Of a stretch of 64,000 nt of DNA, positions 1 through 64,000 are shown piece after piece. The DNA is from Armatimonadota bacterium (lineage in GTDB: Bacteria > Armatimonadota > SYMT01). The position numbers were made by a program, and so were the translations under genes. Every line of letters starts with the position of its first letter. The stretch's first letter is position 1. Where the stretch lies: the NCBI GenBank assembly GCA_041690135.1, contig JAWLHY010000003.1:768001-832000 (forward strand). Direction: 5' to 3'. Below the pieces are notes generated by a model. That model saw nothing but the letters and a program-made list of their open reading frames with translations, searched no databases and was not told the origin of the DNA.

Positions 1-77
1 GTGAGGAGCGGAATGGCGGTGGGCGCGATGGGAAATCACGCCCACCGTCGATGGGTACTACCGGCCCAAGGTTCCAC

Positions 78-797
78 CTAGAGGCAGGATTCGCCTGTCA
101 GCGGGACGGGGGCGGCGTTGTCGATGCAGGTGGGATAGCCATTGCGGCTGGCCTCGACCAGGCGCTCGCGGTCGAGGATCTTGATCATCCGGTAGCGGGT
201 ATCGATGATCTCCTCGTTCCGGAGCGCCCCCAGGATGAGGGCGAGCGTTTCCCGCCGCGTGCCGACGAGCCCTGAAAGCTGCTCCTGGGTCAGCGGGATG
301 TTACGGGTCTCCAGGCGGTCGGAAAGTCGGAGCAACGCCACGGCGGCGCGAGCCCGGACGTCCAACGTGGTGGCGCGAACCAGGTCGTCCGTTATCTCGG
401 CCATGCGCCCGGCGGCAAAGCCTGCCAGCAAGGAGGCCAATACCCCGCCCCGGCGCACGGACTGCCGGACGTCCTCGCCTGGAACATGGATGACTTCGGC
501 CGCAGTGAGGGCGTAAGCGGACTGGGTGGCGCGTGCTCGGGGATGCAGGCACTCGATGTTGAAACACTGCGCGGGATCGACAATTCCGGTCATGCGCGTC
601 TCGTCGGCGAACGAGGCCACACACAGTACGACCAACCCCCGCGTGAGGAGGCCGAGCGAAAGGTCTCCATCTCCGCTAACCGTAAGGCTATCCCTTCTTT
701 CGACCTGCGTGCTCGTTGCGACTGCCGCCCACGGCTCCAGTTCTTCGAGGGGCACGGCAGACAGGAAAGGGATGCGCTTGAGTTCGGCTGCCTCCAT
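78..797 (-). CDS. Crp/Fnr family transcriptional regulator
   Basis: N-terminal cNMP-binding-like region and C-terminal Crp HTH (IPLTQEQLSGLVGTRRETLALILGALRNEEII). Confidence 0.88.
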   Translation of the reverse strand: MEAAELKRIPFLSAVPLEELEPWAAVATSTQVERRDSLTVSGDGDLSLGLLTRGLVVLCVASFADETRMTGIVDPAQCFNIECLHPRARATQSAYALTAAEVIHVPGEDVRQSVRRGGVLASLLAGFAAGRMAEITDDLVRATTLDVRARAAVALLRLSDRLETRNIPLTQEQLSGLVGTRRETLALILGALRNEEIIDTRYRMIKILDRERLVEASRNGYPTCIDNAAPVPLTGESCL

Positions 798-934
798 AAA
801 GAAATCTCCCCGTTCCAGGTGCTCTCCCGACGGTGGTTCCTGGGGGTGCCTTCATCCCCAAGGGTGGAACACAGGCTAGGTTGGACGCTGGTGCGTGGAA
901 TTCCTTTTTTTAGCGCTCGACAGTTAGCTTGGCT

Positions 935-3109
935 TTAGCTTAAGAGAGTAGGAGGTTCCACTTCCCCTGCCGGAGCACGACCCAGTTCGGCCTTCCGGCG
1001 CGCGGCCTCGCTCGAGATGCGGTAGCGAGCCACGGGAATCTCCATCAGGTGCCGCCGGAACGCCCGTGCGGGCAATTCCAGTACCCGGGAAGGGAGCACG
1101 GCCCGCACCGTGGCGGTCCGCACCTCCTCATTCAGGAGGGCGATCTCTCCGAAGCTGAAACCGGGACCGAAAGTGCCGATGACCCGCTCCGATTCGGGCT
1201 GCTCCAGTACCACTTCCACTTCCCCTTCCGTGACCAGGTAGAAGTGGGTGGCTGGCTCGCCCTGGCTCACCACGCGGCTGCCGGACCGGAAACTGCGCTC
1301 CCGGCAGAGTTGCGACAGCGTTACCAGCGAGTCGAGCCCGAGTTCCTCGCCGGTGGCCGACCGCCACCAGCGGCGGGTGCGGAAGAGCCGTTCCAGGTCC
1401 TGTGCCTTCTCGGTGTCTTTCAGAAATGCCGCGTACAGGGCCGGTGGAATCCGGAGCAACCGGGTCCAGGGGGCCGTGGCGACCAGGCGGGGTTGGGAGA
1501 GCTCCGGAGTGAGGTTCGGGTGATAGAGGTCGCCGCGCTGGAGGGGGTAATACTCGGCGCCGTCCGCCGCCTGGAGGGAGAGGCTTCCCGCCAGCACGAA
1601 CAGCGCGCCACCGTCGGGCTGCGGCCGGAGCGGCTCCGCTCCGGGCGTGACGACGTCGCCGCCGTAAAGCAGCGAGAGTAGCCAGCGCTCCGGCACGTTG
1701 CGCAGGATGGGCGACCCGAACAGGGCCATCGCTTCCTCGGGGGTACGGTCCTCGCGGGGAATCAACACCACATGGGCGCCCGGGTCCGCCGTGGGCAACA
1801 GTTCGCGCGCGGACTCGGGGATGTGGGTGGTCATCATCCGGCACTCGCCGTTCCGGGAGAGCAGCGCGCGCACTTCTTGCGGGTCGGGATGAATAGGCCC
1901 CCCGCCCGCATCCGCCACAATCACGTCGGCGCCCTCGTAGGCTTGCTGAACCAGGTCGTAACGCGCCTGGCTGATCACCCCTTGCTCCAGGAGCGGGTCG
2001 AGCTGACGGCCCCACAGTGTATCGCCGGGTAGCCGCACCCGTTTGCCCTCCATGGCGATGTCCACCCCCAGGGTGGGGATCGTGTGGACACTGTACCAGG
2101 TGCGAATCTCCGCGCCGAACCAGTGGAGCGGCTCCCCGAACCGTTCCAGGCCCGGGTGCAGCGGCACCCAGCGGAACAGCTTGCGGACCTCCGCCTCCGG
2201 GCAGTCGAGGATCGCCGAGAGGCGCACGATCAAACTGGCCATCACCGGCCCGCTGGTAAGCAGGGTGATCGGCCGGCGGTTGATCAATTGCCCGATGGCG
2301 TTGGCGTGATCCTCATGGTTGTGAGTGATCAGGTAGCCCAGGATGTGGTCATCCTCGATCCCCAGGCGCCGCAGGTGGTCATCCAGGTAGGGAGTGCCGT
2401 CCACGATGAGCGGCTGCCCGTTGATCCAGATGATGAAGCAGGATCCCCACTCCGCCCCGGAGAAGCCGCTGGCGCTGCCGATCACCTGCAGACCGAAGCG
2501 CGGACCCGCCACGGGGGTTTCCACGTCCGCGAAGTAGAACGGGAGCTGATCGCGGGTCTGGGCGCTGCGAGGCACCGTCAGCGCCTCCCCACCGGCGCTC
2601 ACCCGGAGCCCATGGCCGGCGAGGTTCTCGAGGCACACGCCCCCCTCTAACTCCAGTCTCCCGCGCTCGAAACAGCGGACCTCAATCATCTGCTCCAGCG
2701 GTAGGTCCGATACCTCGCCCGAAACGACCCGCCCCTCGCGGGCCAACTGGCGACGGTGGCTCGCGGGGGTACGGAACTGCGCCATCTCCGCTTCGGAGGG
2801 GCCTCGGAGGGTGTGGTGAGCCAGCAACTCCACCCGCTGGCGCTGGGAGGGGTCGCACACCACGATGAACGGCCGGCGGTCGCGCAGACCGTTCATCCGG
2901 AACATGTGGTTGAAGAGGAGAAACTCGAAGCTGGCCTGGTTGATACCGTGCGCGAAGAGCGGATCCGGGGGCAGCACCACCGTGGATGGGAAGGGGTACT
3001 CCCAGAGAACCAGCACCTTGAGGGCTTCCGGGGGCGCGCCGACCAGGATCGCTTCGCCGTTCGGAAGAGCGACCAGGTGGCTGCTATCGATGACCGGGAT
3101 CGCTTTCAT
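935..3109 (-). CDS. MBL-fold metallohydrolase with C-terminal cyclic-nucleotide-binding domain(s); putative cNMP phosphodiesterase
   Basis: THNHEDH MBL motif, HTIPT and GDT motifs; C-terminal cNMP domain (QGEPATHFYLVTEGEV...FGEIALL...RTATVRA). Start may be 3124. Confidence 0.8.
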   Translation of the reverse strand: MKAIPVIDSSHLVALPNGEAILVGAPPEALKVLVLWEYPFPSTVVLPPDPLFAHGINQASFEFLLFNHMFRMNGLRDRRPFIVVCDPSQRQRVELLAHHTLRGPSEAEMAQFRTPASHRRQLAREGRVVSGEVSDLPLEQMIEVRCFERGRLELEGGVCLENLAGHGLRVSAGGEALTVPRSAQTRDQLPFYFADVETPVAGPRFGLQVIGSASGFSGAEWGSCFIIWINGQPLIVDGTPYLDDHLRRLGIEDDHILGYLITHNHEDHANAIGQLINRRPITLLTSGPVMASLIVRLSAILDCPEAEVRKLFRWVPLHPGLERFGEPLHWFGAEIRTWYSVHTIPTLGVDIAMEGKRVRLPGDTLWGRQLDPLLEQGVISQARYDLVQQAYEGADVIVADAGGGPIHPDPQEVRALLSRNGECRMMTTHIPESARELLPTADPGAHVVLIPREDRTPEEAMALFGSPILRNVPERWLLSLLYGGDVVTPGAEPLRPQPDGGALFVLAGSLSLQAADGAEYYPLQRGDLYHPNLTPELSQPRLVATAPWTRLLRIPPALYAAFLKDTEKAQDLERLFRTRRWWRSATGEELGLDSLVTLSQLCRERSFRSGSRVVSQGEPATHFYLVTEGEVEVVLEQPESERVIGTFGPGFSFGEIALLNEEVRTATVRAVLPSRVLELPARAFRRHLMEIPVARYRISSEAARRKAELGRAPAGEVEPPTLLS

Positions 3110-3794
3110 GGGGACCGCCAGCACCGGGCCAACCGGGCTTCCGCTCCGGCCCCAGGCACCATGCGCTCCGGGGCCACCGCCTGTGAGGACTTAAATCTTG
3201 CTTAGGATAACACGGATTGGCGTAGAGTCACCGATCCCTTGCTCGGAGGTTGACCAGGAGTCGGCTCCGCGGGATCCGAGGGGTCCGTTGACAAGCCGCG
3301 CGCCGTTGCGATATGACGATTTCGCGCATCCGGGACCCATCCAAATAATCGGGCGCTGTGTTTGCGAGATCTATCTCATCTCCTTTATTGAGCAGGGAGC
3401 CCCTGCTTCCTTCTTCTCACCCATCCCCATGGCAACTCGGTCCCGCGGGCGGGACGATCGAGACGGGAAGTGGGTGGTTAGAGGCCGGACCCCTCGGGTA
3501 GTCTGGGCGGGAGAGAGAGGGCCGCGCCCTGTCCGACCGGGATGGGTAGCGAAGCGGCCGATAGGGCGGCTTTGCCTTCTCCGGCTCCTCTCCGCACGAT
3601 GCCGAACCGCCACGTGGAGGAGGGGAGGGTGGAGACCGCAGCCTTGCCGCCGGCGAGCTTCCAGGAGTCCGTTCCGCCGGTACCGCGCCATTCCGTAGAC
3701 CGGCCGCCGGCAGTCGGACCGGCCGCCGCGAATGATCGACAGTTTCAGGGCGTTCGCCAGGACCCGGCGATCCGCCCGGTGAGGAGAAGGATCC

Positions 3795-4808
3795 ATGGCA
3801 GTAAGAGTTGGCATCAATGGTTTCGGCCGCATCGGCCGCATCACGTTCCGCGCCATGCAGGAGCGCTACGGCGACAGCATCGAAGTCGTCGCGCTGAATG
3901 ACCTGGTGGACCCCACCACCAACGCGCACCTGCTGAAGTACGACAGCAACTACGGCAACTACGGCGGCAGCATCAGCGTCGGCGAGAAGTCGATCACGGT
4001 GAACGGCCAGGAGATCCGCATCTTCGCGGAGAAGAACCCGGCCCAGATCCCGTGGGGCGACCTGGGCGTGGACGTGGTGGTCGAGTCCACCGGCGTCTTC
4101 ACCGACGGCGAGAAGGCCAAGGCCCACCTGGAAGGCGGCGCCAAGAAGGTGATCATCAGCGCCCCCGCCACGAAGGAAGACATCACCATCGTGATGGGCG
4201 TGAACCACGAGAACTACGACCCAGCCGCGCACAATATCCTGTCGAACGCCTCCTGCACCACGAACTGCCTGGCGCCGGTTTCCAAGGTGCTGCTGGACAA
4301 CTTCGGCATCGTGAAGGGCCTGATGAGCACGGTCCACGCCGCCACCAACGACCAGAAGGTGGCCGACCAGGCTCACAAGGACCTGCGCCGCGCCCGCGCC
4401 ACGCAGGACAACATCATCCCTACCAGCACCGGCGCCGCCAAGGCGATCTCCCGCGTGCTGCCGCAGCTCGAAGGTAAGATGCACGGTATCGCCTTCCGCG
4501 TGCCCACCAAGACCGTTTCGGTGGTCGACCTGACGGTGGAGTTGGAGCGGGGCGCCAGCGTGGATCAGATCAACGAGGCCTTCCGCGCCGCCTCCGAAGG
4601 CGCGCTGAAGGGCATCCTGGGCTTCTGCACCGATCCGCTTACCAGCATCGACTTCAAGGGCAACCCGATCTCCTCGATCGTGGACGCCCCGTCTACGATG
4701 GTGATCGGCGGCAACCTGGCGAAGATCGTTTCCTGGTACGACAACGAGTACGCCTACAGCTGCCGCGTGGCCGACCTGGCCAACTACATCGCCTCCAAGG
4801 GCCTGTAA
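3795..4808 (+). CDS. gap: Type I glyceraldehyde-3-phosphate dehydrogenase
   Basis: GINGFGRIGR, active site ASCTTNCLAP, WYDNE. Confidence 0.98.
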   Translation: MAVRVGINGFGRIGRITFRAMQERYGDSIEVVALNDLVDPTTNAHLLKYDSNYGNYGGSISVGEKSITVNGQEIRIFAEKNPAQIPWGDLGVDVVVESTGVFTDGEKAKAHLEGGAKKVIISAPATKEDITIVMGVNHENYDPAAHNILSNASCTTNCLAPVSKVLLDNFGIVKGLMSTVHAATNDQKVADQAHKDLRRARATQDNIIPTSTGAAKAISRVLPQLEGKMHGIAFRVPTKTVSVVDLTVELERGASVDQINEAFRAASEGALKGILGFCTDPLTSIDFKGNPISSIVDAPSTMVIGGNLAKIVSWYDNEYAYSCRVADLANYIASKGL

Positions 4809-4815
4809 GCGGGAC

Positions 4816-5032
4816 TTAACCGCCAGGGCGCGAAGGACACCAAGACGAAACCCGAGGGATCGCTGCGCGGGCCAACACGAAAACACGAAATAGCGAAAGC
4901 ACGAAAAGGATCGGACCGAAGGGTAGCGTGCCGCTTCTTTCCATTCGATCCGTGTTCTTTGGTAATTTCCGTGTCCTTCCGTGTTAAAGCGTTCCCTTTC
5001 TCTCTTGGGCTGCCTGGCGTCCTGGCGGTTTG
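4816..5032. repeat. Nested inverted short-repeat cluster in the gap-pgk intergenic region
   Basis: Outer aaccgccagggcgc...cgtcctggcggtt arms; inner aacacgaaaacacgaaa...ttccgtgtccttccgtgtt arms. Confidence 0.6.
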
Positions 5033-5055
5033 CTTTAGTTGCTAGGGAGGATGAA

Positions 5056-6246
5056 ATGGCAAAGAAGACGATCCACGATATCTACGTGCAGGATCGCCGC
5101 GTGCTGGTGCGCGTGGACTTCAACGTGCCGATGGAGAACGGCGAGATCACGGACGACACCCGCATCCGCGCAGCGCTGCCCACGATCCGCCACCTGGCCG
5201 ACCAGGGCGCGCGCGTCATCCTGATGAGCCACCTGGAAGGCAAGGACAAGGTCGATCCGAAGACGATGACGATGGATGCCGTCGGCCGCCGTCTCTCGGA
5301 GCTCCTCGGCCGGCCGGTACAGAAGGTGAACGACTGCATTGGGCCGGAGGCGGAAGCCGCCGCGCAGGCGCTGGCTCCCGGCGGCGTGCTGCTGCTGGAG
5401 AACACCCGGCACCATGGCGGCGAGAAGAAGAACGACCCGGAGTTCGCCGCGGCCCTGGCGAAGCTGGGTGACGTGTACGTGGATGATGCCTTCGGCACGG
5501 CCCACCGCAGCCACGCCAGCAACGTGGGCGTTACCGCTCACCTGGAAGCGGCCGCCGGCCTCCTGATGCTGAAGGAGCTGGAGACGCTGGGCGGGGCGCT
5601 GGATAACCCGCAGCGACCGTTCGTCGCCATCCTGGGCGGCGCCAAGGTCAAGGACAAGATCAAGGTTATCGAAAACCTGCTGCCCAAGGTCGACACCCTG
5701 ATCATCGGGGGCGGGATGGCCTACACCTTCCTGAAGGCCATGGGGCACGAGATCGGCAAGAGCCTTCTGGATGAGAGCTTCCTGGAGCGCGCCGGCGAGG
5801 TGGTCCAGGTGGCGAAGGAGAACGGCTGGAAGCTGGCGCTGCCGACCGACGTGGTGGTGACGGACCACTTCCGCAACCCCACGATCAAGCGGACCGTTCC
5901 GATCAGCGAGATCCCCGCCGACCTGGAAGGCGTGGACATCGGTCCCGACACGATCGCCCGGTACCAGGAGATCCTCAAGGACGCGAAAACCGTGGTGTGG
6001 AATGGCCCCATGGGCGTGTTCGAGACCCCGGACTTTGCCGTGGGCACCCGGTCCATCGGGGAGACTCTCGCGGGCGTCGCGCAGTCCGGAGCCAACGTGA
6101 TCATCGGCGGCGGCGACAGCGCGGCGGCGGTGGAGCAGTTCGGCCTGGCGGACCGGATGACGCACATCTCCACCGGCGGCGGGGCCAGCCTGGAGTTCCT
6201 GGAAGGCAAGGAACTGCCCGGCGTGGCGGCGCTCAGCGACAAGTAG
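5056..6246 (+). CDS. pgk: Phosphoglycerate kinase
   Basis: [42 protein letters not shown]; GGAGG RBS before ATG 5056. Confidence 0.98.
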
Positions 6247-6366
6247 ACATCCGTCGTCAATATCGGATGAAGTGTGTAAGACGGAAGATGCGCCAATCGC
6301 GTGTCTTCCGTTTTTCTTGTCTGTATTCGCTGAGACTGTGGCTATCGACAAGGAGCGCCGAACAGC

Positions 6367-6882
6367 ATGAGACGAGTGGTTGTGGCTTACCTTCTACGCG
6401 GGGAGGCGTCCGAGCGGGTCAATCACCTTCGCCGGCAGTACGACCCCCGAACCGCCGCAGCCATCCCGGCGCATGTGACCCTGGCGGGACCGGTGAACAC
6501 TCCGGCCCCGCTCGATGACCTGATCCGCGCGCTCTACTCCGTCGCGGGTCGGACGGCGCCGCTCGCGCTCCGGATCGGCGCGGTCGCAACCTTCCTGCCG
6601 GTTTCGGCAACGACTTTTCTCGAAGTGGAACCGCGTGCATCGCTCACCGCGCTGCACGACCTACAGGTACAGGAGTTGGGATGGACGGAAACCTACCCCT
6701 ACCATCCCCATGTAACGGTGACCGAGTACCTGGACCGGTTCGCGACCGAGGAGGCCTACCGCTCCCTTCGGGGAATAGAAGTCGAGTGGCTCGACTATCT
6801 AGACCGGATCACGCTACTGGAAAAACTCCCCGATGGCCGGTGGATTTCGGTAGCAAATGCGGCGCTAAATGCCGGCCTGTAG
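6367..6882 (+). CDS. 2H phosphoesterase (2'-5' RNA ligase superfamily)
   Basis: Two HxT motifs (PAHVTL, HPHVTV). Confidence 0.85.
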   Translation: MRRVVVAYLLRGEASERVNHLRRQYDPRTAAAIPAHVTLAGPVNTPAPLDDLIRALYSVAGRTAPLALRIGAVATFLPVSATTFLEVEPRASLTALHDLQVQELGWTETYPYHPHVTVTEYLDRFATEEAYRSLRGIEVEWLDYLDRITLLEKLPDGRWISVANAALNAGL

Positions 6883-7040
6883 GCGTGATCGCCGATAGGG
6901 CATCCGGCACCCCCTCGAAACATGATCCTGCGTGGGTTAAGGGGGTTACGCTCCGTAGGGGCGCACAAAGGGCACAAACATCCGGGTAAAGGGAAATGCG
7001 GCAAAAAGGCAGAGGCCCGTTGGAGGTCCCGGAGGTACTA

Positions 7041-8215
7041 CTAAGGGGTTATGGGGAGTAACTGAGCGGTTCTGCTTTTAGCCTTCCGTAGTTCGATGGC
7101 CTTACAGGCGAGGGCCTCGTCGACGGCGGCTTTGAGTGCGCCCAATTGGGCGTGGCTCCGCACCGGCAGGCCCTGGTATTTGACATCCCGCCAGTCCGGC
7201 TCGATCCGGGATAATTCGGGACAGTAGGGTGGGAGGAAAAAGAGGTGAATGCCGGCCGCTCGCATCGCCGCCTCTTCTTGCTGCACCCGCTCGCAACGGT
7301 GGACCGTGTAGTTGTCCAGCACGTAATGCAGGGGGCGTTCCCGCCGCCAACTTTCCGGGGCCTCACTGGGTCGTCCCGCGACCGTCCACAGGAAGCCGAG
7401 GAAGACTTCGGCATCCAGGCGGCCCACCTCCTCGGGGGTAAGCCCGTGTTTTTCCGCTTGGGCGGCCAGACTCGGCGGCTGTTTGGCCCGGCTCTGGGGC
7501 AGACACGCCAGCGTCACGAAGGCGAACTCTCCGGCGGCCGGGCCGTGCGTGAAGTGCGCTCCCAGGGCATTCACCCGCCGTCCCTGCGGCGCCTCATACG
7601 GCACGCGTAGCGGGCGACCGACCGGGCCCCAACTGGCACTTGTAGGCAGGGTCATGGCAAACCCCGCCTCGTCTACGTGGGCGACGTCCCAGCACCCGGC
7701 ATCTCCCCCTTTTCCAGTTCCGTGAGTGCGGCTTGCTTCGCGGCGACCGCCTCCGGATCCTGCTTATGACGCAGATGACGCACCGTGCGACGATAGGAGA
7801 ACCGGGCGCGGCGCAACAACATGCTGAGGTGGTTGGGGGACAGCCGCAGCCCGTGGTGCTCGGCCAACCAGTCCGCCAGTTGGGCGGCGGTCCACGTGCG
7901 TTCCTGTTTTTCAATTTCCGCCCGGAGGGCGACGAGCAACTCTGGGGTCAGTTGGGAGGTTTGTCCGACGTGCGGACGATCTTCCAGTGCCTCGAAACCC
8001 CCGGTCAGAAAGCACTTGATCCAATGCCGCACCCGCACTTCACTCTGGCGGGTTAAGCGAGCGATCTGGGGGATGCTGAAGCCGGCGTCCAACAAGCGGA
8101 CCATCTCGAGCCGGTCGCGGGTGCGGGGTTTCAGACCGGGCAGGCGCGTGCGCCGGCGCAGTTCGTCATGTTGAGCCTCGGTGAGTTGGACGCGATACAA
8201 CGTGTGTCCCTCCAC
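7041..8215 (-). CDS. IS630 transposase split into HTH (8215-7673) and DDE (~7706-7041) frames, joined by a probable -1 frameshift
   Basis: Slippery A_AAG_GGG on the minus strand near 7706-7712; the -1 frame reads VDEAGF...LDNYTVH...LPPYCPELSRIE. Confidence 0.88.
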
Positions 8216-8262
8216 CGAGAATATACGCGAATTTCTACTCAGTTACTCCCGGCTACCCCTTA
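7042..8262 (-). mobile_element. IS630-family insertion sequence, complete
   Basis: Imperfect terminal inverted repeats (taaggggttatggggagtaactgag vs reverse complement taaggggtagccgggagtaactgag); TA at 7042-7043 and 8261-8262; HTH ORF + DDE ORF. Confidence 0.92.
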
Positions 8263-8697
8263 GCGAGAGGTGCTGACGGTGTTTGGGCCGAGATATCTCT
8301 CGGACTCCCCGGCATGGTTCAGAAGGTGGTCCCGGTCCGCCGAAGACAGTACGGGGTGCCGGGCGAAGTAGGGACCGCGGGCGGTGGCCGCGTAGCCCCG
8401 ATAACTCGAAGGCTTCCAGATGGACTTATGTACCCGGCAGAGGGCAGGGTCGTGCGCAAGTTGACGATAGCGACATCGGGTTCCTGAGTTCTGGTGACCC
8501 CCAGGTAGGATTCAGGCACTCGGTCTGGAGTGGCTAAATCAGGACTGAAGGGATGAGCACCCAGGATGAAGGGCCGGAGCCGGTCGGGGTGTTGTTCCGG
8601 CGGGGACCCTCGAAGCAGGTGCTGCTCGTTTCCTGGGATATGGAGCGGGACCGGTGAGGAAGGATGAGGGTTGAAGGTGGTGCGAGACTGGGTTCGG

Positions 8698-9327
8698 TCA
8701 GCCTGTCGGGGCTTCATCGCCCGGTGGGGTGCCTGTGACTTTCAGCGGCCAGCCAGTAGTCTGCGCGACGAGCTCGGCAAACTCCCGAATCTGCGCCGGG
8801 GTACATTGATTCAGCCGTGTGCCCACCAGAACCCCCTGGTTCAGCCAACCACCAGCGGCACGAAACGATAGGCTGGTCTGCGGGCCATCCTCTTGATCCC
8901 AGGTGTGGCTGAGTTCGAGAGTTCCATCCACGTACCGGCGTGACTTCCGTCTGCCGGAGTGCCAACTGCCCCAGCAAAGCTCAAGATAGCCAGGGCCCGC
9001 GTGCCATTCCTGGCGGGTATTGCGCGCGGAAAGGGACGAATAGAGCCCGTAAATCCCCAGGAGACCCGGCAGAATCAGCGGGCGCAGCCCTCCCTGTCCG
9101 GGACCAAATCCTTCCATCTCCCATTTCCCCGGAATCAGACCCGAGGCCATCGCGGCGAAGAAGGCGAACATTGCGGTCCAGCAGGCGCTGAACAGCAAAC
9201 AGCCGGACGATGATTTACGCTGCTTTTCCTGTGTCTCGCGCATCAGGAGCGTGCCGTCCGGCTGGCGTTCGATGACCCAGCCCGGTAGGATGCGCCCGGC
9301 CAGGGCGTCTTCGTGCGGCAACGTCAT
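8698..9327 (-). CDS. Hypothetical membrane protein (2 TM segments)
   Basis: 209-aa ORF with two hydrophobic stretches; 4-bp overlap with the upstream DUF4058 gene. Confidence 0.6.
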   Translation of the reverse strand: MTLPHEDALAGRILPGWVIERQPDGTLLMRETQEKQRKSSSGCLLFSACWTAMFAFFAAMASGLIPGKWEMEGFGPGQGGLRPLILPGLLGIYGLYSSLSARNTRQEWHAGPGYLELCWGSWHSGRRKSRRYVDGTLELSHTWDQEDGPQTSLSFRAAGGWLNQGVLVGTRLNQCTPAQIREFAELVAQTTGWPLKVTGTPPGDEAPTG

Positions 9328-10130
9328 TTCAGTCCTGTTTCATGCTGGGCTATCCGGTCGTGTATCCAGACTTCCTCTTCCGGTGAGAGGGGTGGGGGCG
9401 GGACGGGGCTGGTGTAGTCCACTTCCCAACGGTACGGCCCGACCTCGTAGCAGTGGTCGAGGACCTCCTGCAGTGGAACAACCACCGGCTCGTCTTCCGG
9501 TAAGAGGGGAACGGCGATGGGCGGCAGCGGGTCCGAGAGCTGGACGGGGTAGACGACGTAATCTTCCAGGTTGTCCAGCCGGTGCACGCACACGTGATAC
9601 CGGAAGCTGCCCGCCGCAGCCCGGGCTCGTTCCAGAGGAACGGCTGTGGTGTGGGTGCCCGCGCGCAGGAGATCGATCTCCACCAGGTTGACGTGCGTCT
9701 CCAGGAACTCTCGCTGCTTGCGAAGATACAACTCCCGGCCATGTTCCCCGGGCGTTTTGTTCGTCGGGCTCAAGACTTCGATGGCTGTCACCAGGCGGGT
9801 ATCGCGTCCGCGCCCGATACGGATCTCTACCCGCGGCTCCACGCGCTCATCGTGAGGGACATGCACGATGACCGCCCGGCCCGCGCCGGGGGAAACCGCG
9901 GTCGCCGTCCCCCGATTTTCGGCATGCGGAGGACGGGCGATGACGACATCCGGACCCGTAAAGCGCTCGGACACTTCGATCCAGACCCGGCGTCCCAGCC
10001 CGGCATAGTAGGGTGGCGGCAGAACCCGCTGAATCGCCTCACTCAGGTGGGTGACCAACCGGTCGCGAAGATCGGAGAAAAGGGACGGGTCTTCGAGAAA
10101 CGGGTCCATCCCCGGAAATGGCGACGGCAT
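9324..10130 (-). CDS. DUF4058 family protein (restriction-endonuclease-like fold)
   Basis: MPSPFPGMDPFLE start; IEVLSPTNK and LVEIDLLRAG motifs. Confidence 0.88.
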   Translation of the reverse strand: MPSPFPGMDPFLEDPSLFSDLRDRLVTHLSEAIQRVLPPPYYAGLGRRVWIEVSERFTGPDVVIARPPHAENRGTATAVSPGAGRAVIVHVPHDERVEPRVEIRIGRGRDTRLVTAIEVLSPTNKTPGEHGRELYLRKQREFLETHVNLVEIDLLRAGTHTTAVPLERARAAAGSFRYHVCVHRLDNLEDYVVYPVQLSDPLPPIAVPLLPEDEPVVVPLQEVLDHCYEVGPYRWEVDYTSPVPPPPLSPEEEVWIHDRIAQHETGLK

Positions 10131-10201
10131 GGCGCAACCTTGCTTTCTTCTGTGTCTTCTCTTGTTGCTTCTGTGTCCCTCTGTGTCGAGAGGTGTTCCC
10201 C

Positions 10202-10849
10202 TCACACTCCTGGGCGGAAGATGCGGAGGCAGCGCTGGAGAGCCTCGGGGTCCCCCTCGACCTTCAGGCGGTCCACGGCTTCGGAATTGGCGGGGTCGAG
10301 ACCCCGGGCCAGGCTGAAGAAGGTCGGGGCATCGGCGGTGACCTTGACCACCGGGTCTCGAGCCGGGCCGAGGGCGGATTGGAGAGTGCCATCGGTCACG
10401 CGGGCATGGAAGGTTACGCCGTTCACCGTGAACTCGTACTCCTCATGTAGCCCCCGCGCCTGCTCCGGGTGAAAGAGGACGTTCAGGGCGAGCACACACC
10501 ACTCCGGGTTGAAGTACTCCTCTCCGGACCACGGGCCCAGCAGGCTGCTGCCCCAGCGGGCCATCTCCAGCATCACGCGGTCAAGCGAGCGGCCCCGCTC
10601 CGTCAGCTCGTAGACGGCGGAGGCGGCCGGCGGGGGGAGGGCGCCACGCTGCAGGACACCCTGTCCTTCCAACTCCCGCAGGCGGGTGGTGAGCAGGTTG
10701 GGGCCGATGCCGGGGAGCGCCCCCAGCAGCTCCTTGAACCGCTTGGGACCGGTGAGCAGCTCCCGGACGATCAGCAGCACCCAGCGGTCGCCCAGCACGT
10801 CCAGCGCCCGGGCCAGCGCGCAGTACTGCCCGTAACTACGCTTCGCCAC
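10202..10849 (-). CDS. HxlR-family winged-HTH regulator with SCP2-like C-terminal domain
   Basis: YGQYCALARALDVLGDRWVLLIVRELL...YELT; C-terminal LKVEGD. Confidence 0.88.
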   Translation of the reverse strand: MAKRSYGQYCALARALDVLGDRWVLLIVRELLTGPKRFKELLGALPGIGPNLLTTRLRELEGQGVLQRGALPPPAASAVYELTERGRSLDRVMLEMARWGSSLLGPWSGEEYFNPEWCVLALNVLFHPEQARGLHEEYEFTVNGVTFHARVTDGTLQSALGPARDPVVKVTADAPTFFSLARGLDPANSEAVDRLKVEGDPEALQRCLRIFRPGV

Positions 10850-11003
10850 GACCGTCCCCGATGCTTCGCCAAAGTTCCCGGAAAAATAAGTTCATAAAGA
10901 TATAGTAGCGCGTATATACTCTTGAAGTGAAGAGCGGAGGTTCCGATGACGAAGCCGCTCCCCTTCCGGGCAATTCCCGGAGTGCTCGCAAAGGAGACTG
11001 AAA

Positions 11004-11459
11004 GTGGAGACCCTCGAAGCCATGGCCGGCATGCTCCAGTGGGCCGGCAAGAATTGCGCCTACAACCTGGATTTCATCCCCGACGACAAGCTTTCCTGGA
11101 AGCCGGCCCCGGAGGCCAACTCGGCCCTGGAAATTGTACAGCACGTGGGGGTCGCCCTGACGATGCTCCGGCGGGGGATCGCCGGCGAAGAGTCTCGGCC
11201 GGACGAGGTGGCCTTGCCGGCGTCTCGCGAGGAGGCCAAGGCGCAACTGGTCGGATGGGCGAACGCCTGCGCCGACACCATGCGCGCTCTGAAGCCAGAG
11301 GACTTCAGCCGAACCGTGAATCTCAACGGGCGCGAATTCCCGATGCAGCGCGCGGTGGGTATTCCGCTGATCGACCTGGTGCATCACCACGGGCAGATCG
11401 CCTATATTCAGACGCTCCTGGGAGATACCGAGAGCCATTTCGATCCGTCTGCCTTCTGA
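11004..11459 (+). CDS. DinB family protein
   Basis: WKPAPEANSALEIVQHV, HHHGQIAYIQTLLG; AAGGAG RBS; divergent from the HxlR gene. Confidence 0.85.
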   Translation: METLEAMAGMLQWAGKNCAYNLDFIPDDKLSWKPAPEANSALEIVQHVGVALTMLRRGIAGEESRPDEVALPASREEAKAQLVGWANACADTMRALKPEDFSRTVNLNGREFPMQRAVGIPLIDLVHHHGQIAYIQTLLGDTESHFDPSAF

Positions 11460-11588
11460 ACAGGAGCGCGGAAGAGGGAACCGATTTGGCCCGCGCCCAC
11501 ACGGGTCTCAGGAGAATACACGGAAGGGCGCGGAAGAGGGGGACCGATTTGGCCCGCGGAATACGCGGAAATGCGTGGAAGAGGGAAG

Positions 11589-11820
11589 AAGGGCTATCGG
11601 AGCGTGCCCAATACAGCGGTGAAATCTCTGCAGGAACAGCCGGTTAATTGGTGGACATTCCGATCGCCCGCCGATCCTCAACGCGAAGGTGAGCGTGGAG
11701 CCCGCGAAGGCCAGAACCAACCCCCTACTGCGCGAAGGCTTCCCCCTTCTCTGCGTCGGAGAAGTTTACGCCGCGGGGGTGGGGGATCGAGGGGGATGCG
11801 GTTACCACGGTCACCGCACC
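11589..11820 (+). repeat. REPIN/MITE-like dispersed element, copy 1 (left REP truncated)
   Basis: Colinear similarity to 62216-62487 and 63001-63273 (gggctatcgg ... tactgcgcga.ggcttcccccttc.ctgcgtcggagaagtttacgcc ... ggttacc.cggtcaccgca). Confidence 0.85.
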
Positions 11821-11853
11821 CGGTAGTGTTAACGTGCAGGGGAATTGCGGAAT

Positions 11854-11892
11854 CCAGGTGAGGAGGGCGGGCGTAGCGCCCTCCTCACCTGG
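11854..11892. terminator. Perfect 16-bp hairpin between convergent genes
   Basis: ccaggtgaggagggcg-N7-cgccctcctcacctgg. Confidence 0.5.
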
Positions 11893-12192
11893 TTCGGGGT
11901 GCGGGGGTTGGCGGCCTGGGTGAACCGGCAGGCGGGGGTGCACGTCTCCTCCCTGGGGCCTTCTTGTTCAGGCTTTGAGGAGGGGAAGCGGTGCTGATGA
12001 GCCCCAGCCCTCCCCGCCGCGCGGGCCGTCCCAAGCAGGCATTTGGGAAAGTGGAGCTTCCCTGTTCTGGGGTGCGCACCCGGACGAAAAGGCGGTGGCG
12101 GCCCGGTGGTCGGCCTCGGATCCGGCACTCGACGTGCTGGAAAAGGGCGACCGCCGGTAACACCCGTGAGCCGCAGTGCCCCAGAGTCTCGT

Positions 12193-13332
12193 TCAGGTCA
12201 GCACTTCCGCGAGCGAGACCATCCGGCTTTTCTCGGCGAGGGATCTGGCGCCCGCGTGAACAATGGCGGTCACTTCCAGGATCTCCTGGTGAGGAACCGG
12301 TTCCTGCCGCGTGCGGATCATCTTGCGGAAAGTATCGGCCATCCGGAACATCTCATAGTGGTGGCCGAGACCCCAGTTGCCCTCGATGGCCGGGGTGTAC
12401 TCGTAGGTTCGCTTCTGGAAGTGAACCGAGGTCGAGCAGTACTGGGAGGCGATATCGGGACGGCCGTACCACACTTCGGCGGGCATCCGGTCGCGGTAGG
12501 TGAGCAGGGCGTGACAGGTACCGCCAAAGGCATAGGCGCTCACGGCGTCCACACCCGGCCCCGCCAGAGTCATGATCGTCCAGATCGGATGCTGCGAGTA
12601 GATCATCCAGCCAGGCAGGGTATAGCCGCCGCCGAGACTGGCGATCACGTACTGGAGGGTGCCGTAGTCCCCCGCGTCGCGCATCCGCAGGGCCTGTTCG
12701 GTCCCCCACTGGTGTCGAAAGAGGCTGGAGGACATCAGCGGAGCTTTGCGTTCCTGGGCCAGCTTCAGAATGCGCCGGGTTCCCGCCACGGTTCCGCCGA
12801 TCGGCTTATCGCAAAAGGTCGGCAGTCCCTTCTCCAGCCCGGGAGCGACCAGGTCGTAGTGGTCCCGTCCATCGCCGGAGGCATCACCCATCCACACCGC
12901 GTCGACTTCGCGCACCATCTCCTCGAGGGAGCGCGCCACCTGAACGCCGGGAAAAGCCTCCGCGTACTCCGCCGCGTTGGCAGGATCGGCGTCGTAGACG
13001 TGGGTGATGCGGGTATCGGAGAACGGAATCTGGTCGAAGTTGTCTTCCAGCCGCCGGCGATACTTGTCGAAGTACGCAACGTTTGCGGGATCGACATACT
13101 TCTTGATGGCGTCGTAGTTGAGCGTCGGATGGAAGAAGTGCGCGAAGTGCCAGGTATGCCCGTTGGTCTTGTGCGGCTTGCCGTTTAGAGTGGATGAGGT
13201 CACCCCGATGCGATAGATCCTGGCGGCAGGCGGATCGGCGGCCGGCACCGGGGTGTGGAGGGCGAGGGCGGGAAGGGCCGCGGTCGCGGCCCCGAGGAGG
13301 CGACGGCGAGAGGGATCCGCTGGGGTGGACAT
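12193..13332 (-). CDS. Gfo/Idh/MocA-like oxidoreductase with twin-arginine signal
   Basis: SRRRLLG Tat motif; GLPTFCDKPI and MSSSLFR motifs. Confidence 0.75.
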   Translation of the reverse strand: MSTPADPSRRRLLGAATAALPALALHTPVPAADPPAARIYRIGVTSSTLNGKPHKTNGHTWHFAHFFHPTLNYDAIKKYVDPANVAYFDKYRRRLEDNFDQIPFSDTRITHVYDADPANAAEYAEAFPGVQVARSLEEMVREVDAVWMGDASGDGRDHYDLVAPGLEKGLPTFCDKPIGGTVAGTRRILKLAQERKAPLMSSSLFRHQWGTEQALRMRDAGDYGTLQYVIASLGGGYTLPGWMIYSQHPIWTIMTLAGPGVDAVSAYAFGGTCHALLTYRDRMPAEVWYGRPDIASQYCSTSVHFQKRTYEYTPAIEGNWGLGHHYEMFRMADTFRKMIRTRQEPVPHQEILEVTAIVHAGARSLAEKSRMVSLAEVLT

Positions 13333-13372
13333 GGGGTAGAGACGCTCCTTGCCGGTATCCGTTCTCTTTCCT

Positions 13373-13609
13373 ATGACGCGAGAACCGGACCCGGCGGCAC
13401 AGCGGCCGGAAGATCCGTGGCTGGAATTCCCTCTTGAGAGTATTGGCCCGGCGTGCGGTTTCACCCGATGCCGGCTCCCAGAGGGAAAGGTCTACGACGA
13501 GCCGGTGATCCAACTCGACCTTCTCTCCGCGGACCTGGGGGAGACGCGCGACTTCCGGGCGGAGCGCCCGGAAGTCTACTCCGCCCTGCGCGAGAAGTGT
13601 CAGCGGTAG
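13373..13609 (+). pseudogene. Possible remnant of a sulfatase C-terminus
   Basis: DLLSADLGETRDFRAERPEV resembles the sulfatase C-terminal LYDL..DP.E..DLA.E.PEV motif; no upstream catalytic part. Confidence 0.3.
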
Positions 13610-13825
13610 GACGGGGAGCTATCCGAGCCGCGCTGGGTGGATCCGAATCCGGACCCCCACGCGGCGAAGCCGAAACGCCAGTAGCCGTGGGACGATCAGC
13701 GGTTTGTAGGCCGCAGTGGAAGCCCCTCCTGGATGGATGCGCTCTCCATCTCTGCGCTCGGTTAGGGTTCGCCGGTACTGCTGGGGGGAATAGGAGAGTC
13801 AGACCGGCAAAAAAGGGACGAACCG

Positions 13826-15772
13826 GTGAACTATCGATTGGCCTTCTTCCCACTCTTCATCCTGTTGGTCTTCACCTACTCTGGCTGCATCAGCGGATGC
13901 CGGCGCGGAAATGCAGCTATCGACCTGAACCGCCCGGAGGTTACGGAAATGACGGCGGCGCGGCAGCCTCACCTGGCCGGATCGCTGCAGGAGCGGTGGC
14001 GTCTTCCACTTCCCGCGGACCCGCGCTTCCGTCGCGGGGTGACCGCGGGAGACCTGGATGGGGACGGTGAAGCGGAGATTGTCGTCCACACCAAAACCGG
14101 CGCGGTGGTACTGAAGCAGTCCGGGGAAAAGATCGGCACCCTGCCCATTCCCGGGGACACGCCGTTTCTTGACCTGGGGAGACGCCCGGATGGACCGTAT
14201 CTGATCGCCTTTCAGGTGTGGGGACATGCAGTCCACGCTTTTGGTGGCGGGGGTCATCGGCTCTGGAGCTATTCCACCAAAGACGCGGTGGACTGGGCCT
14301 GTAGGGCGGTCTTCCCGACGCCGGAAGGGGACGGCGTAGCGATCGGCTACAACGGCGACGGCGGGGTGCGCATGCTGAACGCGGATGGGACTCTGCGCTG
14401 GCATGCTCGCGGTCCTACCAACGTCTGGAGCGTGGCGGCGGTCCGGTTGGCAAAGGACGGTAAGAGCGGAGTCGCCTGCGTGAATGATGGGATCCTCGTA
14501 TACGACACCGACGGCCGTAAGCTCCGCGAGATCCGAGCGGAAGGGAGCTACGATCATCCCTTCTCTGTCGGCGCGGTTTACGGAGCGGACCTGGACGGAA
14601 ACGGCGTCGACGAGATACTGGGGCTCGGGACGACCCAGGTCAGCGGCGGCTATCTCTGGGTGTTCGACACCGAGGGAAAGCTCCGCTGGCGCCATCGAGC
14701 CGAAACTGGGTACGCTGCCCTGAAAGGTCCTTTGGCCGCAGGGCGGTTCTGGCCTGTGGGTGAGCGGTGGAGACAGGTCGCGGTTGGTTTCGAAGACGGA
14801 ACTATCTTTTTCTTCGACCATGAAGGCCGACCCTTACCTGGGCTGAAGCTCGAGCCGGGCCTGCAGTCCTTCTGTACACTGCCGCGCTCCGGCATTGCGA
14901 TGGATGCGCTCATTGCCGTTACTGCTGAGGCGGTGGTCTGCTACGACTGGAAAGCGGTCCCACCAGAAACCCCTCTCGTGCTGGCGGAACCCGCTCCTCC
15001 CGAGCCACCGTTGATCCAGGCTATCCAGCGGGGTGATCTCGGCGACGTCCAGGCGCTCTTGCAGCAAGGCGCGGATCCGCGGGTGACCAGCACGCAGGGC
15101 ACGCCGGCACTCCGCATGGCCGCGGGCCTGGGACACGTCCGCATCGTGGAGGCGCTTCTCGATGCCGGGATGGAGGTCGACTTCGCCCAGGACGACGGGG
15201 ACACGCCCCTTATGGAAGCGGCGACGCGAGGTCAGGTAGAGGTCGCCCGCCTTCTGCTGCAGCGGGGTGCCGATATCCACGTTCGCAGCGACCAGGGAAT
15301 AACCCCGCTCATCTCCGCCGCGATGTTCGGATCCATACCGATCGTGAAGATGCTCCTTCAAGCGGGAGCGCAGGTGAACTCCGAAGACGAGCAAGGGAAT
15401 ACCGCGCTCAAGTGGGCCGCGACGCAAGGCCACAGCGAAGTTGCTGAGCTTCTTTTGGCGCACGGGGCGACCGTGGACCACCGGGACTGGTACGGTGCCA
15501 CACCCCTGATGTGGGCTGCGTTCGGCGGGCACGTCGATACGGTGAAGCTATTGCTGGCCCACGGAGCGGACCCACACGCGCGGGACGACGAGACCCGCCG
15601 CCAGTATGGCCGCGCCCAGTACGCGGGCGACACCGAGACAGTGTCACGCATTGAGAGGAGCGGCGCGCTCCGTACGCTGCAAGAGAACGGCCGTTCGGTT
15701 CTGGAGTGGGCGCACATGAGCAACAATCCAGAGGTCCTTCAGATACTCCGTGAAGCTGGCGCGAAGAAGTAG
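13826..15772 (+). CDS. Exported/lipoprotein with FG-GAP/PQQ-like beta-propeller and C-terminal ankyrin repeats
   Basis: Signal-like N-terminus with Cys; DLDGDG/DLDGNG motifs; repeated G.TPL..AA..G...VV..LL..GA. Confidence 0.85.
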   Translation: MNYRLAFFPLFILLVFTYSGCISGCRRGNAAIDLNRPEVTEMTAARQPHLAGSLQERWRLPLPADPRFRRGVTAGDLDGDGEAEIVVHTKTGAVVLKQSGEKIGTLPIPGDTPFLDLGRRPDGPYLIAFQVWGHAVHAFGGGGHRLWSYSTKDAVDWACRAVFPTPEGDGVAIGYNGDGGVRMLNADGTLRWHARGPTNVWSVAAVRLAKDGKSGVACVNDGILVYDTDGRKLREIRAEGSYDHPFSVGAVYGADLDGNGVDEILGLGTTQVSGGYLWVFDTEGKLRWRHRAETGYAALKGPLAAGRFWPVGERWRQVAVGFEDGTIFFFDHEGRPLPGLKLEPGLQSFCTLPRSGIAMDALIAVTAEAVVCYDWKAVPPETPLVLAEPAPPEPPLIQAIQRGDLGDVQALLQQGADPRVTSTQGTPALRMAAGLGHVRIVEALLDAGMEVDFAQDDGDTPLMEAATRGQVEVARLLLQRGADIHVRSDQGITPLISAAMFGSIPIVKMLLQAGAQVNSEDEQGNTALKWAATQGHSEVAELLLAHGATVDHRDWYGATPLMWAAFGGHVDTVKLLLAHGADPHARDDETRRQYGRAQYAGDTETVSRIERSGALRTLQENGRSVLEWAHMSNNPEVLQILREAGAKK

Positions 15773-16044
15773 GTCGCCAGGTCTCTCCGCTGGACGTGAT
15801 AAGGGCAGTATCCGGCTTCAGGCAGGACGATTTGCTTTCGTGGTGAAGCTGAGTCCGGTACACCGGATTCCGCGGGCAACGAATCGCCAGTACTCCACCG
15901 TCGGTTCGAGGGCAACTCGGATGCCGTCCGGCGGTCCTAAGGGTCGGGACGACACGGCGAGTGTTCGGCGAGTCTCCGGGGCGAGGATGCCGTTTCGGAG
16001 GGGACTGTCTCGTTGCGGCAGTTGGGAAAGGGAAGGGGAGAGGG

Positions 16045-18864
16045 TTGAAGCGCTATTCGAGAACAGAGAGCCAGAACAGTCGCCGCGCGGGACGCCGTCT
16101 CCGCCTGGGCGTACTCACGCTCCTCGCCTGTACGGCCCTGCCGACCCTGGCCCCCCTCGCCGCCCCTACCGCCGGGTCAGCCAGAACCTCCTCCAAACCC
16201 AAGGCACAGCACTCTGCGCCTGAGCGCCAAAAGCCTGAACGCCGAAAGCCTGAACGCCCACAGCCCAACAGGCCTCGCACGGGAAAACTCGCCCCTATCG
16301 CTCCCAAAGTTTCCTTCAACCGGGACATCCGCCCGATCCTCTCGGACAACTGCTTCGCCTGTCACGGCCCCGACCAGAACACGCGGATGGCCAACCTCCG
16401 GTTGGACGTGCGGGAGGAGGCGATCGCCCGGGGCGCCATCGTGCCGGGAAAGCCGAACACCAGTTCCCTGGTGGCACGGGTTCTGGCTACCGGCGCGCGG
16501 GTGATGCCGCCGGCCTCCTTCCACAAGACCCTCACCGCCGCCCAGAAGTCCCTCCTCAAGCGGTGGGTCGCGGAGGGGGCCGAGTATCAGGCCCACTGGG
16601 CGTATCTCCCGCCCCAGCGCCCGGCCGTACCGAAGCTCACCGATCCCCGCTATCCCGTCCGCAATCCGATCGACGATCTCGTTCGCTCACGCCTGAAGGC
16701 GAAGGGACTCCTCCCCTCGCCGGAAGCGGACCGCCGCACCCTCATCCGCCGCCTCTACTTCGACCTGCTCGGCATTCCCCCCACTCCCACGGAAGTCGCC
16801 CAGTTCCTCCAGGAGAGCGAAGAGGAGCCGCGGCTGACTGACTCCGGGAAAGAAGGCAGAAGGCAGAAGGCAGAAGGCAGTCTTCGCGGAACCCGGAACC
16901 CGGAACCCGGAACTCGGAACTTCGACCTTGCTTACCAGCGCCTGGTAGAGCGGGTGCTGGCGAAGCCGCAGTACGGGGAACGGATGGCGATCGGCTGGCT
17001 GGACGTGGTCCGCTACGCCGACACCATCGGTTACCACAGCGACACCCCGCGCAACGTGTGGCCCTACCGGGACTGGGTGATCCGCAGCTTCAACGAGAAC
17101 AAGCCGTTCGACCGGTTTACGATCGAGCAGGTGGCGGGTGATCTGCTCCCAGATGCGAACCAGCAGACCCGCGTCGGCTCCGCCTTCAACCGGCTGCTCC
17201 TCACGACCGAGGAGGGCGGCGCGCAGCCGAAGGACTACGAGGCCCGGATGCTGACCGACCGGGTAAGGGCGATCGGGGCCACCTGGTTGGGCCAAACCAC
17301 CGGCTGCGCCCAGTGCCACGACCACAAGTTCGACCCGTTCACCGCGCGCGACTTCTACTCGCTGGGCGCCTTCTTCGCCGATATCCAGGAGCCGATCATC
17401 GGCCGGCGCGAGGACGGCATGCTGGTGATCACCGCCGAGGAGGAGCAGCGCCTGGCGAAGCTGGACGCCGAGCTGGCCGAGGCGCGGAAGTTCCTGCCCC
17501 AGCTCCAGGCGGCCCAGCCGAAGTGGGAAGCGGAAGTGCAGGCCCAGGGCTTCGCGCTGCCGGAGCTGGCGGCGGGCTCGAAGGCGCCCGAGGCGGAGAA
17601 GAACCGCGCGCGGCAGGTCGTGGCGGCCCTCAAGAAAGCGGAGAAGGCGCGGAACGGCCGGGACCGGGACCTCATCGCCACCTATTTCCGGGACCGGGCC
17701 GGGCACCCGTTCCAGGCCGAAGTGGCCGCCCTGGCGAAGGCCGAGAAGGCCCGCGGCGACTACTATGCGTCGCTGGCAAAGTGCCTGGTCAGCACCAGCA
17801 GCCCCAGCAAGCGGACCGTACGCATCCTCCCGCGCGGCAACTGGCAGGACGAAAGCGGCCCGGTGGTGAAGCCGGCCCTGCCGCACTACCTGCCGCAGCC
17901 AAAGATCGAGGGGCGGGAACTAACGCGCCTCGATCTGGCGCGGTGGCTTGTTTCCCGCGAGAACCCGCTCACCGCGCGCACGGTGATGAACCGGCTCTGG
18001 AAACAGTTCTTTGGGACCGGCCTGAGCAAGGTGCTGGACGACCTGGGGGCGCAGGGCGAGCCGCCGGTGAACCCCGAGCTGCTGGACTGGCTCGCGTGCG
18101 AGTTCATGGACAGCGGCTGGGACATGAAGCACATGGTCCGCACCATCGTCACCAGCGCCACCTATCGGCAGGCCTCCACCGCCCGTCCGGAGCTCTTGGC
18201 GGCCGATCCTGACAACCGGGAGCTGGCGCGGCAGAGCGCCTTCCGCCTGGACGCGGAGCTGGTCCGGGATAACGCCCTGGCCGTTTCCGGGCTGCTCGTC
18301 CCGAAGATCGGTGGGCCCAGCGTCAAGCCGTACCAGCCCGCCGGCTACTGGGAGAACCTGAACTTCCCCGTCCGCGAGTACGTGCCGGACACGGGCGAGA
18401 GCCAGTACCGCCGCGGGCTCTACACCTGGTGGCAGCGCTCGTTTCTCCACCCGAGCATGCTCGCGTTCGACGCGCCCAGCCGCGAGGAGTGTGCCGCCGA
18501 GCGCAGCCGCTCCAACATCCCGCAGCAGGCGCTGGTGCTGCTCAACGACCCCACCTACGTGGAGGCCGCTCGGGCCTTCGCGGCCCGGGTCCTCCGCGAG
18601 TGCCGGGGGCCGGAAGACCAGCGGTTCACCTGGGCCTGGCAGCAGGCCCTCCAGCGGAACCCGCGCCCCGCCGAGCTCCGGACGGTCCGGGGCCTCCTGA
18701 ACCAGCACCTGGCCGCCTACCGCGCCGACCCCAAGGCGGCCGGAGAATTGCTCAAGGTCGGTTTCGCTCCCTCACCGGAAGGCCTCGACCCGGCGGAGCT
18801 CGCCGCGTGGACGCACGTGGCCCGCGTGTTGCTGAACCTGCATGAAGCGATTACACGCCCGTAA
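16045..18864 (+). CDS. PSCyt1 + DUF1549 + DUF1553 (PSD1) protein, paralog A
   Basis: FNRDIRPILSDNCFACHG, CAQCHDHKFDP, PELLDWLA..GWD, RRGLYTWW; start approximate. Confidence 0.92.
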   Translation: MKRYSRTESQNSRRAGRRLRLGVLTLLACTALPTLAPLAAPTAGSARTSSKPKAQHSAPERQKPERRKPERPQPNRPRTGKLAPIAPKVSFNRDIRPILSDNCFACHGPDQNTRMANLRLDVREEAIARGAIVPGKPNTSSLVARVLATGARVMPPASFHKTLTAAQKSLLKRWVAEGAEYQAHWAYLPPQRPAVPKLTDPRYPVRNPIDDLVRSRLKAKGLLPSPEADRRTLIRRLYFDLLGIPPTPTEVAQFLQESEEEPRLTDSGKEGRRQKAEGSLRGTRNPEPGTRNFDLAYQRLVERVLAKPQYGERMAIGWLDVVRYADTIGYHSDTPRNVWPYRDWVIRSFNENKPFDRFTIEQVAGDLLPDANQQTRVGSAFNRLLLTTEEGGAQPKDYEARMLTDRVRAIGATWLGQTTGCAQCHDHKFDPFTARDFYSLGAFFADIQEPIIGRREDGMLVITAEEEQRLAKLDAELAEARKFLPQLQAAQPKWEAEVQAQGFALPELAAGSKAPEAEKNRARQVVAALKKAEKARNGRDRDLIATYFRDRAGHPFQAEVAALAKAEKARGDYYASLAKCLVSTSSPSKRTVRILPRGNWQDESGPVVKPALPHYLPQPKIEGRELTRLDLARWLVSRENPLTARTVMNRLWKQFFGTGLSKVLDDLGAQGEPPVNPELLDWLACEFMDSGWDMKHMVRTIVTSATYRQASTARPELLAADPDNRELARQSAFRLDAELVRDNALAVSGLLVPKIGGPSVKPYQPAGYWENLNFPVREYVPDTGESQYRRGLYTWWQRSFLHPSMLAFDAPSREECAAERSRSNIPQQALVLLNDPTYVEAARAFAARVLRECRGPEDQRFTWAWQQALQRNPRPAELRTVRGLLNQHLAAYRADPKAAGELLKVGFAPSPEGLDPAELAAWTHVARVLLNLHEAITRP

Positions 18865-18866
18865 TC

Positions 18867-19757
18867 ATGGCTGACGCCCCACCCCCCAGCCCCGGAACCC
18901 TCTACGTTGTTGCCACGCCGATCGGCAATCTCGAGGACATCACGTTCCGGGCCGTGCGAATCCTGCGCGAGGTGGCCGTGATTGCGGCGGAGGACACCCG
19001 CGTCACCCGGAAACTGCTATCCCACTTCGATATCCACACCCCCCTGACGTCCTACCACAGTCACACGGACCCCCGAAAGGTGGAAGCCCTGGTAGGGCGC
19101 CTGGCCGCGGGGGAGGACGTGGCCCTGGTAAGCGATGCGGGAACCCCGGGTATCAGCGACCCGGGCAGCAGTCTCATCTCGGCCGCGCTGGAGGCGGGAG
19201 TGCCGGTGGTGCCGGTGCCGGGACCCTCCGCCCTGGCGGCTGCCGTATCCGTTTCGGGGCTGGACACGACGCGGGTCACCTTTGTCGGGTTCCTCCCACG
19301 GAAGGCGGGCGAGCGCCGGCGCGAGGTGGAGGCTCTGCGTCCCTTACCTCACACCCTGGTCTTCTATGAATCCCCGGAGCGCCTGGTGGGATTTCTGGAG
19401 GCCCTGCGGGAGATCCTGGGCGATCGCCAGGCGGTTGTGGCCCGGGAGATCACGAAGAAGTTCGAGGAGTTTGCGCGCGGCCGCCTCTCCGACCTGGAGG
19501 CGCACTTCACCCAGCGGGGGGTGCGAGGGGAGTGCGCCGTGCTGGTAGCCGGCTCGACCGACCCACTGGCCGCCGCTGCCGAAGGGGACGGAATTGAGGA
19601 ACCGGAAACGGTTCTCCGGCGCCTGCTGGCGGCGGGGATGAGCGTGCGAGATGCCAGCCGTCGCGCCGCCGAGGAGACGCACCGCCCCCGGAAAGAACTC
19701 TATGCGTTGGCCGCGCGGTTGGCGGAATCTCCGGGCCCGGAGGAACCCGTCGGTTAG
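18867..19757 (+). CDS. rsmI: 16S rRNA (cytidine1402-2'-O)-methyltransferase
   Basis: LYVVATPIGNLEDIT, AEDTR, VSDAGTPGISDPG, FYESP, REITKKFEE. Confidence 0.96.
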   Translation: MADAPPPSPGTLYVVATPIGNLEDITFRAVRILREVAVIAAEDTRVTRKLLSHFDIHTPLTSYHSHTDPRKVEALVGRLAAGEDVALVSDAGTPGISDPGSSLISAALEAGVPVVPVPGPSALAAAVSVSGLDTTRVTFVGFLPRKAGERRREVEALRPLPHTLVFYESPERLVGFLEALREILGDRQAVVAREITKKFEEFARGRLSDLEAHFTQRGVRGECAVLVAGSTDPLAAAAEGDGIEEPETVLRRLLAAGMSVRDASRRAAEETHRPRKELYALAARLAESPGPEEPVG

Positions 19758-20455
19758 GAAACGGAAGCCTCTTCGGAGGATTCTTCCTCGACGGGATAGT
19801 GGTCCGGAGGCACCACCCAGATCTTGGAGCACACTTCGTCGCCCAGGGCGTATTCCTGCTCTCCCACGCGCACCATCAGGGGTCCGTTGAACGGTGCACG
19901 GGCCGTTACCTGAACCTCCGCTCCCGGTTTCATCCCCAGGGAAGCCACGTACTCCAGGAACTCCGGAGTCTCGTCCCCGATGCGCGCCACTTCCACGCTG
20001 TCTCCGGGCTCAACCCGGGCCAGGCGGATGTTCGCTTCCGGTTGCGTCCAGTTGATCGGCTGCCCGTGCGGGCAGGTGGTGGGATAGCCCAGGAACTTCT
20101 CCAGCCGGGCTTCGACTTCCGGGGTGATGTGGTGTTCCATGCGGCCCGCTTCCTCGTCGGCGAGGTGCCACGGTAAACCCAGCACATCCACCAGCAGGCG
20201 CTCCAGGAGACCGTGGCGTCGAATCGTGGCCAGCGCGCTCTCCCGGCCGGAATCCGTTAGCGTAATTCCATGGTACTTCTCGTGAATGATCAGGCCCCGC
20301 TCGTGGAGGCGCTTCAGCATTCCGGTCACGGAGGCCGGCGATACCTTAAGACTGCGGGCCAGGTCGGTCGTGGTGACTTCCGGCTGCTCTTTGGAGAGGC
20401 GGTAGATCCATTCGAGGTACTCCTCGATATTGGCACTAAGCGCGGGTTCGCTCAC
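19754..20455 (-). CDS. DtxR/MntR-family metal-dependent regulator with FeoA domain
   Basis: EEYLEWIY, VSPASVTGML, RRHGLLE, EHH, CPHGQPI; C-terminal FeoA-like segment. Confidence 0.92.
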   Translation of the reverse strand: MSEPALSANIEEYLEWIYRLSKEQPEVTTTDLARSLKVSPASVTGMLKRLHERGLIIHEKYHGITLTDSGRESALATIRRHGLLERLLVDVLGLPWHLADEEAGRMEHHITPEVEARLEKFLGYPTTCPHGQPINWTQPEANIRLARVEPGDSVEVARIGDETPEFLEYVASLGMKPGAEVQVTARAPFNGPLMVRVGEQEYALGDEVCSKIWVVPPDHYPVEEESSEEASVS

Positions 20456-20658
20456 GAGATTCTCCTTTCGGGCAGACCCTTACCGCCCCACTTGATTATA
20501 ACTCCCGCCGGAGAGGCGTACCAACGGGATGCGATGGAGATCATTTTCAAAAGAAACGCTTGCTATGGGTTTAGGCGTCCCCTAATAACTGGTAGATTAA
20601 ACGAAAGCAATAAAGCTTCTATAGAGGCTCGGTCACGCCCGGAAGGCTGGTGCCACGG

Positions 20659-21006
20659 ATGCGTTATGGCGAGTTGAAGGTCTGGACGGAGGAATGGGAC
20701 GGCATCCCCGTCATCGGCGCGGAAGGCGAGGTAGATCTGGGAACGGTGGCTGCGCTTCGCACCACCACCTCCGAGGTCGTGCGCCGGAAGCCCGATTCCA
20801 TCGTCTTCGACCTGCGTAAGGTCACTTACATCGACAGTAGTGGCCTCGGGATCCTGCTGGCTGCGCGGAAGCAGCTAGGCAAGGGAGCCGATTCGGTGAT
20901 CGTCATCAGCGATCAGCCGGCGGTGCTACAGTCACTGAAAATCACCGGACTGGACCGCGTGCTGCGCGTGCAGGCGGAACCGGCAGGTTTGCCGACCCTT
21001 ACGTAG
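20659..21006 (+). CDS. STAS-domain anti-sigma factor antagonist
   Basis: GEVDL, VTYIDSSGLG, ITGLD. Confidence 0.9.
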   Translation: MRYGELKVWTEEWDGIPVIGAEGEVDLGTVAALRTTTSEVVRRKPDSIVFDLRKVTYIDSSGLGILLAARKQLGKGADSVIVISDQPAVLQSLKITGLDRVLRVQAEPAGLPTLT

Positions 21007-21090
21007 CGGCGCCCACCGGTGAGACGCGGAAACGAATTACCGCGGATCAGCGACAATCTGCGTCCGCGGTTATTGTGCTGTACGGCCGCG

Positions 21091-21327
21091 CTACTGATCC
21101 GCCCAGGACAGGTCCACCGGCGGCTGCAACCCATTCTCCGTGGTGAGTACCTGGATCTGCGCTTCGGCCGCTTCCAATTGTCCGGCGCAGTGCCGCGAAA
21201 GCGCCACCGCTTGCTCGAACTGGCGCAGGCAGTCGTCCAGGGGCAAGTTTCCCGCCTCCAGGGTGGCCACGATCTCTTCCAGCCGCGCCACGGCCTCCTC
21301 GAAGCTCTGTTTCTCCGCCGTCTCCAT
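21091..21327 (-). CDS. xseB: Exodeoxyribonuclease VII small subunit
   Basis: SFEEAVARLEEIV..LE.G.LPLDD; downstream of xseA. Confidence 0.93.
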   Translation of the reverse strand: METAEKQSFEEAVARLEEIVATLEAGNLPLDDCLRQFEQAVALSRHCAGQLEAAEAQIQVLTTENGLQPPVDLSWADQ

Positions 21328-21385
21328 ATTCCTTACTCCTCGCTTGCTCCATGGTAACCCGCTGGGGACAACCCCGCGCGGGCGT

Positions 21386-22636
21386 TTAGTCGTCCACTCT
21401 CGATACGATCCGAGCGTCCGCCGTTCCGTCGCGTAGCTGGAGGCGAATCCGATCGCCTTCAGCCAGTTCTCGGGATGAGGTCACTGGGGTTTCTTCCGGT
21501 AAGAGGATCACCCGGGCATAGCCCCGGGCCAGCGTGGCCAGCGGGCTCACGCTCTCCAGTTTTCCCACTGCCAGCGCCAGGCGGTGGCGGTGGCGGTTGA
21601 GCAGGGTATCCCGCACGCGCAGCAGGCGCGCGTCCAGATCGTCGAGACGCTGTCGCCGCGTCGCCACCAACCACTCGGGGCGCGCGAGCGGCATCCGGCG
21701 GCGCAGGCCCTCCCAGCGCAGGCGCTCCGCCTCCAGCCGGTTCTGCAGCAGCATCCGCACCTGACCGGAGGCCCGCTGCCACCGATCCAGCATCTCCCGG
21801 CGAGCGAGCATCACCATTTCCGCCGCCGCCGTCGGGGTGGGGGCCCGTACGTCCGCTGCCAGGTCCGCCAGCGTCACGTCCGTTTCATGCCCCACCGCGG
21901 AAATAACGGGAAGCCGGGAGGCGGCAATGGCGCGGGCCACCGCCTCGGTGTTGAAGCACCAGAGGTCTTCCAGCGAGCCGCCGCCACGTCCCACGATGAT
22001 CAGTTGCGCTCCCGAGTCCCGGTTCGCCAGGTCCAGGGCCGCCCGGATGCTTTCTTCGGCGCCCTCGCCCTGGACCTGTGCCGGCACCAGCACGATCTGC
22101 GGAGGGCTCGGGTCGCGACGGAGAATGGTGCAGATATCGCGAACGGCGGCCCCGGAGAGGGAGGTGACCACGGCCACCCGCTCGGGAAAGGCCGGCAGCG
22201 GCCGTTTGCGTCCCGCGTCGAATACCCCCTCGGCCAGTAGCCGGGCCTTGCTCTGCTCGAACGCGAGGAAGAGCGACCCGGCGCCGTCCGGCTGCATTTC
22301 GTCTACGTCGAGCTGGTACTGCCCGCGCGGCGGGTAGAGTGTAATCCGGCCATGCACCAGCAACTGCATGCCGGGTTCCGGGCGGAAGGGAAGCCGGGCG
22401 GCGGCACTCCGCCACATCACGCAGCCCAGGCAAGCACCTTCGTCCTTCAGCGAGAAGTAGAGATGCCCGGAGGCGGCCCGGGTGAAGTTCGAAACCTCGC
22501 CGCGCACCCAGATGTCCTGGAGCACCTCATCGAACCGGATGAGTGAAGACAGGTGCTGTGTCAGAATCGAGACGCTTACGGCGCCGTAGGTCGCCGGGGG
22601 CAGTTGTGTGACTAGCGGGGTATCCAGATCCCACAC
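21386..22636 (-). CDS. xseA: Exodeoxyribonuclease VII large subunit
   Basis: VRGEVSNF..SGHLYFSLKD, RGGGSLEDLW, SAVGHETD, PTPTAAAE, LARGY. Confidence 0.96.
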   Translation of the reverse strand: MWDLDTPLVTQLPPATYGAVSVSILTQHLSSLIRFDEVLQDIWVRGEVSNFTRAASGHLYFSLKDEGACLGCVMWRSAAARLPFRPEPGMQLLVHGRITLYPPRGQYQLDVDEMQPDGAGSLFLAFEQSKARLLAEGVFDAGRKRPLPAFPERVAVVTSLSGAAVRDICTILRRDPSPPQIVLVPAQVQGEGAEESIRAALDLANRDSGAQLIIVGRGGGSLEDLWCFNTEAVARAIAASRLPVISAVGHETDVTLADLAADVRAPTPTAAAEMVMLARREMLDRWQRASGQVRMLLQNRLEAERLRWEGLRRRMPLARPEWLVATRRQRLDDLDARLLRVRDTLLNRHRHRLALAVGKLESVSPLATLARGYARVILLPEETPVTSSRELAEGDRIRLQLRDGTADARIVSRVDD

Positions 22637-22750
22637 CGGGGCCGTCTCCTGTCGCTACCGTCCCTGGGGGGCGGTGTTTTGCCGGGCGGACACCCGGGTA
22701 AAGCTTTGCAAAGCACAGAGTGCAAGGGAAAAGGGGAAGGGAGTAAAGCG

Positions 22751-22900
22751 ATGTTGTGGACAATCCTGGCCGTGTTGCTGGTCCTGTGGTTGATCGGGGT
22801 GATTGGCGGCTTTACGTTCAACGGGCTCATTCACCTGCTGCTGGTCTTTGCGCTGGTGGCGCTGGTGGTCCAGCTCTTCACCGGCCGCCGGGTCGTGTAG
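22751..22900 (+). CDS. lmo0937-family (DUF5670) small membrane protein
   Basis: MLWTILAVLLVLWLIG...GLIHLLLV...GRR. Confidence 0.85.
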   Translation: MLWTILAVLLVLWLIGVIGGFTFNGLIHLLLVFALVALVVQLFTGRRVV

Positions 22901-22988
22901 ATCACGCGCGCACACGTCTCCGGGAAACATCCTGACGAGACGGGTCCAGCCCGAAACACAGCGAGCACCGCAACGGTACGGGCTCACG

Positions 22989-23027
22989 ACGCGCCGCTGA
23001 AGCTCATGGGGTTTCAGCGGCGCGTTT
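22989..23027 (+). terminator. Intrinsic terminator-like hairpin
   Basis: acgcgccgctgaagc...gtttcagcggcgcgttt between convergent genes. Confidence 0.6.
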
Positions 23028-23147
23028 GCATGGGCGCTCCAGGTCGCGCCGCAACCGCAAAGGGAGCACCGCGGGGAGTGCCGACCGGGTCGCCCCGGAC
23101 ACCGGGGACCCAGGCGGATGATCCAAACTCCGTCGCCGGTTTCGTGC

Positions 23148-23675
23148 TTACTCTTCGCTTAGCGGGAGGTGTCCCTCTTCCAGGACGACCTCCGCCACAT
23201 AGATGGGGCAACGGAACCGGAGGGCCAGGGCAATTGCATCGCTGGGCCGGCAGTCGACTTCCACCGGCTTCTCATTCTGCCGCATCGATATCTTGGCGTA
23301 GAAGACGTTGTTGTACAGATCGTCCACCAGGATGTATTCGACGCTGCCGCCCAGGCGCTCGATGAGGAGCTTGGTCAGGTCGTGGGTCATCGGGCGTGGG
23401 GTCTGATTGCCTTCCAGAGCCACATGGATGGCAATGGCCTCCGCCTGCCCGATCCAGATGGGCACGTTCCGGCCCCGGCTATCCCGCAGCAGCACGAAGG
23501 CGCCCCCGCTGGGGTTCTCGTAGACACCGATGACCTTGACTTCTTTCTCGTTCAGTTCGCGGCCGCGGCGGGCTTCCACCTCTTCCGGGGGAACATCTTC
23601 TCCCGGCTTGGCTTCCCCCTCCATCTTTCGAAAGTGCTCATTAAACTGTTTCAGGAATTCGTCTTCCGCAGCCAC
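23148..23675 (-). CDS. Bifunctional nuclease family protein (DUF151)
   Basis: PIWIGQAEAIAI, PRPMTHDL, DCRPSDAIALA; GGAGG RBS before GTG 23675. Confidence 0.9.
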   Translation of the reverse strand: MAAEDEFLKQFNEHFRKMEGEAKPGEDVPPEEVEARRGRELNEKEVKVIGVYENPSGGAFVLLRDSRGRNVPIWIGQAEAIAIHVALEGNQTPRPMTHDLTKLLIERLGGSVEYILVDDLYNNVFYAKISMRQNEKPVEVDCRPSDAIALALRFRCPIYVAEVVLEEGHLPLSEE

Positions 23676-23898
23676 TCGGGGCCTCCTCCAAACTACCGCC
23701 AGAACCCCACACCCGGATTCGGAGCCCGATGCACCGGGTCCCTCGCCTCTCATCCGCGTCAGTCACTCAAATGTTAGTATAAGGTTACCCCGAATGGGGG
23801 CTGAGGGCAACCGCCCCCGGACGAGAGGGGAACGCCGCTTCTCTACGCTATACCTCCCGGCGGCAGTGGCGGAAACGCTCCAAAGCGGGAGAAGAGCC

Positions 23899-24543
23899 TT
23901 ACGCGGAAGGGGAGGGGGAAGCGATCACGCCGTCTAGCGCAAACCCGGTGAAAGAGCGCACCGTGTCGAGGAGGGTGCCCTTATGGAAGCTGGTACACCA
24001 GCTCAACAAGGCCAGAAAGTACTGGCCCAGAAGGAAGAGGGCCACTTCGTCGGCGGCCGCTTCGGGTTTGAAGTATCCCGAGGCCTGGCCTTCCCGGATG
24101 ATCTCTTCCAGGATCCCCTGAAGTTGCCAGATGTTGGGCCCCTCGATCTCCTGCAGTTCGCTGTGGCTCAGGGCGGAGAGGAAGAGACCCCGCGCCAGGT
24201 CGGGGGTCATGTCCGGGTAGGTACCCATCACCTCGAGCAGGTGGCGGATCCTCTCGGGAGGCGTTCCGTGGATCTCACCGCTCTCCAGGGCGGCCCGCAA
24301 ACGCTGCACCTGGGTTCCCCCAAAGTACGTCAGCACAGCTTCTTTATTTGGGAAGTAGTTGAAGAACGTGCCCTTGCCCACGTCGGCCCGCTCGGTGATC
24401 TGTTCGACGGTGACGTGCGCGGGGCCCCGTTCGGCGAATAGCTCAATCGCCGAGCGAAAGATCCGCTCTCGGGTCTCCGCCGCCTTGCGTTCCCGCCGCC
24501 CCATCGCGGGCCGGGCTCCCGTCTCCGTTCGCGTTTCCGCCAT
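23899..24543 (-). CDS. TetR/AcrR family regulator
   Basis: RRERK..TRERI..A..LF..G...TVEQI..ADVGKGTFFNYFPNKE. Confidence 0.93.
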   Translation of the reverse strand: MAETRTETGARPAMGRRERKAAETRERIFRSAIELFAERGPAHVTVEQITERADVGKGTFFNYFPNKEAVLTYFGGTQVQRLRAALESGEIHGTPPERIRHLLEVMGTYPDMTPDLARGLFLSALSHSELQEIEGPNIWQLQGILEEIIREGQASGYFKPEAAADEVALFLLGQYFLALLSWCTSFHKGTLLDTVRSFTGFALDGVIASPSPSA

Positions 24544-24722
24544 GGATTTGACCTGTCTTGTTGGGAATTTGCATTAGGGTTCGTAGGCCATCTGGAGAAT
24601 ACCTCCGCCGGTACTCAGTAAGCCATCCGGATGTAAGGTTGTTTCGCCATGACTTGCTCTCCGGTGGTGCCCGGGCAGGAAGACCCGGAGTTCCTCTCCC
24701 GCATTCCCGAGAACCCGCCCGC

Positions 24723-24767
24723 AAAAACGGAATGGGGCCGGACGCCTCGCGTCCGGCCCCATTCCGT
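24723..24767 (-). terminator. rpoD intrinsic terminator
   Basis: 19-bp perfect stem followed by a T-run on the minus strand, ~20 bp after the rpoD stop. Confidence 0.8.
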
Positions 24768-24787
24768 GCTTCAACCAGCCGACCTGC

Positions 24788-26008
24788 CTAGTCCAGGAAC
24801 TCACGCAGCCGGCGGCTCTTGGACGGATGCTTCAGCTTCTTCAGCGCCTTCGCCTCGATCTGGCGAATACGCTCGCGGGTCACCTTGAAGTAGCGTCCCA
24901 CTTCCTCCAGGGTCCGCGGGCTGCCGTCATCGAGACCGAACCGCATCCGCAATACCTCGCGCTCGCGCGGCGTCAGCTTGCCCAAGGCGTCGTCGATCTC
25001 GCGGCGCAGCAGCATGTTGGCCGCCGCTTCCGAGGGCGACATCGCGTCCTGGTCTTCCACGAAGTCGGCCAGGTGGCTGTCCTCTTCCTCGCCGATCGGC
25101 GTTTCGAGCGACAGCGGCTCCGGCGCGATCTTCTGGATCTCGCTCACCCGGTCCGGCGGCAGGTCCATCTCTCGTCCGATCTCTTCGACCGTAGGCTCGC
25201 GACCCAGCTTCTGGGTCAACTGTCCCTGCGTCTTGATCAGGCGGTTGATCGTTTCGACCATATGCACCGGGATCCGGATGGTGCGCCCCTGGTCCGCAAT
25301 GGCGCGCGTGATCGCCTGCCGAATCCACCAGGTCGCATAGGTACTGAACTTGTACCCCTTCCGGTAGTCGAACTTCTCCACCGCCCGGATGAGACCGATG
25401 TTCCCTTCCTGGATCAGGTCCGGGAAGGAGAGGCCGCGGCCGCTGTACTTCTTGGCGATGCTGACCACCAGGCGGAGGTTGGCCTCCGTCAGCTTGGTCT
25501 TCGCATCCATCGCGCCCTTCGGGTCCTTCTCCCAGTTCTCGATCCGCTTCGCCAGCCGAATCTCTTCGTGCGGCGTCAACAGAGTCGTCTTTCCGATCTC
25601 CCGCAGCCACATGCGGACGGAGTCGTCGATCGGAATTCCCTCGACCTGGCTGTTGTCCTCTTCGCGGATCTCCATGTCCTTGATCAGGACATCCTCGGTC
25701 GGCGCCGACGTGGCGGCCTTGGCCGAGGTCTTGGGGCTCTCCACCAACTGGATCCCTTCGCTCTCCGCCAGGCTGAAAATGTCTTCGATCTGATCCGGGT
25801 CTACTTCTGTTCGGAGGGCTTCGTTAATCTCGTCGTACGTAAGCAAGCCCTGCTGCTTTCCACGATCCAGCAGCTTGCTTACCTCCGGATTCTCCCTCAA
25901 CGTGCTCATCATATCCACAGGCACTTCCGCACCCCCCCTCGACATTCTGCCGTGAAGCTCAGCGACCCGCTGCGGGCTGCCTTCTGCAGCCTCTGGCGGT
26001 GTCTCCAT
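24788..26008 (-). CDS. rpoD: Primary RNA polymerase sigma factor
   Basis: [50 protein letters not shown]; downstream of dnaG. Confidence 0.97.
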
Positions 26009-26083
26009 CGGCTCCTTTTCCAGTCGCCTTGTCCCCGCTCCCGTGCACTTTATCCCTGTTAACTACCTCTGTAAACGGCGTGG

Positions 26084-27955
26084 CTAGTCTTCCCGTTTCT
26101 GCCGTCCCCCCAGCTCTTTGCGTAGCTGGAGATACTCATCCAACCGGGGGTCCCCCGGGGCCAGCTCACCCGCCTCATACAGTTGCCGCAACTCCTGCAA
26201 GTGCGCCACCGTAGCGGCGTGTTCCAGCTTCTGCAGGCACGCCTCCAATCCATCGTCGGACAGCGGCGCCTCATCCATCAATAACTCACTCACCTGTTCC
26301 GCTCTTGCAGGATCATTCTTCAGGCGCTCAACGCGCGTCCAGAAATCCTGCGCCTCCCCGTCCTCTTCCCATCCATCCTCGTGTTGCGATCCGTCCCCGA
26401 CACTTCCATTATGCCCAAGCAAGTCCTCCGCAATCCCCCGGAGGGACTCCTCTGCGAAGTGCTCCGCGGAAACGCGACTCGCAACCGTCTCCGCCCAGCG
26501 GTATTCGGTAAGGACGGCGCGCAGGACGTATCGCTCTGCATGAGCCCGGGCGCTTTTCAACCCGGTGCCCGCGCCGGAAGACACCGGCGTCGCCGGGGTT
26601 CCCCGCCGGGCCGCCCCGTCATTCCGCAGTAACCGGTTGATTTCCTGGGTTAGCGCAGAGCGGGCCTGCATGGCCTGGTGCGGGTCGCCCGGAAACCATT
26701 CGTTGGCCAGGCGCTCCAGCAGTCGGGTCAGGCGGCCGGCATACTCCTGGCGCACCAGGCTGCTTCCACTTCGCGCCACCAGCCGGGCCGCTTCGCGGAT
26801 GAATGGCAGGCGGGCGGACGGGTCCGACAGATTATATCTTGACCTTAAACGGTTTAACTCATAGTCGAGTAGCGGCTGCGCCCGGTTCAACAGGGCTCGC
26901 AGCGCATCGGCGCCATGCTTCTTGACGAAAGTATCCGGGTCGTCACCTTCGGGGAGAACCGCAATGCGCACGTTGCAGCCGGCCTCCTCGAACATCGGGC
27001 CGGCCCGCTCCACGGCGCGCATCCCCGCGCTATCGCCGTCGTAGCAGATCACCAACTCGCTTTCGGCATCCCCCTTTCTGAACCGTCGCAGGATCTCGAC
27101 GTGCTTTTCCGTAATCGCGGTCCCCAGGCTCGCCACCGTATTCGCGATCCCCGCCTGGTGGAGCGCAATGACGTCCATATACCCTTCCACCGCTACCGCA
27201 AACCCGGCTTCTACGATCGCCGGCCGGGCGAGGTGGAGCGCATAGAGCGTTCGCCCTTTTTCAAATATCGGCGTGCCCGCCGTGTTCAGGTACTTCGGTA
27301 TCCCGTCGGGGCGCAGCGTGCGCCCCCCAAACGCGACCGGCCGTCCTTCCAGGTCGTGGATCGGGAACATCACCCGGTCCACGAACCGGTCTCGCAGCCC
27401 GTGCTCTCCCTTGATCAGCAGGTCCGCCGTCAGCGCGTCCTCCAGCGAAACCTTCTGCTGCCGGAACCAGGAGAGGAGGGCTTCGTAGCCCGGCGGCGCG
27501 TATCCCAATCCGAACTGCTCGATCGTCTCCCGGGAAAGGCCGCGCTCTTCCAGATACCGGAGCACCCCGGGCGCGTGCATCAATCGTTCGCGAAAGAACC
27601 GTTCCGCCAGCACGGTGACGTCCTGAACCCGCTGCCGCTCCGACCGCACCTCCGGCGACTCTCCTTTACGCTGCCATTCCAATCCCAGGCGGCGCGCCAG
27701 GATCTCTCCGGCTTCCGGAAAGCTGAGCCCTTCCTTGTCCCGCAGAAAGCTGAAGCAGTCTCCCCCCTTGCCACAGCCATAACACTTGTAGAAGCCGCGC
27801 TCGCCATCGACGTGAAAGCTGGGGGTCTTCTCCCCGTGAAAGGGGCAGAGTCCCTTATGCGTGCGACCACTCCGGCGCAGTTGGATTCCATAGGACTGGA
27901 TCAACTCCACCAGGTCGGTCCGCAGCTTGATCTCCGAGACGATATCGTCGGCCAT
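26084..27955 (-). CDS. dnaG: DNA primase
   Basis: CPFH..KTPSF..C..C zinc finger, KYLNT, VEGYMDVI, YDGDSAG, DPD. Confidence 0.97.
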   Translation of the reverse strand: MADDIVSEIKLRTDLVELIQSYGIQLRRSGRTHKGLCPFHGEKTPSFHVDGERGFYKCYGCGKGGDCFSFLRDKEGLSFPEAGEILARRLGLEWQRKGESPEVRSERQRVQDVTVLAERFFRERLMHAPGVLRYLEERGLSRETIEQFGLGYAPPGYEALLSWFRQQKVSLEDALTADLLIKGEHGLRDRFVDRVMFPIHDLEGRPVAFGGRTLRPDGIPKYLNTAGTPIFEKGRTLYALHLARPAIVEAGFAVAVEGYMDVIALHQAGIANTVASLGTAITEKHVEILRRFRKGDAESELVICYDGDSAGMRAVERAGPMFEEAGCNVRIAVLPEGDDPDTFVKKHGADALRALLNRAQPLLDYELNRLRSRYNLSDPSARLPFIREAARLVARSGSSLVRQEYAGRLTRLLERLANEWFPGDPHQAMQARSALTQEINRLLRNDGAARRGTPATPVSSGAGTGLKSARAHAERYVLRAVLTEYRWAETVASRVSAEHFAEESLRGIAEDLLGHNGSVGDGSQHEDGWEEDGEAQDFWTRVERLKNDPARAEQVSELLMDEAPLSDDGLEACLQKLEHAATVAHLQELRQLYEAGELAPGDPRLDEYLQLRKELGGRQKRED

Positions 27956-27962
27956 AACATGC

Positions 27963-28012
27963 AAAAAACGCCCGCCTTCCGTCCCCGCGCCGGGGACAGA
28001 AGGCGGGCGTTT
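27963..28012 (-). terminator. Intrinsic terminator directly upstream of dnaG
   Basis: Long GC stem plus T6 on the minus strand, ending 7 nt before the dnaG ATG. Confidence 0.75.
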
Positions 28013-28024
28013 CGCTTTCTCTCC

Positions 28025-28993
28025 CTAATCCGCTAGTGCAATGGTCAACCGGACGCAGGGCATATTCGGTTTTTGCATATCGAACGTGAAGGCCGCGTGG
28101 TAGTTCTTCGTGTAATAGGCTTCCATGAAGCGGAAACCCGGCAGGAGACGGGTCTTCTCCGGGAAGCCGTAGGCTTCGAGAACCTTCTGGTAGCTGCTGT
28201 TGAGCGCCACTCCCTTGGAGGTCTTCACGCCTGGATAGCTCTTGCCGGCCGGCGCGGCGACGGCGATCTGCGCCACGCGACCATCCTCATTGATCAGGAA
28301 CTCCAGGCGGACCGTGTCCTTGCCGCCCTTGACGTCGTTACGCTTGTAAATCCACAAAACCGCGGTGCTGAACTCGGGCAACTGCTGGCCCGCGCCCGGA
28401 AGCCCGGCTCCCTCGGCGCCGAACGCGCCTTCGCCCGGTATTCCGCCCGGCATGCCCGGGTAGCCGGCGCCCGGCGCCATGGCCCCCGGCATCGCCGGTG
28501 CTCCCAGGCCCGGGTAACCTCCGCCCGGAGCACTCCCCGGCGGCAGTGACGGAATGGCCCCCGGCATTCCGAAGGCGCCCGCGCCTCCGATCGCTCCCGG
28601 CGCGCCGGGATATCCGGGCGGTGAGCCCATCGCGCCCGACATTCCCGGGTAACCGCCCATGGCGCCTTCCGGGCCGCCCATGGCGCCGGCAGCGCCGCCC
28701 AGCGCGGGCAACTGCTCGGCCGGGTTGACCAGGGCGACCGTTTGGACTTCGCTCGGCGCGCCGAAGCGGCGGACGACTTCGAGCATCGGCCGGCCCAGAC
28801 GCACCCGCAGAAGCTCTCGCTCCGGGTCCACAGCCTTTCTTGCGGCAGGCCGTCGGGCTACTCCCGCCGTACCCGCTCCGGGTAGGCCACCAGGCGCTCC
28901 CGGAAACTGCGCGCTCGCGGGTTGATAACCCAGGCCGACCAGCGCGCCGGCGGCGAGAACGCCCATGGACCAGACAATTCGCTTCTTGTTCAT
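28025..28993 (-). CDS. Exported protein with Gly/Pro/Ala-rich low-complexity insert
   Basis: Signal peptide ending ASA|Q; two LG/LN...V...FG.P/YG.P repeats separated by GAPG/GYPG runs. Confidence 0.7.
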   Translation of the reverse strand: MNKKRIVWSMGVLAAGALVGLGYQPASAQFPGAPGGLPGAGTAGVARRPAARKAVDPERELLRVRLGRPMLEVVRRFGAPSEVQTVALVNPAEQLPALGGAAGAMGGPEGAMGGYPGMSGAMGSPPGYPGAPGAIGGAGAFGMPGAIPSLPPGSAPGGGYPGLGAPAMPGAMAPGAGYPGMPGGIPGEGAFGAEGAGLPGAGQQLPEFSTAVLWIYKRNDVKGGKDTVRLEFLINEDGRVAQIAVAAPAGKSYPGVKTSKGVALNSSYQKVLEAYGFPEKTRLLPGFRFMEAYYTKNYHAAFTFDMQKPNMPCVRLTIALAD

Positions 28994-29304
28994 CGCGGAG
29001 ACACCTTTCCCGCGCGGGGCATCGAAAGTAACCGGAGCCGTGCTCCCGGCCCATGTTCGACACGCACGCGCGGCTTCCTGCACGGTGGCACAAAAAATCA
29101 TGGAAAACTGCGGAGGATGCTTCGGATAGTGAGACGCAGCAGGCGCGGCCTTAGTTCCAATCGTTTTCCCGGTTGTGATCTGCCCTCTCGCGAAGTGAGG
29201 TCGCGTCCCGGGCGGGGAGCACTCCCACGGGGCCGAAGGCTCCGCCGGAAGGCGGAAGAAATTGCCTGCATCATGGTGGCCGCCCGTTCGTCTGAAGGAG
29301 ACGT

Positions 29305-32300
29305 ATGAACGCCTCTAAACCCTCTTCCATCGTTCCCTTTCTGGTAATCGCCGGCTCCCTGGCCGGGGCCGCAGGGGTCGCCGCGCCCGCCCTCAAGGGT
29401 GCCTCGGCCGTGCCCAGGGCTCCCGCACAGGCGGAACCGGTGGACTTCAGCCGGGATATCCGCCCGACCCTCTCGGCGAAGTGCTTTGCCTGCCACGGAG
29501 CGGACGCGGAATCGCGGGCGGCGGGAGTGCGCCTGGACCTGCGCGCGGAAGCGATCCGGGGCGCCGCGGGGCGCCGGCCCATCGTGCCGGGGAATCCGGC
29601 GGCGAGCCGGGCGTTCATCCGCATCACGGCGAAGAATCCGGCTCAGCGGATGCCGCCGCCTTCCTCCGGGCACCAGCTTTCCCCCGCGGAGATCTCGCTG
29701 GTGCGGCGCTGGATCGCTCAGGGCGCGCCCTATGCGGAACACTGGGCCTTCCAGAAGCCGGTCCGGCCGCCGCTTCCGAAGGTGGGGCAGGCCGCCTGGG
29801 TGCGGAATCCGATCGATGCGTTCGTGCTCGCGCGGATGGAGAAGGCAGGCTTGAAGCCCGCGCCGGAGGCGGATCGCTATACGTTGATTCGCCGGGTCTC
29901 GCTGGACCTGACCGGTCTGCCCCCGACGCCGGAGGAGGTGGAAGCGTTCGTCAACGACCGGAGCCCGAACGCCTATGAAAAGGTAGTCGACCGCCTGCTC
30001 GCCTCGCCACACTACGGCGAACGGTGGGCGAAGATGTGGCTGGACCTGGCGCGCTACGCGGATTCGGCGGGCTACGGCTCCGATCCCCTGCGCATGAACA
30101 TCTGGCCCTACCGCGATTGGGTCATCCAGGCCTTCAACCGGAACCTGCCCTACGACCGGTTCACCCTGGAGCAGATTGCGGGCGACCTGCTGCCGAACGC
30201 CACCCCGGACCAGATCGCCGCCACTGCCTTCCACCGGAACACGATGACGAACACGGAAGGCGGCACGGATGACGAGGAGTTCCGGGTCGCCGCCGTGAAG
30301 GACCGGATCGCCACCACGGCCCAGGTGTGGATGGGGCTGACGATGGCCTGTGCGCAGTGCCACACGCACAAGTTCGACCCGATCACGCACCGCGAGTATT
30401 ATCAGTTCTTCGCCTACTTCAACCAGACCGAGGATGCGGACCGGCCCGACGAGGCGCCTACCATGCCGGTGCCGACCGCCAGCCAGCAGGAGCAGGGGGA
30501 CCGCCTCCGCGCCGAGATCGCCGCCCTGGAGAAGGAGACCACCGAGTCCACGCCGGAGTTGCTGGCGGAACTGGCCGCCTGGGAGCGAGAACAGGCGCGT
30601 CCGGTTTCCTGGGTTCCGCTGCAGCCCCAGGATCTCCGCACCAGTTCGAGGACGCACCTGAAATCGCTGCCCGATGGATCGATCCTGGCGGAGGGCCCTT
30701 CGCCGGAGAGCGACACCTATACGCTGAAGCTCCGCACGACCCTCCGGGGGATCTCCGCGCTCCGACTGGAGGCGCTGCCGCACGAGAGCCTGCCGCAGTC
30801 CGGTCCCGGTCGCAGCCCGGGTGGGAACTTCGTGCTGAATCGCGTGCAGGTTTCCGCTGCCCCCGCCGTGGCCCGGCCGGCGACTGCCCGGTACATCCGG
30901 GTGGAGAACACGGGGAAAGAGCGCTTCCTCTCCCTGGCGGAAGTTCAGGTATTGAGCGGCGGGAAGAACCTGGCTACGGGCGGCAAGGCCACCCAGTCGA
31001 GCACCGACTTCGAAGGGCCGGCGGAAAAGGCGATCGACGGGAACACCAACGGCGAGTACCACACCGCCCGCTCGACCACGCACACGCGCCTGGAGGACAG
31101 CCCGTGGTGGGAAGTGGACCTGGGCCGCGAGGCGCCGGTCGACACCGTTACGGTGTGGAACCGAACGGACAACGATACCGGAAAGCGCTTGAGCAATTTC
31201 CGCGTGGTTGCCTACTCAGCAGACCGCAAGGTGGTGTGGGAGAAACAGGTAGCCCCGTCTCCCAGCCCCAGCGTGCGCCTGGGCACTTCCGGCGAGCGGA
31301 GCGTGACCCTGCGGAACGCCACGGCTACCCACAGCCAGGAAGGCTTCGACGTGGCGGGCCTGCTCGATACGGACGCCAAAACCGGTTGGGCGCTGGGAGG
31401 GGCGCTGGGGAAAGCACAGGCCGCCGTGTTCGAGACGGCCACCCCCGTCGGCGACGGAGGGGATACGCTCCTCACCGTGACCCTGGAGCAGGCCTATGGC
31501 GGGCAGCACACGCTGGGCCGTTTCCGGCTGCTGGCCACCACCGCGGCTCCGCCGGTCCGCGAGCTTCCGCAAGGCATCCGCACCGTCTTGGGAGTCCCCG
31601 CCGCGCAGCGCACTCCCGCCCAGCAGCAGGAGCTCCTCGCGTTCTTCCGTCCGCGCTCCTCCACGCTGGCGCCGCTCTTCCGGAAGATCGCCGAAAAGCA
31701 GAAGGCCCTCGCGGCGCTGAAACCGGTGGCGCTGCCGGTCCTCCGGGAGCTTCCGGCCGACAAACGGCGCGTGACCCACGTGATGCTCAAGGGCAACTTC
31801 CTGAACCCGGGCGAGGTAGTCACCCCCGCCCTTCCCGCGGCCTTTACACCGAAGTCCTTCGCCGAAGATGCCCCGGGGAACCGCCTGACCGTGGCCCGCT
31901 GGCTGATCAGTCCCGAGAACCCGCTCACCGCGCGGGTAGCCGTCAACCGCTTCTGGGCGCAGATCTTCGGCACCGGCATCGTGGAGACGGAAGAAGACTT
32001 CGGCACGCAGGGAAGCCTGCCGACGCATCCGGAGTTGTTGGACTGGTTGGCGACTGCGTTTTCTAGCACAACTTCGGTCCCCTTTACGCAAGGGAGCAGG
32101 GGGCAGGGCGCAAGGGAGCCTGGTGACCAAACCGTACCCGCTTTGGCAGGACGCAAGGGAGCAGAGGCGCAGGGGGAAAGCGAGACGCGGATCTTGCGGA
32201 CCGCAGCAGCTTCTGATCCCCGGGGTTCGAATTACCGGGTGCCCTCCGGCCGACGCAATACGAATTACGCACAAAAGGCCCGGTTAACCGCAGCAGCTTC

Positions 32301-33099
32301 TGATCCCCGGGGTTCGGGTTACGCAAAACGCAATACGCAATACGCATTGGGTTGGGATTCCAAAGCGCTCCTGAAGCTCATCGTGACCTCCGCCACCTAC
32401 CGGCAGTCGTCGCGGGTGACGCCGGAGGGGCTGCAGAAGGACCCGCGCAACACCTGGCTGTCTCGGTTCCCGCGGAAGCGGTTGGACGCGGAGACGGTGC
32501 GGGACCAGGCCCTGGCGCTGAGCGGGCTGCTCTCCCGCAAGATCGGCGGGCCGTCGGTCTACCCGCCGCAGCCGGACGGCCTCTGGCGCGCCGCTTTCAA
32601 CGGGCAGCGCAACTGGCCCACCAGCACCGGGGAGGACCGCTACCGGCGCGGCCTCTACACCTTCTGGCGGCGGACGGTCCCGTACCCCAGCATGGCGACC
32701 TTCGACGCGCCCAGCCGCGAGATCTGCACGGTCCGGCGCCTCCCCACCAATACGCCGCTGCAGGCACTGGTGACCTTGAATGACCCCGCGTTCGTGGAGA
32801 TGTCGCAGGCGCTGGGGCGGCGAATCCTGCGCGAGGGCGGCGCCACGCCGGCGGAGCGAGCCCGGTTCGCACTGCGGCTGGCCCTGGCCCGGCCGCCGCA
32901 GCCGGAGCAGGTCCGGACCGTCGTGGCGCTCTACGAGAAGGAGCGGGAACACTACCGTACCCGCACTGCGGAAGCGGTGAAGCTGGCGGCGGACCCCCTG
33001 GGCCCCCTGCCGGAAGGAACCGACTCCGCAGAAGCGGCCGCCTGGACCGTGGTCGCGAATGTCCTCCTCAACCTGGACGGGGTGCTGAGCCGGAATTGA
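29305..33099 (+). CDS. PSCyt1 + DUF1549 + discoidin/fucolectin-like + DUF1553 protein, paralog B
   Basis: CFACHG, CAQCHTHKFDP, ATQSST..AIDGNT..WWEVDLG, PTHPELLDWLA, RRGLYTFWRR. Confidence 0.92.
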   Translation: MNASKPSSIVPFLVIAGSLAGAAGVAAPALKGASAVPRAPAQAEPVDFSRDIRPTLSAKCFACHGADAESRAAGVRLDLRAEAIRGAAGRRPIVPGNPAASRAFIRITAKNPAQRMPPPSSGHQLSPAEISLVRRWIAQGAPYAEHWAFQKPVRPPLPKVGQAAWVRNPIDAFVLARMEKAGLKPAPEADRYTLIRRVSLDLTGLPPTPEEVEAFVNDRSPNAYEKVVDRLLASPHYGERWAKMWLDLARYADSAGYGSDPLRMNIWPYRDWVIQAFNRNLPYDRFTLEQIAGDLLPNATPDQIAATAFHRNTMTNTEGGTDDEEFRVAAVKDRIATTAQVWMGLTMACAQCHTHKFDPITHREYYQFFAYFNQTEDADRPDEAPTMPVPTASQQEQGDRLRAEIAALEKETTESTPELLAELAAWEREQARPVSWVPLQPQDLRTSSRTHLKSLPDGSILAEGPSPESDTYTLKLRTTLRGISALRLEALPHESLPQSGPGRSPGGNFVLNRVQVSAAPAVARPATARYIRVENTGKERFLSLAEVQVLSGGKNLATGGKATQSSTDFEGPAEKAIDGNTNGEYHTARSTTHTRLEDSPWWEVDLGREAPVDTVTVWNRTDNDTGKRLSNFRVVAYSADRKVVWEKQVAPSPSPSVRLGTSGERSVTLRNATATHSQEGFDVAGLLDTDAKTGWALGGALGKAQAAVFETATPVGDGGDTLLTVTLEQAYGGQHTLGRFRLLATTAAPPVRELPQGIRTVLGVPAAQRTPAQQQELLAFFRPRSSTLAPLFRKIAEKQKALAALKPVALPVLRELPADKRRVTHVMLKGNFLNPGEVVTPALPAAFTPKSFAEDAPGNRLTVARWLISPENPLTARVAVNRFWAQIFGTGIVETEEDFGTQGSLPTHPELLDWLATAFSSTTSVPFTQGSRGQGAREPGDQTVPALAGRKGAEAQGESETRILRTAAASDPRGSNYRVPSGRRNTNYAQKARLTAAASDPRGSGYAKRNTQYALGWDSKALLKLIVTSATYRQSSRVTPEGLQKDPRNTWLSRFPRKRLDAETVRDQALALSGLLSRKIGGPSVYPPQPDGLWRAAFNGQRNWPTSTGEDRYRRGLYTFWRRTVPYPSMATFDAPSREICTVRRLPTNTPLQALVTLNDPAFVEMSQALGRRILREGGATPAERARFALRLALARPPQPEQVRTVVALYEKEREHYRTRTAEAVKLAADPLGPLPEGTDSAEAAAWTVVANVLLNLDGVLSRN
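32068..32349 (+). repeat. In-frame palindrome/heptamer cassette in the DUF1553 loop
   Basis: 29-bp core duplicated at 32201-32229 and 32288-32316; (acgcaat)n; homologous to the reverse complement of 57740-57915. Confidence 0.85.
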
Positions 33100-33210
33100 G
33101 AGTGGGGTCCTCCGGCTGGATAGCGTGGGACACTCGCAAGCACCCGATCGAACTGCTACGCTAATGGCAGCCGGATACCCACTCAAGGACCGACCTTGGG
33201 AGTTCACCAC

Positions 33211-34518
33211 ATGTTCCTCAGGCGCCTCCAACTCACCAACGTCCGCAGTATCGAGCACCTGGATATCTGCTTCGATGCCCCCGCTGATGCCCAGAAGCGG
33301 GGAACGCGGAAGTGGACCCTTCTCCTGGGAGAGAATGGGACCGGCAAGACATGCATCCTCAAGTCCATTGCACTGATCGTCGCCGGAAGTGAGGCCCTGC
33401 CGGAGTTGCTGGCATTCCCGGACCACTGGATCCGCCTGGGACAGAAGGAGTGCTCGCTGGAAGCCGAGCTGGTTACCGCGGAGGGCGAGGAGCGACAGAT
33501 TGCGCTCCGCTGGTCCCGGGGAGAGCACGTCCGCGATATTTTCCAGCGCAACGCAGACGCGATGGACCGGCTGGACGCGGCACTGCGCCACACCAACCGG
33601 AACTACTTCACGCTGGGTTACGGGGCGACGCGCCGCCTCGCGGGCTCGCGCTCGACCAGCCCGGCCGGAGAGGTGTTTCGCCACCCGCGCGCGCAAAGCG
33701 TCGGCACGCTGTTCTCCAACGACGCGGTGCTGAACCCCCTCGATACCTGGGCGATGGACCTGGAGTACCGGAAGAGCCAGGCCGGCCTCTCCATCGTGAA
33801 GGACACCCTCGGGGACCTCCTGCCGGGCCTGACGCTCTCCCGCATCGATCGCGAGAGCCGGGAGTTGCTCTTCCACACTCCGGACGGCGAGTTGCCCCTC
33901 GCGCAGCTTAGCGAGGGTTACCAGAACATGGCCGCCTGGTGCGGCGACCTCCTCTACCGGATCACCGAGACCTACCAGGACTACCGCCATCCCCTCCGAG
34001 CCCGCGGCCTGCTGCTGGTTGACGAGATCGACCTGCACCTGCATCCGGTGTGGCAGCGGGTCCTCAAGAAGTTCCTGGACCAGAAGCTGACCAATTTCCA
34101 GGTGATCGCCACGACCCACTCGCCCCTCACCGCGCAGCAAGCCGGCGAAGGGGAACTCTACTTCCTCCAGCGGGACCATGGCCGCGGCCCCTCCCGCCTC
34201 GAGCCGTTCCCGGGGGTTCCCAACCTCTCCCTGGTCCACCAGGTGCTGCTGAGCCCCGCGTTCGGCATTCCGTCCATGAACTCCGAGAAGGTGGAGGAGC
34301 TGAAGCGTGAATACCGGGATCTCCAATCCGCGGATGCGAAGCTGACGCGTACGCAGAAGACCCGGCTCAACCGCATCCGCGAGCAATTGAGCGAAGTTCC
34401 GGATTGGTCCCGGGAAACGCCCACGGACCGGCGGCAGACGGAGCTGCTGTCCCGCATCGAGACCGCGCTGGAAACCCTGCCGGAGTCGCGCAACGGCGGC
34501 CGTCGCAAGACCTCCTGA
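33211..34518 (+). CDS. ABC/AAA ATPase, PtuA-like
   Basis: Walker A GENGTGKT, signature QLSEGY, Walker B LLVDEIDLHLHP, TTHSP. Confidence 0.88.
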   Translation: MFLRRLQLTNVRSIEHLDICFDAPADAQKRGTRKWTLLLGENGTGKTCILKSIALIVAGSEALPELLAFPDHWIRLGQKECSLEAELVTAEGEERQIALRWSRGEHVRDIFQRNADAMDRLDAALRHTNRNYFTLGYGATRRLAGSRSTSPAGEVFRHPRAQSVGTLFSNDAVLNPLDTWAMDLEYRKSQAGLSIVKDTLGDLLPGLTLSRIDRESRELLFHTPDGELPLAQLSEGYQNMAAWCGDLLYRITETYQDYRHPLRARGLLLVDEIDLHLHPVWQRVLKKFLDQKLTNFQVIATTHSPLTAQQAGEGELYFLQRDHGRGPSRLEPFPGVPNLSLVHQVLLSPAFGIPSMNSEKVEELKREYRDLQSADAKLTRTQKTRLNRIREQLSEVPDWSRETPTDRRQTELLSRIETALETLPESRNGGRRKTS

Positions 34519-34531
34519 GTGGCACGCACCC

Positions 34532-35368
34532 ATGATCCGCCTGGAACGAACACGCACCCAAGCGGCGATCTCCGCGGCATTCCGGGGAGAGAAGCGCATT
34601 CTCAAGGCCCTTTCCCTGTTGGTCGAGGCCGGGGCGGAGCGGAAGTTCGACTCCGGTTACTGGAAGGGCGCGAAGAAGCAGCTCAAAAAGGAGTCGTTCG
34701 GAAAGTGCGCTTACTGCGAGGCCCCCACGGACGCGGTCGCGCACGGTGATGTGGAGCATTTCCGGCCGAAGAGCGTTTACTGGTGGCTGGCCTACTGCTA
34801 CGACAACTATCTCTTCTCCTGCCAGATCTGCAACCAGACCTTCAAGAGCGACCACTTTCCCCTGCGGGAAGGCGGTGCGGCGATGCCGGAACCCGGCCTG
34901 CCGCTCGGGGCGGATGACGCGGGAAAGCGGGAGTTCGTCCGCCGCTTCGCGCCCGACCCCCTGGATGAAGCAGAAGGCCAGCCCTGGGTGGAGTTCGCTA
35001 CCCGTTGTTCCGACGAGGGGTGTTTGCTGCTCAATCCCTATACGGACGACCCGGAGAGCCATTTTGCCTGGGAAGCGGACGAAGTACTCCGCGAGGTGGC
35101 CCTGCGCCCCGCCCGGTCCGAGGCGGACCCGTTCTTCCAGGCAGCCGTCCAGTTCTACGGCCTGAACCGTCCCGAGTTGCTGGCTGAGCGGTGGAAAACG
35201 TACCGCATGCTATCCACCCTCCGCAAGACCTTCGCGGCCGAGGAGCTCAACGCAGAACTGCGAACCGCCATCAGCGCGGAGATCCGGCAAATGATGGCCG
35301 CGGAAGAACGGTTTGCCGGTATGTGCCGGTACTTCGTGCGCCAGGTCTGGGCGCTGCCTCTGGAATGA
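34532..35368 (+). CDS. HNH endonuclease, PtuB-like
   Basis: KCAYCE...DVEHFRPK...WLAY...NYLFSCQICN..K, LLNP. Confidence 0.85.
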   Translation: MIRLERTRTQAAISAAFRGEKRILKALSLLVEAGAERKFDSGYWKGAKKQLKKESFGKCAYCEAPTDAVAHGDVEHFRPKSVYWWLAYCYDNYLFSCQICNQTFKSDHFPLREGGAAMPEPGLPLGADDAGKREFVRRFAPDPLDEAEGQPWVEFATRCSDEGCLLLNPYTDDPESHFAWEADEVLREVALRPARSEADPFFQAAVQFYGLNRPELLAERWKTYRMLSTLRKTFAAEELNAELRTAISAEIRQMMAAEERFAGMCRYFVRQVWALPLE

Positions 35369-35476
35369 TCCCCTTGATGTAGGCGGATCTGCGCCGGCGG
35401 GCCGGGGTGTAACTCGATAGCCCTCGCCGGCATCCAAGGAGTACCCGGCCGGTGGGGCCGGGTATTGGAGAAACCG

Positions 35477-36196
35477 ATGCTTTCACGCCGCCGACTGCTG
35501 ATCCTCGCTGCCGCTGCGGCCGCTCTGATTGTGGGAGGGAACCTGCCCGTGCAGGCCAAGCGCACCCCGCCGCCCACCGTGGCGCCCGTCACCGTGGAGG
35601 GCGTGGAATATCGAGTTGCCTACGAGCGGTTCTCGGAGGGGGAGCGCCCGGCCGGGCTGCGGGCGTACCTGCTGGCGACGAAGCCCGGAACGTACACGGA
35701 GCTCTGGAAGACCCGCCTCTATGAGGTACGCTACCAGGGCAACCTCGAGACCGACGTTCAGGACGACTACGTGAAGTCCCTCTCGCGGGAACTCCCGGGC
35801 CTGCTCGCGCTGACGGAAGAGAAACAGGCTTACGTGGTAAACCTCGCCTCACGCGCCGTCAAGCCGTTGCCGCCCGGGAATGGATTGTTCAACTTGCTCG
35901 AAGAGGGTCGAGATCCGGGGCCGGGGAAACGCTTCACGGACGCCCGGGGAGTGCAACGCGACTGCCGGCTCCATCAGATCGCCCTGAAGGAAGACGCGGT
36001 CGGCATCGTGTTCGGCCTCGTGAGCTTCCCGCCGGACGTCTTCCGTGCGATGGTCGAGAAGTTCCCCAACGCTGCCACGGTCAACTACGGCGGCTGTATC
36101 CCCGGTCCCAGCCCGTGGGCGGTGGTGCGCTACTGCCCACGGTGTCGAGAGGCCCAGGAAGCCTGGCTCAAGGAGCGCAACGGGGCCAGGCCCTGA
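35477..36196 (+). CDS. Hypothetical exported protein with Cys-rich C-terminal domain
   Basis: RRR + hydrophobic signal; C..H, GGC and CPRC at the C-terminus. Confidence 0.65.
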   Translation: MLSRRRLLILAAAAAALIVGGNLPVQAKRTPPPTVAPVTVEGVEYRVAYERFSEGERPAGLRAYLLATKPGTYTELWKTRLYEVRYQGNLETDVQDDYVKSLSRELPGLLALTEEKQAYVVNLASRAVKPLPPGNGLFNLLEEGRDPGPGKRFTDARGVQRDCRLHQIALKEDAVGIVFGLVSFPPDVFRAMVEKFPNAATVNYGGCIPGPSPWAVVRYCPRCREAQEAWLKERNGARP

Positions 36197-36375
36197 TGGG
36201 ATGAAGATAACGATGAGGATGAGGATAAGGATAAAGAGGACTGGCGTTGAAGCCGGTCCTCTTTTCGTTCCGGCGCACCCCACCCTTTCAGGGTGTCTCT
36301 GTGGGTTCTAATCGTAGAAGGGATAAAACCGCAGTGGCAGGGTAGGTTCGGGATAGACAACTCAATTACAGTCCA

Positions 36376-36799
36376 TCACCACTCTCCAAAGTAGAAGCGT
36401 TCCTCTTCGTGGCACAGTGCGAATCGGAAGCGCTCCAGGCAACCTTTCCAACCCAAGACCGAGGGGCCAGGCCAATCCGGGGATACAAACCAGGTGGCAT
36501 CCACGGCAAGAGCTTCACCTTCAGCAGCGAGAAACAGCACCGGAATGCGCTCCAGCCGCCCTTGAAAGACACCGAGCCGTGTCGCCAACCGCTGCGGGTA
36601 TTCGTCCGCGCCATCAAAACCGAGTGCGGCAACCAGGGGAGACGACAACACACCACTCGGCGGCTGTGTCTAGCATGCCGTCCGTTGCACTCGTCATTTC
36701 GCCGATGACGCAGGACACGGCTATGAACATACGGTGTGGCCCGTGGTTTACGTCGCAGCGGTAAGAAGTCCAGCCCTGATACTCCTGAAGGAAGCTCAT
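36376..36799 (-). pseudogene. Retropepsin-like aspartyl protease, frameshifted
   Basis: LDTAAEWCV in one frame continues as LSSPLVAALG...VLGWKGCLERF in another; 1-nt shift near 36650. Confidence 0.7.
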
Positions 36800-37182
36800 G
36801 GCTGGTCGTCAGGTTGGTAGTGCAGAAACGCGACGTTTCCCTGATGGCCCAGGGTGGTACGAACCGCCTCCTGAACCGTCTCCAGACTCGGGTCCGCGGC
36901 GATCAGCCGGTCCTCGTAGGTGGCAATCCAACAACCCGGATATTCCCGCGCGTGCGCGCGCAGCCACTCATGATCCCGGCGGAAGGAGCGCCCCCGTAAG
37001 CTGGAGTCACCCGAGCGCACCCTCGGCGGCTCCAATACCCCAGCCAGATGCTGTATCTCACGCGATGCCGGCCACCGCAGTGCCAGCTCTGCCGCTAACT
37101 GGCGAGCTTCTTCCACTCGGTGTTCCAGGACGAGGCGACTGAGACGCGCCAGATCCTCCGAAAAACCCGCCTCCTCCTGCAT
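36796..37182 (-). CDS. DUF5678-domain protein
   Basis: EWLRAHAREYPGCWIA..DRLIAADPSL; 4-bp overlap with the protease gene. Confidence 0.7.
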   Translation of the reverse strand: MQEEAGFSEDLARLSRLVLEHRVEEARQLAAELALRWPASREIQHLAGVLEPPRVRSGDSSLRGRSFRRDHEWLRAHAREYPGCWIATYEDRLIAADPSLETVQEAVRTTLGHQGNVAFLHYQPDDQP

Positions 37183-37514
37183 GGCAGCTACAAATGCCAC
37201 CTCGCACCTCCCGAAATCCCGACCGAGTACCAACTCGCAGTGATTATACCCGTTTGCGCCTCCCCGGTCGTCCGTGTGTCTAGCAGGGATGTTGGCCAGT
37301 TCCAGGTGCTGCCGGTCCAGGGATTGACCATGTATGCTCCCGAGATTCGCGCGCTCTCGGCGGAGCGGCGGCTGGAGATCCGCGAAGACCGCTAAAACTC
37401 CGCGGGTCCCTTGGGACCACTGCCCGCGACTTCCTACAGATCCACGTGTCAAAAGAGGTAACCGGCAGGCAGGATGGAACCAGAATCGAAGAGATGTCCC
37501 GGAGGAGAGTGTCC

Positions 37515-38978
37515 ATGAACTTCAGGCTGGAACAGGCGAAGGCGATCACCCGACGGACCTTTTTCGGGCAGTCCGGAATGGGCCTGGGTGCGCTGGCGTT
37601 GGGTGCGCTGGTCCAGCGCGAAGGCCATGCCGCGGGTGCGCCCCAACGCCCAGGGGCCGGGGCCCAACGCCACCTCCAGCCGCACCACCGGCCGCGCGCC
37701 AAGTCGGTCATCTACCTCCACATGTCCGGGGCGCCGCCGACCCTGGACCTGTTCGACTACAAGCCCAAGCTGGTCGAGCTCCACATGCAGTCCTGCCCGC
37801 AGTCGCTGTTGGAGGGCCAGCGGTTCGCGTTCATCAAGGGCGTCCCCAAGATGCTGGGCACGCCGCACAAGTTCCAGCGCTACGGCCAGAGCGGGGCCGA
37901 GATCTCCGACCTCCTGCCGCACACCGCTTCCATCGCGGACGACATCGCCATCGTGCGCTCGATGGTGACGGACCAGTTCAACCACGCCCCCGCGGAGCTG
38001 TTCCTCTACACCGGCTCGGCGCGGGCCGGCAACGCCTCCATGGGCTCCTGGCTCACCTACGGGCTGGGGAGCGAGAACCAGGATCTTCCGGGCTTCGTGG
38101 TCCTGCTCTCCGGCGGCACCGACCCCACCGGCGGCAAGAGCCTCTGGAGCAGCGGTTTCCTGCCGTCCGTGCACCAGGGGGTCCAGTGCCGTTCGGCGGG
38201 CGAGCCGATCCTGTTCCTGAACAACCCGGCGGGAATGACCCGCGAGAACCGCCGCCGGAGCCTGGACGCGTTGAACCGGCTGAACGAGCTGGAAGCCCGG
38301 CAGTTCGGAGATCCCGAGACGCTCACCCGCATCCAGCAGTACGAGCTGGCCTACCGGATGCAGATCGCCGTGCCCGAGGTGATGGACATCTCGAAGGAGC
38401 CTAAGCAGATCCAGGAGATGTACGGCGCCAAACCGGGCGAGGCGACGTTCGCCAACAACTGCCTCCTGGCCCGTCGCCTGGTGGAGAAGGGGGTCCGGTA
38501 CGTCCAGCTTTACGACTGGGGCTGGGATATGCACGGCACCGCCCCGGACAACGACCTGGTGACCGGCCTGCCCCGCAAGTGCAAGGACGTGGACCAGGCC
38601 GCCGCCGCCCTGGTAAAAGACCTGAAGCAGCGGGGCCTGCTGGAGGACACCCTGGTGGTGTGGGGCGGCGAGTTCGGACGGACCCCCATGAACGAGGCCC
38701 GCGGCGGCTCCAAGTACCTCGGCCGCGACCACCATCCCCACTGCTTCAGCCTCTGGATGGCCGGCGGCGGCGTCAAGCCGGGCATCACCCACGGCGAGAC
38801 GGACGAGCTGGGCTACGGCGTGGTGAAGGAGAAGGTCACCATCCGCGACCTGCAGGCGACGATCCTCCATCTGATGGGCCTGGACCCCTACCACACCAGC
38901 TACCGTTACCAGGGCCTGGACCAGCGCCTGATCGGCCCCACGAACGAGGGGGTGATACAGACGGCGCTGCTCCGGTAG
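37515..38978 (+). CDS. DUF1501 family protein (Tat-exported)
   Basis: [49 protein letters not shown]. Confidence 0.93.
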   Translation: MNFRLEQAKAITRRTFFGQSGMGLGALALGALVQREGHAAGAPQRPGAGAQRHLQPHHRPRAKSVIYLHMSGAPPTLDLFDYKPKLVELHMQSCPQSLLEGQRFAFIKGVPKMLGTPHKFQRYGQSGAEISDLLPHTASIADDIAIVRSMVTDQFNHAPAELFLYTGSARAGNASMGSWLTYGLGSENQDLPGFVVLLSGGTDPTGGKSLWSSGFLPSVHQGVQCRSAGEPILFLNNPAGMTRENRRRSLDALNRLNELEARQFGDPETLTRIQQYELAYRMQIAVPEVMDISKEPKQIQEMYGAKPGEATFANNCLLARRLVEKGVRYVQLYDWGWDMHGTAPDNDLVTGLPRKCKDVDQAAAALVKDLKQRGLLEDTLVVWGGEFGRTPMNEARGGSKYLGRDHHPHCFSLWMAGGGVKPGITHGETDELGYGVVKEKVTIRDLQATILHLMGLDPYHTSYRYQGLDQRLIGPTNEGVIQTALLR

Positions 38979-38983
38979 GGGTG

Positions 38984-41029
38984 TCATTTCCCGGCAGGTG
39001 CATTTCGCACCCCCTTCCAGCACATGGCCCAGCCGGCGGCCAATAAAACCGTGCCAACCAGCAGTTGCGGAACCCAGTGTGCGGGAGCGGCCTGCCCGAT
39101 ACGCGACACGGCTTCCAGATCCAGGGGGCCGCCGCGGGGACCCCAGGCCATGAACGCCAGGAGCGTGGAGTCGTAGACAGCGTGGAGCGCGATGGCCGGG
39201 AAGAGCGAGCCGCCGCGGAGGACGATCCACCCCAGGAGCGCGCCGATCAGCATGCGCGCCGGCACCCCATGGGCGTCCAGGTGGGCGATGGCGAAGAGGA
39301 AGGCCCCAATGCCGATGGCGGTCCACGTCGGCAGCTTGCGGGCCAGGGCCGCCTGGATCGGCCCACGGTAGAGGAGCTCCTCGCTCACCCCGGCCAGGAG
39401 GCCGACCAGCACCACGGTGACGAGTGGATTCCGCTCCAGGTGCGGCCGGAACAGCGCCTCGATCGCCTTCGCGGTCTCCGGATCGCGGGGCCAGAACTGG
39501 TTCTGGAGCCCAGAGAGGGCCTGAATCCACGGGACCAGCCCCAGGCCCAGCAGCACAGAGCCGACCAGCACCAGCAGCACGGGCGGACGCCAGGAGAAGA
39601 CCGCCCGCCAGTCGTAGCGGCCCAGCCAGGCGAACAACAGCGCCGGGCCCGCGACCAGCAGCCCCTGCGTGACGAACAACAGCACGAAGAAGCCGTAGCC
39701 GGCAAACGCGGGGGAGACGTAGAACGTGAGGAGCACCGAGAAGGCGAAGAGCACCAGCGCCTCGTCGGTGGCGGGCAGGCGGGGGCTAGCGGGCCGCGCG
39801 CTGCGGCGGAAGCCCTTGAGCGACAGCGGCTCCCAGGCGGGGTTCACGAGCTGCTCGGTGCTGAACAGGCGGGCCGCGAAACTCAGCATCAGGCCGGCGT
39901 AGAGGCCGGAAGAGGCGAACGCCATAAAAAAGCCGCCCGGCGAGGCGTGGCCCGCCAGCACCTCCCGCATGATCAGGCAGGTGTTGATCAGCGGCATCAC
40001 CAGCAGCCCGGGGGTCGGCTTCGGCTCCGCCAGGCTCACGTAGGTCGGCACGAGCGAGAGGAGCATCACGGGCGTGGCGTAGGAGTTCGCCTCCCGGTAG
40101 TTCCGCGCGAAGAGCCCGACCACCATCACCGCGGCCGCGAAGAAGATGAGCGTGGGCAGGGCCGCCACATAAGTGAGCGCCAGGGCTCCCACGTTCAGTT
40201 GCAGGCTACCCAGCGACTCCCCGCCGCGTCCCCCCATCGAGAAGACCCGCCACAGGACCAGCGCCATGCTGATCAGATTGATCGCGGCGGTGAGCAGCCC
40301 ACAGAGCAGCACCAGCAGCGTCTTCCCCAGGAGCAGCTCCATTTTACTGGTGGGGGTGACGAGCAGCGCCTCCAGGGTGCCCAGCTCTCGCTCCGAGGTG
40401 GTGGCGTTGATCGCCGGAAAGAAGGCCCCGAACATGCCGGTGATGAGCAGCATCGTCGGGAGGAGCATGCCCAGCAGGTTGCCCAGGCGGCGGTCGGCGG
40501 AAGCCACGTCTTCCGTCTCGCTCTCGATTGGGCGCAGTACCGTATCGGGTACGGAGCGCGCCTTCAGGCGTTCCGCGATCACCCAGCGCTCGAACCGCTC
40601 CAGGATCTGCTCCAGCTTCCGCTGCGTGAACGCGGCCGAGGTGCGGCTCCGGTCGATCCGGATCTCGACCTTCACCGCCTCGGTGGCCAGGGCTTTCCGC
40701 TCCAGGTCTTCCGGAACATCCAGAATGGCATCGAGGCGGTTGTCCTTCAAGGCCGCTTCCGGATCGGGTAGCGACTCCAGCGTTACGCCGCTTTCCGGTT
40801 TGCGCAGCTCCTCCACCAGGCGGGGCGCGTCCTCTCCGTTCAGCACGACGACCCGCGAGGGCTTCTCCTGCATCTTGCGGACCGTGGAGGCGCCGATGGA
40901 GGCGGTGCTGAGGGTGAGCAGGGGGTAGAGGAGCACCGGAATCCCGAACATCACCGCGAGGGTGCGGCGGTCGCGCAGGGTTTCCCGCAGCTCCTTCAGG
41001 AAGACTTCCCGGACGATGTCAAACCGCAA
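38984..41029 (-). CDS. NatB-like ABC permease fused to CPBP (Abi) intramembrane protease
   Basis: KELRETLRDRRT, ERELGTLEALL; C-terminal EELLYRG, FAIAH, H..YD. Confidence 0.88.
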   Translation of the reverse strand: MRFDIVREVFLKELRETLRDRRTLAVMFGIPVLLYPLLTLSTASIGASTVRKMQEKPSRVVVLNGEDAPRLVEELRKPESGVTLESLPDPEAALKDNRLDAILDVPEDLERKALATEAVKVEIRIDRSRTSAAFTQRKLEQILERFERWVIAERLKARSVPDTVLRPIESETEDVASADRRLGNLLGMLLPTMLLITGMFGAFFPAINATTSERELGTLEALLVTPTSKMELLLGKTLLVLLCGLLTAAINLISMALVLWRVFSMGGRGGESLGSLQLNVGALALTYVAALPTLIFFAAAVMVVGLFARNYREANSYATPVMLLSLVPTYVSLAEPKPTPGLLVMPLINTCLIMREVLAGHASPGGFFMAFASSGLYAGLMLSFAARLFSTEQLVNPAWEPLSLKGFRRSARPASPRLPATDEALVLFAFSVLLTFYVSPAFAGYGFFVLLFVTQGLLVAGPALLFAWLGRYDWRAVFSWRPPVLLVLVGSVLLGLGLVPWIQALSGLQNQFWPRDPETAKAIEALFRPHLERNPLVTVVLVGLLAGVSEELLYRGPIQAALARKLPTWTAIGIGAFLFAIAHLDAHGVPARMLIGALLGWIVLRGGSLFPAIALHAVYDSTLLAFMAWGPRGGPLDLEAVSRIGQAAPAHWVPQLLVGTVLLAAGWAMCWKGVRNAPAGK

Positions 41030-41777
41030 CGGCGGCCTCCGTATCGGCGGAGCGGACCAGCTTGAAGAAGGCCTCCCGCAGGGTCGGCGTACCGGTGGCG
41101 GCACGCAGGTCGTCGATGGTGCCCTCGGCCACCACCCGGCCGCTGGAGATCACCCCCAGCCGGGAACAGAGTTGTTGGGCCTGCTCCAGCAGGTGCGTGG
41201 AAAAGAGGACGCACTTCCCCGCCTGGGCCAGGGAGCGGACCGCCTCCTCGACGACCTGGGAGACCACGGGGTCGAGGCCCGTGGTCGGCTCGTCCAGGAT
41301 CCAGACCGGCGGGTCGTGCACCACGGAGCGGGCCAGGGAAACCCGCTGCTTCATGCCCGTGGAGAGGCGGTCGTTCGGACGATCCGCATAGCTGTTCATC
41401 TCGAAGAGCCGGAGCATCTCCTCCACGCGCGTTTCCAGTGCCCTCCCCTTCATTCCGTGCATGGACCCGAAGAACCGCAGCGTTTCGCGGGGGGTCAGCC
41501 GGCCATAGAGCCCGCTCCCGGCCGCCAGGAAGCCGATGGCGTGCCGGACCGCTTCCGGCTCCCGCACCACGTCATGTCCCGCGATATGCGCCGAACCCCC
41601 CGTGGGCGTGAGGATGGTCGCCAGGCAGCGGAGCGTGGTGGTCTTTCCCGCGCCGTTCGGCCCGAGGAGCCCGTAGACCTCGCCGGGGTAGCAGGTGAGC
41701 GTGGCCTCAGCCACCGCGACGATCTCTCCGCCGTCGGGATCTTCGTAAACTTTGGACAGGTTGCGGACTTCGATCAT
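41019..41777 (-). CDS. NatA-like ABC transporter ATP-binding protein
   Basis: GPNGAGKTT, LSTGMKQR, LDEPTTGLD. Confidence 0.92.
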   Translation of the reverse strand: MIEVRNLSKVYEDPDGGEIVAVAEATLTCYPGEVYGLLGPNGAGKTTTLRCLATILTPTGGSAHIAGHDVVREPEAVRHAIGFLAAGSGLYGRLTPRETLRFFGSMHGMKGRALETRVEEMLRLFEMNSYADRPNDRLSTGMKQRVSLARSVVHDPPVWILDEPTTGLDPVVSQVVEEAVRSLAQAGKCVLFSTHLLEQAQQLCSRLGVISSGRVVAEGTIDDLRAATGTPTLREAFFKLVRSADTEAAVAV

Positions 41778-41874
41778 GGAGGTGCAGGTTCCGTATTGCG
41801 GAGGAGACAACTTGATGATTGGGCGGGAAGGCCCGGAAGGCAAGAGCCTTTCGCGAGTGATCCGGGGGAACTGT

Positions 41875-42981
41875 ATGAGTTTATTCCCGATTGGACTGGC
41901 TGTCGGTATAGCCCTTCTGGTTTGCACCATGGCAAGCGGCGCGAACGAACGGCGGTCGCACGTGAAACTCCGGGGGATCTACGGGGGAATGCCCACCCAG
42001 ATCCTCGAGCGCGGCAAGACCCTGGCGGATTATGGGGTGAACGCCCTCTGGATCGGTTCCGGCGGCATTACTAAGGAACGGGTGGAGCAGGCGAAAGCCC
42101 AGGGCGCCCGAATCTTCGCCGAGTTCAACACGATGCACGAGGCCGGCTACCTGAAAGAGCACCCGGACGCCGCCCCGGTCGGGACGGACGGCAAAGTCAG
42201 TCCGCCCCCGCAGGGCTGGCAGGGAGTCTGCCCCACCCACCCGGGTTACCGCAAGTATCGGATGGATGCCTTCCGCAAGGTCCTACGCGACCATGCTATC
42301 GACGGCATCTGGTTGGACTACCATCACAGTCACGCCAGTTGGGAGCGCGCGGAACCGGACATGCCGGACACCTGTTTCTGCGGGCGGTGTCTCCGGGAGT
42401 TCCAACGGGCTTCCAGGTTGGAGTTACCCGACCGCCCGGCGGCTGAATTGTCCGTCCTGCTTCTGGGTATGCACCGCCGCGAATGGGTCCGGTGGCGCTG
42501 CGACGTCTTCACGGATTGGGTCCGCGAGTTCCGGCAGATCCTGGACGAGACCCGGCCGGGAGCCCTTCTGGGCACGTTCCATTGCCCCTGGTCCGACGAG
42601 GACTTCGAGGGCGCCCGGATCGAGAAACTTCACATCGACCTGAAGGCCCAGGCGAAGTACGTCGACGTCTTTTCGATCATGCCGTACCACGCGCGCTTCG
42701 GTCACCCGCAGGACCCGGCCTGGATCTCGCGCCAGACAGCGTGGCTCGGCCGCTATCTCGGGATCGAGGGAAAGGAAGGCGAACGGCACCGCATCTGGCC
42801 GATCGTGCAGCTTTCCGATTGGGGAGAAACGGTGCCGGTGGAGCAGGTGAAGGAAGTCCTTGATCACGGCACGCGCCCGCCGTCCACCGGAGTAATGGTC
42901 TTTGCGTGGGCGCGCCTCCACGAAAGCTGGGATAAAGTCGAGGAGATGGGTAGATACTATCGGTCAATCGAGCCCCGATAG
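41875..42981 (+). CDS. Exported putative glycoside-hydrolase-like TIM-barrel protein
   Basis: Signal-like N-terminus; VCP..P.YR, IDGIWLDY, CFCGRC, W..WR, IMPY pattern. Confidence 0.55.
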   Translation: MSLFPIGLAVGIALLVCTMASGANERRSHVKLRGIYGGMPTQILERGKTLADYGVNALWIGSGGITKERVEQAKAQGARIFAEFNTMHEAGYLKEHPDAAPVGTDGKVSPPPQGWQGVCPTHPGYRKYRMDAFRKVLRDHAIDGIWLDYHHSHASWERAEPDMPDTCFCGRCLREFQRASRLELPDRPAAELSVLLLGMHRREWVRWRCDVFTDWVREFRQILDETRPGALLGTFHCPWSDEDFEGARIEKLHIDLKAQAKYVDVFSIMPYHARFGHPQDPAWISRQTAWLGRYLGIEGKEGERHRIWPIVQLSDWGETVPVEQVKEVLDHGTRPPSTGVMVFAWARLHESWDKVEEMGRYYRSIEPR

Positions 42982-43325
42982 GGTTGAAGGTTGAAAGTTC
43001 AAGGTTGAAAGTTGCAGGTTGGCAGGTTTGAAGGTTGAAGCCCCCCGCGGGGGCCAGGGGTTGAAGCCCACCTAGAGGTCGGGGCGGTTCAGTGTTCGGC
43101 GAGAGTCGCCACGCAACTCCGGAGAGGTAGTTCGCAGTCCTGGAGGGCCGGTTCCCAGCCCCAGAGGGCGGTTCCCAGCCCCGGAGGGGCAATTCGGAGC
43201 CCCGGAGGGGCGGTTCGGAGCCCCGGAGGGGCGGAAAGAGACGGGCGCCCGCAAGCGGGCAGGGGGGTGCAAACCCCCGGAACTGGGGGCGGCTCACACA
43301 AGCCCCGGAGGGGCGGCAGAGGTTT
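42982..43325. repeat. Heptamer run plus 21-bp tandem repeat and REP-like hairpins
   Basis: (ggttgaa)-type units at 42982-43040; about six cggaggggcggttcggagccc-type units at 43120-43235. Confidence 0.8.
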
Positions 43326-43482
43326 GCGTCTTGCGGAGGATTGAATCACCCGGGTCTACGGAGACCGGGGGGCGGGTTACCGTGGACATCGTATTCGCGC
43401 GAGGTAACGCACATAACCCAGGGCGGCGGGTGTTTGCGACGTTTATATCGAGCGCGGAAACATTTTGAGAAAGGGCGGGGCA

Positions 43483-44418
43483 ATGCAGAACATGCGATGG
43501 ATGGCGTCCGGAACCGTGATGTTGGGGCTGGCGGTGACCACTCTGGTCGGGACGCCACGGGAAACGCGGGCGCAGCAACAGCCGGAGGCCCCCACCCCCG
43601 AGGCGATGCCTTCGCCGGAGGAGATCCGCGCGATCTGGCCGGCCAACCTGCAGAAGATCGCCGGACGATATGTGTTCGCCCAGGTGGCCAGCCCAGGCGG
43701 GCTGTGGGAGACCTTTACTCCCAAAAAGGGCGACCCGACTCACAGGCAGGTCTCCCTCAACGAACTTCCCGCCGCCTTCCGAAACCGGCTGCTCAAAGCC
43801 GAGATCACGATCTCCCAGCTGCAGGCGCCCACCGTTGTCCAGGCCAACCAGCGCCTCAGCCCCTCCAAACGGGGGATGCTCCGCTTCTACTCCGAGGCCG
43901 GGATGGGCCGGGTGGAGGTTAAGAATCTTCCGGGTGTGGCGGGCCGCGATGGCGACACGGGAAACTTCAAGGGACCGGTCGCCCTGCGCCTCGAGCACCA
44001 GAGCCACTCCAACCCCTCCGTGAATGGGGTGCTCTATCAGCGGCTGCAGGCCGAGAAGACGTGGGGGGCGGCCACGCTGGACTACGCCGATCTTCTCGCG
44101 CACTCGCTCCCGCCGGCTCCCAAGCCAGAGTCCGGCAAAGCCGCGCCCGAAGGGGCCGGGGCCGCAAAGGAAGAGAAGGAGGCGAAGGAGGCAAAGGAAG
44201 ACAAGGAAGAGCATGAGGACGAGCATGCGGGGGAGACCGTGCTCACCAACGCCCGCATCCTGCGCAGTGGGGTCGAAATCTTTGCCTTCGTCGAATGGAC
44301 GGAGAAGACGAACAAAGGCGACCGGCGCATCATGGGCAGCGTCCGGCTGATGAAGCAGGACGACGCGAAGCCGCAGACACCTGCGCCGCCCCTCGACGGA
44401 GTTACTTCTCGCCTTTGA
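43483..44418 (+). CDS. Hypothetical exported protein
   Basis: Signal-peptide-like start; long ORF with host-like codon usage. Confidence 0.65.
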   Translation: MQNMRWMASGTVMLGLAVTTLVGTPRETRAQQQPEAPTPEAMPSPEEIRAIWPANLQKIAGRYVFAQVASPGGLWETFTPKKGDPTHRQVSLNELPAAFRNRLLKAEITISQLQAPTVVQANQRLSPSKRGMLRFYSEAGMGRVEVKNLPGVAGRDGDTGNFKGPVALRLEHQSHSNPSVNGVLYQRLQAEKTWGAATLDYADLLAHSLPPAPKPESGKAAPEGAGAAKEEKEAKEAKEDKEEHEDEHAGETVLTNARILRSGVEIFAFVEWTEKTNKGDRRIMGSVRLMKQDDAKPQTPAPPLDGVTSRL

Positions 44419-44941
44419 TCGTCTTGTAAGCGCTCAATGCCAGGTTGGCCGCATCCAGCCAGCGGTTGAGCTGGGTTTCGGCCCGCTGGTTCTGCGTCCG
44501 GCGGATGCGCCATTCTGTAAAGGCCGGGTCGCGGGTCTCGCGGTCGAAGGCGTCGAGGCGTTCGATCAAGATGTGGGGGTACTTGGTGGAGAACTGCTGG
44601 GTCTCCACCAGGTGGCTCCGGGTCATCCGCTGGAAGATCGGTCCGCCCGGAGAGACATCCCGCAGGAAGGCGATCGTCCCCACCAGGATGCGCTCCACCA
44701 TGGTTAACCGGAGCTGGCCGTGGTCGATCCCCGGCGGCGCCGGCATCACGGAGATCTGGTCCCGGTGCCGGTGGTAGCGCCGGAGGAGCACCAGTTCGCT
44801 GCATCGTCCCGCCAGCAGTTCTTCTACCCGGATTTGCACCGCCGAGCTGTAGGCACGCTCCGCCGGGGTGTAAGGGGTATCCGTACGCACCCCGAAGAGA
44901 TCCTGGTGCTCCGCCGGCATCCGCTCCGCTGAAAAGGGCAT
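44402..44941 (-). CDS. Hypothetical protein
   Basis: 179-aa ORF, GGAGG RBS, protein-like composition. Confidence 0.65.
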   Translation of the reverse strand: MPFSAERMPAEHQDLFGVRTDTPYTPAERAYSSAVQIRVEELLAGRCSELVLLRRYHRHRDQISVMPAPPGIDHGQLRLTMVERILVGTIAFLRDVSPGGPIFQRMTRSHLVETQQFSTKYPHILIERLDAFDRETRDPAFTEWRIRRTQNQRAETQLNRWLDAANLALSAYKTIKGEK

Positions 44942-45242
44942 GGGGGTTCCTCCCTGCTTTCCAATTGGCCTTCCCGCTCTCTTTATTCCCGCCAGCCCGA
45001 AAGCCGTAACGGCGCTGCAGCTTAAGCACGCCCCCCAGATTTAAGACAGCCCGGAGGTTCAATCTCGCGTGTTGCGGGAAGATCTGTGATTGCCGCGCTT
45101 TGACGAGAACCGCTGGTCGCGCGATCCGATCGTTGGGGAGCCGGGAACCGCCGATAGGGGCGTCCGGCTGGTCCGCTTGACGTGCCCCGGGCCATGAGGT
45201 CCCCACGGTTCCGCCGCCGGCAGAGGATCCGGGAGAGAACCG

Positions 45243-45794
45243 ATGACGGACGAAAGCCCTACCCTGGAACTGGCTCACACCACGCCCGGCCGCATCCGTT
45301 TCCGCTGGCGCGGCGGGACGGAGCCGCCGACTGCCCTGCTGGATCGCCTCCGCGCCCTACCGGACATCCAATCGGTTGAGTTCCGGCGACCGAGCCGGAG
45401 CCTGGTCGTGCTCCATCAAAACGGGCTCGGGGTGGAGGACGTCCGTGCCCTGGGCCGCGAGTTCGCCGTGGAGGTGCGGGAGCCGGAGACACAGGCCCCG
45501 GCGGCCCCCACGAAGACGGACGCGGATCCCCTCGGCGCGTCGACCTCCACTGCTCTCCCCGGTACACCCCAGAGCCCCTGGGAGCAGTACACCGCGGACT
45601 TCGAGGCGATCCTGCTCGTGGGCCTCCTGGTCAACTGGATCCGCGACCTGGTGATCTCGCGGACCCTGCGGCCCGGCACGATCATCCTGATCCTGCTGAC
45701 CCTGATGAATCTCTGGCAGTACTGGCAGAAGCGCTGGGCGGGTGAGAAAGACGCAGAAGAAAGAGCACCGGAGTTGGAAACGCTGACCGCATGA
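45243..45794 (+). CDS. HMA2-domain membrane protein
   Basis: HTTPGRIRF...I.SV....SRSLVVLH; hydrophobic C-terminus; overlaps the ATPase start. Confidence 0.7.
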   Translation: MTDESPTLELAHTTPGRIRFRWRGGTEPPTALLDRLRALPDIQSVEFRRPSRSLVVLHQNGLGVEDVRALGREFAVEVREPETQAPAAPTKTDADPLGASTSTALPGTPQSPWEQYTADFEAILLVGLLVNWIRDLVISRTLRPGTIILILLTLMNLWQYWQKRWAGEKDAEERAPELETLTA

Positions 45795-48700
45795 ACGTCG
45801 CCTCTTCCATCCAGATAGATCCGATCCAGGTCCTCCACGCGGCCGTTCCGGGCCGGGCCCGCCTCCACGTCCCGGCGGTCAAGAAGAAGCCGCGGACTGC
45901 CGAACGGCTCCGCACCGCCCTCGCGGCCCTGCCCGGGGTTGCGGCCGTCACCGTGAGCACGGTGACGGCCAATTTGCTGGTGGAGTTCGATCCGGCCCGG
46001 TGCGGCCTGCGGGATCTGGGTAACGGCATACGCGCGTTTCTCGGCCTGTCTCCGGCCGGCGGGAGTGAAGGGACTCCGGAAGCCGGGAGCCGAAAGGCCG
46101 TTTCTCATCCAAGACCCGAAGAGACCCAGGTCGCCTCGCCCACACCCTCCGACCGGCCGCGGGAGCTTTACCTCCGGATCTCCGAAGCCCCGGTGGAAGC
46201 CGTGCTCCGCCGCCTCGGCGTGCCGGACCTCAACGGGCTGTCCCCCGCCGAGGTGGAGCGACGTGCCGCGGAAGCGCGCGCGCGGGCGTTCCGGCCGATG
46301 GGGCGGCGCAAGTGGTCCGATATTCTCCGGGAGCAGTTCGTCTCGGTCCCTACCCTGATGCTGGGGGCGGCGATGGTCGTCTCCTACTTCACCGCCAGCC
46401 GGATCGATGCGCTGGTCATTGGCGCGGTCCTTGCGCTGAACGGGGCCATCGGCGCCTACACGGAGCGGTACGCGGAGGGCGCCATCGAGGCGCTGCGGAA
46501 GCTGGGCCATCCCCAGGCGCATGCGGTCCGCGGCGGCCAGCGCTTGACCATGCCCGCCGAAAAGCTGGTGGTGGGGGATATCATCCGTCTTCGCGCCGGG
46601 GATCTCGTGCCGGCGGATGCCCGCGTGATCGAAGGCACCCTGCTGGTGGATGAGGCGATGCTCACCGGCGAGAGCGAGCCGGTGCACAAGCAGTGCGAAC
46701 CCCTAGAGCACGCAGAGAGCCCGCGGCACGTCTGGGAATTGGGAAACCTGCTCTTCCAGGGAACGGCCGTGTTGGATGGGCGCGCCCGCGCGGTGGTTCT
46801 GGCGACCGGTCGGGACACGGAACTGGGGCGTATCCAGTCGTTGGTCTCCGACGCCGCTCCGCCCCGCACCCAACTTCAGGAGCAGTTGGATGGCCTGGGG
46901 AAATCACTGGGGCTTGGCGCCACCGGCTTCTGCGGCGGCCTCTTCGGCATCGGCATGGCCCGCGGGCAATCGCTGCTCCAGAACCTGCAGACGGCCGTTT
47001 CCCTCGCGGTTTCCGCGGTGCCGGAAGGCCTTCCGGCCGTCGCGACCACGGCCCTGGCAGCCGGGATGAAGCGGATGCTCCGGCAGAAGGTGATCATCCG
47101 GAAACTGCCCGCCGTGGAGGCGCTGGGGAGCGTCACTGTCCTGTGCGTGGACAAGACCGGAACGCTCACCTATAACCGCATGACGGCCTCCCGCTACTGG
47201 CACGAGGGGCGGCACATCCACTACCGCAATGGCGGAGAGCCCGGCTCCGGATCATTCTTCCTGGAAGGGAAGTCGCTCTCGCAGGGGGAAGATCCCGCGC
47301 TCGATGCCATGTTGCGGGTGGGGGCGCTCTGCAGCGAAGCCAAGCTCCGCCGCGAGGGGGACGGGGTCCACATCAGCGGCAGCGCCACGGAGGGAGCCCT
47401 CCTCCTGGCCGCCCAGGCGGGAGGCTATCCCTACCAGGAACTGCGCCGCCGCTATCCCCAGGCGCTCCTCCACCGCCGCAACGAGCACCACCTGCGGATG
47501 GCCTCCGTCCACGAAGACCCCGAGGGCGGCCTGCTCGTCGCGGTGAAGGGATCGCCGGAGGCGGTGCTGGAGCTCTGCACCACGCGGATGCTCCCGGACG
47601 GCACGCGGGTCCCGCTCACCGAGATCGACCGCGCGAATTACCGGCGGGCCAACCGGGAACTGTCGGAAGACGGCCTGCGCGTGCTGGGATTTGCCTGCGG
47701 CAAGAAGCCGGACGAGGCGCTGCACAACGGCCATCTGGAGCAGTTGACGTGGCTCGGGCTCGTCGGGCTGGAAGACCCGGTTCGCTCCGGCGTGGCGGAG
47801 TCGATCCGCCGTTGTCGGGAGGCGGGAGTGCGCACCGTGATCCTCACCGGCGATCAGCGGGGAACGGCCCTGGCGGTGGCCCGGGCTTTGGAGCTGGAAA
47901 ATGGCTATGGCCAGGTGATGGAAGCTCCCGACCTGGAAGGGATGACCCCGGAAGAGGTGGCGCGTACGGTGGAACAGACGGCGGTGTACGCCCGCGTCTC
48001 ACCGGAGGATAAGCTGCGGATCGTCCAGGCGCTCCAGGCGGCGGGCCACGTGGTCGCCATGACGGGGGACGGCATCAACGATGGTCCCGCGCTCAAGGCG
48101 GCGGATATCGGCATCGCGATGGGCGAGGGGAGCAGCGATGTGGCCCGGGAACTGGCCGACGTGGTCCTCACCCGGAACGACTTCGAAGGCCTGGTAACGG
48201 CCGTGGAACAGGGTCGCGTGATCTTCGCGAATATCCGCCGCACCCTGCGCTACCTGGTGGCCTCCAATGTCTCCGAATTACTGCTGGCCGGCGTGACGCT
48301 CCTGGCCCGGGTGCCCTTCCCGTTCCAGCCGATCCAGATCTTGTGGCTCAACCTCATCTCGGACGTCTTTCCGGCCCTGGCGCTGGTGCTGGAGCCGAGC
48401 GACCGGGACGTGATGCGCGAGCCGCCCCGCAAGCCGGGCACCCCGCTGGTGGGGCGGTCGGACTGGGGCCGGCTAGGGACAGATGCCACGGTGATCGGGG
48501 GTTCCACCCTGGGCGCCTACCTCTGGGCGGCCCGGCGGTACGGCTTCGGGCCCACCGCCGCGGCGGTGGCATTCACGGCCATGACGGTCGGCGAGGCGCT
48601 GTACGCGCTCTCCTACGGGGGCCGTTCCGCGGAACCGAGCCGGTCCAGTCACGGAGCGTTGGCGGCCAGCACAGTCGGCGTGGTCGGTCTGCAACTGGCA

Positions 48701-48934
48701 GTCAACCATTGGGAGCCGCTACGCCGGCTCCTCCACGGAGCGCCGTTGGGCCGCGCCGATTACGCGGTTGCGCTCACGGCTGCCGTTTTGCCCGCTGCCT
48801 GGGCTACGGTGCGGAACCACTTTCTCTGCCGCCAGGATACGCGTGCCCTACCTGCTCCGGCCGCACCGGTGGAGGAGTCGCCTGTTAAAACCCCAGGGGT
48901 TGAGAGCCCGGTGCTACTCGCCCGGGCCGCGTGA
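45791..48934 (+). CDS. Cation-transporting P-type ATPase (type IIA-like) with N-terminal HMA2 domain
   Basis: LTGES, VPEGLP, DKTGTLT, KGSPE, TGD, GDGINDGPAL. Confidence 0.95.
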   Translation: MNVASSIQIDPIQVLHAAVPGRARLHVPAVKKKPRTAERLRTALAALPGVAAVTVSTVTANLLVEFDPARCGLRDLGNGIRAFLGLSPAGGSEGTPEAGSRKAVSHPRPEETQVASPTPSDRPRELYLRISEAPVEAVLRRLGVPDLNGLSPAEVERRAAEARARAFRPMGRRKWSDILREQFVSVPTLMLGAAMVVSYFTASRIDALVIGAVLALNGAIGAYTERYAEGAIEALRKLGHPQAHAVRGGQRLTMPAEKLVVGDIIRLRAGDLVPADARVIEGTLLVDEAMLTGESEPVHKQCEPLEHAESPRHVWELGNLLFQGTAVLDGRARAVVLATGRDTELGRIQSLVSDAAPPRTQLQEQLDGLGKSLGLGATGFCGGLFGIGMARGQSLLQNLQTAVSLAVSAVPEGLPAVATTALAAGMKRMLRQKVIIRKLPAVEALGSVTVLCVDKTGTLTYNRMTASRYWHEGRHIHYRNGGEPGSGSFFLEGKSLSQGEDPALDAMLRVGALCSEAKLRREGDGVHISGSATEGALLLAAQAGGYPYQELRRRYPQALLHRRNEHHLRMASVHEDPEGGLLVAVKGSPEAVLELCTTRMLPDGTRVPLTEIDRANYRRANRELSEDGLRVLGFACGKKPDEALHNGHLEQLTWLGLVGLEDPVRSGVAESIRRCREAGVRTVILTGDQRGTALAVARALELENGYGQVMEAPDLEGMTPEEVARTVEQTAVYARVSPEDKLRIVQALQAAGHVVAMTGDGINDGPALKAADIGIAMGEGSSDVARELADVVLTRNDFEGLVTAVEQGRVIFANIRRTLRYLVASNVSELLLAGVTLLARVPFPFQPIQILWLNLISDVFPALALVLEPSDRDVMREPPRKPGTPLVGRSDWGRLGTDATVIGGSTLGAYLWAARRYGFGPTAAAVAFTAMTVGEALYALSYGGRSAEPSRSSHGALAASTVGVVGLQLAVNHWEPLRRLLHGAPLGRADYAVALTAAVLPAAWATVRNHFLCRQDTRALPAPAAPVEESPVKTPGVESPVLLARAA

Positions 48935-48953
48935 GGGCGTCCGGAAAACCTGG

Positions 48954-48999
48954 CAATAGCGGTTCATAGGAACACCCTCGGTCCTATGAACCGCTATTG
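48954..48999. terminator. 18-bp perfect inverted repeat between convergent genes
   Basis: caatagcggttcatagga-N10-tcctatgaaccgctattg. Confidence 0.7.
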
Positions 49000-49076
49000 G
49001 CAGAGGCGCATCCTGGTCTCCAACTCCCGCCGGCGCCGAGGAGACGGTCGGGAGAATCTGCCCGAACCGTCGCTGT

Positions 49077-50501
49077 TCAAACCAGGATATCGGTCAGCAC
49101 CTTCGCGCCTTCCACGCCGGTGAGCTTCGCGTCGAGGCCCTGGAACTTGACGCTGAAGGCGTCGTGCCGGATCCCGAGCTGGTGGAGCATGGTGGCGTGC
49201 AGGTCGTGGACGGTGCAGACGTTCTCCACGGCGGCGTACCCCAGTTCGTCGGAGGCGCCGTAGACCATGCCGCCCTTCACGCCGCCGCCCGCCAGCCAGA
49301 CGGACATGGCCTTGTTGTGGTGGTCGCGCCCGCTGCCGCCCTGGGACATGGGGGTGCGGCTGAACTCGCCGGACCACACGATCAAGGTGCTCTCCAGCAT
49401 CCCCCGGCGCTTGAGATCCGTGATCAGCGCCATGCAGGCGCGGTCGATCTCCTCCGCTTTGAACTCCACCCCCTGTTTGATGCCGCCGTGGTGGTCCCAG
49501 TCCTTGTGGTAGAGCTGCATGAAGCGGACGCCGCGCTCGGCCAGGCGGCGCGCCAGGAGGCAGTTGGAGGCGAAGGAGCCGTCGCCGGGACGGCAGCCGT
49601 ACAATTCCAGCGTCTTCGGGTCCTCATCGCGGAGGTCCATCAACTCGGGGACGCTGGCCTGCAGTTTGAAGGCCAGCTCGTACTGGGCGATGCGGGTGGC
49701 GATCTCCGGGTCGCGGACGAGCGCGTCGTGCTGCTGGTTGAGGGCGTTGATGGCGCTCACGTCGGCGCCCTGGCGCTCGCGGGAGATGCCGGCGGGGTTG
49801 GAGAGGTAGAGGACCGGATCGCCCTTGCCCCGGAGCTGGACGCCCTGGTATTTGCTGGGCAGGAAGCCGCTGCTCCACTGCCGCGCGGCGATCGGCTGGT
49901 TCTGGCCGCCCCGTCCGAGGGAGGTGAGCACGACAAACCCCGGCAGGTCTTCCGCGTCGGTGCCGAGGCCGTAGGTGACCCAGGACCCCATGCTGGGGCG
50001 ACCGGCGATCTGCGAGCCGGTGTTGATGAACATGTGCGCCGGGTCGTGGTTGATCGCCTCGGTGGTCATGGAGCGGATGAGGCAGATATCGTCGATCACC
50101 GAGCCAAGGTGCGGGAAGAGCGAGCAGATCTCGATCTGGTTCTTCCCGAACTTGGAAAACGGGTGCTGCGGCCCGAAGCAGATGAGCTGCTGCCCCTGGA
50201 GCTGGGCCAGTTGCTGCCCCTTCGTCAGGCTCTCCGGCATCGGCTTGCCGTGCATTTCGGCAAGCTTCGGTTTGGGGTCGAAAGTTTCCAGGTGGGAGGG
50301 CCCGCCCGCCATGGTCAACCAGATGACCCGCTTCGCTTTCGCCGGGAGCGGGAGCGTTTTCAACACCCCCCCGTTGGGCGCGGCCGTGGCCCGGTCGGCG
50401 GCCAGCAGCGAGGCGAGGGCCGCGACGCCCACGCCCTGCGAGGCTTTGCCGAGGAAGGCGCGGCGGGTGAAGTGCTCTCGAATGCGTTTCGGGTCTTCCA
50501 T
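49077..50501 (-). CDS. DUF1501 family protein
   Basis: TRRAFL, AKRVIWL.MAGGPSH, CLLARRLAE.GV, EFSRTP, GRDHH. Confidence 0.93.
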   Translation of the reverse strand: MEDPKRIREHFTRRAFLGKASQGVGVAALASLLAADRATAAPNGGVLKTLPLPAKAKRVIWLTMAGGPSHLETFDPKPKLAEMHGKPMPESLTKGQQLAQLQGQQLICFGPQHPFSKFGKNQIEICSLFPHLGSVIDDICLIRSMTTEAINHDPAHMFINTGSQIAGRPSMGSWVTYGLGTDAEDLPGFVVLTSLGRGGQNQPIAARQWSSGFLPSKYQGVQLRGKGDPVLYLSNPAGISRERQGADVSAINALNQQHDALVRDPEIATRIAQYELAFKLQASVPELMDLRDEDPKTLELYGCRPGDGSFASNCLLARRLAERGVRFMQLYHKDWDHHGGIKQGVEFKAEEIDRACMALITDLKRRGMLESTLIVWSGEFSRTPMSQGGSGRDHHNKAMSVWLAGGGVKGGMVYGASDELGYAAVENVCTVHDLHATMLHQLGIRHDAFSVKFQGLDAKLTGVEGAKVLTDILV

Positions 50502-50596
50502 GGTGGGTGTTCGGGTAGCGGGGTGGGGCGGTTAGTATCCGGGCGTTCGGCGTCTCAGAGAGATATGACACGCAACGGCGCTTCCAGTTTCGGGAG

Positions 50597-50651
50597 GCAG
50601 AAAGACAGCAGTCCCGCCCCCAACGCGGGAGCGGGACTGCTGTCTTTCTGC
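50597..50651. terminator. Long hairpin after the PPIase gene
   Basis: gcagaaagacagcagtcccgc...gcgggactgctgtctttctgc. Confidence 0.7.
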
Positions 50652-50670
50652 GATCGAGGCTCGCACCGGC

Positions 50671-52395
50671 TTACGGCTTGGAGGCGTCTTTCTTGGCAGC
50701 ACCTTCAGCCTGGGCGTCGCCCTTGCCGTCGGCGGCCTTCTCACCCGGCTTGGTGGTCTTAACTTCCAGGATCTTCGGCTTGCCCGTCTTCGGGTCGATT
50801 TCGCCGGTCTTCACGGTGACTTCCTGGACGACGTCGCCGCCGGACGCGGCGGGCTTGGCGGCGGCGGCGGCCTGCTTCTGGGCCGCTTCCATCGCCTTGC
50901 GATCCTCTTCCTGCTTCACCAGGATCTTGGCCTGCTTGGTGGTCGCCTCGGTGGCCAGGTCCGCGCGGCCCAGTTCCTTGAACTTATCCGACAGGCGAGC
51001 CAGCAGGCCCGTGTCGTTCTTGGACTGCTTCATCGCCTGCTGGAAGGCCTTGAGGGCATCCGTCTTCCGCGGCGTCTTCAGCTTCATCAGCGCCTCGCCG
51101 TAGGCGAAGTGCAGCTCCGGATCGCTGTACGGGCGGACTTCCTTCTCCAGGACGGCGATCGCCTGATCCGGCTGTTTCGCCTCCTGGTAGAGCTGGGCCA
51201 GCTTGTAAGCGAGGCCGGGTCCGGCCCATACGCCGCCGCCCTTGTAGGCTTCGCTGTAGGCGTCGATCGCCGGCTTCAGCTTGGCCGCCGGGTCTTCCAC
51301 CTTGCCGTCTTTCACCGCCGTCAGCGGGTTGCTCGCGGAAGCCTCCTCCGCCAGGTGACCCTTCAGCCACGGGTGCTCGGCGGATACCTGGGCGCGGGCC
51401 TTGTACTCGGCGAACAGCCCTTCGGCGATGGCGTTGCCCACCGCAGTGCGGTAGGAGTCGATCGCTTCCTGACGCTTCTTCGCGTCCTTCTGGACCTTCT
51501 CATCGGAAGGCTCGTAGTCGCGGGTTTCGAGCGCCTTGATGACGTGGTAGCCGAAATTGCTCTTCACCGGGGCGCTGACCTCGCCGACCTTCAGGCGGAG
51601 GGAAGCAGCCGTGAACTCCGGCACGAAAGAGGTGGCGGGCTCGCGGGTGGGCTTCTTCTTCGCGTCGGCCGGAGCGGATTCCGGCATGGCGCTCGCCCAG
51701 CCGACGACGCCGTCTTTCACCTTGCTGCCTTCGTCTTCGGAATGCTCGCGGGCGAGCTTGGCGAAGTCCACACCGGTCTTGGCCTGGCGATAGTAACCTT
51801 CAGCCAGCTTCCGGGCCTCGGCTTCGGAGCGCTTGTCGGTCTTCACCAGGATGTGCGCGACCTTCACCTCGACCGGCTTGGCTTCGCGGGTGAGCTTCTC
51901 GCGCAGCCGCTGCGCTTCCATCTGGCGCTGCACGCCCTCGCGGTCCATCGCGGAGCGGAGGACCTGCCGGGCCTGATCCAGCTCATCCTTGGTGGCGCCG
52001 GCGCCGACCGTCTTCAGACGCTCTTCGATCTGGCGATCGATCTCGGCACCCACCTCGCCGCTGCTCACGCTGACGCCATTGGCGCGGGCCGCCGCGGACT
52101 GGGCGTGCGAGCTGAGGATCTGCTCCCAGGCGAAGCGCGGGAGCTGGCTCAACTGCGCCACGCCGGGCCGGCCGAACATCTCCCGGTAATTGCGGATGAG
52201 GTTCTCGAATTCCTGGGTGGTGATGGTCTCTCCGTTGACCCGCGCGAGCACGCCGGTGCCACGCGCCTGGGCCGAGCCATCCATCCCGCCGTTGTAATTA
52301 AAGGAAAGGAATATACCAAGGATAAAGACGGCGACGAATGCTCCGACCCATTTGGTCATCTCCTGCATTCTTCGTCGGGTGTTTACGAGCGACAT
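50671..52395 (-). CDS. Parvulin-type peptidyl-prolyl isomerase with SurA-like N-domain and TPR-like region
   Basis: ARVNGETIT, VAHILV, FAKLAREHSED, FVPEF, PVKSNFGYHVIK. Confidence 0.88.
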   Translation of the reverse strand: MSLVNTRRRMQEMTKWVGAFVAVFILGIFLSFNYNGGMDGSAQARGTGVLARVNGETITTQEFENLIRNYREMFGRPGVAQLSQLPRFAWEQILSSHAQSAAARANGVSVSSGEVGAEIDRQIEERLKTVGAGATKDELDQARQVLRSAMDREGVQRQMEAQRLREKLTREAKPVEVKVAHILVKTDKRSEAEARKLAEGYYRQAKTGVDFAKLAREHSEDEGSKVKDGVVGWASAMPESAPADAKKKPTREPATSFVPEFTAASLRLKVGEVSAPVKSNFGYHVIKALETRDYEPSDEKVQKDAKKRQEAIDSYRTAVGNAIAEGLFAEYKARAQVSAEHPWLKGHLAEEASASNPLTAVKDGKVEDPAAKLKPAIDAYSEAYKGGGVWAGPGLAYKLAQLYQEAKQPDQAIAVLEKEVRPYSDPELHFAYGEALMKLKTPRKTDALKAFQQAMKQSKNDTGLLARLSDKFKELGRADLATEATTKQAKILVKQEEDRKAMEAAQKQAAAAAKPAASGGDVVQEVTVKTGEIDPKTGKPKILEVKTTKPGEKAADGKGDAQAEGAAKKDASKP

Positions 52396-52761
52396 TCTGG
52401 ATCCCTTCCCCCTCGTGGGTGTTCCGGGCCGTTTGCGGCGAAATACCCGCACCCGGAGGTAGCTGGCGCCTCGCGGGCGCGATATACAATCGTTCTACGG
52501 GAACGCTACGCGAATGCGGCGGTGCGGCGAGAGAATGCGCCGGGCAAACGGCCAGGGCGCCACTCCGCATGCAAATACCGCTGCTGCTTGCTGGTGCGTT
52601 CCGGACCGGTGGGATTTCCCGCCTGACCTATTGTCGGTCCGGTAATGCTTGCCTCCAGCGTCCGCGTTCCACCGAGCGCATCCGCATGTTATTCGAACTG
52701 ACGCTATCCGGTCAATGACCGCCGCCATGAGGCAGGGATTCCCTGCCTGCGAACACTCCCC

Positions 52762-53757
52762 ATGAAGCCCTTACTCGCCCTTACCGTGGGGGACCCGGCC
52801 GGAATCGGTCCGGAAATCGTCCTCAAGGCGCTCGCGGAGCCGGAAGCCCGCGAGCTGGCCCGCTATCTGGTGATTGGCCCGCACCAGGTGATTGCGGACA
52901 TGCACCAGCGGCTGCGTTCTCCGTTCGAGCTTTCCCTGGTTTCCGGCGTCGAGGTCCTCGACTCCGTGCCCTCGGGGAATTTACCGGTAGTATCCATTGC
53001 GTTCGATCCGGCCTCCGCTTTTCCGATCGGGCAGGTGAGTGCCCGCTCCGGGAAGGCGGCGGCGGAGGCGGTGGAAGAGGCCGTGCGCCTCGCGCTGGGG
53101 AAGAAGGTCGACGCCATCGTGACGGCGCCGCTCAATAAGGAGGCGCTGCAGGCCGCCGGCTATCCCTACCCCGGCCACACGGAGATGCTGGGGGCGCTCT
53201 GCAACGCCCGAGCCTCCATGCTGCTCTGGTCGCCGCGGCTGCGGGTGGTCCACGTGAGTGTCCACTGCTCGCTGCGGGAAGCGATCGAGCGCGTGACCCG
53301 GGAGAACGTCCGCGCGACGATCCAGCTCGCCCATGACGCGATGCGGCGGCTCGGCGAGGACCGGCCCCGGATCGCGGTGGCGGGCCTGAACCCGCACGCC
53401 GGGGAAGCGGGGATGTTCGGGACCGAAGAGCGGGACGAGGTCCTTCCGGCCATCGCGGACGCACGCGCGGCCGGTCTCGACGTTTCGGGCCCCTGGCCGC
53501 CCGATACCGTCTTCCTGCGAGCCTCGCGGGGTGAGTGGGACATTGTGGTGGGGATGTATCACGACCAGGGCCACATCGCCGTGAAGCTGTTCGGCCTGGA
53601 AGACGGCGTGAACGTGACCCTGGGTTTGCCGATCATTCGCACCTCCGTGGACCACGGGACCGCCTTCGACATCGCCGGCCAGGGGATCGCCCAGCACGAG
53701 AGCATGCTCCAGGCAATCCGATTGGCTACCCGGATGACGATCAGCGGACAACGGTAA
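52762..53757 (+). CDS. pdxA: 4-hydroxythreonine-4-phosphate dehydrogenase (PdxA family)
   Basis: GDPAGIGPE, TAPLNKE, GHTE, GLNPHAGE, MYHDQG, RTSVDHGTAFDIAG. Confidence 0.95.
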   Translation: MKPLLALTVGDPAGIGPEIVLKALAEPEARELARYLVIGPHQVIADMHQRLRSPFELSLVSGVEVLDSVPSGNLPVVSIAFDPASAFPIGQVSARSGKAAAEAVEEAVRLALGKKVDAIVTAPLNKEALQAAGYPYPGHTEMLGALCNARASMLLWSPRLRVVHVSVHCSLREAIERVTRENVRATIQLAHDAMRRLGEDRPRIAVAGLNPHAGEAGMFGTEERDEVLPAIADARAAGLDVSGPWPPDTVFLRASRGEWDIVVGMYHDQGHIAVKLFGLEDGVNVTLGLPIIRTSVDHGTAFDIAGQGIAQHESMLQAIRLATRMTISGQR

Positions 53758-53910
53758 GCCTGGGCCGCACCCCAACGACCCGAACCGGGGAGCGATTTGC
53801 TTGCTGCTTTGTACACCAGTCGATGGAATTCAGGGTTTGCTTGGGGCGCGAGCCGCGGCTTGTGGCACAATTGAAAAGAAAAGTCGCTCGGTGTACGAAA
53901 GGAGAAGGGC

Positions 53911-54570
53911 TTGAGATCCTGGAAAACGTTCGTGCTTTCGCTTCTTGCCCTTGGGCTCCTCGGAGCTGCCAGGCCGGCTGCGGCGCAAACGGTGCTGATC
54001 ACCAACCTGTATCACGATTTGTATGCCCTCAACGAGATCAGTTCCTCTAATGTCATCGGGCAAGCCTTTATAACCGACGGAGTAGCGCGCAACCTCCACT
54101 CCTTCGACGCACCCCTGGATTTCCATGACGGCGCGCTGCCGTCGCAGGTCACGGCGACCCTTTATAGCGTGGACAGCGAAGGATTCATAAATTCAGCTCT
54201 CAAGACATTGAGGCCCGCCTCCAGCCTGGGTGGCAACCTCTACCGCTTCGCGGGAGACAGCTTCAATCTGAGCCCGTCCACGAAGTACTTCATGGTGCTG
54301 GGTATGACCGGCACGGGTTACGCCCATTGGGAATTCACGTATTCTCACGAAAAACAGGGGCCCGGTTCTCTTGCGCTTTCAGGCTTCAAGGCGATGGCGT
54401 TCTCCACTGACTCAGGTGGGACGTGGCGACACACGTCCGCTTCCAACGGTGTCCACCAATTCCAGGTGAACGTGAACGACGTTCCCACCGAAGCCGTCCC
54501 CGAGCCCGGCGCCCTGCTGCTCTTCCTCCCCGCCCTGGGCGCCGTAGCCCTCCTGCGCCGCCGCCGTTAG
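53911..54570 (+). CDS. PEP-CTERM sorting domain protein
   Basis: Signal peptide; C-terminal VPEP + TM helix + RRRR. Confidence 0.88.
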   Translation: MRSWKTFVLSLLALGLLGAARPAAAQTVLITNLYHDLYALNEISSSNVIGQAFITDGVARNLHSFDAPLDFHDGALPSQVTATLYSVDSEGFINSALKTLRPASSLGGNLYRFAGDSFNLSPSTKYFMVLGMTGTGYAHWEFTYSHEKQGPGSLALSGFKAMAFSTDSGGTWRHTSASNGVHQFQVNVNDVPTEAVPEPGALLLFLPALGAVALLRRRR

Positions 54571-54575
54571 GTTCA

Positions 54576-54773
54576 GTCTCGCGCCAAGCCGCCAAGCCGC
54601 CAAGCAGTAAAGGGGACCTGTCTCTCGCAAAGACGCAAAGAACGCAAAGGAGAAGGGGGGAGCCGTAGTTGGTACGGCTCCCCCCTTCTCCTTGAGCAGA
54701 ACCTGGTGCACAGCCGCCTCGCCTCAAGTTTCTTCCAATTCCCTCTTGGCGGCTTGGCGGCTTGGCGCGAGAC
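54576..54773. repeat. Nested inverted repeats: octamer arms enclosing a 21-bp hairpin
   Basis: gtctcgcgccaagccgccaagccgccaag ... cttggcggcttggcggcttggcgcgagac; inner aaggagaaggggggagccgta/tacggctccccccttctcctt. Confidence 0.85.
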
Positions 54774-54786
54774 ATCGTCCGGGGGG

Positions 54787-56253
54787 TTAGCCGAAGATGC
54801 CCTCCACGATCTTGGCCTGGATCAGCTCGCGGGGCTGGTTCAGGTGGTTGTAGACGATGGTGTCGGGACGGATCCCGAGGGAGTAGTAGACGGAAGCCAG
54901 GATCTCGGTGGGGTGGACCGGGTCCTCGGCGGGGCTGGAGGCGGTGGCGTCGGACTTGCCGTACTGGACGCCGCGCTTGACCCCCGCGCCCGCCACCAGG
55001 CCGGTGTAGCAGTAGGGCCAGTGGTCCCGACCGTCCGGGGCGTTGCCGTTGCCGGAGGTGGAGACGCCCATCCGCGGGGAGCGGCCGAACTCGCCGATGG
55101 CGACGACCATGGTCTCCTCCAGCAGGCCGCGCTGGTGCAGGTCTTCCAGCAGGGCGGAGAGGGCGCTGTCCAGCTTGGGGCAATGGAGATCCTTCAGCGG
55201 GCCGAAGTTGGCGGCGTGGGTGTCCCAGGCGGTGGTCTTCGGGTCGCCGTTGGCCACGGAAGGCCAGTTCACTTCCACGAAGCGGGTGCCGGCCTCGACC
55301 AGGCGGCGCGCCAGCAGGACGCTCTGGCCGAAGGTATGGCGGCCGTAGCGGTCGCGGACCTTGTCCGGCTCCTGGGTGAGATCGAACGCCTTGCGCGCCC
55401 GGCCGGAGAGGATAAGGTCGTACGCCTGCTCGTAGTACTTGTTGAGGGCGTACTTCTCGACGGCCTTCTGGACTTCGGGCATCTGGGCGTCCAGCGACTT
55501 GCGCAGGCCCGCGCGCCGCTCCAGCCGGTTCTCGGTGACCTCCGGGCGGAGCTTCAGGTCGTCGATCTTGATGTGGTTCATCTTGTCCTGGTCGGTATCG
55601 CCGCCCGGCGGGAACAGGTAGTAGGGATCGTACGCCTTGCCGAGGAACCCGGCGGTGCCGCCCTTGTTGACCACGCCCGACTCCTGCATGGGGCGGGGCA
55701 GCATCACGAACGGCAGCATCGGCTCGGACGGCGGCTTGAGCCGCGCGATCTGCGAGCCCCCGTGCGGGAAGTCGGTGGGGGAGGGCGGATCGAGCTGTCC
55801 GGACGGGGCGACCTTGTCCGGGGTGTAACCGGTGACCATCTGGTACATGGCGGCCGTGTGGTTGAAGAGGCCGGCCGGCGTGTAGCTGACGGAGCGGATG
55901 AGGGTGGCCTTATCGAGTTGCTGGGCCAGCAGCGGCATGTGCTCGCCCACGAACGTGCCGGGGATCTTCGTGGGGATCGGCTTGAACTGGCCGCGGATGT
56001 TCTCCGGCGCGTCCGGCTTGGGGTCCCAGATATCGATGTGGCTGGGGCCGCCCTGGAGGAAGATGAAGATGACGCTCTTCGCCTTCCCGAACGCCGCCGC
56101 GGACCCGCCCGCCGCTTCCACCGCTTGAGCGGAGCGGAGCGCGAGCACGTTGGGGAGGGAGAGCCCCATGAGGCTGATGCCCCCGATGCGGAGCAGGTCG
56201 CGCCGGGTGAAGCTGTCGCACAGCCTTCCTTTATTTCCCTGGATTGTCAGCAT
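54787..56253 (-). CDS. DUF1501 family protein
   Basis: [48 protein letters not shown]. Confidence 0.93.
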
Positions 56254-56270
56254 TGCGGGCCTCCGGTTTT

Positions 56271-56373
56271 AAGGAGCGCAGTGCAATCCCTACGGACGCA
56301 TGCGCTGCGCACGACGTATAAGGAGCGCAGTGCAACTGCGCGCGAAGTTTGGTCCTGCAGTGCAACTGCAGGA
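56271..56373. repeat. Cluster of three REP-like gcagtgcaa(ctgc) units
   Basis: aaggagcgcagtgcaa twice; gcgcagtgcaactgcgc and tcctgcagtgcaactgcagga hairpins. Confidence 0.7.
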
Positions 56374-56387
56374 CATCAATTCTGGCT

Positions 56388-59111
56388 CTAACGGTTGAAC
56401 AGGAAGGCCGGGCTGTTGATGAGGGCCCACATGAGGTCCTGGGCGCCTTCGCTCCGGTCTTTCGCGGTTTGGATGTGCTTGACGGCCGTGTCCAGCTCCT
56501 TCGCCGTGGGGAGCCGGCAGAAGACGGCCAAGTAGATCTCTTCGACGAGCTTCCGGTTCTCCGGAACCTCTTTCACCAGGCGCGCCACCCGGCCGTTGGG
56601 GTCGGCGATGGCCGTGGCGATGGTGTCGCCGTTCATCAGGTTGAGCGCCTGGGCCAGGCTGACTTCGCTGGAGCGCTCGCACTCGCAGGGGCTTTCGCGT
56701 GACGGCCGGCCGAACAGGTCGAGGAAGTTGGTGTTGGCCACGCGGGTATCGGGAAGCTGCTGCGCCCGGGTGCCGGAGGGCACGCCGGGGTACTTGGGGT
56801 AGCTGCCCGTAGCGTGGCTGATGGCGTCCATGAGCTGTTCCGCGGTGAGCCGCCGGGCCACCTGGTGGGAGAAGTTGATCTGGTCGTCCTCGTTCCACCG
56901 GTTGGCGGCGATGCTCGCCTGGTAGGTGCGGGAGCTCACGATGGTGCGCATCAGGTGGCGCAGGTCGAACCCGCTCCGGATGAAGTCCGCCGTGAGGGCA
57001 TCGAGGAGCGGCGCGTTGCTGGGCGGGTTGCTGTTGCGGATGTCATCGACCGGGTCGATGATGCCACGCCCCAGGAAGTAGCTCCAGATGCGGTTGGACC
57101 AGGACTTCGCGAAGAAGGGGTTTTGGGCCGCGGTGAGCCACTGGGCCAGCGCCTGCCGGCGGGTGGCGGGCGTGGCGCCGCCCTGGAGAGCCGCCACCGT
57201 GACAGGGAACTCCGGAGCGACCACCGTCCCCTTGCGCGGGTGGGTCACCTCTCCGGTATTGCGGTCGTAGATCGACTCGTCGCCGCTGGGGCCCGGCTTG
57301 AACCCGACCTGCGCGAAGTAGGCGCCGAGCTGGTAGTACTGGGCCTGCGTCCAGCGCTCGAAGGGGTGGTCGTGGCACTTGTTGCAGGAGAACCGCACCC
57401 CCAGGAAGAGCTGCGTGACGTTCTCCGTGGCGGTGGAGGTGTCGCGGATGACGCGGAAGTAGTTGCTGGCCGGGTTCTCGAAGGCGCTGCCCGTGGAGGT
57501 GAGCAACTCGCGGACGAACTGGTCGAGCGGCCGGTTCTGGGCGATGGAAGCGTGGATCCAGGCCCGGAAGGCGTGCATCCCCTTATCGCCCAGGTACTTG
57601 CGGTTCACCTGGAGCAGGTCGGCGAACTTGTAGGTCCAGTGGTCGTCGAACTCGGGGGAGCGGAGGAGGCGGTCGATGAGGCGTGCACGGGCTTTGACGG
57701 CGATGGTTTGCCGGGAGTTGGAACCTCGCACCGGGGCAGTGTAATGCGTATTGCGTATTGCGTAATTCGAACCCATGGGTTCAGATGTTGCTGCGGTTAA
57801 CCGAGCGGTCTGCTCCCCCGGTCCCTGCGCCCTTGCGCCCTTGCGTTCTGCCAAACCGTGCTCGCTCTGTAACCTACTGCCCCCTGCCCCCTGCTCCCTG
57901 CCCCCTTGCGCTTTGGCGACAGAAACCGCCCGCAGTTCTTCCGCACACTCGGATAGGAACTGGCGTGTTTGCTGGGGCGTGGGGAGGGTGCCGGTGAGAT
58001 CGAGGGTGACGCGGCGGAGGAAGTCGGCGTCGGAGCAGTAGGGGGCGGGGAGGGCCTTGATCCGCTTCAGTTTGAGATCGACCAGCTCGTCGACGAAGTT
58101 CTGCTGGGGCGCGGCGACCCACTTCCAGCCGGTGCGGTCGCCCAGGACGGTGAACTCGTTGGTGGCGAACTGCCCCTCGTAGGAGACCTGGACGGCGGTC
58201 TCCCCGCGGCGGACCGTGGTGACTCGCCCATGGTCGTCCACCGTGGCGACCTCGGGGACACTGCTGGTGTAGCGGGCGTCGCGGGTGACGTCGCGGGTGG
58301 TACCGTCGTCGTAGTGGGCGATGACGACCAGGTTCTGCTTCTGGCCGGGGAGCGGGATGGTGGGGTGCTTCGGCAGGACCTCGAGGCGCGCGACGCGGCT
58401 GACTTTCTCCACGTCGGACTGGACGCCCTCCGCGATCCACTGGCGGATAACGTGATAGTAGCGGCTGCCGCGGTCGAACACGAGCCCGCCCTGGTGGGGC
58501 ACGTCCTGCACCGGCTTCTGGAGCATCAGGCTGGAGTCGGGCGCGGCCCGGTTGAAGCGGCGGCCGCTGACGTCATCGACGAGCGCCTGGTAATCGAACT
58601 CCAGGTCGTAGCCGCGCAGGGAGAGCTTGAACCCGTTCTTCCCCGCCTGGGCGCCGTGGCAGGTGCCCTGGTTGCAGCCGGTTTTGGCGAGCACCGGCGA
58701 CACGTCGCGCACGAAGCTAATGGGCGGCGCGGCCATGCTCTTCACCGTGAGGGGCAGCGCGATCGTCTTTCCGGCCGCCCGGATCGTAACGCTTCCCTTC
58801 CCCACCTTCTGCGGCACCAGGTAACCGCCGGGCGCCGCCTGCACCAGCCCACCCACCGGACGGAAGACCGCGCTGCCCGTGAGGTCGACCGTCCCGCCGG
58901 ACTTCGTAATGCCGGTAACGAGCACTCGCCGGATATCGCGCTTGTTGGCCAGGGTCAGCGTCGCGGGCAGCAACTGCAGCCGCACCACGGCCCGGCCGGG
59001 ATCCGCCTTCCGGACCGCCGGTTTCGCCGCGGGGGCTCGCTTTGGGGCGGGCGCGGCTCCGGCCGGCAGGGCGGTTCCGGCGGCGAGGAGGAGGGCTAGG
59101 GAGTATTTCAT
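56388..59111 (-). CDS. DUF1549/DUF1553 protein with Ig-like domains, paralog C
   Basis: GCNQGTCHG..GKNGFKLSLRG, CNKCHDHPFE, GRGIIDPVDD, FGRP.RES.CECER. Confidence 0.92.
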   Translation of the reverse strand: MKYSLALLLAAGTALPAGAAPAPKRAPAAKPAVRKADPGRAVVRLQLLPATLTLANKRDIRRVLVTGITKSGGTVDLTGSAVFRPVGGLVQAAPGGYLVPQKVGKGSVTIRAAGKTIALPLTVKSMAAPPISFVRDVSPVLAKTGCNQGTCHGAQAGKNGFKLSLRGYDLEFDYQALVDDVSGRRFNRAAPDSSLMLQKPVQDVPHQGGLVFDRGSRYYHVIRQWIAEGVQSDVEKVSRVARLEVLPKHPTIPLPGQKQNLVVIAHYDDGTTRDVTRDARYTSSVPEVATVDDHGRVTTVRRGETAVQVSYEGQFATNEFTVLGDRTGWKWVAAPQQNFVDELVDLKLKRIKALPAPYCSDADFLRRVTLDLTGTLPTPQQTRQFLSECAEELRAVSVAKAQGGREQGAGGSRLQSEHGLAERKGARAQGPGEQTARLTAATSEPMGSNYAIRNTHYTAPVRGSNSRQTIAVKARARLIDRLLRSPEFDDHWTYKFADLLQVNRKYLGDKGMHAFRAWIHASIAQNRPLDQFVRELLTSTGSAFENPASNYFRVIRDTSTATENVTQLFLGVRFSCNKCHDHPFERWTQAQYYQLGAYFAQVGFKPGPSGDESIYDRNTGEVTHPRKGTVVAPEFPVTVAALQGGATPATRRQALAQWLTAAQNPFFAKSWSNRIWSYFLGRGIIDPVDDIRNSNPPSNAPLLDALTADFIRSGFDLRHLMRTIVSSRTYQASIAANRWNEDDQINFSHQVARRLTAEQLMDAISHATGSYPKYPGVPSGTRAQQLPDTRVANTNFLDLFGRPSRESPCECERSSEVSLAQALNLMNGDTIATAIADPNGRVARLVKEVPENRKLVEEIYLAVFCRLPTAKELDTAVKHIQTAKDRSEGAQDLMWALINSPAFLFNR
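57690..57950 (-). repeat. In-frame palindrome/heptamer cassette in the DUF1549 loop
   Basis: Palindromes cggttaaccg and gaacccatgggttc, plus (acgcaat)n and gcaaggg/gcagggg runs on the coding strand. Confidence 0.85.
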
Positions 59112-59570
59112 GGGCGTTGGGCGTTGGGCGTTGGGCGTTGGGTATTCGGGTGTTCGGGTGTTCGGGTTTTCAGGGGTTCAGGTATTCGGGAGTTGGTGAA
59201 TGGAAGTAGTCTCGGATGGCGGCACTGTAGGGAATGTGACGCCGCTCCATTCCGCCGCTCGCGAGGTTGATCTTGCTTGGCCAACTCGTGCGCACTATGG
59301 CTTCCAGTCCCGTAGAAGGTGCTCGCTCTCCCGGCCATTCGGCCCCCCGGCCTGGGCTTCGCTGGATTAGGATGAAGATTGGGATAAGGATAAGGACGTT
59401 CTTGGGCTGTTACAGCTTCCGCTTATCAGTTCGGAGTGCCCTCTTCGGCGCTTTCGGCCCCCCGGCCCCCAATCCTGGGGGAGTCTGTTCAACGTTACGG
59501 GTTCTCAACGCTATGTGTAGAGTTCGTCTCCAGTTGTTTCAGCGATCAGGATGTGGATTACGATTAGAGT
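59112..59570. repeat. Mosaic of short tandem repeats
   Basis: (gggcgtt)4, gggtgttc-type octamers, ggataa/ggatta hexamers, ccccaatcctgggg hairpin. Confidence 0.75.
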
Positions 59571-59591
59571 CGGGGCAAGGAGGCGGCGGGT

Positions 59592-60986
59592 TTATTTGTT
59601 GCCGGCGGCGACGACGATCGGGACGGGGAGCAGGATGCTTTTGAGCGTGCCGGTGGGCAGCTCGTAGAGGCGGACCTGGCCGTCGAAGCCGCCGGCGGCG
59701 AGTTGACCGCTCTTGGGGTGCCAGGCCAGGGTGTGGATGCTGCCCTGGTGGCCCTTGAGGGTGGCGACGCGGCTGCCATCCGCCGTTTTGTAGACCCGCA
59801 CCTCGGCGGAGCGGCCGCCCACGGCCATCAGGGCGCCGTCTGGGCTGAAGGCGAGGGCGTGGATCGGTCCGTCCAGCTTCTCGAAGGTCCGCAGCAGGTT
59901 GTAGTCCTCCCGGTTCATCGTCCGCGCCTGCTTCTTATAGATGGAGTAGTAGCGGACCAGCCCCTCCTCCCCGCCGACGGCGACCTCGTCCGTGGCCGGG
60001 TTGCGGGCAATGGCGAAGTAGCCGCCGTTGTAGACCTGGTAGTTGACGTCGTCGACGAAGTTCTTCGTGGCGATCTCCACGAGCTTGATCGCCTTATCGC
60101 GGCTGGTGCTCACCATGTGGGAGCTGTCGCGCGTGAAGGTGGTCCCGAACACCCAGTCGCTGTGGTTGTCGAACTTGAGTAGCGGCTGGAGCTCCGGCAC
60201 GGTGTGCAGGTACACCGACTTCTCCGCGCTGCCGCAGGCCAGCTTCTTTCCGTCCGGCGAGAAGGAGACGCCGTAGAGGAGATCGAAGCCGACCTCCACC
60301 GACCGGACCTGCTTGCGGGTGGCAACCTCCCAGAGCTGGATCTCGCCGAAGCGGCAGGAGTTGCCGCCGACCGCCGCCAGATACTTGCCGTCCGGGCTGA
60401 ACGCCACGCTCTCGATCCGCTCGCTGCGCCCCACGAGGCGACCCACCAGCCCGCTGCCGTCCGCCTTGTGCAGCAGGACCTCCCGATAGCCGTTCACCGC
60501 GAGGAGGGCGCCGTCCGGCGAATAGGCCAGGGTGGTGGTGACCGGTAGCTTGGGGTAGACCGGCGGGTGCTCCGCGCTGATGGGGTCCTTCGGCTGGGGG
60601 GTGTCGTCCTTCCCGCCCTGCGCGATCCAGAGGCGGATCGTTTCCACCTCGACGGCGGAGAGGGGCGGGGCGTCCTTCGGCATGGAGGGCTTCTTGCCGC
60701 TGATCGACTTGTAGAGGGGACTATCCGCCGGTTTGCCGGAGACGAACCCCGGCCCCGCGACCCCGCCGGACTTGAGGGCGGCGTAGGTGACTACGCTGAG
60801 CTTGCCGCTGCGGTTGCCGGGGAAGTGGCAGCCCTGGCAGCGTTTGGCGAGGAGGGGGCGCACCTCGCGGTGGAAGCTGACCGCTTTGCTGCCGGCCGGG
60901 GCCTGGGAGAAGGCCGGCAGGGCGAGGCCCGCCAGGAGCGCGCTGCCCGCGCCGAGGAGTAGGGGAAGGGAGTACTGCTTCAACAT
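59592..60986 (-). CDS. Planctomycete cytochrome c (PSCyt1) + WD40 repeat protein
   Basis: SFHREVRPLLAKRCQGCH; repeated AFSPDG..LA, GH...I..LAW, DG.VRLY. Confidence 0.92.
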   Translation of the reverse strand: MLKQYSLPLLLGAGSALLAGLALPAFSQAPAGSKAVSFHREVRPLLAKRCQGCHFPGNRSGKLSVVTYAALKSGGVAGPGFVSGKPADSPLYKSISGKKPSMPKDAPPLSAVEVETIRLWIAQGGKDDTPQPKDPISAEHPPVYPKLPVTTTLAYSPDGALLAVNGYREVLLHKADGSGLVGRLVGRSERIESVAFSPDGKYLAAVGGNSCRFGEIQLWEVATRKQVRSVEVGFDLLYGVSFSPDGKKLACGSAEKSVYLHTVPELQPLLKFDNHSDWVFGTTFTRDSSHMVSTSRDKAIKLVEIATKNFVDDVNYQVYNGGYFAIARNPATDEVAVGGEEGLVRYYSIYKKQARTMNREDYNLLRTFEKLDGPIHALAFSPDGALMAVGGRSAEVRVYKTADGSRVATLKGHQGSIHTLAWHPKSGQLAAGGFDGQVRLYELPTGTLKSILLPVPIVVAAGNK

Positions 60987-61119
60987 CGAGGAAATACTGC
61001 CATCGGCTTTCTGCCGGCTTTTCAACGGCTTTCCAGAGCTTGGTCGGCCCGCGAGAAGCGACCCGAACAACCGCAAAGTGTTATGAGAGCGGCCAATTGC
61101 CGGAGTTGCGAGAATCTTG

Positions 61120-61770
61120 GGTACGTGATGCGTGTTGCGTAATGCGTGAGGCTTGCGTGCGTGGCGGGTGCGGGGGGCAGGGATTTCGCCTCGAACGTGG
61201 GGAGGCGTGAGGCGTGAAACGTAAGGCGTGAGGCGTGAGGTCTGGGGCAGGGGCGGGGTTGGTTTGGCATGGGTGGGTTCTGGGGTGTGAGGCGTGGGGT
61301 CGGGTGCTGGGTGGCTGCATAGGGCAGGATGAGTGCCTCGAGCGCATGGAGACGTGATGCGTGAGGTCTAGACACAGGAGGGGGGCGGGGGCATGGAGTG
61401 GTGGGGTGATCAGAGGGTGCGCTGCGCGGGCCAACACGAAATCGCGAAAGCCCATACGGGCCCGTAGGGAGCGAAATCACGAAAGGGAACGGTCGAGGTG
61501 GCTGCGATGGGGCTTCCTGACACGGAGGAGCCGGAGGCGATGGAGGGACACGTGGGCGGATCCGCGACTGAAGGGGATGCGGTGAATGGTGCAGGATGAG
61601 GCCGGGGCAAGCGAGCGTTGCACGTTTTTGCACGTACTTGCACTCCTGGGGGCTGATTTCTGGAGGTGCGAGGTGAGAAGGGCGAAGTGCGAGTTGCCCA
61701 TGGCCTTCTGCCCACTGCCTCCTGCCTTCTGCGCCCGGGTTGGACGAATCTGGACGGTTTTGGACATGGG
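61120..61770. repeat. Non-coding region rich in heptamer and 10-bp phased repeats
   Basis: gcgtga(g/t) runs, gccttct runs, tgcacg-N4 x3, tggacg-N4 x3. Confidence 0.7.
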
Positions 61771-62215
61771 AAGAAAAATCTGGGGCCTCCTTCGCGGTAC
61801 TGGCATGAGGAACCCCTTCCGGCGGCTGGCACTGCGGGGTGCCTGGTCGCCGTGGCTCCCAACCTCCCAATAGTCCGGAGCGGTGGGAATCTCAACCCCA
61901 ATTTTGGAAATTAGTTCCAACTAATGTTTGCGGAGGGTGGGGGGGAGTTGCGGACCCGTTTTGCACGCCTGCCACGAACCTGTTTCTCCGCGCAGGTCAG
62001 TGAGGCTTGCCGGAGTGCCGGCGCTTGCGCGGCCTCCACTTGGTGTACCGTACCTGCCCAGTAGCTTGCACGCACCTCTTGGCGGTCGGATTTGGTGCGT
62101 GGAGCAAGGATTGTGTACTGGGCTTCCGAGGGGCGTGGGGATCCATGTCGGCGGCCGCTCACCTTGACGGCACGCAACGTGGTGCGGGTTCAAGGACCCG
62201 GCTCGGTTTGTCCGT

Positions 62216-62487
62216 GTGACCTCATCCCCAACCCCTTCTCCGACACAGAGAAGGGGCTATCGGCGTGAACCCAGTACGACGCCGTACTTTCCGCAGAAGC
62301 CACCGGTCACTTTGGCCGACATTCTGATCGCCCACCAAGCCCCCACACGACCGTGATCGTCGAGCCCGTGAAGACCAGAGCCATCCCTGTACTGCGCGAG
62401 GGCTTCCCCCTTCCCTGCGTCGGAGAAGTTTACGCCCCGCGGGAGTGGGGGACCGAGGGGGATGAGGTTACCGCGGTCACCGCAGCC
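62216..62487 (+). repeat. REPIN/MITE-like element, copy 2
   Basis: Inverted REP pair gtgacctcatcccc..ccccttctccgacacagagaagggg / ccccttccctgcgtcggagaag..ggggatgaggttac. Confidence 0.85.
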
Positions 62488-62644
62488 GTTAGTATTGTCG
62501 CACTCCAAGCCTTGCAGCACCCTGGTAGACCGCTGGATGCGTTGGCCACGGCGGTCCACCCCCACGTGCGTGGGGAGTAATGCTTCGTCTCACCCGTGGG
62601 GGCGCAGCTACGTTGCTCCGTCCTCTTGCCCCAGGGTGCTACCG

Positions 62645-62901
62645 TGGGGTCGCCCCCAGCCCTTGCTTTGGGCCACCGCCCTCCCGCGTGTTAAGCCTCC
62701 GCTCGGCCTTTCACGCTCCCTGCCCGCCAGCGGGCGCCCGTCGCTAGCGGCCGGCTCCGGCGTGCAGCCCAAGACCTGGGCTCCGCGCTGCGGACGGGCG
62801 CTTGGCCTAGTCGTGGCGTGGACGGGCGGCGACCCGACAGCTTCGAGCTATCCCCCCGTCCGGGGAGATCACATGGGCCCGGCGCTGCCGGGCTACGGTT
62901 T
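62645..62901 (-). ncRNA. Candidate structured ncRNA, copy 1
   Basis: Multiple hairpins, a compensatory change versus copy 2, and mismatches that become G-U on the minus strand. Confidence 0.4.
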
Positions 62902-63000
62902 CCGTTCACCCCCATGTGCGTGGGGACCCATTTCCGTGGTCGTTCACCTTGAGGGCACGCAACGGGGTGCGGGTTCAAGGTCTCGATCCGGTTTGGCCGT

Positions 63001-63273
63001 GTGACCTCACCCCAACCCCTCTCCGACGCAGAGAGGGGCTATCGGTGTGTGCCCAAGCCGACGGTGCATTTTCCAGAGATGCCGTCGGCTACGACTGCCG
63101 ACGTCCTGAACTTCCACCAAGCCGCAGCGCAACCGTGACCGTGACCGTGGAGTCTGCGAAGATCAACACCAGTCCTCTACTGCGCGAGGGCTTCCCCCTT
63201 CTCTGCGTCGGAGAAGTTTACGCCCCGCGAGGGTGGGGGACCGAGGGGGATGAGGTTACCGCGGTCACCGCAC
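63001..63273 (+). repeat. REPIN/MITE-like element, copy 3
   Basis: Same architecture as 62216-62487. Confidence 0.85.
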
Positions 63274-63429
63274 TGGTGGACGATGACGTGCCAGCGCCTT
63301 CAGAATCCGGGTGGAACGCTGGTTGTCGTGCCGCAGTTCATCCCCACGTACTTGGGGACAGTTCGCGACTCCCGGGTTGAAGCGTAGGCATAGCCACTTT
63401 AGGTTGGTCCGCTCCCACTACCACTATCA

Positions 63430-63683
63430 TGGGGTCGCCCCCAGCCCTTGCCTTGGGCCGCCGCCCTCACGCGTGTTGGGCCTGCGCTCGCCCTTTCACG
63501 CGCCACCCCTCGGGGGTCCCCGGCGCTAACGGGCGGCTTCGGCGTGCAGCCCAGGACCTGGGCTCCGTGCTGCGACCGGGCACTGGAACCACGCCGGGCG
63601 TGGACGGGCGGCGACCCGGCGTCTTCGAGCTATCCCCCCGTCCGGGGAGATCACAAGGGCCCGGCGTTGCCGGGCTTTGGTTT
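63430..63683 (-). ncRNA. Candidate structured ncRNA, copy 2
   Basis: As copy 1; abuts the terminal repeat of the CRISPR array. Confidence 0.4.
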
Positions 63684-64000
63684 CCGTCCATCCCCACGTG
63701 CGTGGGGACAACTGGGCTCTGCTGGAAGCGTTCGCTGAGACGCCCGGTCCACCGCCACGTGCGTGGGGAAAACATCGGCTGCCGAGATGATGATCTCCAT
63801 GTGTGCGGTCCACCCCCACGTGCGTGGGGATAAGAGCGCCTTCGGGAGTTGGCGCGCTCCGGCGAGCGGTTCACCCCCACGTGCGTGGGGACAAGGCCGT
63901 TGCGGATAAGGCCCGTGTCCAGGCCCACGGTTCACCCCCACGTGCGTGGGGACAAGGACGGTAACACCGAGGGTGAGGCGTACGACGACGGTTCACCCCC
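63684..64000 (-). CRISPR. Type I-E-like CRISPR array, trailer end (continues beyond the window)
   Basis: 29-bp repeat CGGTTCACCCCCACGTGCGTGGGGACAAG at 63684, 63745, 63806, 63867, 63928, 63989 (partial); 32-bp spacers; degenerate on the left. The reverse complement ends in AACCG like I-E repeats. Confidence 0.96.

Follow-up and report, generated by a model that had tools for sequence, protein, structure and literature searches.

The 64,000-nt stretch of DNA from an Armatimonadota bacterium that was analysed in the present work (the window, to which all coordinates refer unless they carry the prefix C3, which denotes the contig) ends inside a type I-E CRISPR array. This array, array 1, comprises 46 repeats, separated by 45 spacers of 32 nt, and extends past the window to C3 834457. 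It belongs to a locus with three arrays, whose 96 spacers are 25-40 nt long, and with the full I-E gene set on the minus strand (WYL, cas3, cse1, cse2, cas7, cas5, cas6e, cas1 and cas2), of which cas6e is intact (PF08798, E 7.5e-51). A leader motif, AGCAAACTTAG..GC..TTGC, marks the high-coordinate end of each of the three arrays, i.e. opposite the trailer, and the trailer of every array carries long blocks of two types, A and B, that are boxed by CRISPR repeats (R) in the layouts R-A-R-B-R-A-R-B, R-A-R-A-R and R-B-R-B.

At the trailer of array 1, the 25-nt repeat cores begin at 62554, 62904, 63336 and 63686 and then recur every 61 bp until the window ends, which gives start-to-start distances of 350, 432, 350, 61, 61, 61 and 61 bp. 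Repeat mapping thereby bears out an initial annotation of this DNA, which had placed extra repeat copies at 62552, 62902 and 63334 beyond the regular 61-bp array, and a remnant near 62133. All of the features lie on the minus strand. The trailer end of the regular array occupies 63684-64000, with its last repeat, R4, at 63684-63712, and is followed outwards by unit A2 (63363-63683), a 321-nt member of the A family (nhmmer E 3e-86; 65.4 bits with model R1) in which 32 of the 36 consensus pairs are formed; by boxed repeat R3 (63334-63362), which has two core changes that still leave a stem of at least 5 bp, and four flank changes; and by unit B2 (62931-63333), a 403-nt B-type block that shares 90.6% identity (310 nt aligned) with the more distal of the B units preceding array 3. 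Beyond these lie boxed repeat R2 (62902-62930; one core and four flank changes), unit A1 (62581-62901), which at 321 nt is another copy of the structured A family and reads in the crRNA sense (nhmmer E 4.5e-89; 33/36 consensus pairs; 68.7 bits with model R1), boxed repeat R1 (62552-62580; hairpin core intact, three flank changes) and unit B0 (62145-62551), a B-type block in which two inverted REP/MITE-like hairpin modules flank a core of about 150 nt, as judged from its identity to other B units, a five-copy alignment and the inverted repeats I1 and I3. The far end of B0 is marked by a half-repeat, the outermost decayed CRISPR repeat (62133-62144), in which nine bases (62133-62141) match repeat positions 17-25; by an ungapped count it is changed at 4 of 16 core and 12 of 13 flank positions, and its 5' hairpin arm (plus strand) is lost. 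Just beyond the tail, the window from 61000 to 62130 is a patchwork of dispersed repeats.

The three inserts between the 29-nt tail repeats thus measure 321, 403 and 321 nt. The initial annotation had described two diverged units of about 782 bp, and such a unit is indeed present twice, as blocks of 71-89% identity; these are not a simple tandem pair, since each consists of an A block and a B block, and the other two arrays end in A-only and B-only versions. The tail repeats are not chance matches, because all 104 repeat matches in the 9.1-Mb genome (27 nt, at most five mismatches) are confined to one strand of a single 20-kb stretch of contig C3. Soil DNA reads from two runs yielded short fragments, including one 232-nt contig identical to 63279-63510, that are not informative about the ends and joints of the units.

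The boxed units bear the array's own direct repeats in the same orientation, and they adjoin arrays with cognate cas genes (all eight I-E genes, including that for Cas6e) and with a leader at the opposite end. Their inserts, of 321, 403, 321, 305, 325 and 404 nt, depart from the uniform spacers of about 32-33 nt and the 61-62-bp period of a regular array. The exact 350-bp spacing reported initially holds for both A units in the window, but it is not a fixed ruler, since the four boxed A units of the genome have start-to-start spacings of 350, 350, 335 and 354 bp. One boxed A pair (A4, A3) is placed between array 2 and cas1. The cas6e stop is 41 nt from array 2, the last boxed repeat is 56 nt from the cas1 start, and the cas2 stop is 51 nt from array 1; in the relatives G002 and G004 only 73 and 15 nt, respectively, separate cas6e from cas1, so array 2 and the A4-A3 pair are a derived insertion inside the operon. 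Simple scans detected no sigma-70-like promoter or terminator in the window between 60900 and 64000, and a single weak promoter-like site upstream of cas1. When the 96 spacers were compared with the genome, only chance matches of 17-23 nt were obtained, and A and B are therefore not targeted by the arrays.

Unit B is, to judge by its sequence, a block of about 400 nt built around inverted REP/MITE-like hairpins that are found genome-wide. B0 shares 80.7% identity with B2 across 358 nt and 76-77% with each of the pair of B units that precedes array 3, and the alignment of five copies contains a 90-nt segment that is near-invariant, while the 14-bp inverted repeats that mark the B termini lie inside the block. 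Partial B matches occur at about 30 other genomic sites, and one solo copy without CRISPR repeats, at 11587-11830 on the minus strand of the window (79-87% identity; alignment columns ~48-345 shared), shows that B also occurs outside arrays. The hairpin units of B sit in inverted pairs (I1, I3), and the genome has nine Y1_Tnp matches. The genome is rich in REP-like families.

Unit A has the features of a structured, RNA-like element family of 250-330 nt that appears to be restricted to this Armatimonadota lineage. The genome contains 16 nhmmer matches to A, 12 of them distant from the arrays; at least 47 distinct copies are present in a related metagenome-assembled genome (MAG), G005, and seven in another related genome, and the A core was found with model R1 in three of 151 genomes of the phylum. 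In an alignment of 62 sequences, 96.0% of the cells in consensus pairs are paired, compared to 79.3% in shuffled alignments, both sides change in 22 of the 36 pairs, and the number of double-change cells is 326, against 85.7 +/- 7.5 in shuffles (none of 500 shuffles reaches 326) and 37-84 in slid controls; these values are to be read with the qualification that the structure was derived from the same alignment and that the copies are mutually related. The array-borne units A1-A4 form 30-33 of the 36 pairs and the solo copies 29-36. A strand signal is also present and matches the crRNA direction: the ratio of G-U to A-C combinations is 188:18 in the crRNA sense and 75:50 in the opposite sense, and the consensus energies are -60.6 and -52.0 kcal/mol, respectively, although single-stranded DNA could give the G-U signal too. 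The mutual identity of A1-A4 is 94-99% in 81 family-conserved columns and 71-79% elsewhere, a pattern which, instead of a function at these sites, could reflect selection for mobility acting on the source copies or conversion from other copies. In a tree of 24 of the 62 copies (14/14 from this genome, 7/45 from G005 and 3/3 from G006), A1-A4 fall in an unresolved polytomy with other copies of their own genome.

A search of Rfam 15 at E values up to 1, with the window tail and four other A-bearing loci, gave nothing relevant, the chance-level matches being Chlorobi-1 (16 bits, on the repeat hairpin) and mir-3622 (26 bits), and literature searches returned no account of the A family or of long structured inserts boxed by repeats. 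Ten proteins encoded next to A copies have no common function. Clustering of 332 ORFs adjoining A copies produced one cluster of six, which looks like read-through of A because several of its members overlap A copies. Genes for Y1 transposases and reverse transcriptases are present in the genome, but none was seen at the A loci examined. A reading of A as a riboswitch or UTR element was rejected, its orientation relative to neighbouring genes being random (28:27).

The initial annotation had proposed that the array acts as an expression and processing cassette for long cargo RNAs, and had raised the question of whether the unit always lies beside I-E arrays. It does not: 12 of the 16 A copies in this genome are away from arrays and are without CRISPR repeats, as are all of the copies examined in G005 and G006. 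No CRISPR-like hairpins were found near A at the loci of the related MAG, of G006, of G004 or of seven metagenome contigs. The general A pattern matches those seven contigs and 32 stretches of one MAG, the pattern of the array-type subfamily matches no metagenome contig, and there was no match in the viral contigs or in the plasmid and phage collections searched. In G005, which is 98% complete and the richest in A copies, neither Cas6e nor an I-E Cas1 was detected. A does not depend on CRISPR, given these solo copies and this genome, and it requires no array in order to exist or function. A degenerate repeat candidate beside one solo copy, C2a, was dropped because its alignment was unconvincing. 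The I-E Cas1 was detected in 12 of the 40 relatives searched, where it lies on short contigs or is 51-70% identical, so that trailers are not comparable; the repeat-boxed arrangement was found in this genome only, the contigs of the I-E relatives being too short to show trailers.

These results weigh on the stronger form of the cargo proposal, in which the tail exists in order to express A, and perhaps B, with Cas6e providing defined, protein-capped ends and with this set of A copies dependent on CRISPR for maturation. Part of what the initial annotation inferred stands, in that the repeats run in the crRNA direction at the trailer, cas6e is intact, the hairpin cores are kept and A is structured, with a strand signal that agrees with that direction. 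The proposal also gains from the sense orientation of the units at all three arrays, from the retention by A1-A4 of the conserved columns and pairs of the family, and from the way in which whole family members fill the space between repeats, leaving only some 8 nt from the repeat to the first hairpin of A. It is opposed by the repeat-free copies of A, by the A-rich genome without detectable Cas6e, by the restriction of the arrangement to one genome and by the nature of B, which resembles a MITE/REP composite rather than a cargo RNA, and on balance we regard it as unlikely. The condition that the initial annotation named as refuting its proposal, namely that the intervening blocks are common genome-wide repeats, applies in part, both A and B being dispersed families.

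The opposite extreme is that the tail is inert: selfish repeats would have accumulated, free of counter-selection, in the decaying trailer of an old array that is not purposefully transcribed or cut there, and the hairpins would appear conserved only through gene conversion with the live array and because decayed copies go unrecognised. The genome-wide occurrence of both A and B, the abundance of REP-like families and Y1_Tnp matches, the repeat patchwork beyond the tail and the decay of the outermost repeats are all compatible with this, and the lower recombination of degenerate repeats would let such a tail persist. The pattern of change within the repeats speaks against it, however. Each of the nine boxed repeats lies on the strand of the array and departs from its consensus at between 2 and 8 of 29 positions, with changes at 6 of 144 positions in the hairpin core compared to 33 of 117 in the flanks (Fisher p 4.5e-8), a count which is biased by the recognition of repeats through their cores; with the two decayed end remnants added, the contrast still holds (core 22/176, flank 50/143; p 2e-6). 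The CCCCA..TGGGG stem is, as initially annotated, kept in all four tail repeats, and every one of the nine internal unit boundaries bears a repeat with a hairpin, although the blocks have diverged by 10-29%. Gene conversion from the neighbouring array could conserve the cores without selection. A1-A4, for their part, are undecayed at family-conserved positions, and the region is unlikely to be silent given that A4 and A3 interrupt the cas operon shortly before cas1, and that the three arrays of the system together have 96 spacers. An inert tail is accordingly an explanation to which we assign a low probability.

A third possibility is that the bases beside a boxed repeat form a short pseudo-spacer by which Cascade is directed to a promoter, in the manner of regulatory crRNA-like RNAs. 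That the units adjoin cas genes favours this, but the inserts of 305-404 nt are not spacer-sized, and a comparison of eight pseudo-spacers with the 22.5-kb locus (10 of 11 seed positions) yielded seven weak matches, none with a PAM of the AAG- or ATG-type taken as the canonical I-E set, while a blastn-short search matched paralogous units only. I-E loci often carry standalone repeats and mini-arrays (19% of loci in Table 1 of the preprint by Shmakov et al., PMC10120712), and the present units resemble the I-E/I-F mini-arrays and the RNAs CreA (of CreTA) and CreR, as far as these are described in PMC10120712, by Cheng et al. (PMC8501985) and in 10.1101/2023.03.10.532045, in having ectopic or degenerate repeats, within cas loci or next to them, which the Cas6 of the system presumably binds and cuts and for which a role outside defence is proposed. 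The inserts in those descriptions are spacer-sized and have a seed that matches a promoter next to a PAM, whereas the inserts here are ten times longer, structured and without a target within the locus, and a guide function of this kind is very improbable.

The long blocks are not spacers but complete copies of two dispersed elements in spacer position. The explanation that we prefer, and for which we consider the chances to be evenly balanced, is that these elements were captured in spacer position, were spread by recombination between repeats, are transcribed together with the array and are probably still cut by Cas6e. A and B would most likely have entered an ancestral I-E array once, after which repeat recombination would have duplicated and shuffled them and duplication of the array would have carried the units along. 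Since all of the units are sense-oriented in arrays that are co-directional with the cas genes, they are probably transcribed with the pre-crRNA, and transcripts of cas1-cas2 would need to traverse A4 and A3 or to start in them. Continued cutting by Cas6e is the most likely reason why the hairpins of the flanking repeats are retained. Against this, when R2-A1-R1 is folded as a single sequence, part of the 5' repeat is paired with A and the hairpin of that repeat does not form. Cutting by Cas6e would provide a proper end for the last crRNA, would liberate RNAs about 350 and 430 nt long and would free downstream RNA such as the cas1-cas2 message. In our view the purpose of the array is not to release A and B RNAs; their release would instead be tolerated as a by-product or act as an insulating device. 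A more ambitious version, in which the I-E locus has been recruited to mature non-guide RNAs, seems doubtful; A and B would be transcribed with the pre-crRNA and the cas operon, excised by Cas6e at conserved hairpins and left with a 5' handle like that of a crRNA and a 3' hairpin capped by Cas6e, and the same cuts would free the cas1-cas2 message.

Insertion sequences and MITEs can interrupt CRISPR arrays, and the present units share with such insertions the presence within an array of dispersed, probably mobile copies, of which further examples exist elsewhere in the genome (12 more for A; one solo and about 30 partial copies for B), B having 14-bp terminal inverted repeats and REP-like hairpins. 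They differ in that the whole interval between repeats is filled; a search for insertion scars of A or B found neither a split spacer nor a target duplication, and the element ends are not sharply defined. The elements are also old (10-29% diverged), and A is a covarying structured family without a transposase. REP and REPIN elements are associated with RAYT (Y1) transposases, and here too short palindromic repeats are numerous in intergenic regions and the genome has nine Y1_Tnp matches, with two inverted REP-like units in B; unlike REPINs, A has arms of about 250 nt each which fold on themselves and are not mutually complementary, and no link between A or B and a Y1 gene was seen. The hairpins of Cas6-family nucleases (Csy4, Cas6e) are used synthetically as RNA-processing insulators between the parts of a transcript. 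Cleavage of the boxed repeats by Cas6e would make the locus a natural counterpart of this arrangement, in which hairpins separate crRNAs, long structured RNAs and the cas1-cas2 message, with the difference that cleavage is proven for the engineered device and is inferred here. The degenerate trailer repeats and 'anchor' spacers of I-E arrays likewise lie at the end opposite the leader, and their repeats drift from the consensus towards that end, as do those here, of which the outermost is halved; those spacers are 32-33 nt long, however, whereas the present inserts are dispersed elements of 305-404 nt at three arrays, with the hairpin core selectively kept. Repeat hairpins outside regular repeat-spacer units are also known from the solitary repeat units of phages and the Racr RNA anti-CRISPRs, but these, as described in PMC10651486, are viral and act as decoys, while the units here are chromosomal, in cis with arrays and without a match in the phage, plasmid and viral collections.

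If the boxed hairpins are cut, the locus would represent natural processing by a CRISPR nuclease of long non-guide RNAs and operon transcripts, and arrays would also have been shown to be able to hold units ten times the length of a spacer for long periods. Processing of non-guide or operon RNA by CRISPR nucleases has so far been known mainly as an engineering trick. If the tail is instead silent, the locus would still be a clear example of repeat recombination spreading foreign blocks among arrays. CRISPR aside, unit A is an uncatalogued structured element of about 250-330 nt that covaries strongly, occurs dozens of times per genome and is confined to a few Armatimonadota genomes, which makes it a concrete candidate for either a novel class of RNA or a non-coding mobile element of a new kind.

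The regular array (29-nt repeats, 32-nt spacers) extends from 63684 to the end of the window (C3 768001-832000), and beyond it further repeat copies of this minus-strand array lie at 62552, 62902 and 63334, with a half-repeat at 62133-62141; the core-to-core spacings are 350, 432 and 350 bp, in agreement with the initial annotation. The 9.1-Mb genome contains 104 occurrences of the repeat (27 nt, at most 5 mismatches), and because these are confined to a single strand of about 20 kb of contig C3, chance is excluded. Three arrays are located there: array 1 (C3 831684-834457, 46 repeats), array 2 (C3 ~836918-838907, ~33 repeats) and array 3 (C3 848895-850155, ~21 repeats). The minus strand carries all eight type I-E genes and the gene of a WYL/WCX-domain protein which is likely to regulate the system. 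The motif AGCAAACTTAG..GC..TTGC lies directly at the high-coordinate repeat of all three arrays, and at the low-coordinate ends the repeats diverge from the consensus, so that the reading direction of the arrays is that of the minus strand, and the additional copies belong to the trailer. Sense-strand I-E repeats end in ..GAACCG, which agrees with this reading. In array 3, the last two spacers on the trailer side start identically and share one partial BLAST match (C3 848924-849018), and array 1 has a similar pair, lying two positions apart (C3 833848-834001); these duplicated spacers are a sign of repeat-mediated duplication within the arrays.

The long inter-repeat units recur at all three arrays. 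With R denoting a repeat that bounds such a unit, the minus-strand order is array 3, R-B-R-B-remnant, WYL, cas3, cse1, cse2, cas7, cas5, cas6e, array 2, R-A4-R-A3-R, cas1, cas2, array 1 and R-A2-R-B2-R-A1-R-B0-remnant, the two B units of array 3 thus separating it from the WYL/WCX gene (C3 846750-847754), the immediate co-directional neighbour upstream of cas3. Only 41 nt lie between the cas6e stop and the leader side of array 2, 56 nt between the last boxed repeat and the cas1 start, and 51 nt between the cas2 stop and the leader side of array 1. Since only 73 nt (G002) and 15 nt (G004) separate cas6e from cas1 in the two closest relatives having I-E, array 2 with A4 and A3 (C3 836229-838907) is a derived 2.7-kb insertion within the operon. 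Just beyond the window, the array 2/A4 repeat hairpin forms the centre of a perfect ~56-nt palindrome (C3 836904-836960), whose arms are the 5' flank of A4 and, where the first spacer would be expected, the reverse complement of that flank; this could be a strong hairpin ending array 2, or the scar of a hairpin-mediated rearrangement.

Comparison of the inter-repeat blocks with the genome by BLAST and nhmmer shows that they are dispersed elements. Block A (A1, 62581-62901, and A2, 63363-63683, 321 nt each) has 16 genome matches, of which four are boxed by repeats, two in the window and two after array 2. The unit of ~782 bp described in the initial annotation does recur, but it is not a single unit, each instance consisting of one A and one B; similarly, the fixed spacing of 350 bp holds for two of the four A units and fails for the others (335 and 354 bp). 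Block B is present in the window as B0 and as B2 (403 nt), and again before array 3 as two units, one of 404 nt, while its two inverted hairpin modules have ~30 further genome matches. A solo partial B-like copy without CRISPR repeats (11587-11830) is preceded by short repeats of the GGAAGAGGG type, which resemble a CT-rich motif that array 3 has in its leader region. The 1.1 kb separating the array tail from the next gene (59592-61076, minus strand; its 494-aa product shows, by eye, a haem motif of the CxxCH type and WD40-like repeats) is a patchwork of dispersed repeats: a REP-like element of ~150 nt (61931-62085) has ~80 BLAST matches across most contigs, several of them flanking a RAYT-like Y1_Tnp match (C9:14121-14351), one of nine Y1_Tnp matches in the genome, and GC-rich short tandem repeats of the CGTGAGG type (61120-61370) have many matches elsewhere.

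Block A constitutes a structured family. An alignment of 14 copies gave 43 predicted pairs, 15 with compensatory changes. When one genome per species was scanned with an exact pattern, the 32 stretches recovered all came from one Armatimonadota MAG (G005), for which at least 47 distinct copies of full length were counted; metagenomes contributed 8 copies on 7 contigs, and a further related genome (G006) additional ones. In the MAFFT alignment of 62 sequences, the RNAalifold consensus pairs 96.0% of cells, shuffles giving 79.3%, and shows changes on both sides in 22 of 36 pairs; double-change cells number 326, against 85.7 +/- 7.5 when shuffled (reached in 0 of 500) and 37-84 with slid partners, for a structure taken from the tested alignment itself and copies that are related to one another. 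G-U outnumbers A-C by 188:18 when the family is read in the crRNA sense, compared with 75:50 in the reverse direction, and the consensus energies of the two readings are -60.6 and -52.0 kcal/mol, respectively; single-stranded DNA is a possible alternative for the folded form. A search of Rfam 15 yielded no match to A. Among 151 genomes of the phylum, a covariance model of its 82-position core has matches in 3, which belong to one family (16 in this genome, at least 29 scored in G005 and 7 in G006). Most copies are paired, two dissimilar structured arms lying in divergent orientation with 96-141 bp between them (13 pairs), as at L003:4388-5041, L004:4570-5180 and L005:4713-5283 and 11818-12560 in this genome, and at L053:763-1336 and 12 further pairs in a related MAG. 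Copying seems to have involved the pair as a whole, the pairs on C5 and C7 being paralogous arm by arm. Some copies adjoin genes for Planctomycete-type PSCyt/PSD domain proteins. Because no recurrent gene was found among the neighbours of A and its orientation relative to them is random (28 to 27), a leader or riboswitch is rejected. The family, predicted to be either free-standing RNA genes or a non-coding mobile element needing structure for its spread, is the most solid new object of the analysis.

The initial annotation also raised the question whether the unit always accompanies I-E arrays, and for A it does not: the other 12 of the 16 A copies, on C2, C5, C7, C11 and C6, lack CRISPR repeats, and A-bearing loci of other genomes and contigs have no I-E-like hairpins nearby. 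Neither Cas6e nor I-E Cas1 was found in the A-bearing G005 (98% complete) or G006 (94% complete), from which it follows that A does not need CRISPR (INDEPENDENCE from CRISPR elsewhere) and that the link between them is a local capture. A cassette dedicated to Cas6-processed cargo RNAs, as originally proposed from the preserved hairpin, is accordingly doubtful.

That hairpin is indeed preserved, its stem measuring 5 bp or more at all nine internal unit boundaries. Across the nine unit-bounding repeats, 6 of 144 positions are changed in the 16-nt hairpin core and 33 of 117 in the 13 flanking positions (Fisher p 4.5e-8); with the two decayed outermost remnants added, the counts are 22/176 and 50/143 (p 2e-6). 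This selective retention fits continued use by Cas6e, whose gene is intact in the locus, the alternative being conversion from live arrays. The R2-A1-R1 segment folds more stably than shuffles (z -3.9); the fold contains the family's helices and the hairpin of the 3' repeat, that of the 5' repeat being not cleanly formed. Of the 36 consensus pairs, A1-A4 form 30-33 (solo copies, 29-36), and their mutual identity is 94-99% over the 81 columns that the remaining family members conserve, against 71-79% elsewhere. By this comparison they have not decayed in the manner of junk, and an inert fossil, which the decayed remnants might suggest, seems rather unlikely; the same conservation could also arise if other copies had converted them or if they descended from separate active sources, and a tree of 24 of the 62 copies does not single out one origin. 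A regulatory, cr-like role is highly improbable, a search of the locus having found no seed target of the CreR/CreA type that is accompanied by a PAM. The units were also considered as self-targets and rejected, the 96 spacers having no real genome match; plasmids, phages and viral contigs showed no similarity to the units, and promoter and terminator scans gave nothing useful.

Insertions of mobile elements into arrays and degenerate repeats at trailers are known relatives of this arrangement. It is also related to mini-arrays and cr-like RNAs (PMC10120712). The boxed units differ from these in the size of the inserts, in the involvement of a structured element family, and in recurring at three arrays with selective retention of the hairpin. 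The reading we favour, to which we give roughly even chances, is that A and B were captured and shuffled within the arrays. They would have entered an ancestral array in spacer position, conceivably by insertion into a spacer or by rare Cas1-Cas2 integration of long DNA (no scar of either route is recognisable at the units), after which repeat recombination and array duplication would have rearranged them. On the same reading, the units are now predicted to be co-transcribed with the array and cut at the hairpins, which may be kept for the correct processing of the array end and of the downstream message.

Follow-up and report, generated by a model that had tools for sequence, protein, structure and literature searches.

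ERIC, BOX and Correia/NEMIS elements are dispersed intergenic repeats of about 100–150 nt in other phyla, which are co-transcribed with their neighbours and fold as RNA. The HEARO RNAs and omega RNAs of IscB and TnpB are large, multi-copy structured RNAs located on mobile elements, with a function that was unknown when they were first described, and Rfam includes the HEARO and IS605-orfB motifs. CreTA modules comprise an RNA toxin gene and, alongside it, creA, in which degenerate repeats surround a spacer-sized pseudo-spacer partly matching a neighbouring promoter. REPINs are doublets of REP sequences that form hairpins and occur with RAYT transposases, according to Bertels and Rainey (2011; PMC3116915). 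Within a CRISPR array of Haloquadratum walsbyi HBSQ001, the MITE HqIRS37 lies between direct repeats (PMC3119063). The element analysed in the present work, termed B, belongs to a so far undescribed family of 250–300-nt multi-helix non-coding repeats in one bacterial family of the soil phylum Armatimonadota, and two copies of B lie in the trailer of a type I-E CRISPR array.

Layout of the array trailers

The window, the whole 64,000-nt stretch that was analysed, corresponds to positions 768001–832000 of C3, a 1-Mb contig of the 25-contig draft genome G000, and its last 1.4 kb hold the old end of CRISPR array 1. A fuzzy scan of C3:825000–860000 located 105 repeats, all with a period of 61 nt, in three arrays:

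C3:830554–834453, minus strand: array 1, 49 repeats
C3:836566–838903, minus strand: array 2, 34 repeats and a further, indel-bearing one at 836231–836259
C3:848464–850151, minus strand: array 3, 22 repeats

According to Pfam assignments, the gene order on the minus strand is WYL/WCX regulator, cas3, cse1, cse2, cas7, cas5, cas6e, array 2, cas1, cas2 and array 1. The 3' end of the repeat on the minus strand is ...GGGGGTGAACCG, which is the orientation of the type I-E repeats of E. coli and Thermus. The orientation of the repeat, together with the location of the cas genes on the minus strand and of mutated repeats at the low-coordinate ends of the arrays, thus indicates a minus-strand reading of the arrays and places the B copies in the trailer. 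The features of the trailer of array 1 are the following, in window coordinates:

61930–62090, no strand assigned: dispersed repeat of ~150 nt beyond the old end of the array, with 57 genomic BLAST hits at E<=1e-5, of which 35 span at least 80 nt
~62120–62144: very degenerate repeat remnant after A1
62145–62553, minus strand: element A, copy A1, the second kind of giant "spacer", sharing 80% identity with A2 over ~345 nt and having 22-nt inverted arms at 62235–62256 and 62407–62428
62554–62581, minus strand: degenerate type I-E CRISPR repeat
62582–62638, minus strand: tail of B1, homologous to the B4 tail in array 2 and with no other genomic match
62639–62902, minus strand: element B, copy B1 (nhmmer E 1.2e-75; core 62652–62839 with 143.1 bits in model R1)
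62904–62931, minus strand: degenerate CRISPR repeat abutting the 5' end of B1
62932–63335, minus strand: element A, copy A2, ~404 nt, between B1 and B2
63336–63361, minus strand: degenerate CRISPR repeat with 3 substitutions
63362–63423, minus strand: tail of B2, with the repeat-proximal 19 nt recurring in the B3 tail of array 2
63424–63684, minus strand: element B, copy B2 (nhmmer E 1.2e-69; core 63437–63621 with 129.3 bits in model R1)
63686–63712, minus strand: CRISPR repeat abutting the 5' end of B2
63747–64000, minus strand: regular part of array 1 at its old end, with a period of 61 nt, continuing past the window to C3:834453

Read in the minus sense, the order is a repeat (63686–63712), B2, its tail, a repeat (63336–63361), A2, a repeat (62904–62931), B1, its tail, a repeat (62554–62581), A1 and the very degenerate remnant, and both B copies are bracketed by CRISPR repeats, as a first-pass annotation of this DNA had described. 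The distances between the bracketing repeats are 322–327, 404–409 and 324–327 nt, against the normal array period of 61 nt. Similarly, the "spacers" composed of B and its tail span 305–330 nt and those composed of A about 404–410 nt, and do not conform to the fixed 32–33-nt spacer length of the array. In position the B copies do correspond to a crRNA spacer, lying between two direct repeats in array orientation. The 5' end of B touches the repeat directly (...GTGAAC followed by GGAAACC...), with no spacer remnant at the B1 junction, and the hairpins of the flanking repeats retain 5–6 pairs. The tail of B1 may consist of a 3' extension of the element together with the remnant of an old spacer.

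The trailer of array 2 displays a similar organization, with two further copies, B3 and B4, each bracketed by repeats and located between cas6e and cas1. Two copies of A terminate array 3, so that the A and B kinds together end all three arrays. Element A has four complete copies, none of them outside the CRISPR locus, and a partial copy at window positions 11587–11830; it holds a short hairpin motif that also recurs at scattered sites of the genome. All four array copies of B are in sense with the array. B1 with its tail is 79% identical over 324–349 nt to the array-2 copy at C3:836259–836589, and a second occurrence of the 19 nt at the start of the B2 tail is found at C3:836609. The resemblance of B1 to B4 and of B2 to B3, tails included, thus identifies the trailers of arrays 1 and 2 as one inherited structure.

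Fold and spread of the B family

The two copies in the window align as direct repeats at 62639–62719 and 63424–63504 (88%) and at 62732–62927 and 63514–63709 (85%), with a BLAST identity of 83.8% over 265 nt. The structural features that the first-pass annotation had assigned to them are in place. CGGCC at 62704 and GGCCG at 62749 are replaced by CGCCC at 63489 and GGGCG at 63531, forming a compensatory pair; three hairpins are present in the sequence; and the 12-bp helix between 62670–62681 and 62824–62835 contains two C-A/A-C mismatches on the plus strand that become G·U pairs on the minus strand. The minus-strand fold of B1 comprises a hairpin P1, a hairpin P2 with a conserved U·G pair and the 12-bp long-range helix, which closes a multi-helix core. 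A covariance model, R1, represents the 178-position core of B, and an alignment of 122 copies combined 16 copies of G000, 7 of G006 and 1 of G004 with 98 from loci of the genome collection found with a conserved-motif pattern. Standard pairs occupy 97.5% of the pair cells of this alignment, which was fitted to the model and thereby favours the pairing figure, against 75.7% in shuffled alignments, and none of 500 shuffles reached the observed value. When the pairing partners were slid, only 34–48% of cells in the 122 copies were paired. Changes on both sides are found in 17 of the 22 pairs, with up to six pair types per position in the 12-bp helix; the covariation proposed from two copies is strong in the larger alignment. 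The pairing picture is unchanged when 21 copies are aligned with plain MAFFT, and in a plain MAFFT alignment of 39 copies the 5' hairpin P2 is 94.6% paired, falling to 41–66% when slid. The second pair of P2 is U·G in 36 of these 39 copies, in an alignment not fitted to the model, and in 71 of the 72 copies located by the pattern; 50 of the 122 copies were not located by pattern. The core helices contain 60 G·U/U·G cells against 15 A-C/C-A cells. The fold is thus genuine, and the minus strand is the one that is read.

The copies are loosely related in sequence, with a median pairwise identity of 60% and a nearest-neighbour median of 85%, and more than 95% identity is reached in only 8 of 7381 copy pairs. 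In contrast, 23 of the 124 unpaired columns are at least 98% conserved. The combination of loose sequence with invariant motifs and pairs points to a constraint on nearly every copy or copy lineage, and the pattern of conservation is unlike the leavings of a recent burst followed by neutral decay. Within the arrays, B1 and B4 are separated by 30 substitutions, none of which falls in the 38 conserved unpaired columns and which affect 2 of the 22 pairs, and B1 and B2 differ by 36 substitutions, with 3 in conserved columns, one compensatory pair and no pair broken; the column classes were defined on the family including the array copies, which makes this comparison partly circular. B was also considered as a coding sequence, and insertions of 19–53 nt that are not multiples of three, together with variable hairpins, argue against an open reading frame. 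A short apparent open reading frame in the 3' flank of one subtype has lost its start codon in one of four copies.

BLAST and nhmmer identify 15–17 copies of B in G000 (17 with nhmmer), distributed over contigs C2, C5, C6, C7 and C11 and the CRISPR locus. Model R1 matches 16 sites in G000, at least 137 in G005 (a lower bound, from 150 scored candidates), 8 in G006 and 1 in G004, and has no match in G001–G003, the remaining genomes of the bacterial family, or in 144 sampled genomes of the other families of the phylum. The exact conserved-motif pattern matches 91 stretches in the genome collection. Of the 80 matches listed, 79 carry an Armatimonadota title and all 79 derive from one MAG; a Chloroflexota match (L119) was not confirmed by the covariance model. 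The same pattern matches 10 metagenome contigs, 8 of which also match the model. Rfam 15 gives no match in the window at the gathering score, nothing meaningful at E up to 10 in 62000–63800, and no match at E up to 0.01 in five loci with other B subtypes. The absence of an Rfam match and the excess of G·U on the minus strand bear out the first-pass view of an undescribed structured, RNA-like element on that strand. No description of the family was found in the literature on repetitive intergenic elements, on MITEs in CRISPR arrays or on structured RNA of Armatimonadota.

The positions of B are intergenic, and the adjoining genes are unrelated, encoding a PfkB kinase, PSD/PSCyt, a PP2C phosphatase, an amidohydrolase, an ankyrin protein, an MmeI-like protein and DUF4268/AbiJ/GIY-YIG proteins. 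In the genome-collection loci, single copies are evenly oriented with respect to the flanking genes (12, 12, 8 and 12 cases, with 12 undecided, the genes being roughly called), and no conserved promoter was found upstream of single copies. The unrelated neighbours and the even orientation argue against B as a cis-regulatory leader.

Two syntenic comparisons were available and both reveal presence or absence of the element at orthologous sites. The NIF3-pfkB gap of G000 spans 1136 nt and contains a B doublet, while in G005 the orthologues (71% and 67% protein identity) are separated by 151 nt that lack B. At the G006 pfkB orthologue (65% identity) an unchecked open reading frame lies 35 nt upstream, and the locus contains no model match. 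In the reverse case, two co-directional operon genes of G005 are separated by 506 nt that include one B, where the distance between the G000 orthologues is 22 nt. Queries for two further filled sites returned no orthologue. The two sites, each filled in one genome and empty in another, identify B as an insertion, and the B family has the behaviour of mobile, non-autonomous insertional DNA. In the genome collection, the 21 loci with two copies all display a head-to-head arrangement, and G000 contains four head-to-head doublets of two subtypes. Closely related doublets have ~830 nt in common, the ends of this unit being only roughly located, with no definable terminal inverted repeats and no clear target-site duplication. 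No transposase lies beside any B copy; Y1_Tnp (HUH) genes are not adjacent to any listed copy and are present also in G001 and G002, which lack B.

The first-pass annotation had regarded the element as CRISPR-linked, which does not hold for the family. Only 4 of the 16 model matches in G000 lie inside arrays and 12 lie outside. The element-rich G005, with its copies numbering at least 137, has no Cse1 and no repeat above the control level, while G001 and G002 have an I-E system and arrays without B. The core of the repeat was found in none of 80 genome-collection loci, 10 metagenome loci or the G006 loci holding B, and no repeat adjoins any of the roughly 100 copies retrieved from outside G000. 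A possible half-repeat upstream of the non-array copy at C2:552340 was too weak to be counted, the Hamming scan giving 2 chance-like hits outside the CRISPR locus. The CRISPR link of the B family is thus absent outside G000. Mobile DNA does enter arrays in this bacterial family: in the I-E array of G002, an IS4-type element is lodged in the 1554 nt that separate two repeats.

Origin of the array copies

It is rather probable that B is a REPIN-like, non-autonomous structured repeat that came to occupy the border between a repeat and a spacer and has since been multiplied together with the arrays. As in REPINs, though at ten times their size, the usual unit would be a doublet, here of two subtypes placed head-to-head, with selection acting on the fold of one strand, and the single-stranded form (RNA, possibly ssDNA) may be recognised by a mobilising or binding factor. 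In the lineage of G000, one B copy would have arrived, presumably in a single capture, precisely at such a border among the most ancient repeats of a type I-E array. The unit of repeat and element would then have been duplicated in tandem, and again with the multiplication of the array, giving rise to B1–B4 beside a second captured element, A. The sense orientation of the array copies suggests that they are part of the pre-crRNA and are released by Cas6e; as judged from the sequence, they are probably transcribed within it and excised at the flanking repeats as a by-product, and would not serve as guides.

Several observations stand against this explanation. There is no sign of a recent burst, only 8 of the 7381 pairs exceeding 95% identity, and the near-universal, intact conserved columns fit individually useful RNAs at least equally well. 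The array copies, likewise, have diverged yet spared the conserved columns. The proportion of copies in arrays (4/16) exceeds that of chance insertion, an excess for which one capture followed by duplication would account, and the exact repeat/spacer junction is not accounted for by ordinary insertion. Terminal inverted repeats or a target-site duplication could not be defined, and no transposase is adjacent. The exact junction, the four of 16 copies in arrays and the sparing of conserved columns keep a functional reading alive.

Such a reading, which we consider possible but unlikely, would hold that B copies are individually useful RNA genes or modules (protein-binding, ribozyme or scaffold), and that the I-E array was co-opted as an expression cassette for four of them, trimmed by Cas6e. 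The retention of motifs and pairing in nearly all 122 copies at a median identity of 60%, the near invariance of one P2 U·G pair, the sense orientation of the four array copies with repeats exactly abutting their 5' ends and the distribution of the 30 substitutions between B1 and B4 (0 in 38 conserved unpaired columns, 2 of 22 pairs) are consistent with it. It is opposed by a copy number of 0 in some genera of the bacterial family and of at least 137 in another, by the presence or absence of the element in both syntenic comparisons, by the random gene-relative orientation, by single copies with no conserved upstream promoter, and by I-E-bearing relatives without B, the B-richest genome having no such system. 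The stronger proposition, that B represents a new class of large structured RNA with more than 100 functional copies per genome and that the I-E array and Cas6e were recruited to express and trim four of them, is more doubtful still. If the array was so recruited, the locus would be a natural CRISPR array that matures non-crRNA cargo, possibly serving an RNA-guided or RNA-scaffolded mobile system in which two divergent RNAs read into the flanks of the doublet.

A role of the giant "spacers" as regulatory DNA of the cas locus, in which promoters, terminators or leader pieces built from a genomic repeat would drive or insulate cas1-cas2 and the arrays, is improbable. Array 2 with B3 and B4 is positioned between cas6e and cas1 as such a role would suggest, and one sigma-70-like match was found in the B4 tail just upstream of cas1 (0.3 expected). 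B1, B2, A1 and A2 are located downstream of array 1, however, where no cas gene follows, and no promoter- or terminator-like sites were detected in window positions 61500–64000; the promoter consensus used may not apply to this phylum.

The proposal of the first-pass annotation, a dedicated CRISPR-associated non-coding RNA with a conserved scaffold and a variable guide, is highly improbable and largely refuted. It was suggested by the bracketing repeats and by the conserved block, after which the two copies of the window have different tails. The ~65-nt segments set apart as variable are indeed dissimilar, yet array 2 contains a homologue of each, and the tail of the B2/B3 type is shared with the non-array copy at C2:552340. 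Neither segment has a match in the phage or plasmid collections or, beyond homologues in B copies, elsewhere in the genome. Complementarity between the repeat and B with its tail extends over 8 nt at most, which leaves no anti-repeat. TnpB (PF07282) was found in none of the four genomes holding B, IS110 not in G000 and a reverse transcriptase not in G005, while the search for the IscB-type RRXRR domain (PF14239) gave nothing in five genomes but carries no weight, since its control was silent everywhere. Most copies do not lie close to CRISPR. With homologues in the second array and no match beyond B copies, the tails are not guides, and B is not a CRISPR guide RNA.

An assembly artefact, by which repeats of the 25-contig draft would have been misjoined to CRISPR repeats, is scarcely credible given the same repeat-element-repeat pattern at three arrays, copies 79–91% identical and different enough for unique assembly, and consistent junctions inside a 1-Mb contig.

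Comparison with known systems

The B family comprises at least 137 copies in one genome, with a median identity of 60%, near-perfect pairing, invariant motifs, no Rfam entry and no known partner. Its position may be likened to that of HEARO RNAs before their effector was known. The array holds B exactly in spacer positions, in sense, with intact flanking repeats and, in one case, inside the cas operon. The locus is thus a natural test of how Cas6e and Cascade handle a 320-nt structured "spacer", and of how DNA other than spacers gets into repeat/spacer junctions.

B is larger and more intricate than repeats of the REP, ERIC or BOX type. With respect to ERIC, BOX and Correia/NEMIS elements, it is structurally less simple and has no sequence or Rfam relation. 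In contrast to HEARO and omega RNAs, B has no Rfam match, no adjacent open reading frame and no hypervariable guide, and all four genomes holding it are without TnpB. The B "spacer" of 305–330 nt also differs in size from the pseudo-spacer of creA, and its tails have no second match in the genome. The IS4-type insertion of G002 likewise concerns mobile DNA that is tolerated by an I-E array, in a relative from the same bacterial family; the insertion of G002 is an autonomous insertion sequence with its transposase, whereas B has no open reading frame.

Similarly to REPINs (PMC3116915), B is extragenic, non-coding and present in high copy number, uses an inverted doublet as its unit, is predicted to fold in ssDNA or mRNA and forms a long-lived population of diverged copies. 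In contrast to REPINs, where REP is a palindrome of 20–40 nt, each half of the B doublet is a multi-helix fold of 250–300 nt with invariant junction motifs, and the two halves are different subtypes that do not pair with each other. Unlike in the REP/RAYT system, no cognate Y1 transposase adjoins the B copies, and Y1 genes occur also in the B-free G001 and G002. B thus fails the defining features of REP/RAYT, as it does those of guide RNAs. Like HqIRS37 (PMC3119063), B is a non-autonomous repeat between two direct repeats, a passenger of the array. HqIRS37 splits a spacer, which can be rebuilt by its removal, whereas B starts exactly at the end of the repeat; B further differs from HqIRS37 in occurring four times in two arrays, with a second element, A, and at the oldest end. 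Among the systems considered, the behaviour of the B family is closest to that of REPINs and its situation in the arrays is closest to that of the Haloquadratum spacer MITE.

Array 2 within the cas operon

Array 2 is one of three type I-E CRISPR arrays, read on the minus strand, of a single locus on contig C3 and holds two copies, B3 and B4, of the ~260-nt structured dispersed repeat B. The features are as follows, in the numbering of the extracted C3 locus L001.

L001 4231-7617 (C3:836231-839617): array 2 with B3 and B4, between cas6e and cas1, inside the cas operon
L001 4254-4283, minus strand: sigma-70-like match in the B4 tail, the sole one of the region

The gap between cas6e and the first repeat of array 2 is a mere ~45 nt, and that between cas2 and array 1 only ~56 nt, thus leaving both arrays nearly leaderless. 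The sigma-70-like match is positioned just ahead of the last repeat and cas1.

B copies outside the arrays

Two directly oriented B copies flank a 3-kb block on contig C2 (extracted locus L002).

L002 6183-9650 (C2:549188-552639): both B copies and the enclosed block
L002 9337-9650: the B copy at C2:552340, carrying a GC-rich hairpin insert of ~19 nt

The block carries genes for a DUF4268 protein, one of AbiJ type and a GIY-YIG protein. On contig C6 a partial B copy abuts an MmeI-like restriction-modification gene. Thus, some B copies border defence genes. The B doublet located between NIF3 and pfkB is adjoined by a run of GCGTGA(G/T)-type short repeats, and in the relative G005 an analogous run of GCAGGTT type adjoins the B copies.

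I-E repeats in relatives

Two relatives of the same bacterial family display I-E repeats in other settings.

L170 481-2034 (G002:C468): IS4-family element (transposase of 485 aa) between two repeats, mid-array
L155 1501-1527 (G006:C297): solitary, perfect I-E repeat without a surrounding array

The solitary repeat adjoins a short-ORF region.

Element A and the old end of array 1

Element A (~405 nt) is a second kind of giant 'spacer', positioned between CRISPR repeats.

Window 62145-62553, window 62932-63335 and L001 16010-16899: element A copies
Window 11587-11830: partial copy of element A
Window 61930-62090: another dispersed repeat, ~150 nt, with 57 BLAST hits in the genome
Window 61120-61400 (and, away from this end, L005 ~7250-7520): short repeats of GCGTGA(G/T) type, in runs

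The ~150-nt repeat lies immediately past the old end of array 1, whose trailer flank is a pile of several distinct repeat families. All four full copies of element A fall within the CRISPR locus; one of these, A4, contains at L001 ~16100-16160 tandem copies of a snippet similar to the ~19-nt hairpin insert of the C2:552340 B copy. The element includes a long hairpin, with 22-nt arms and ~150 nt between them, and a short motif, TCCCCCACCC.CGCGGGGCGTAAAC, which is dispersed across the genome and loosely resembles the CRISPR repeat.
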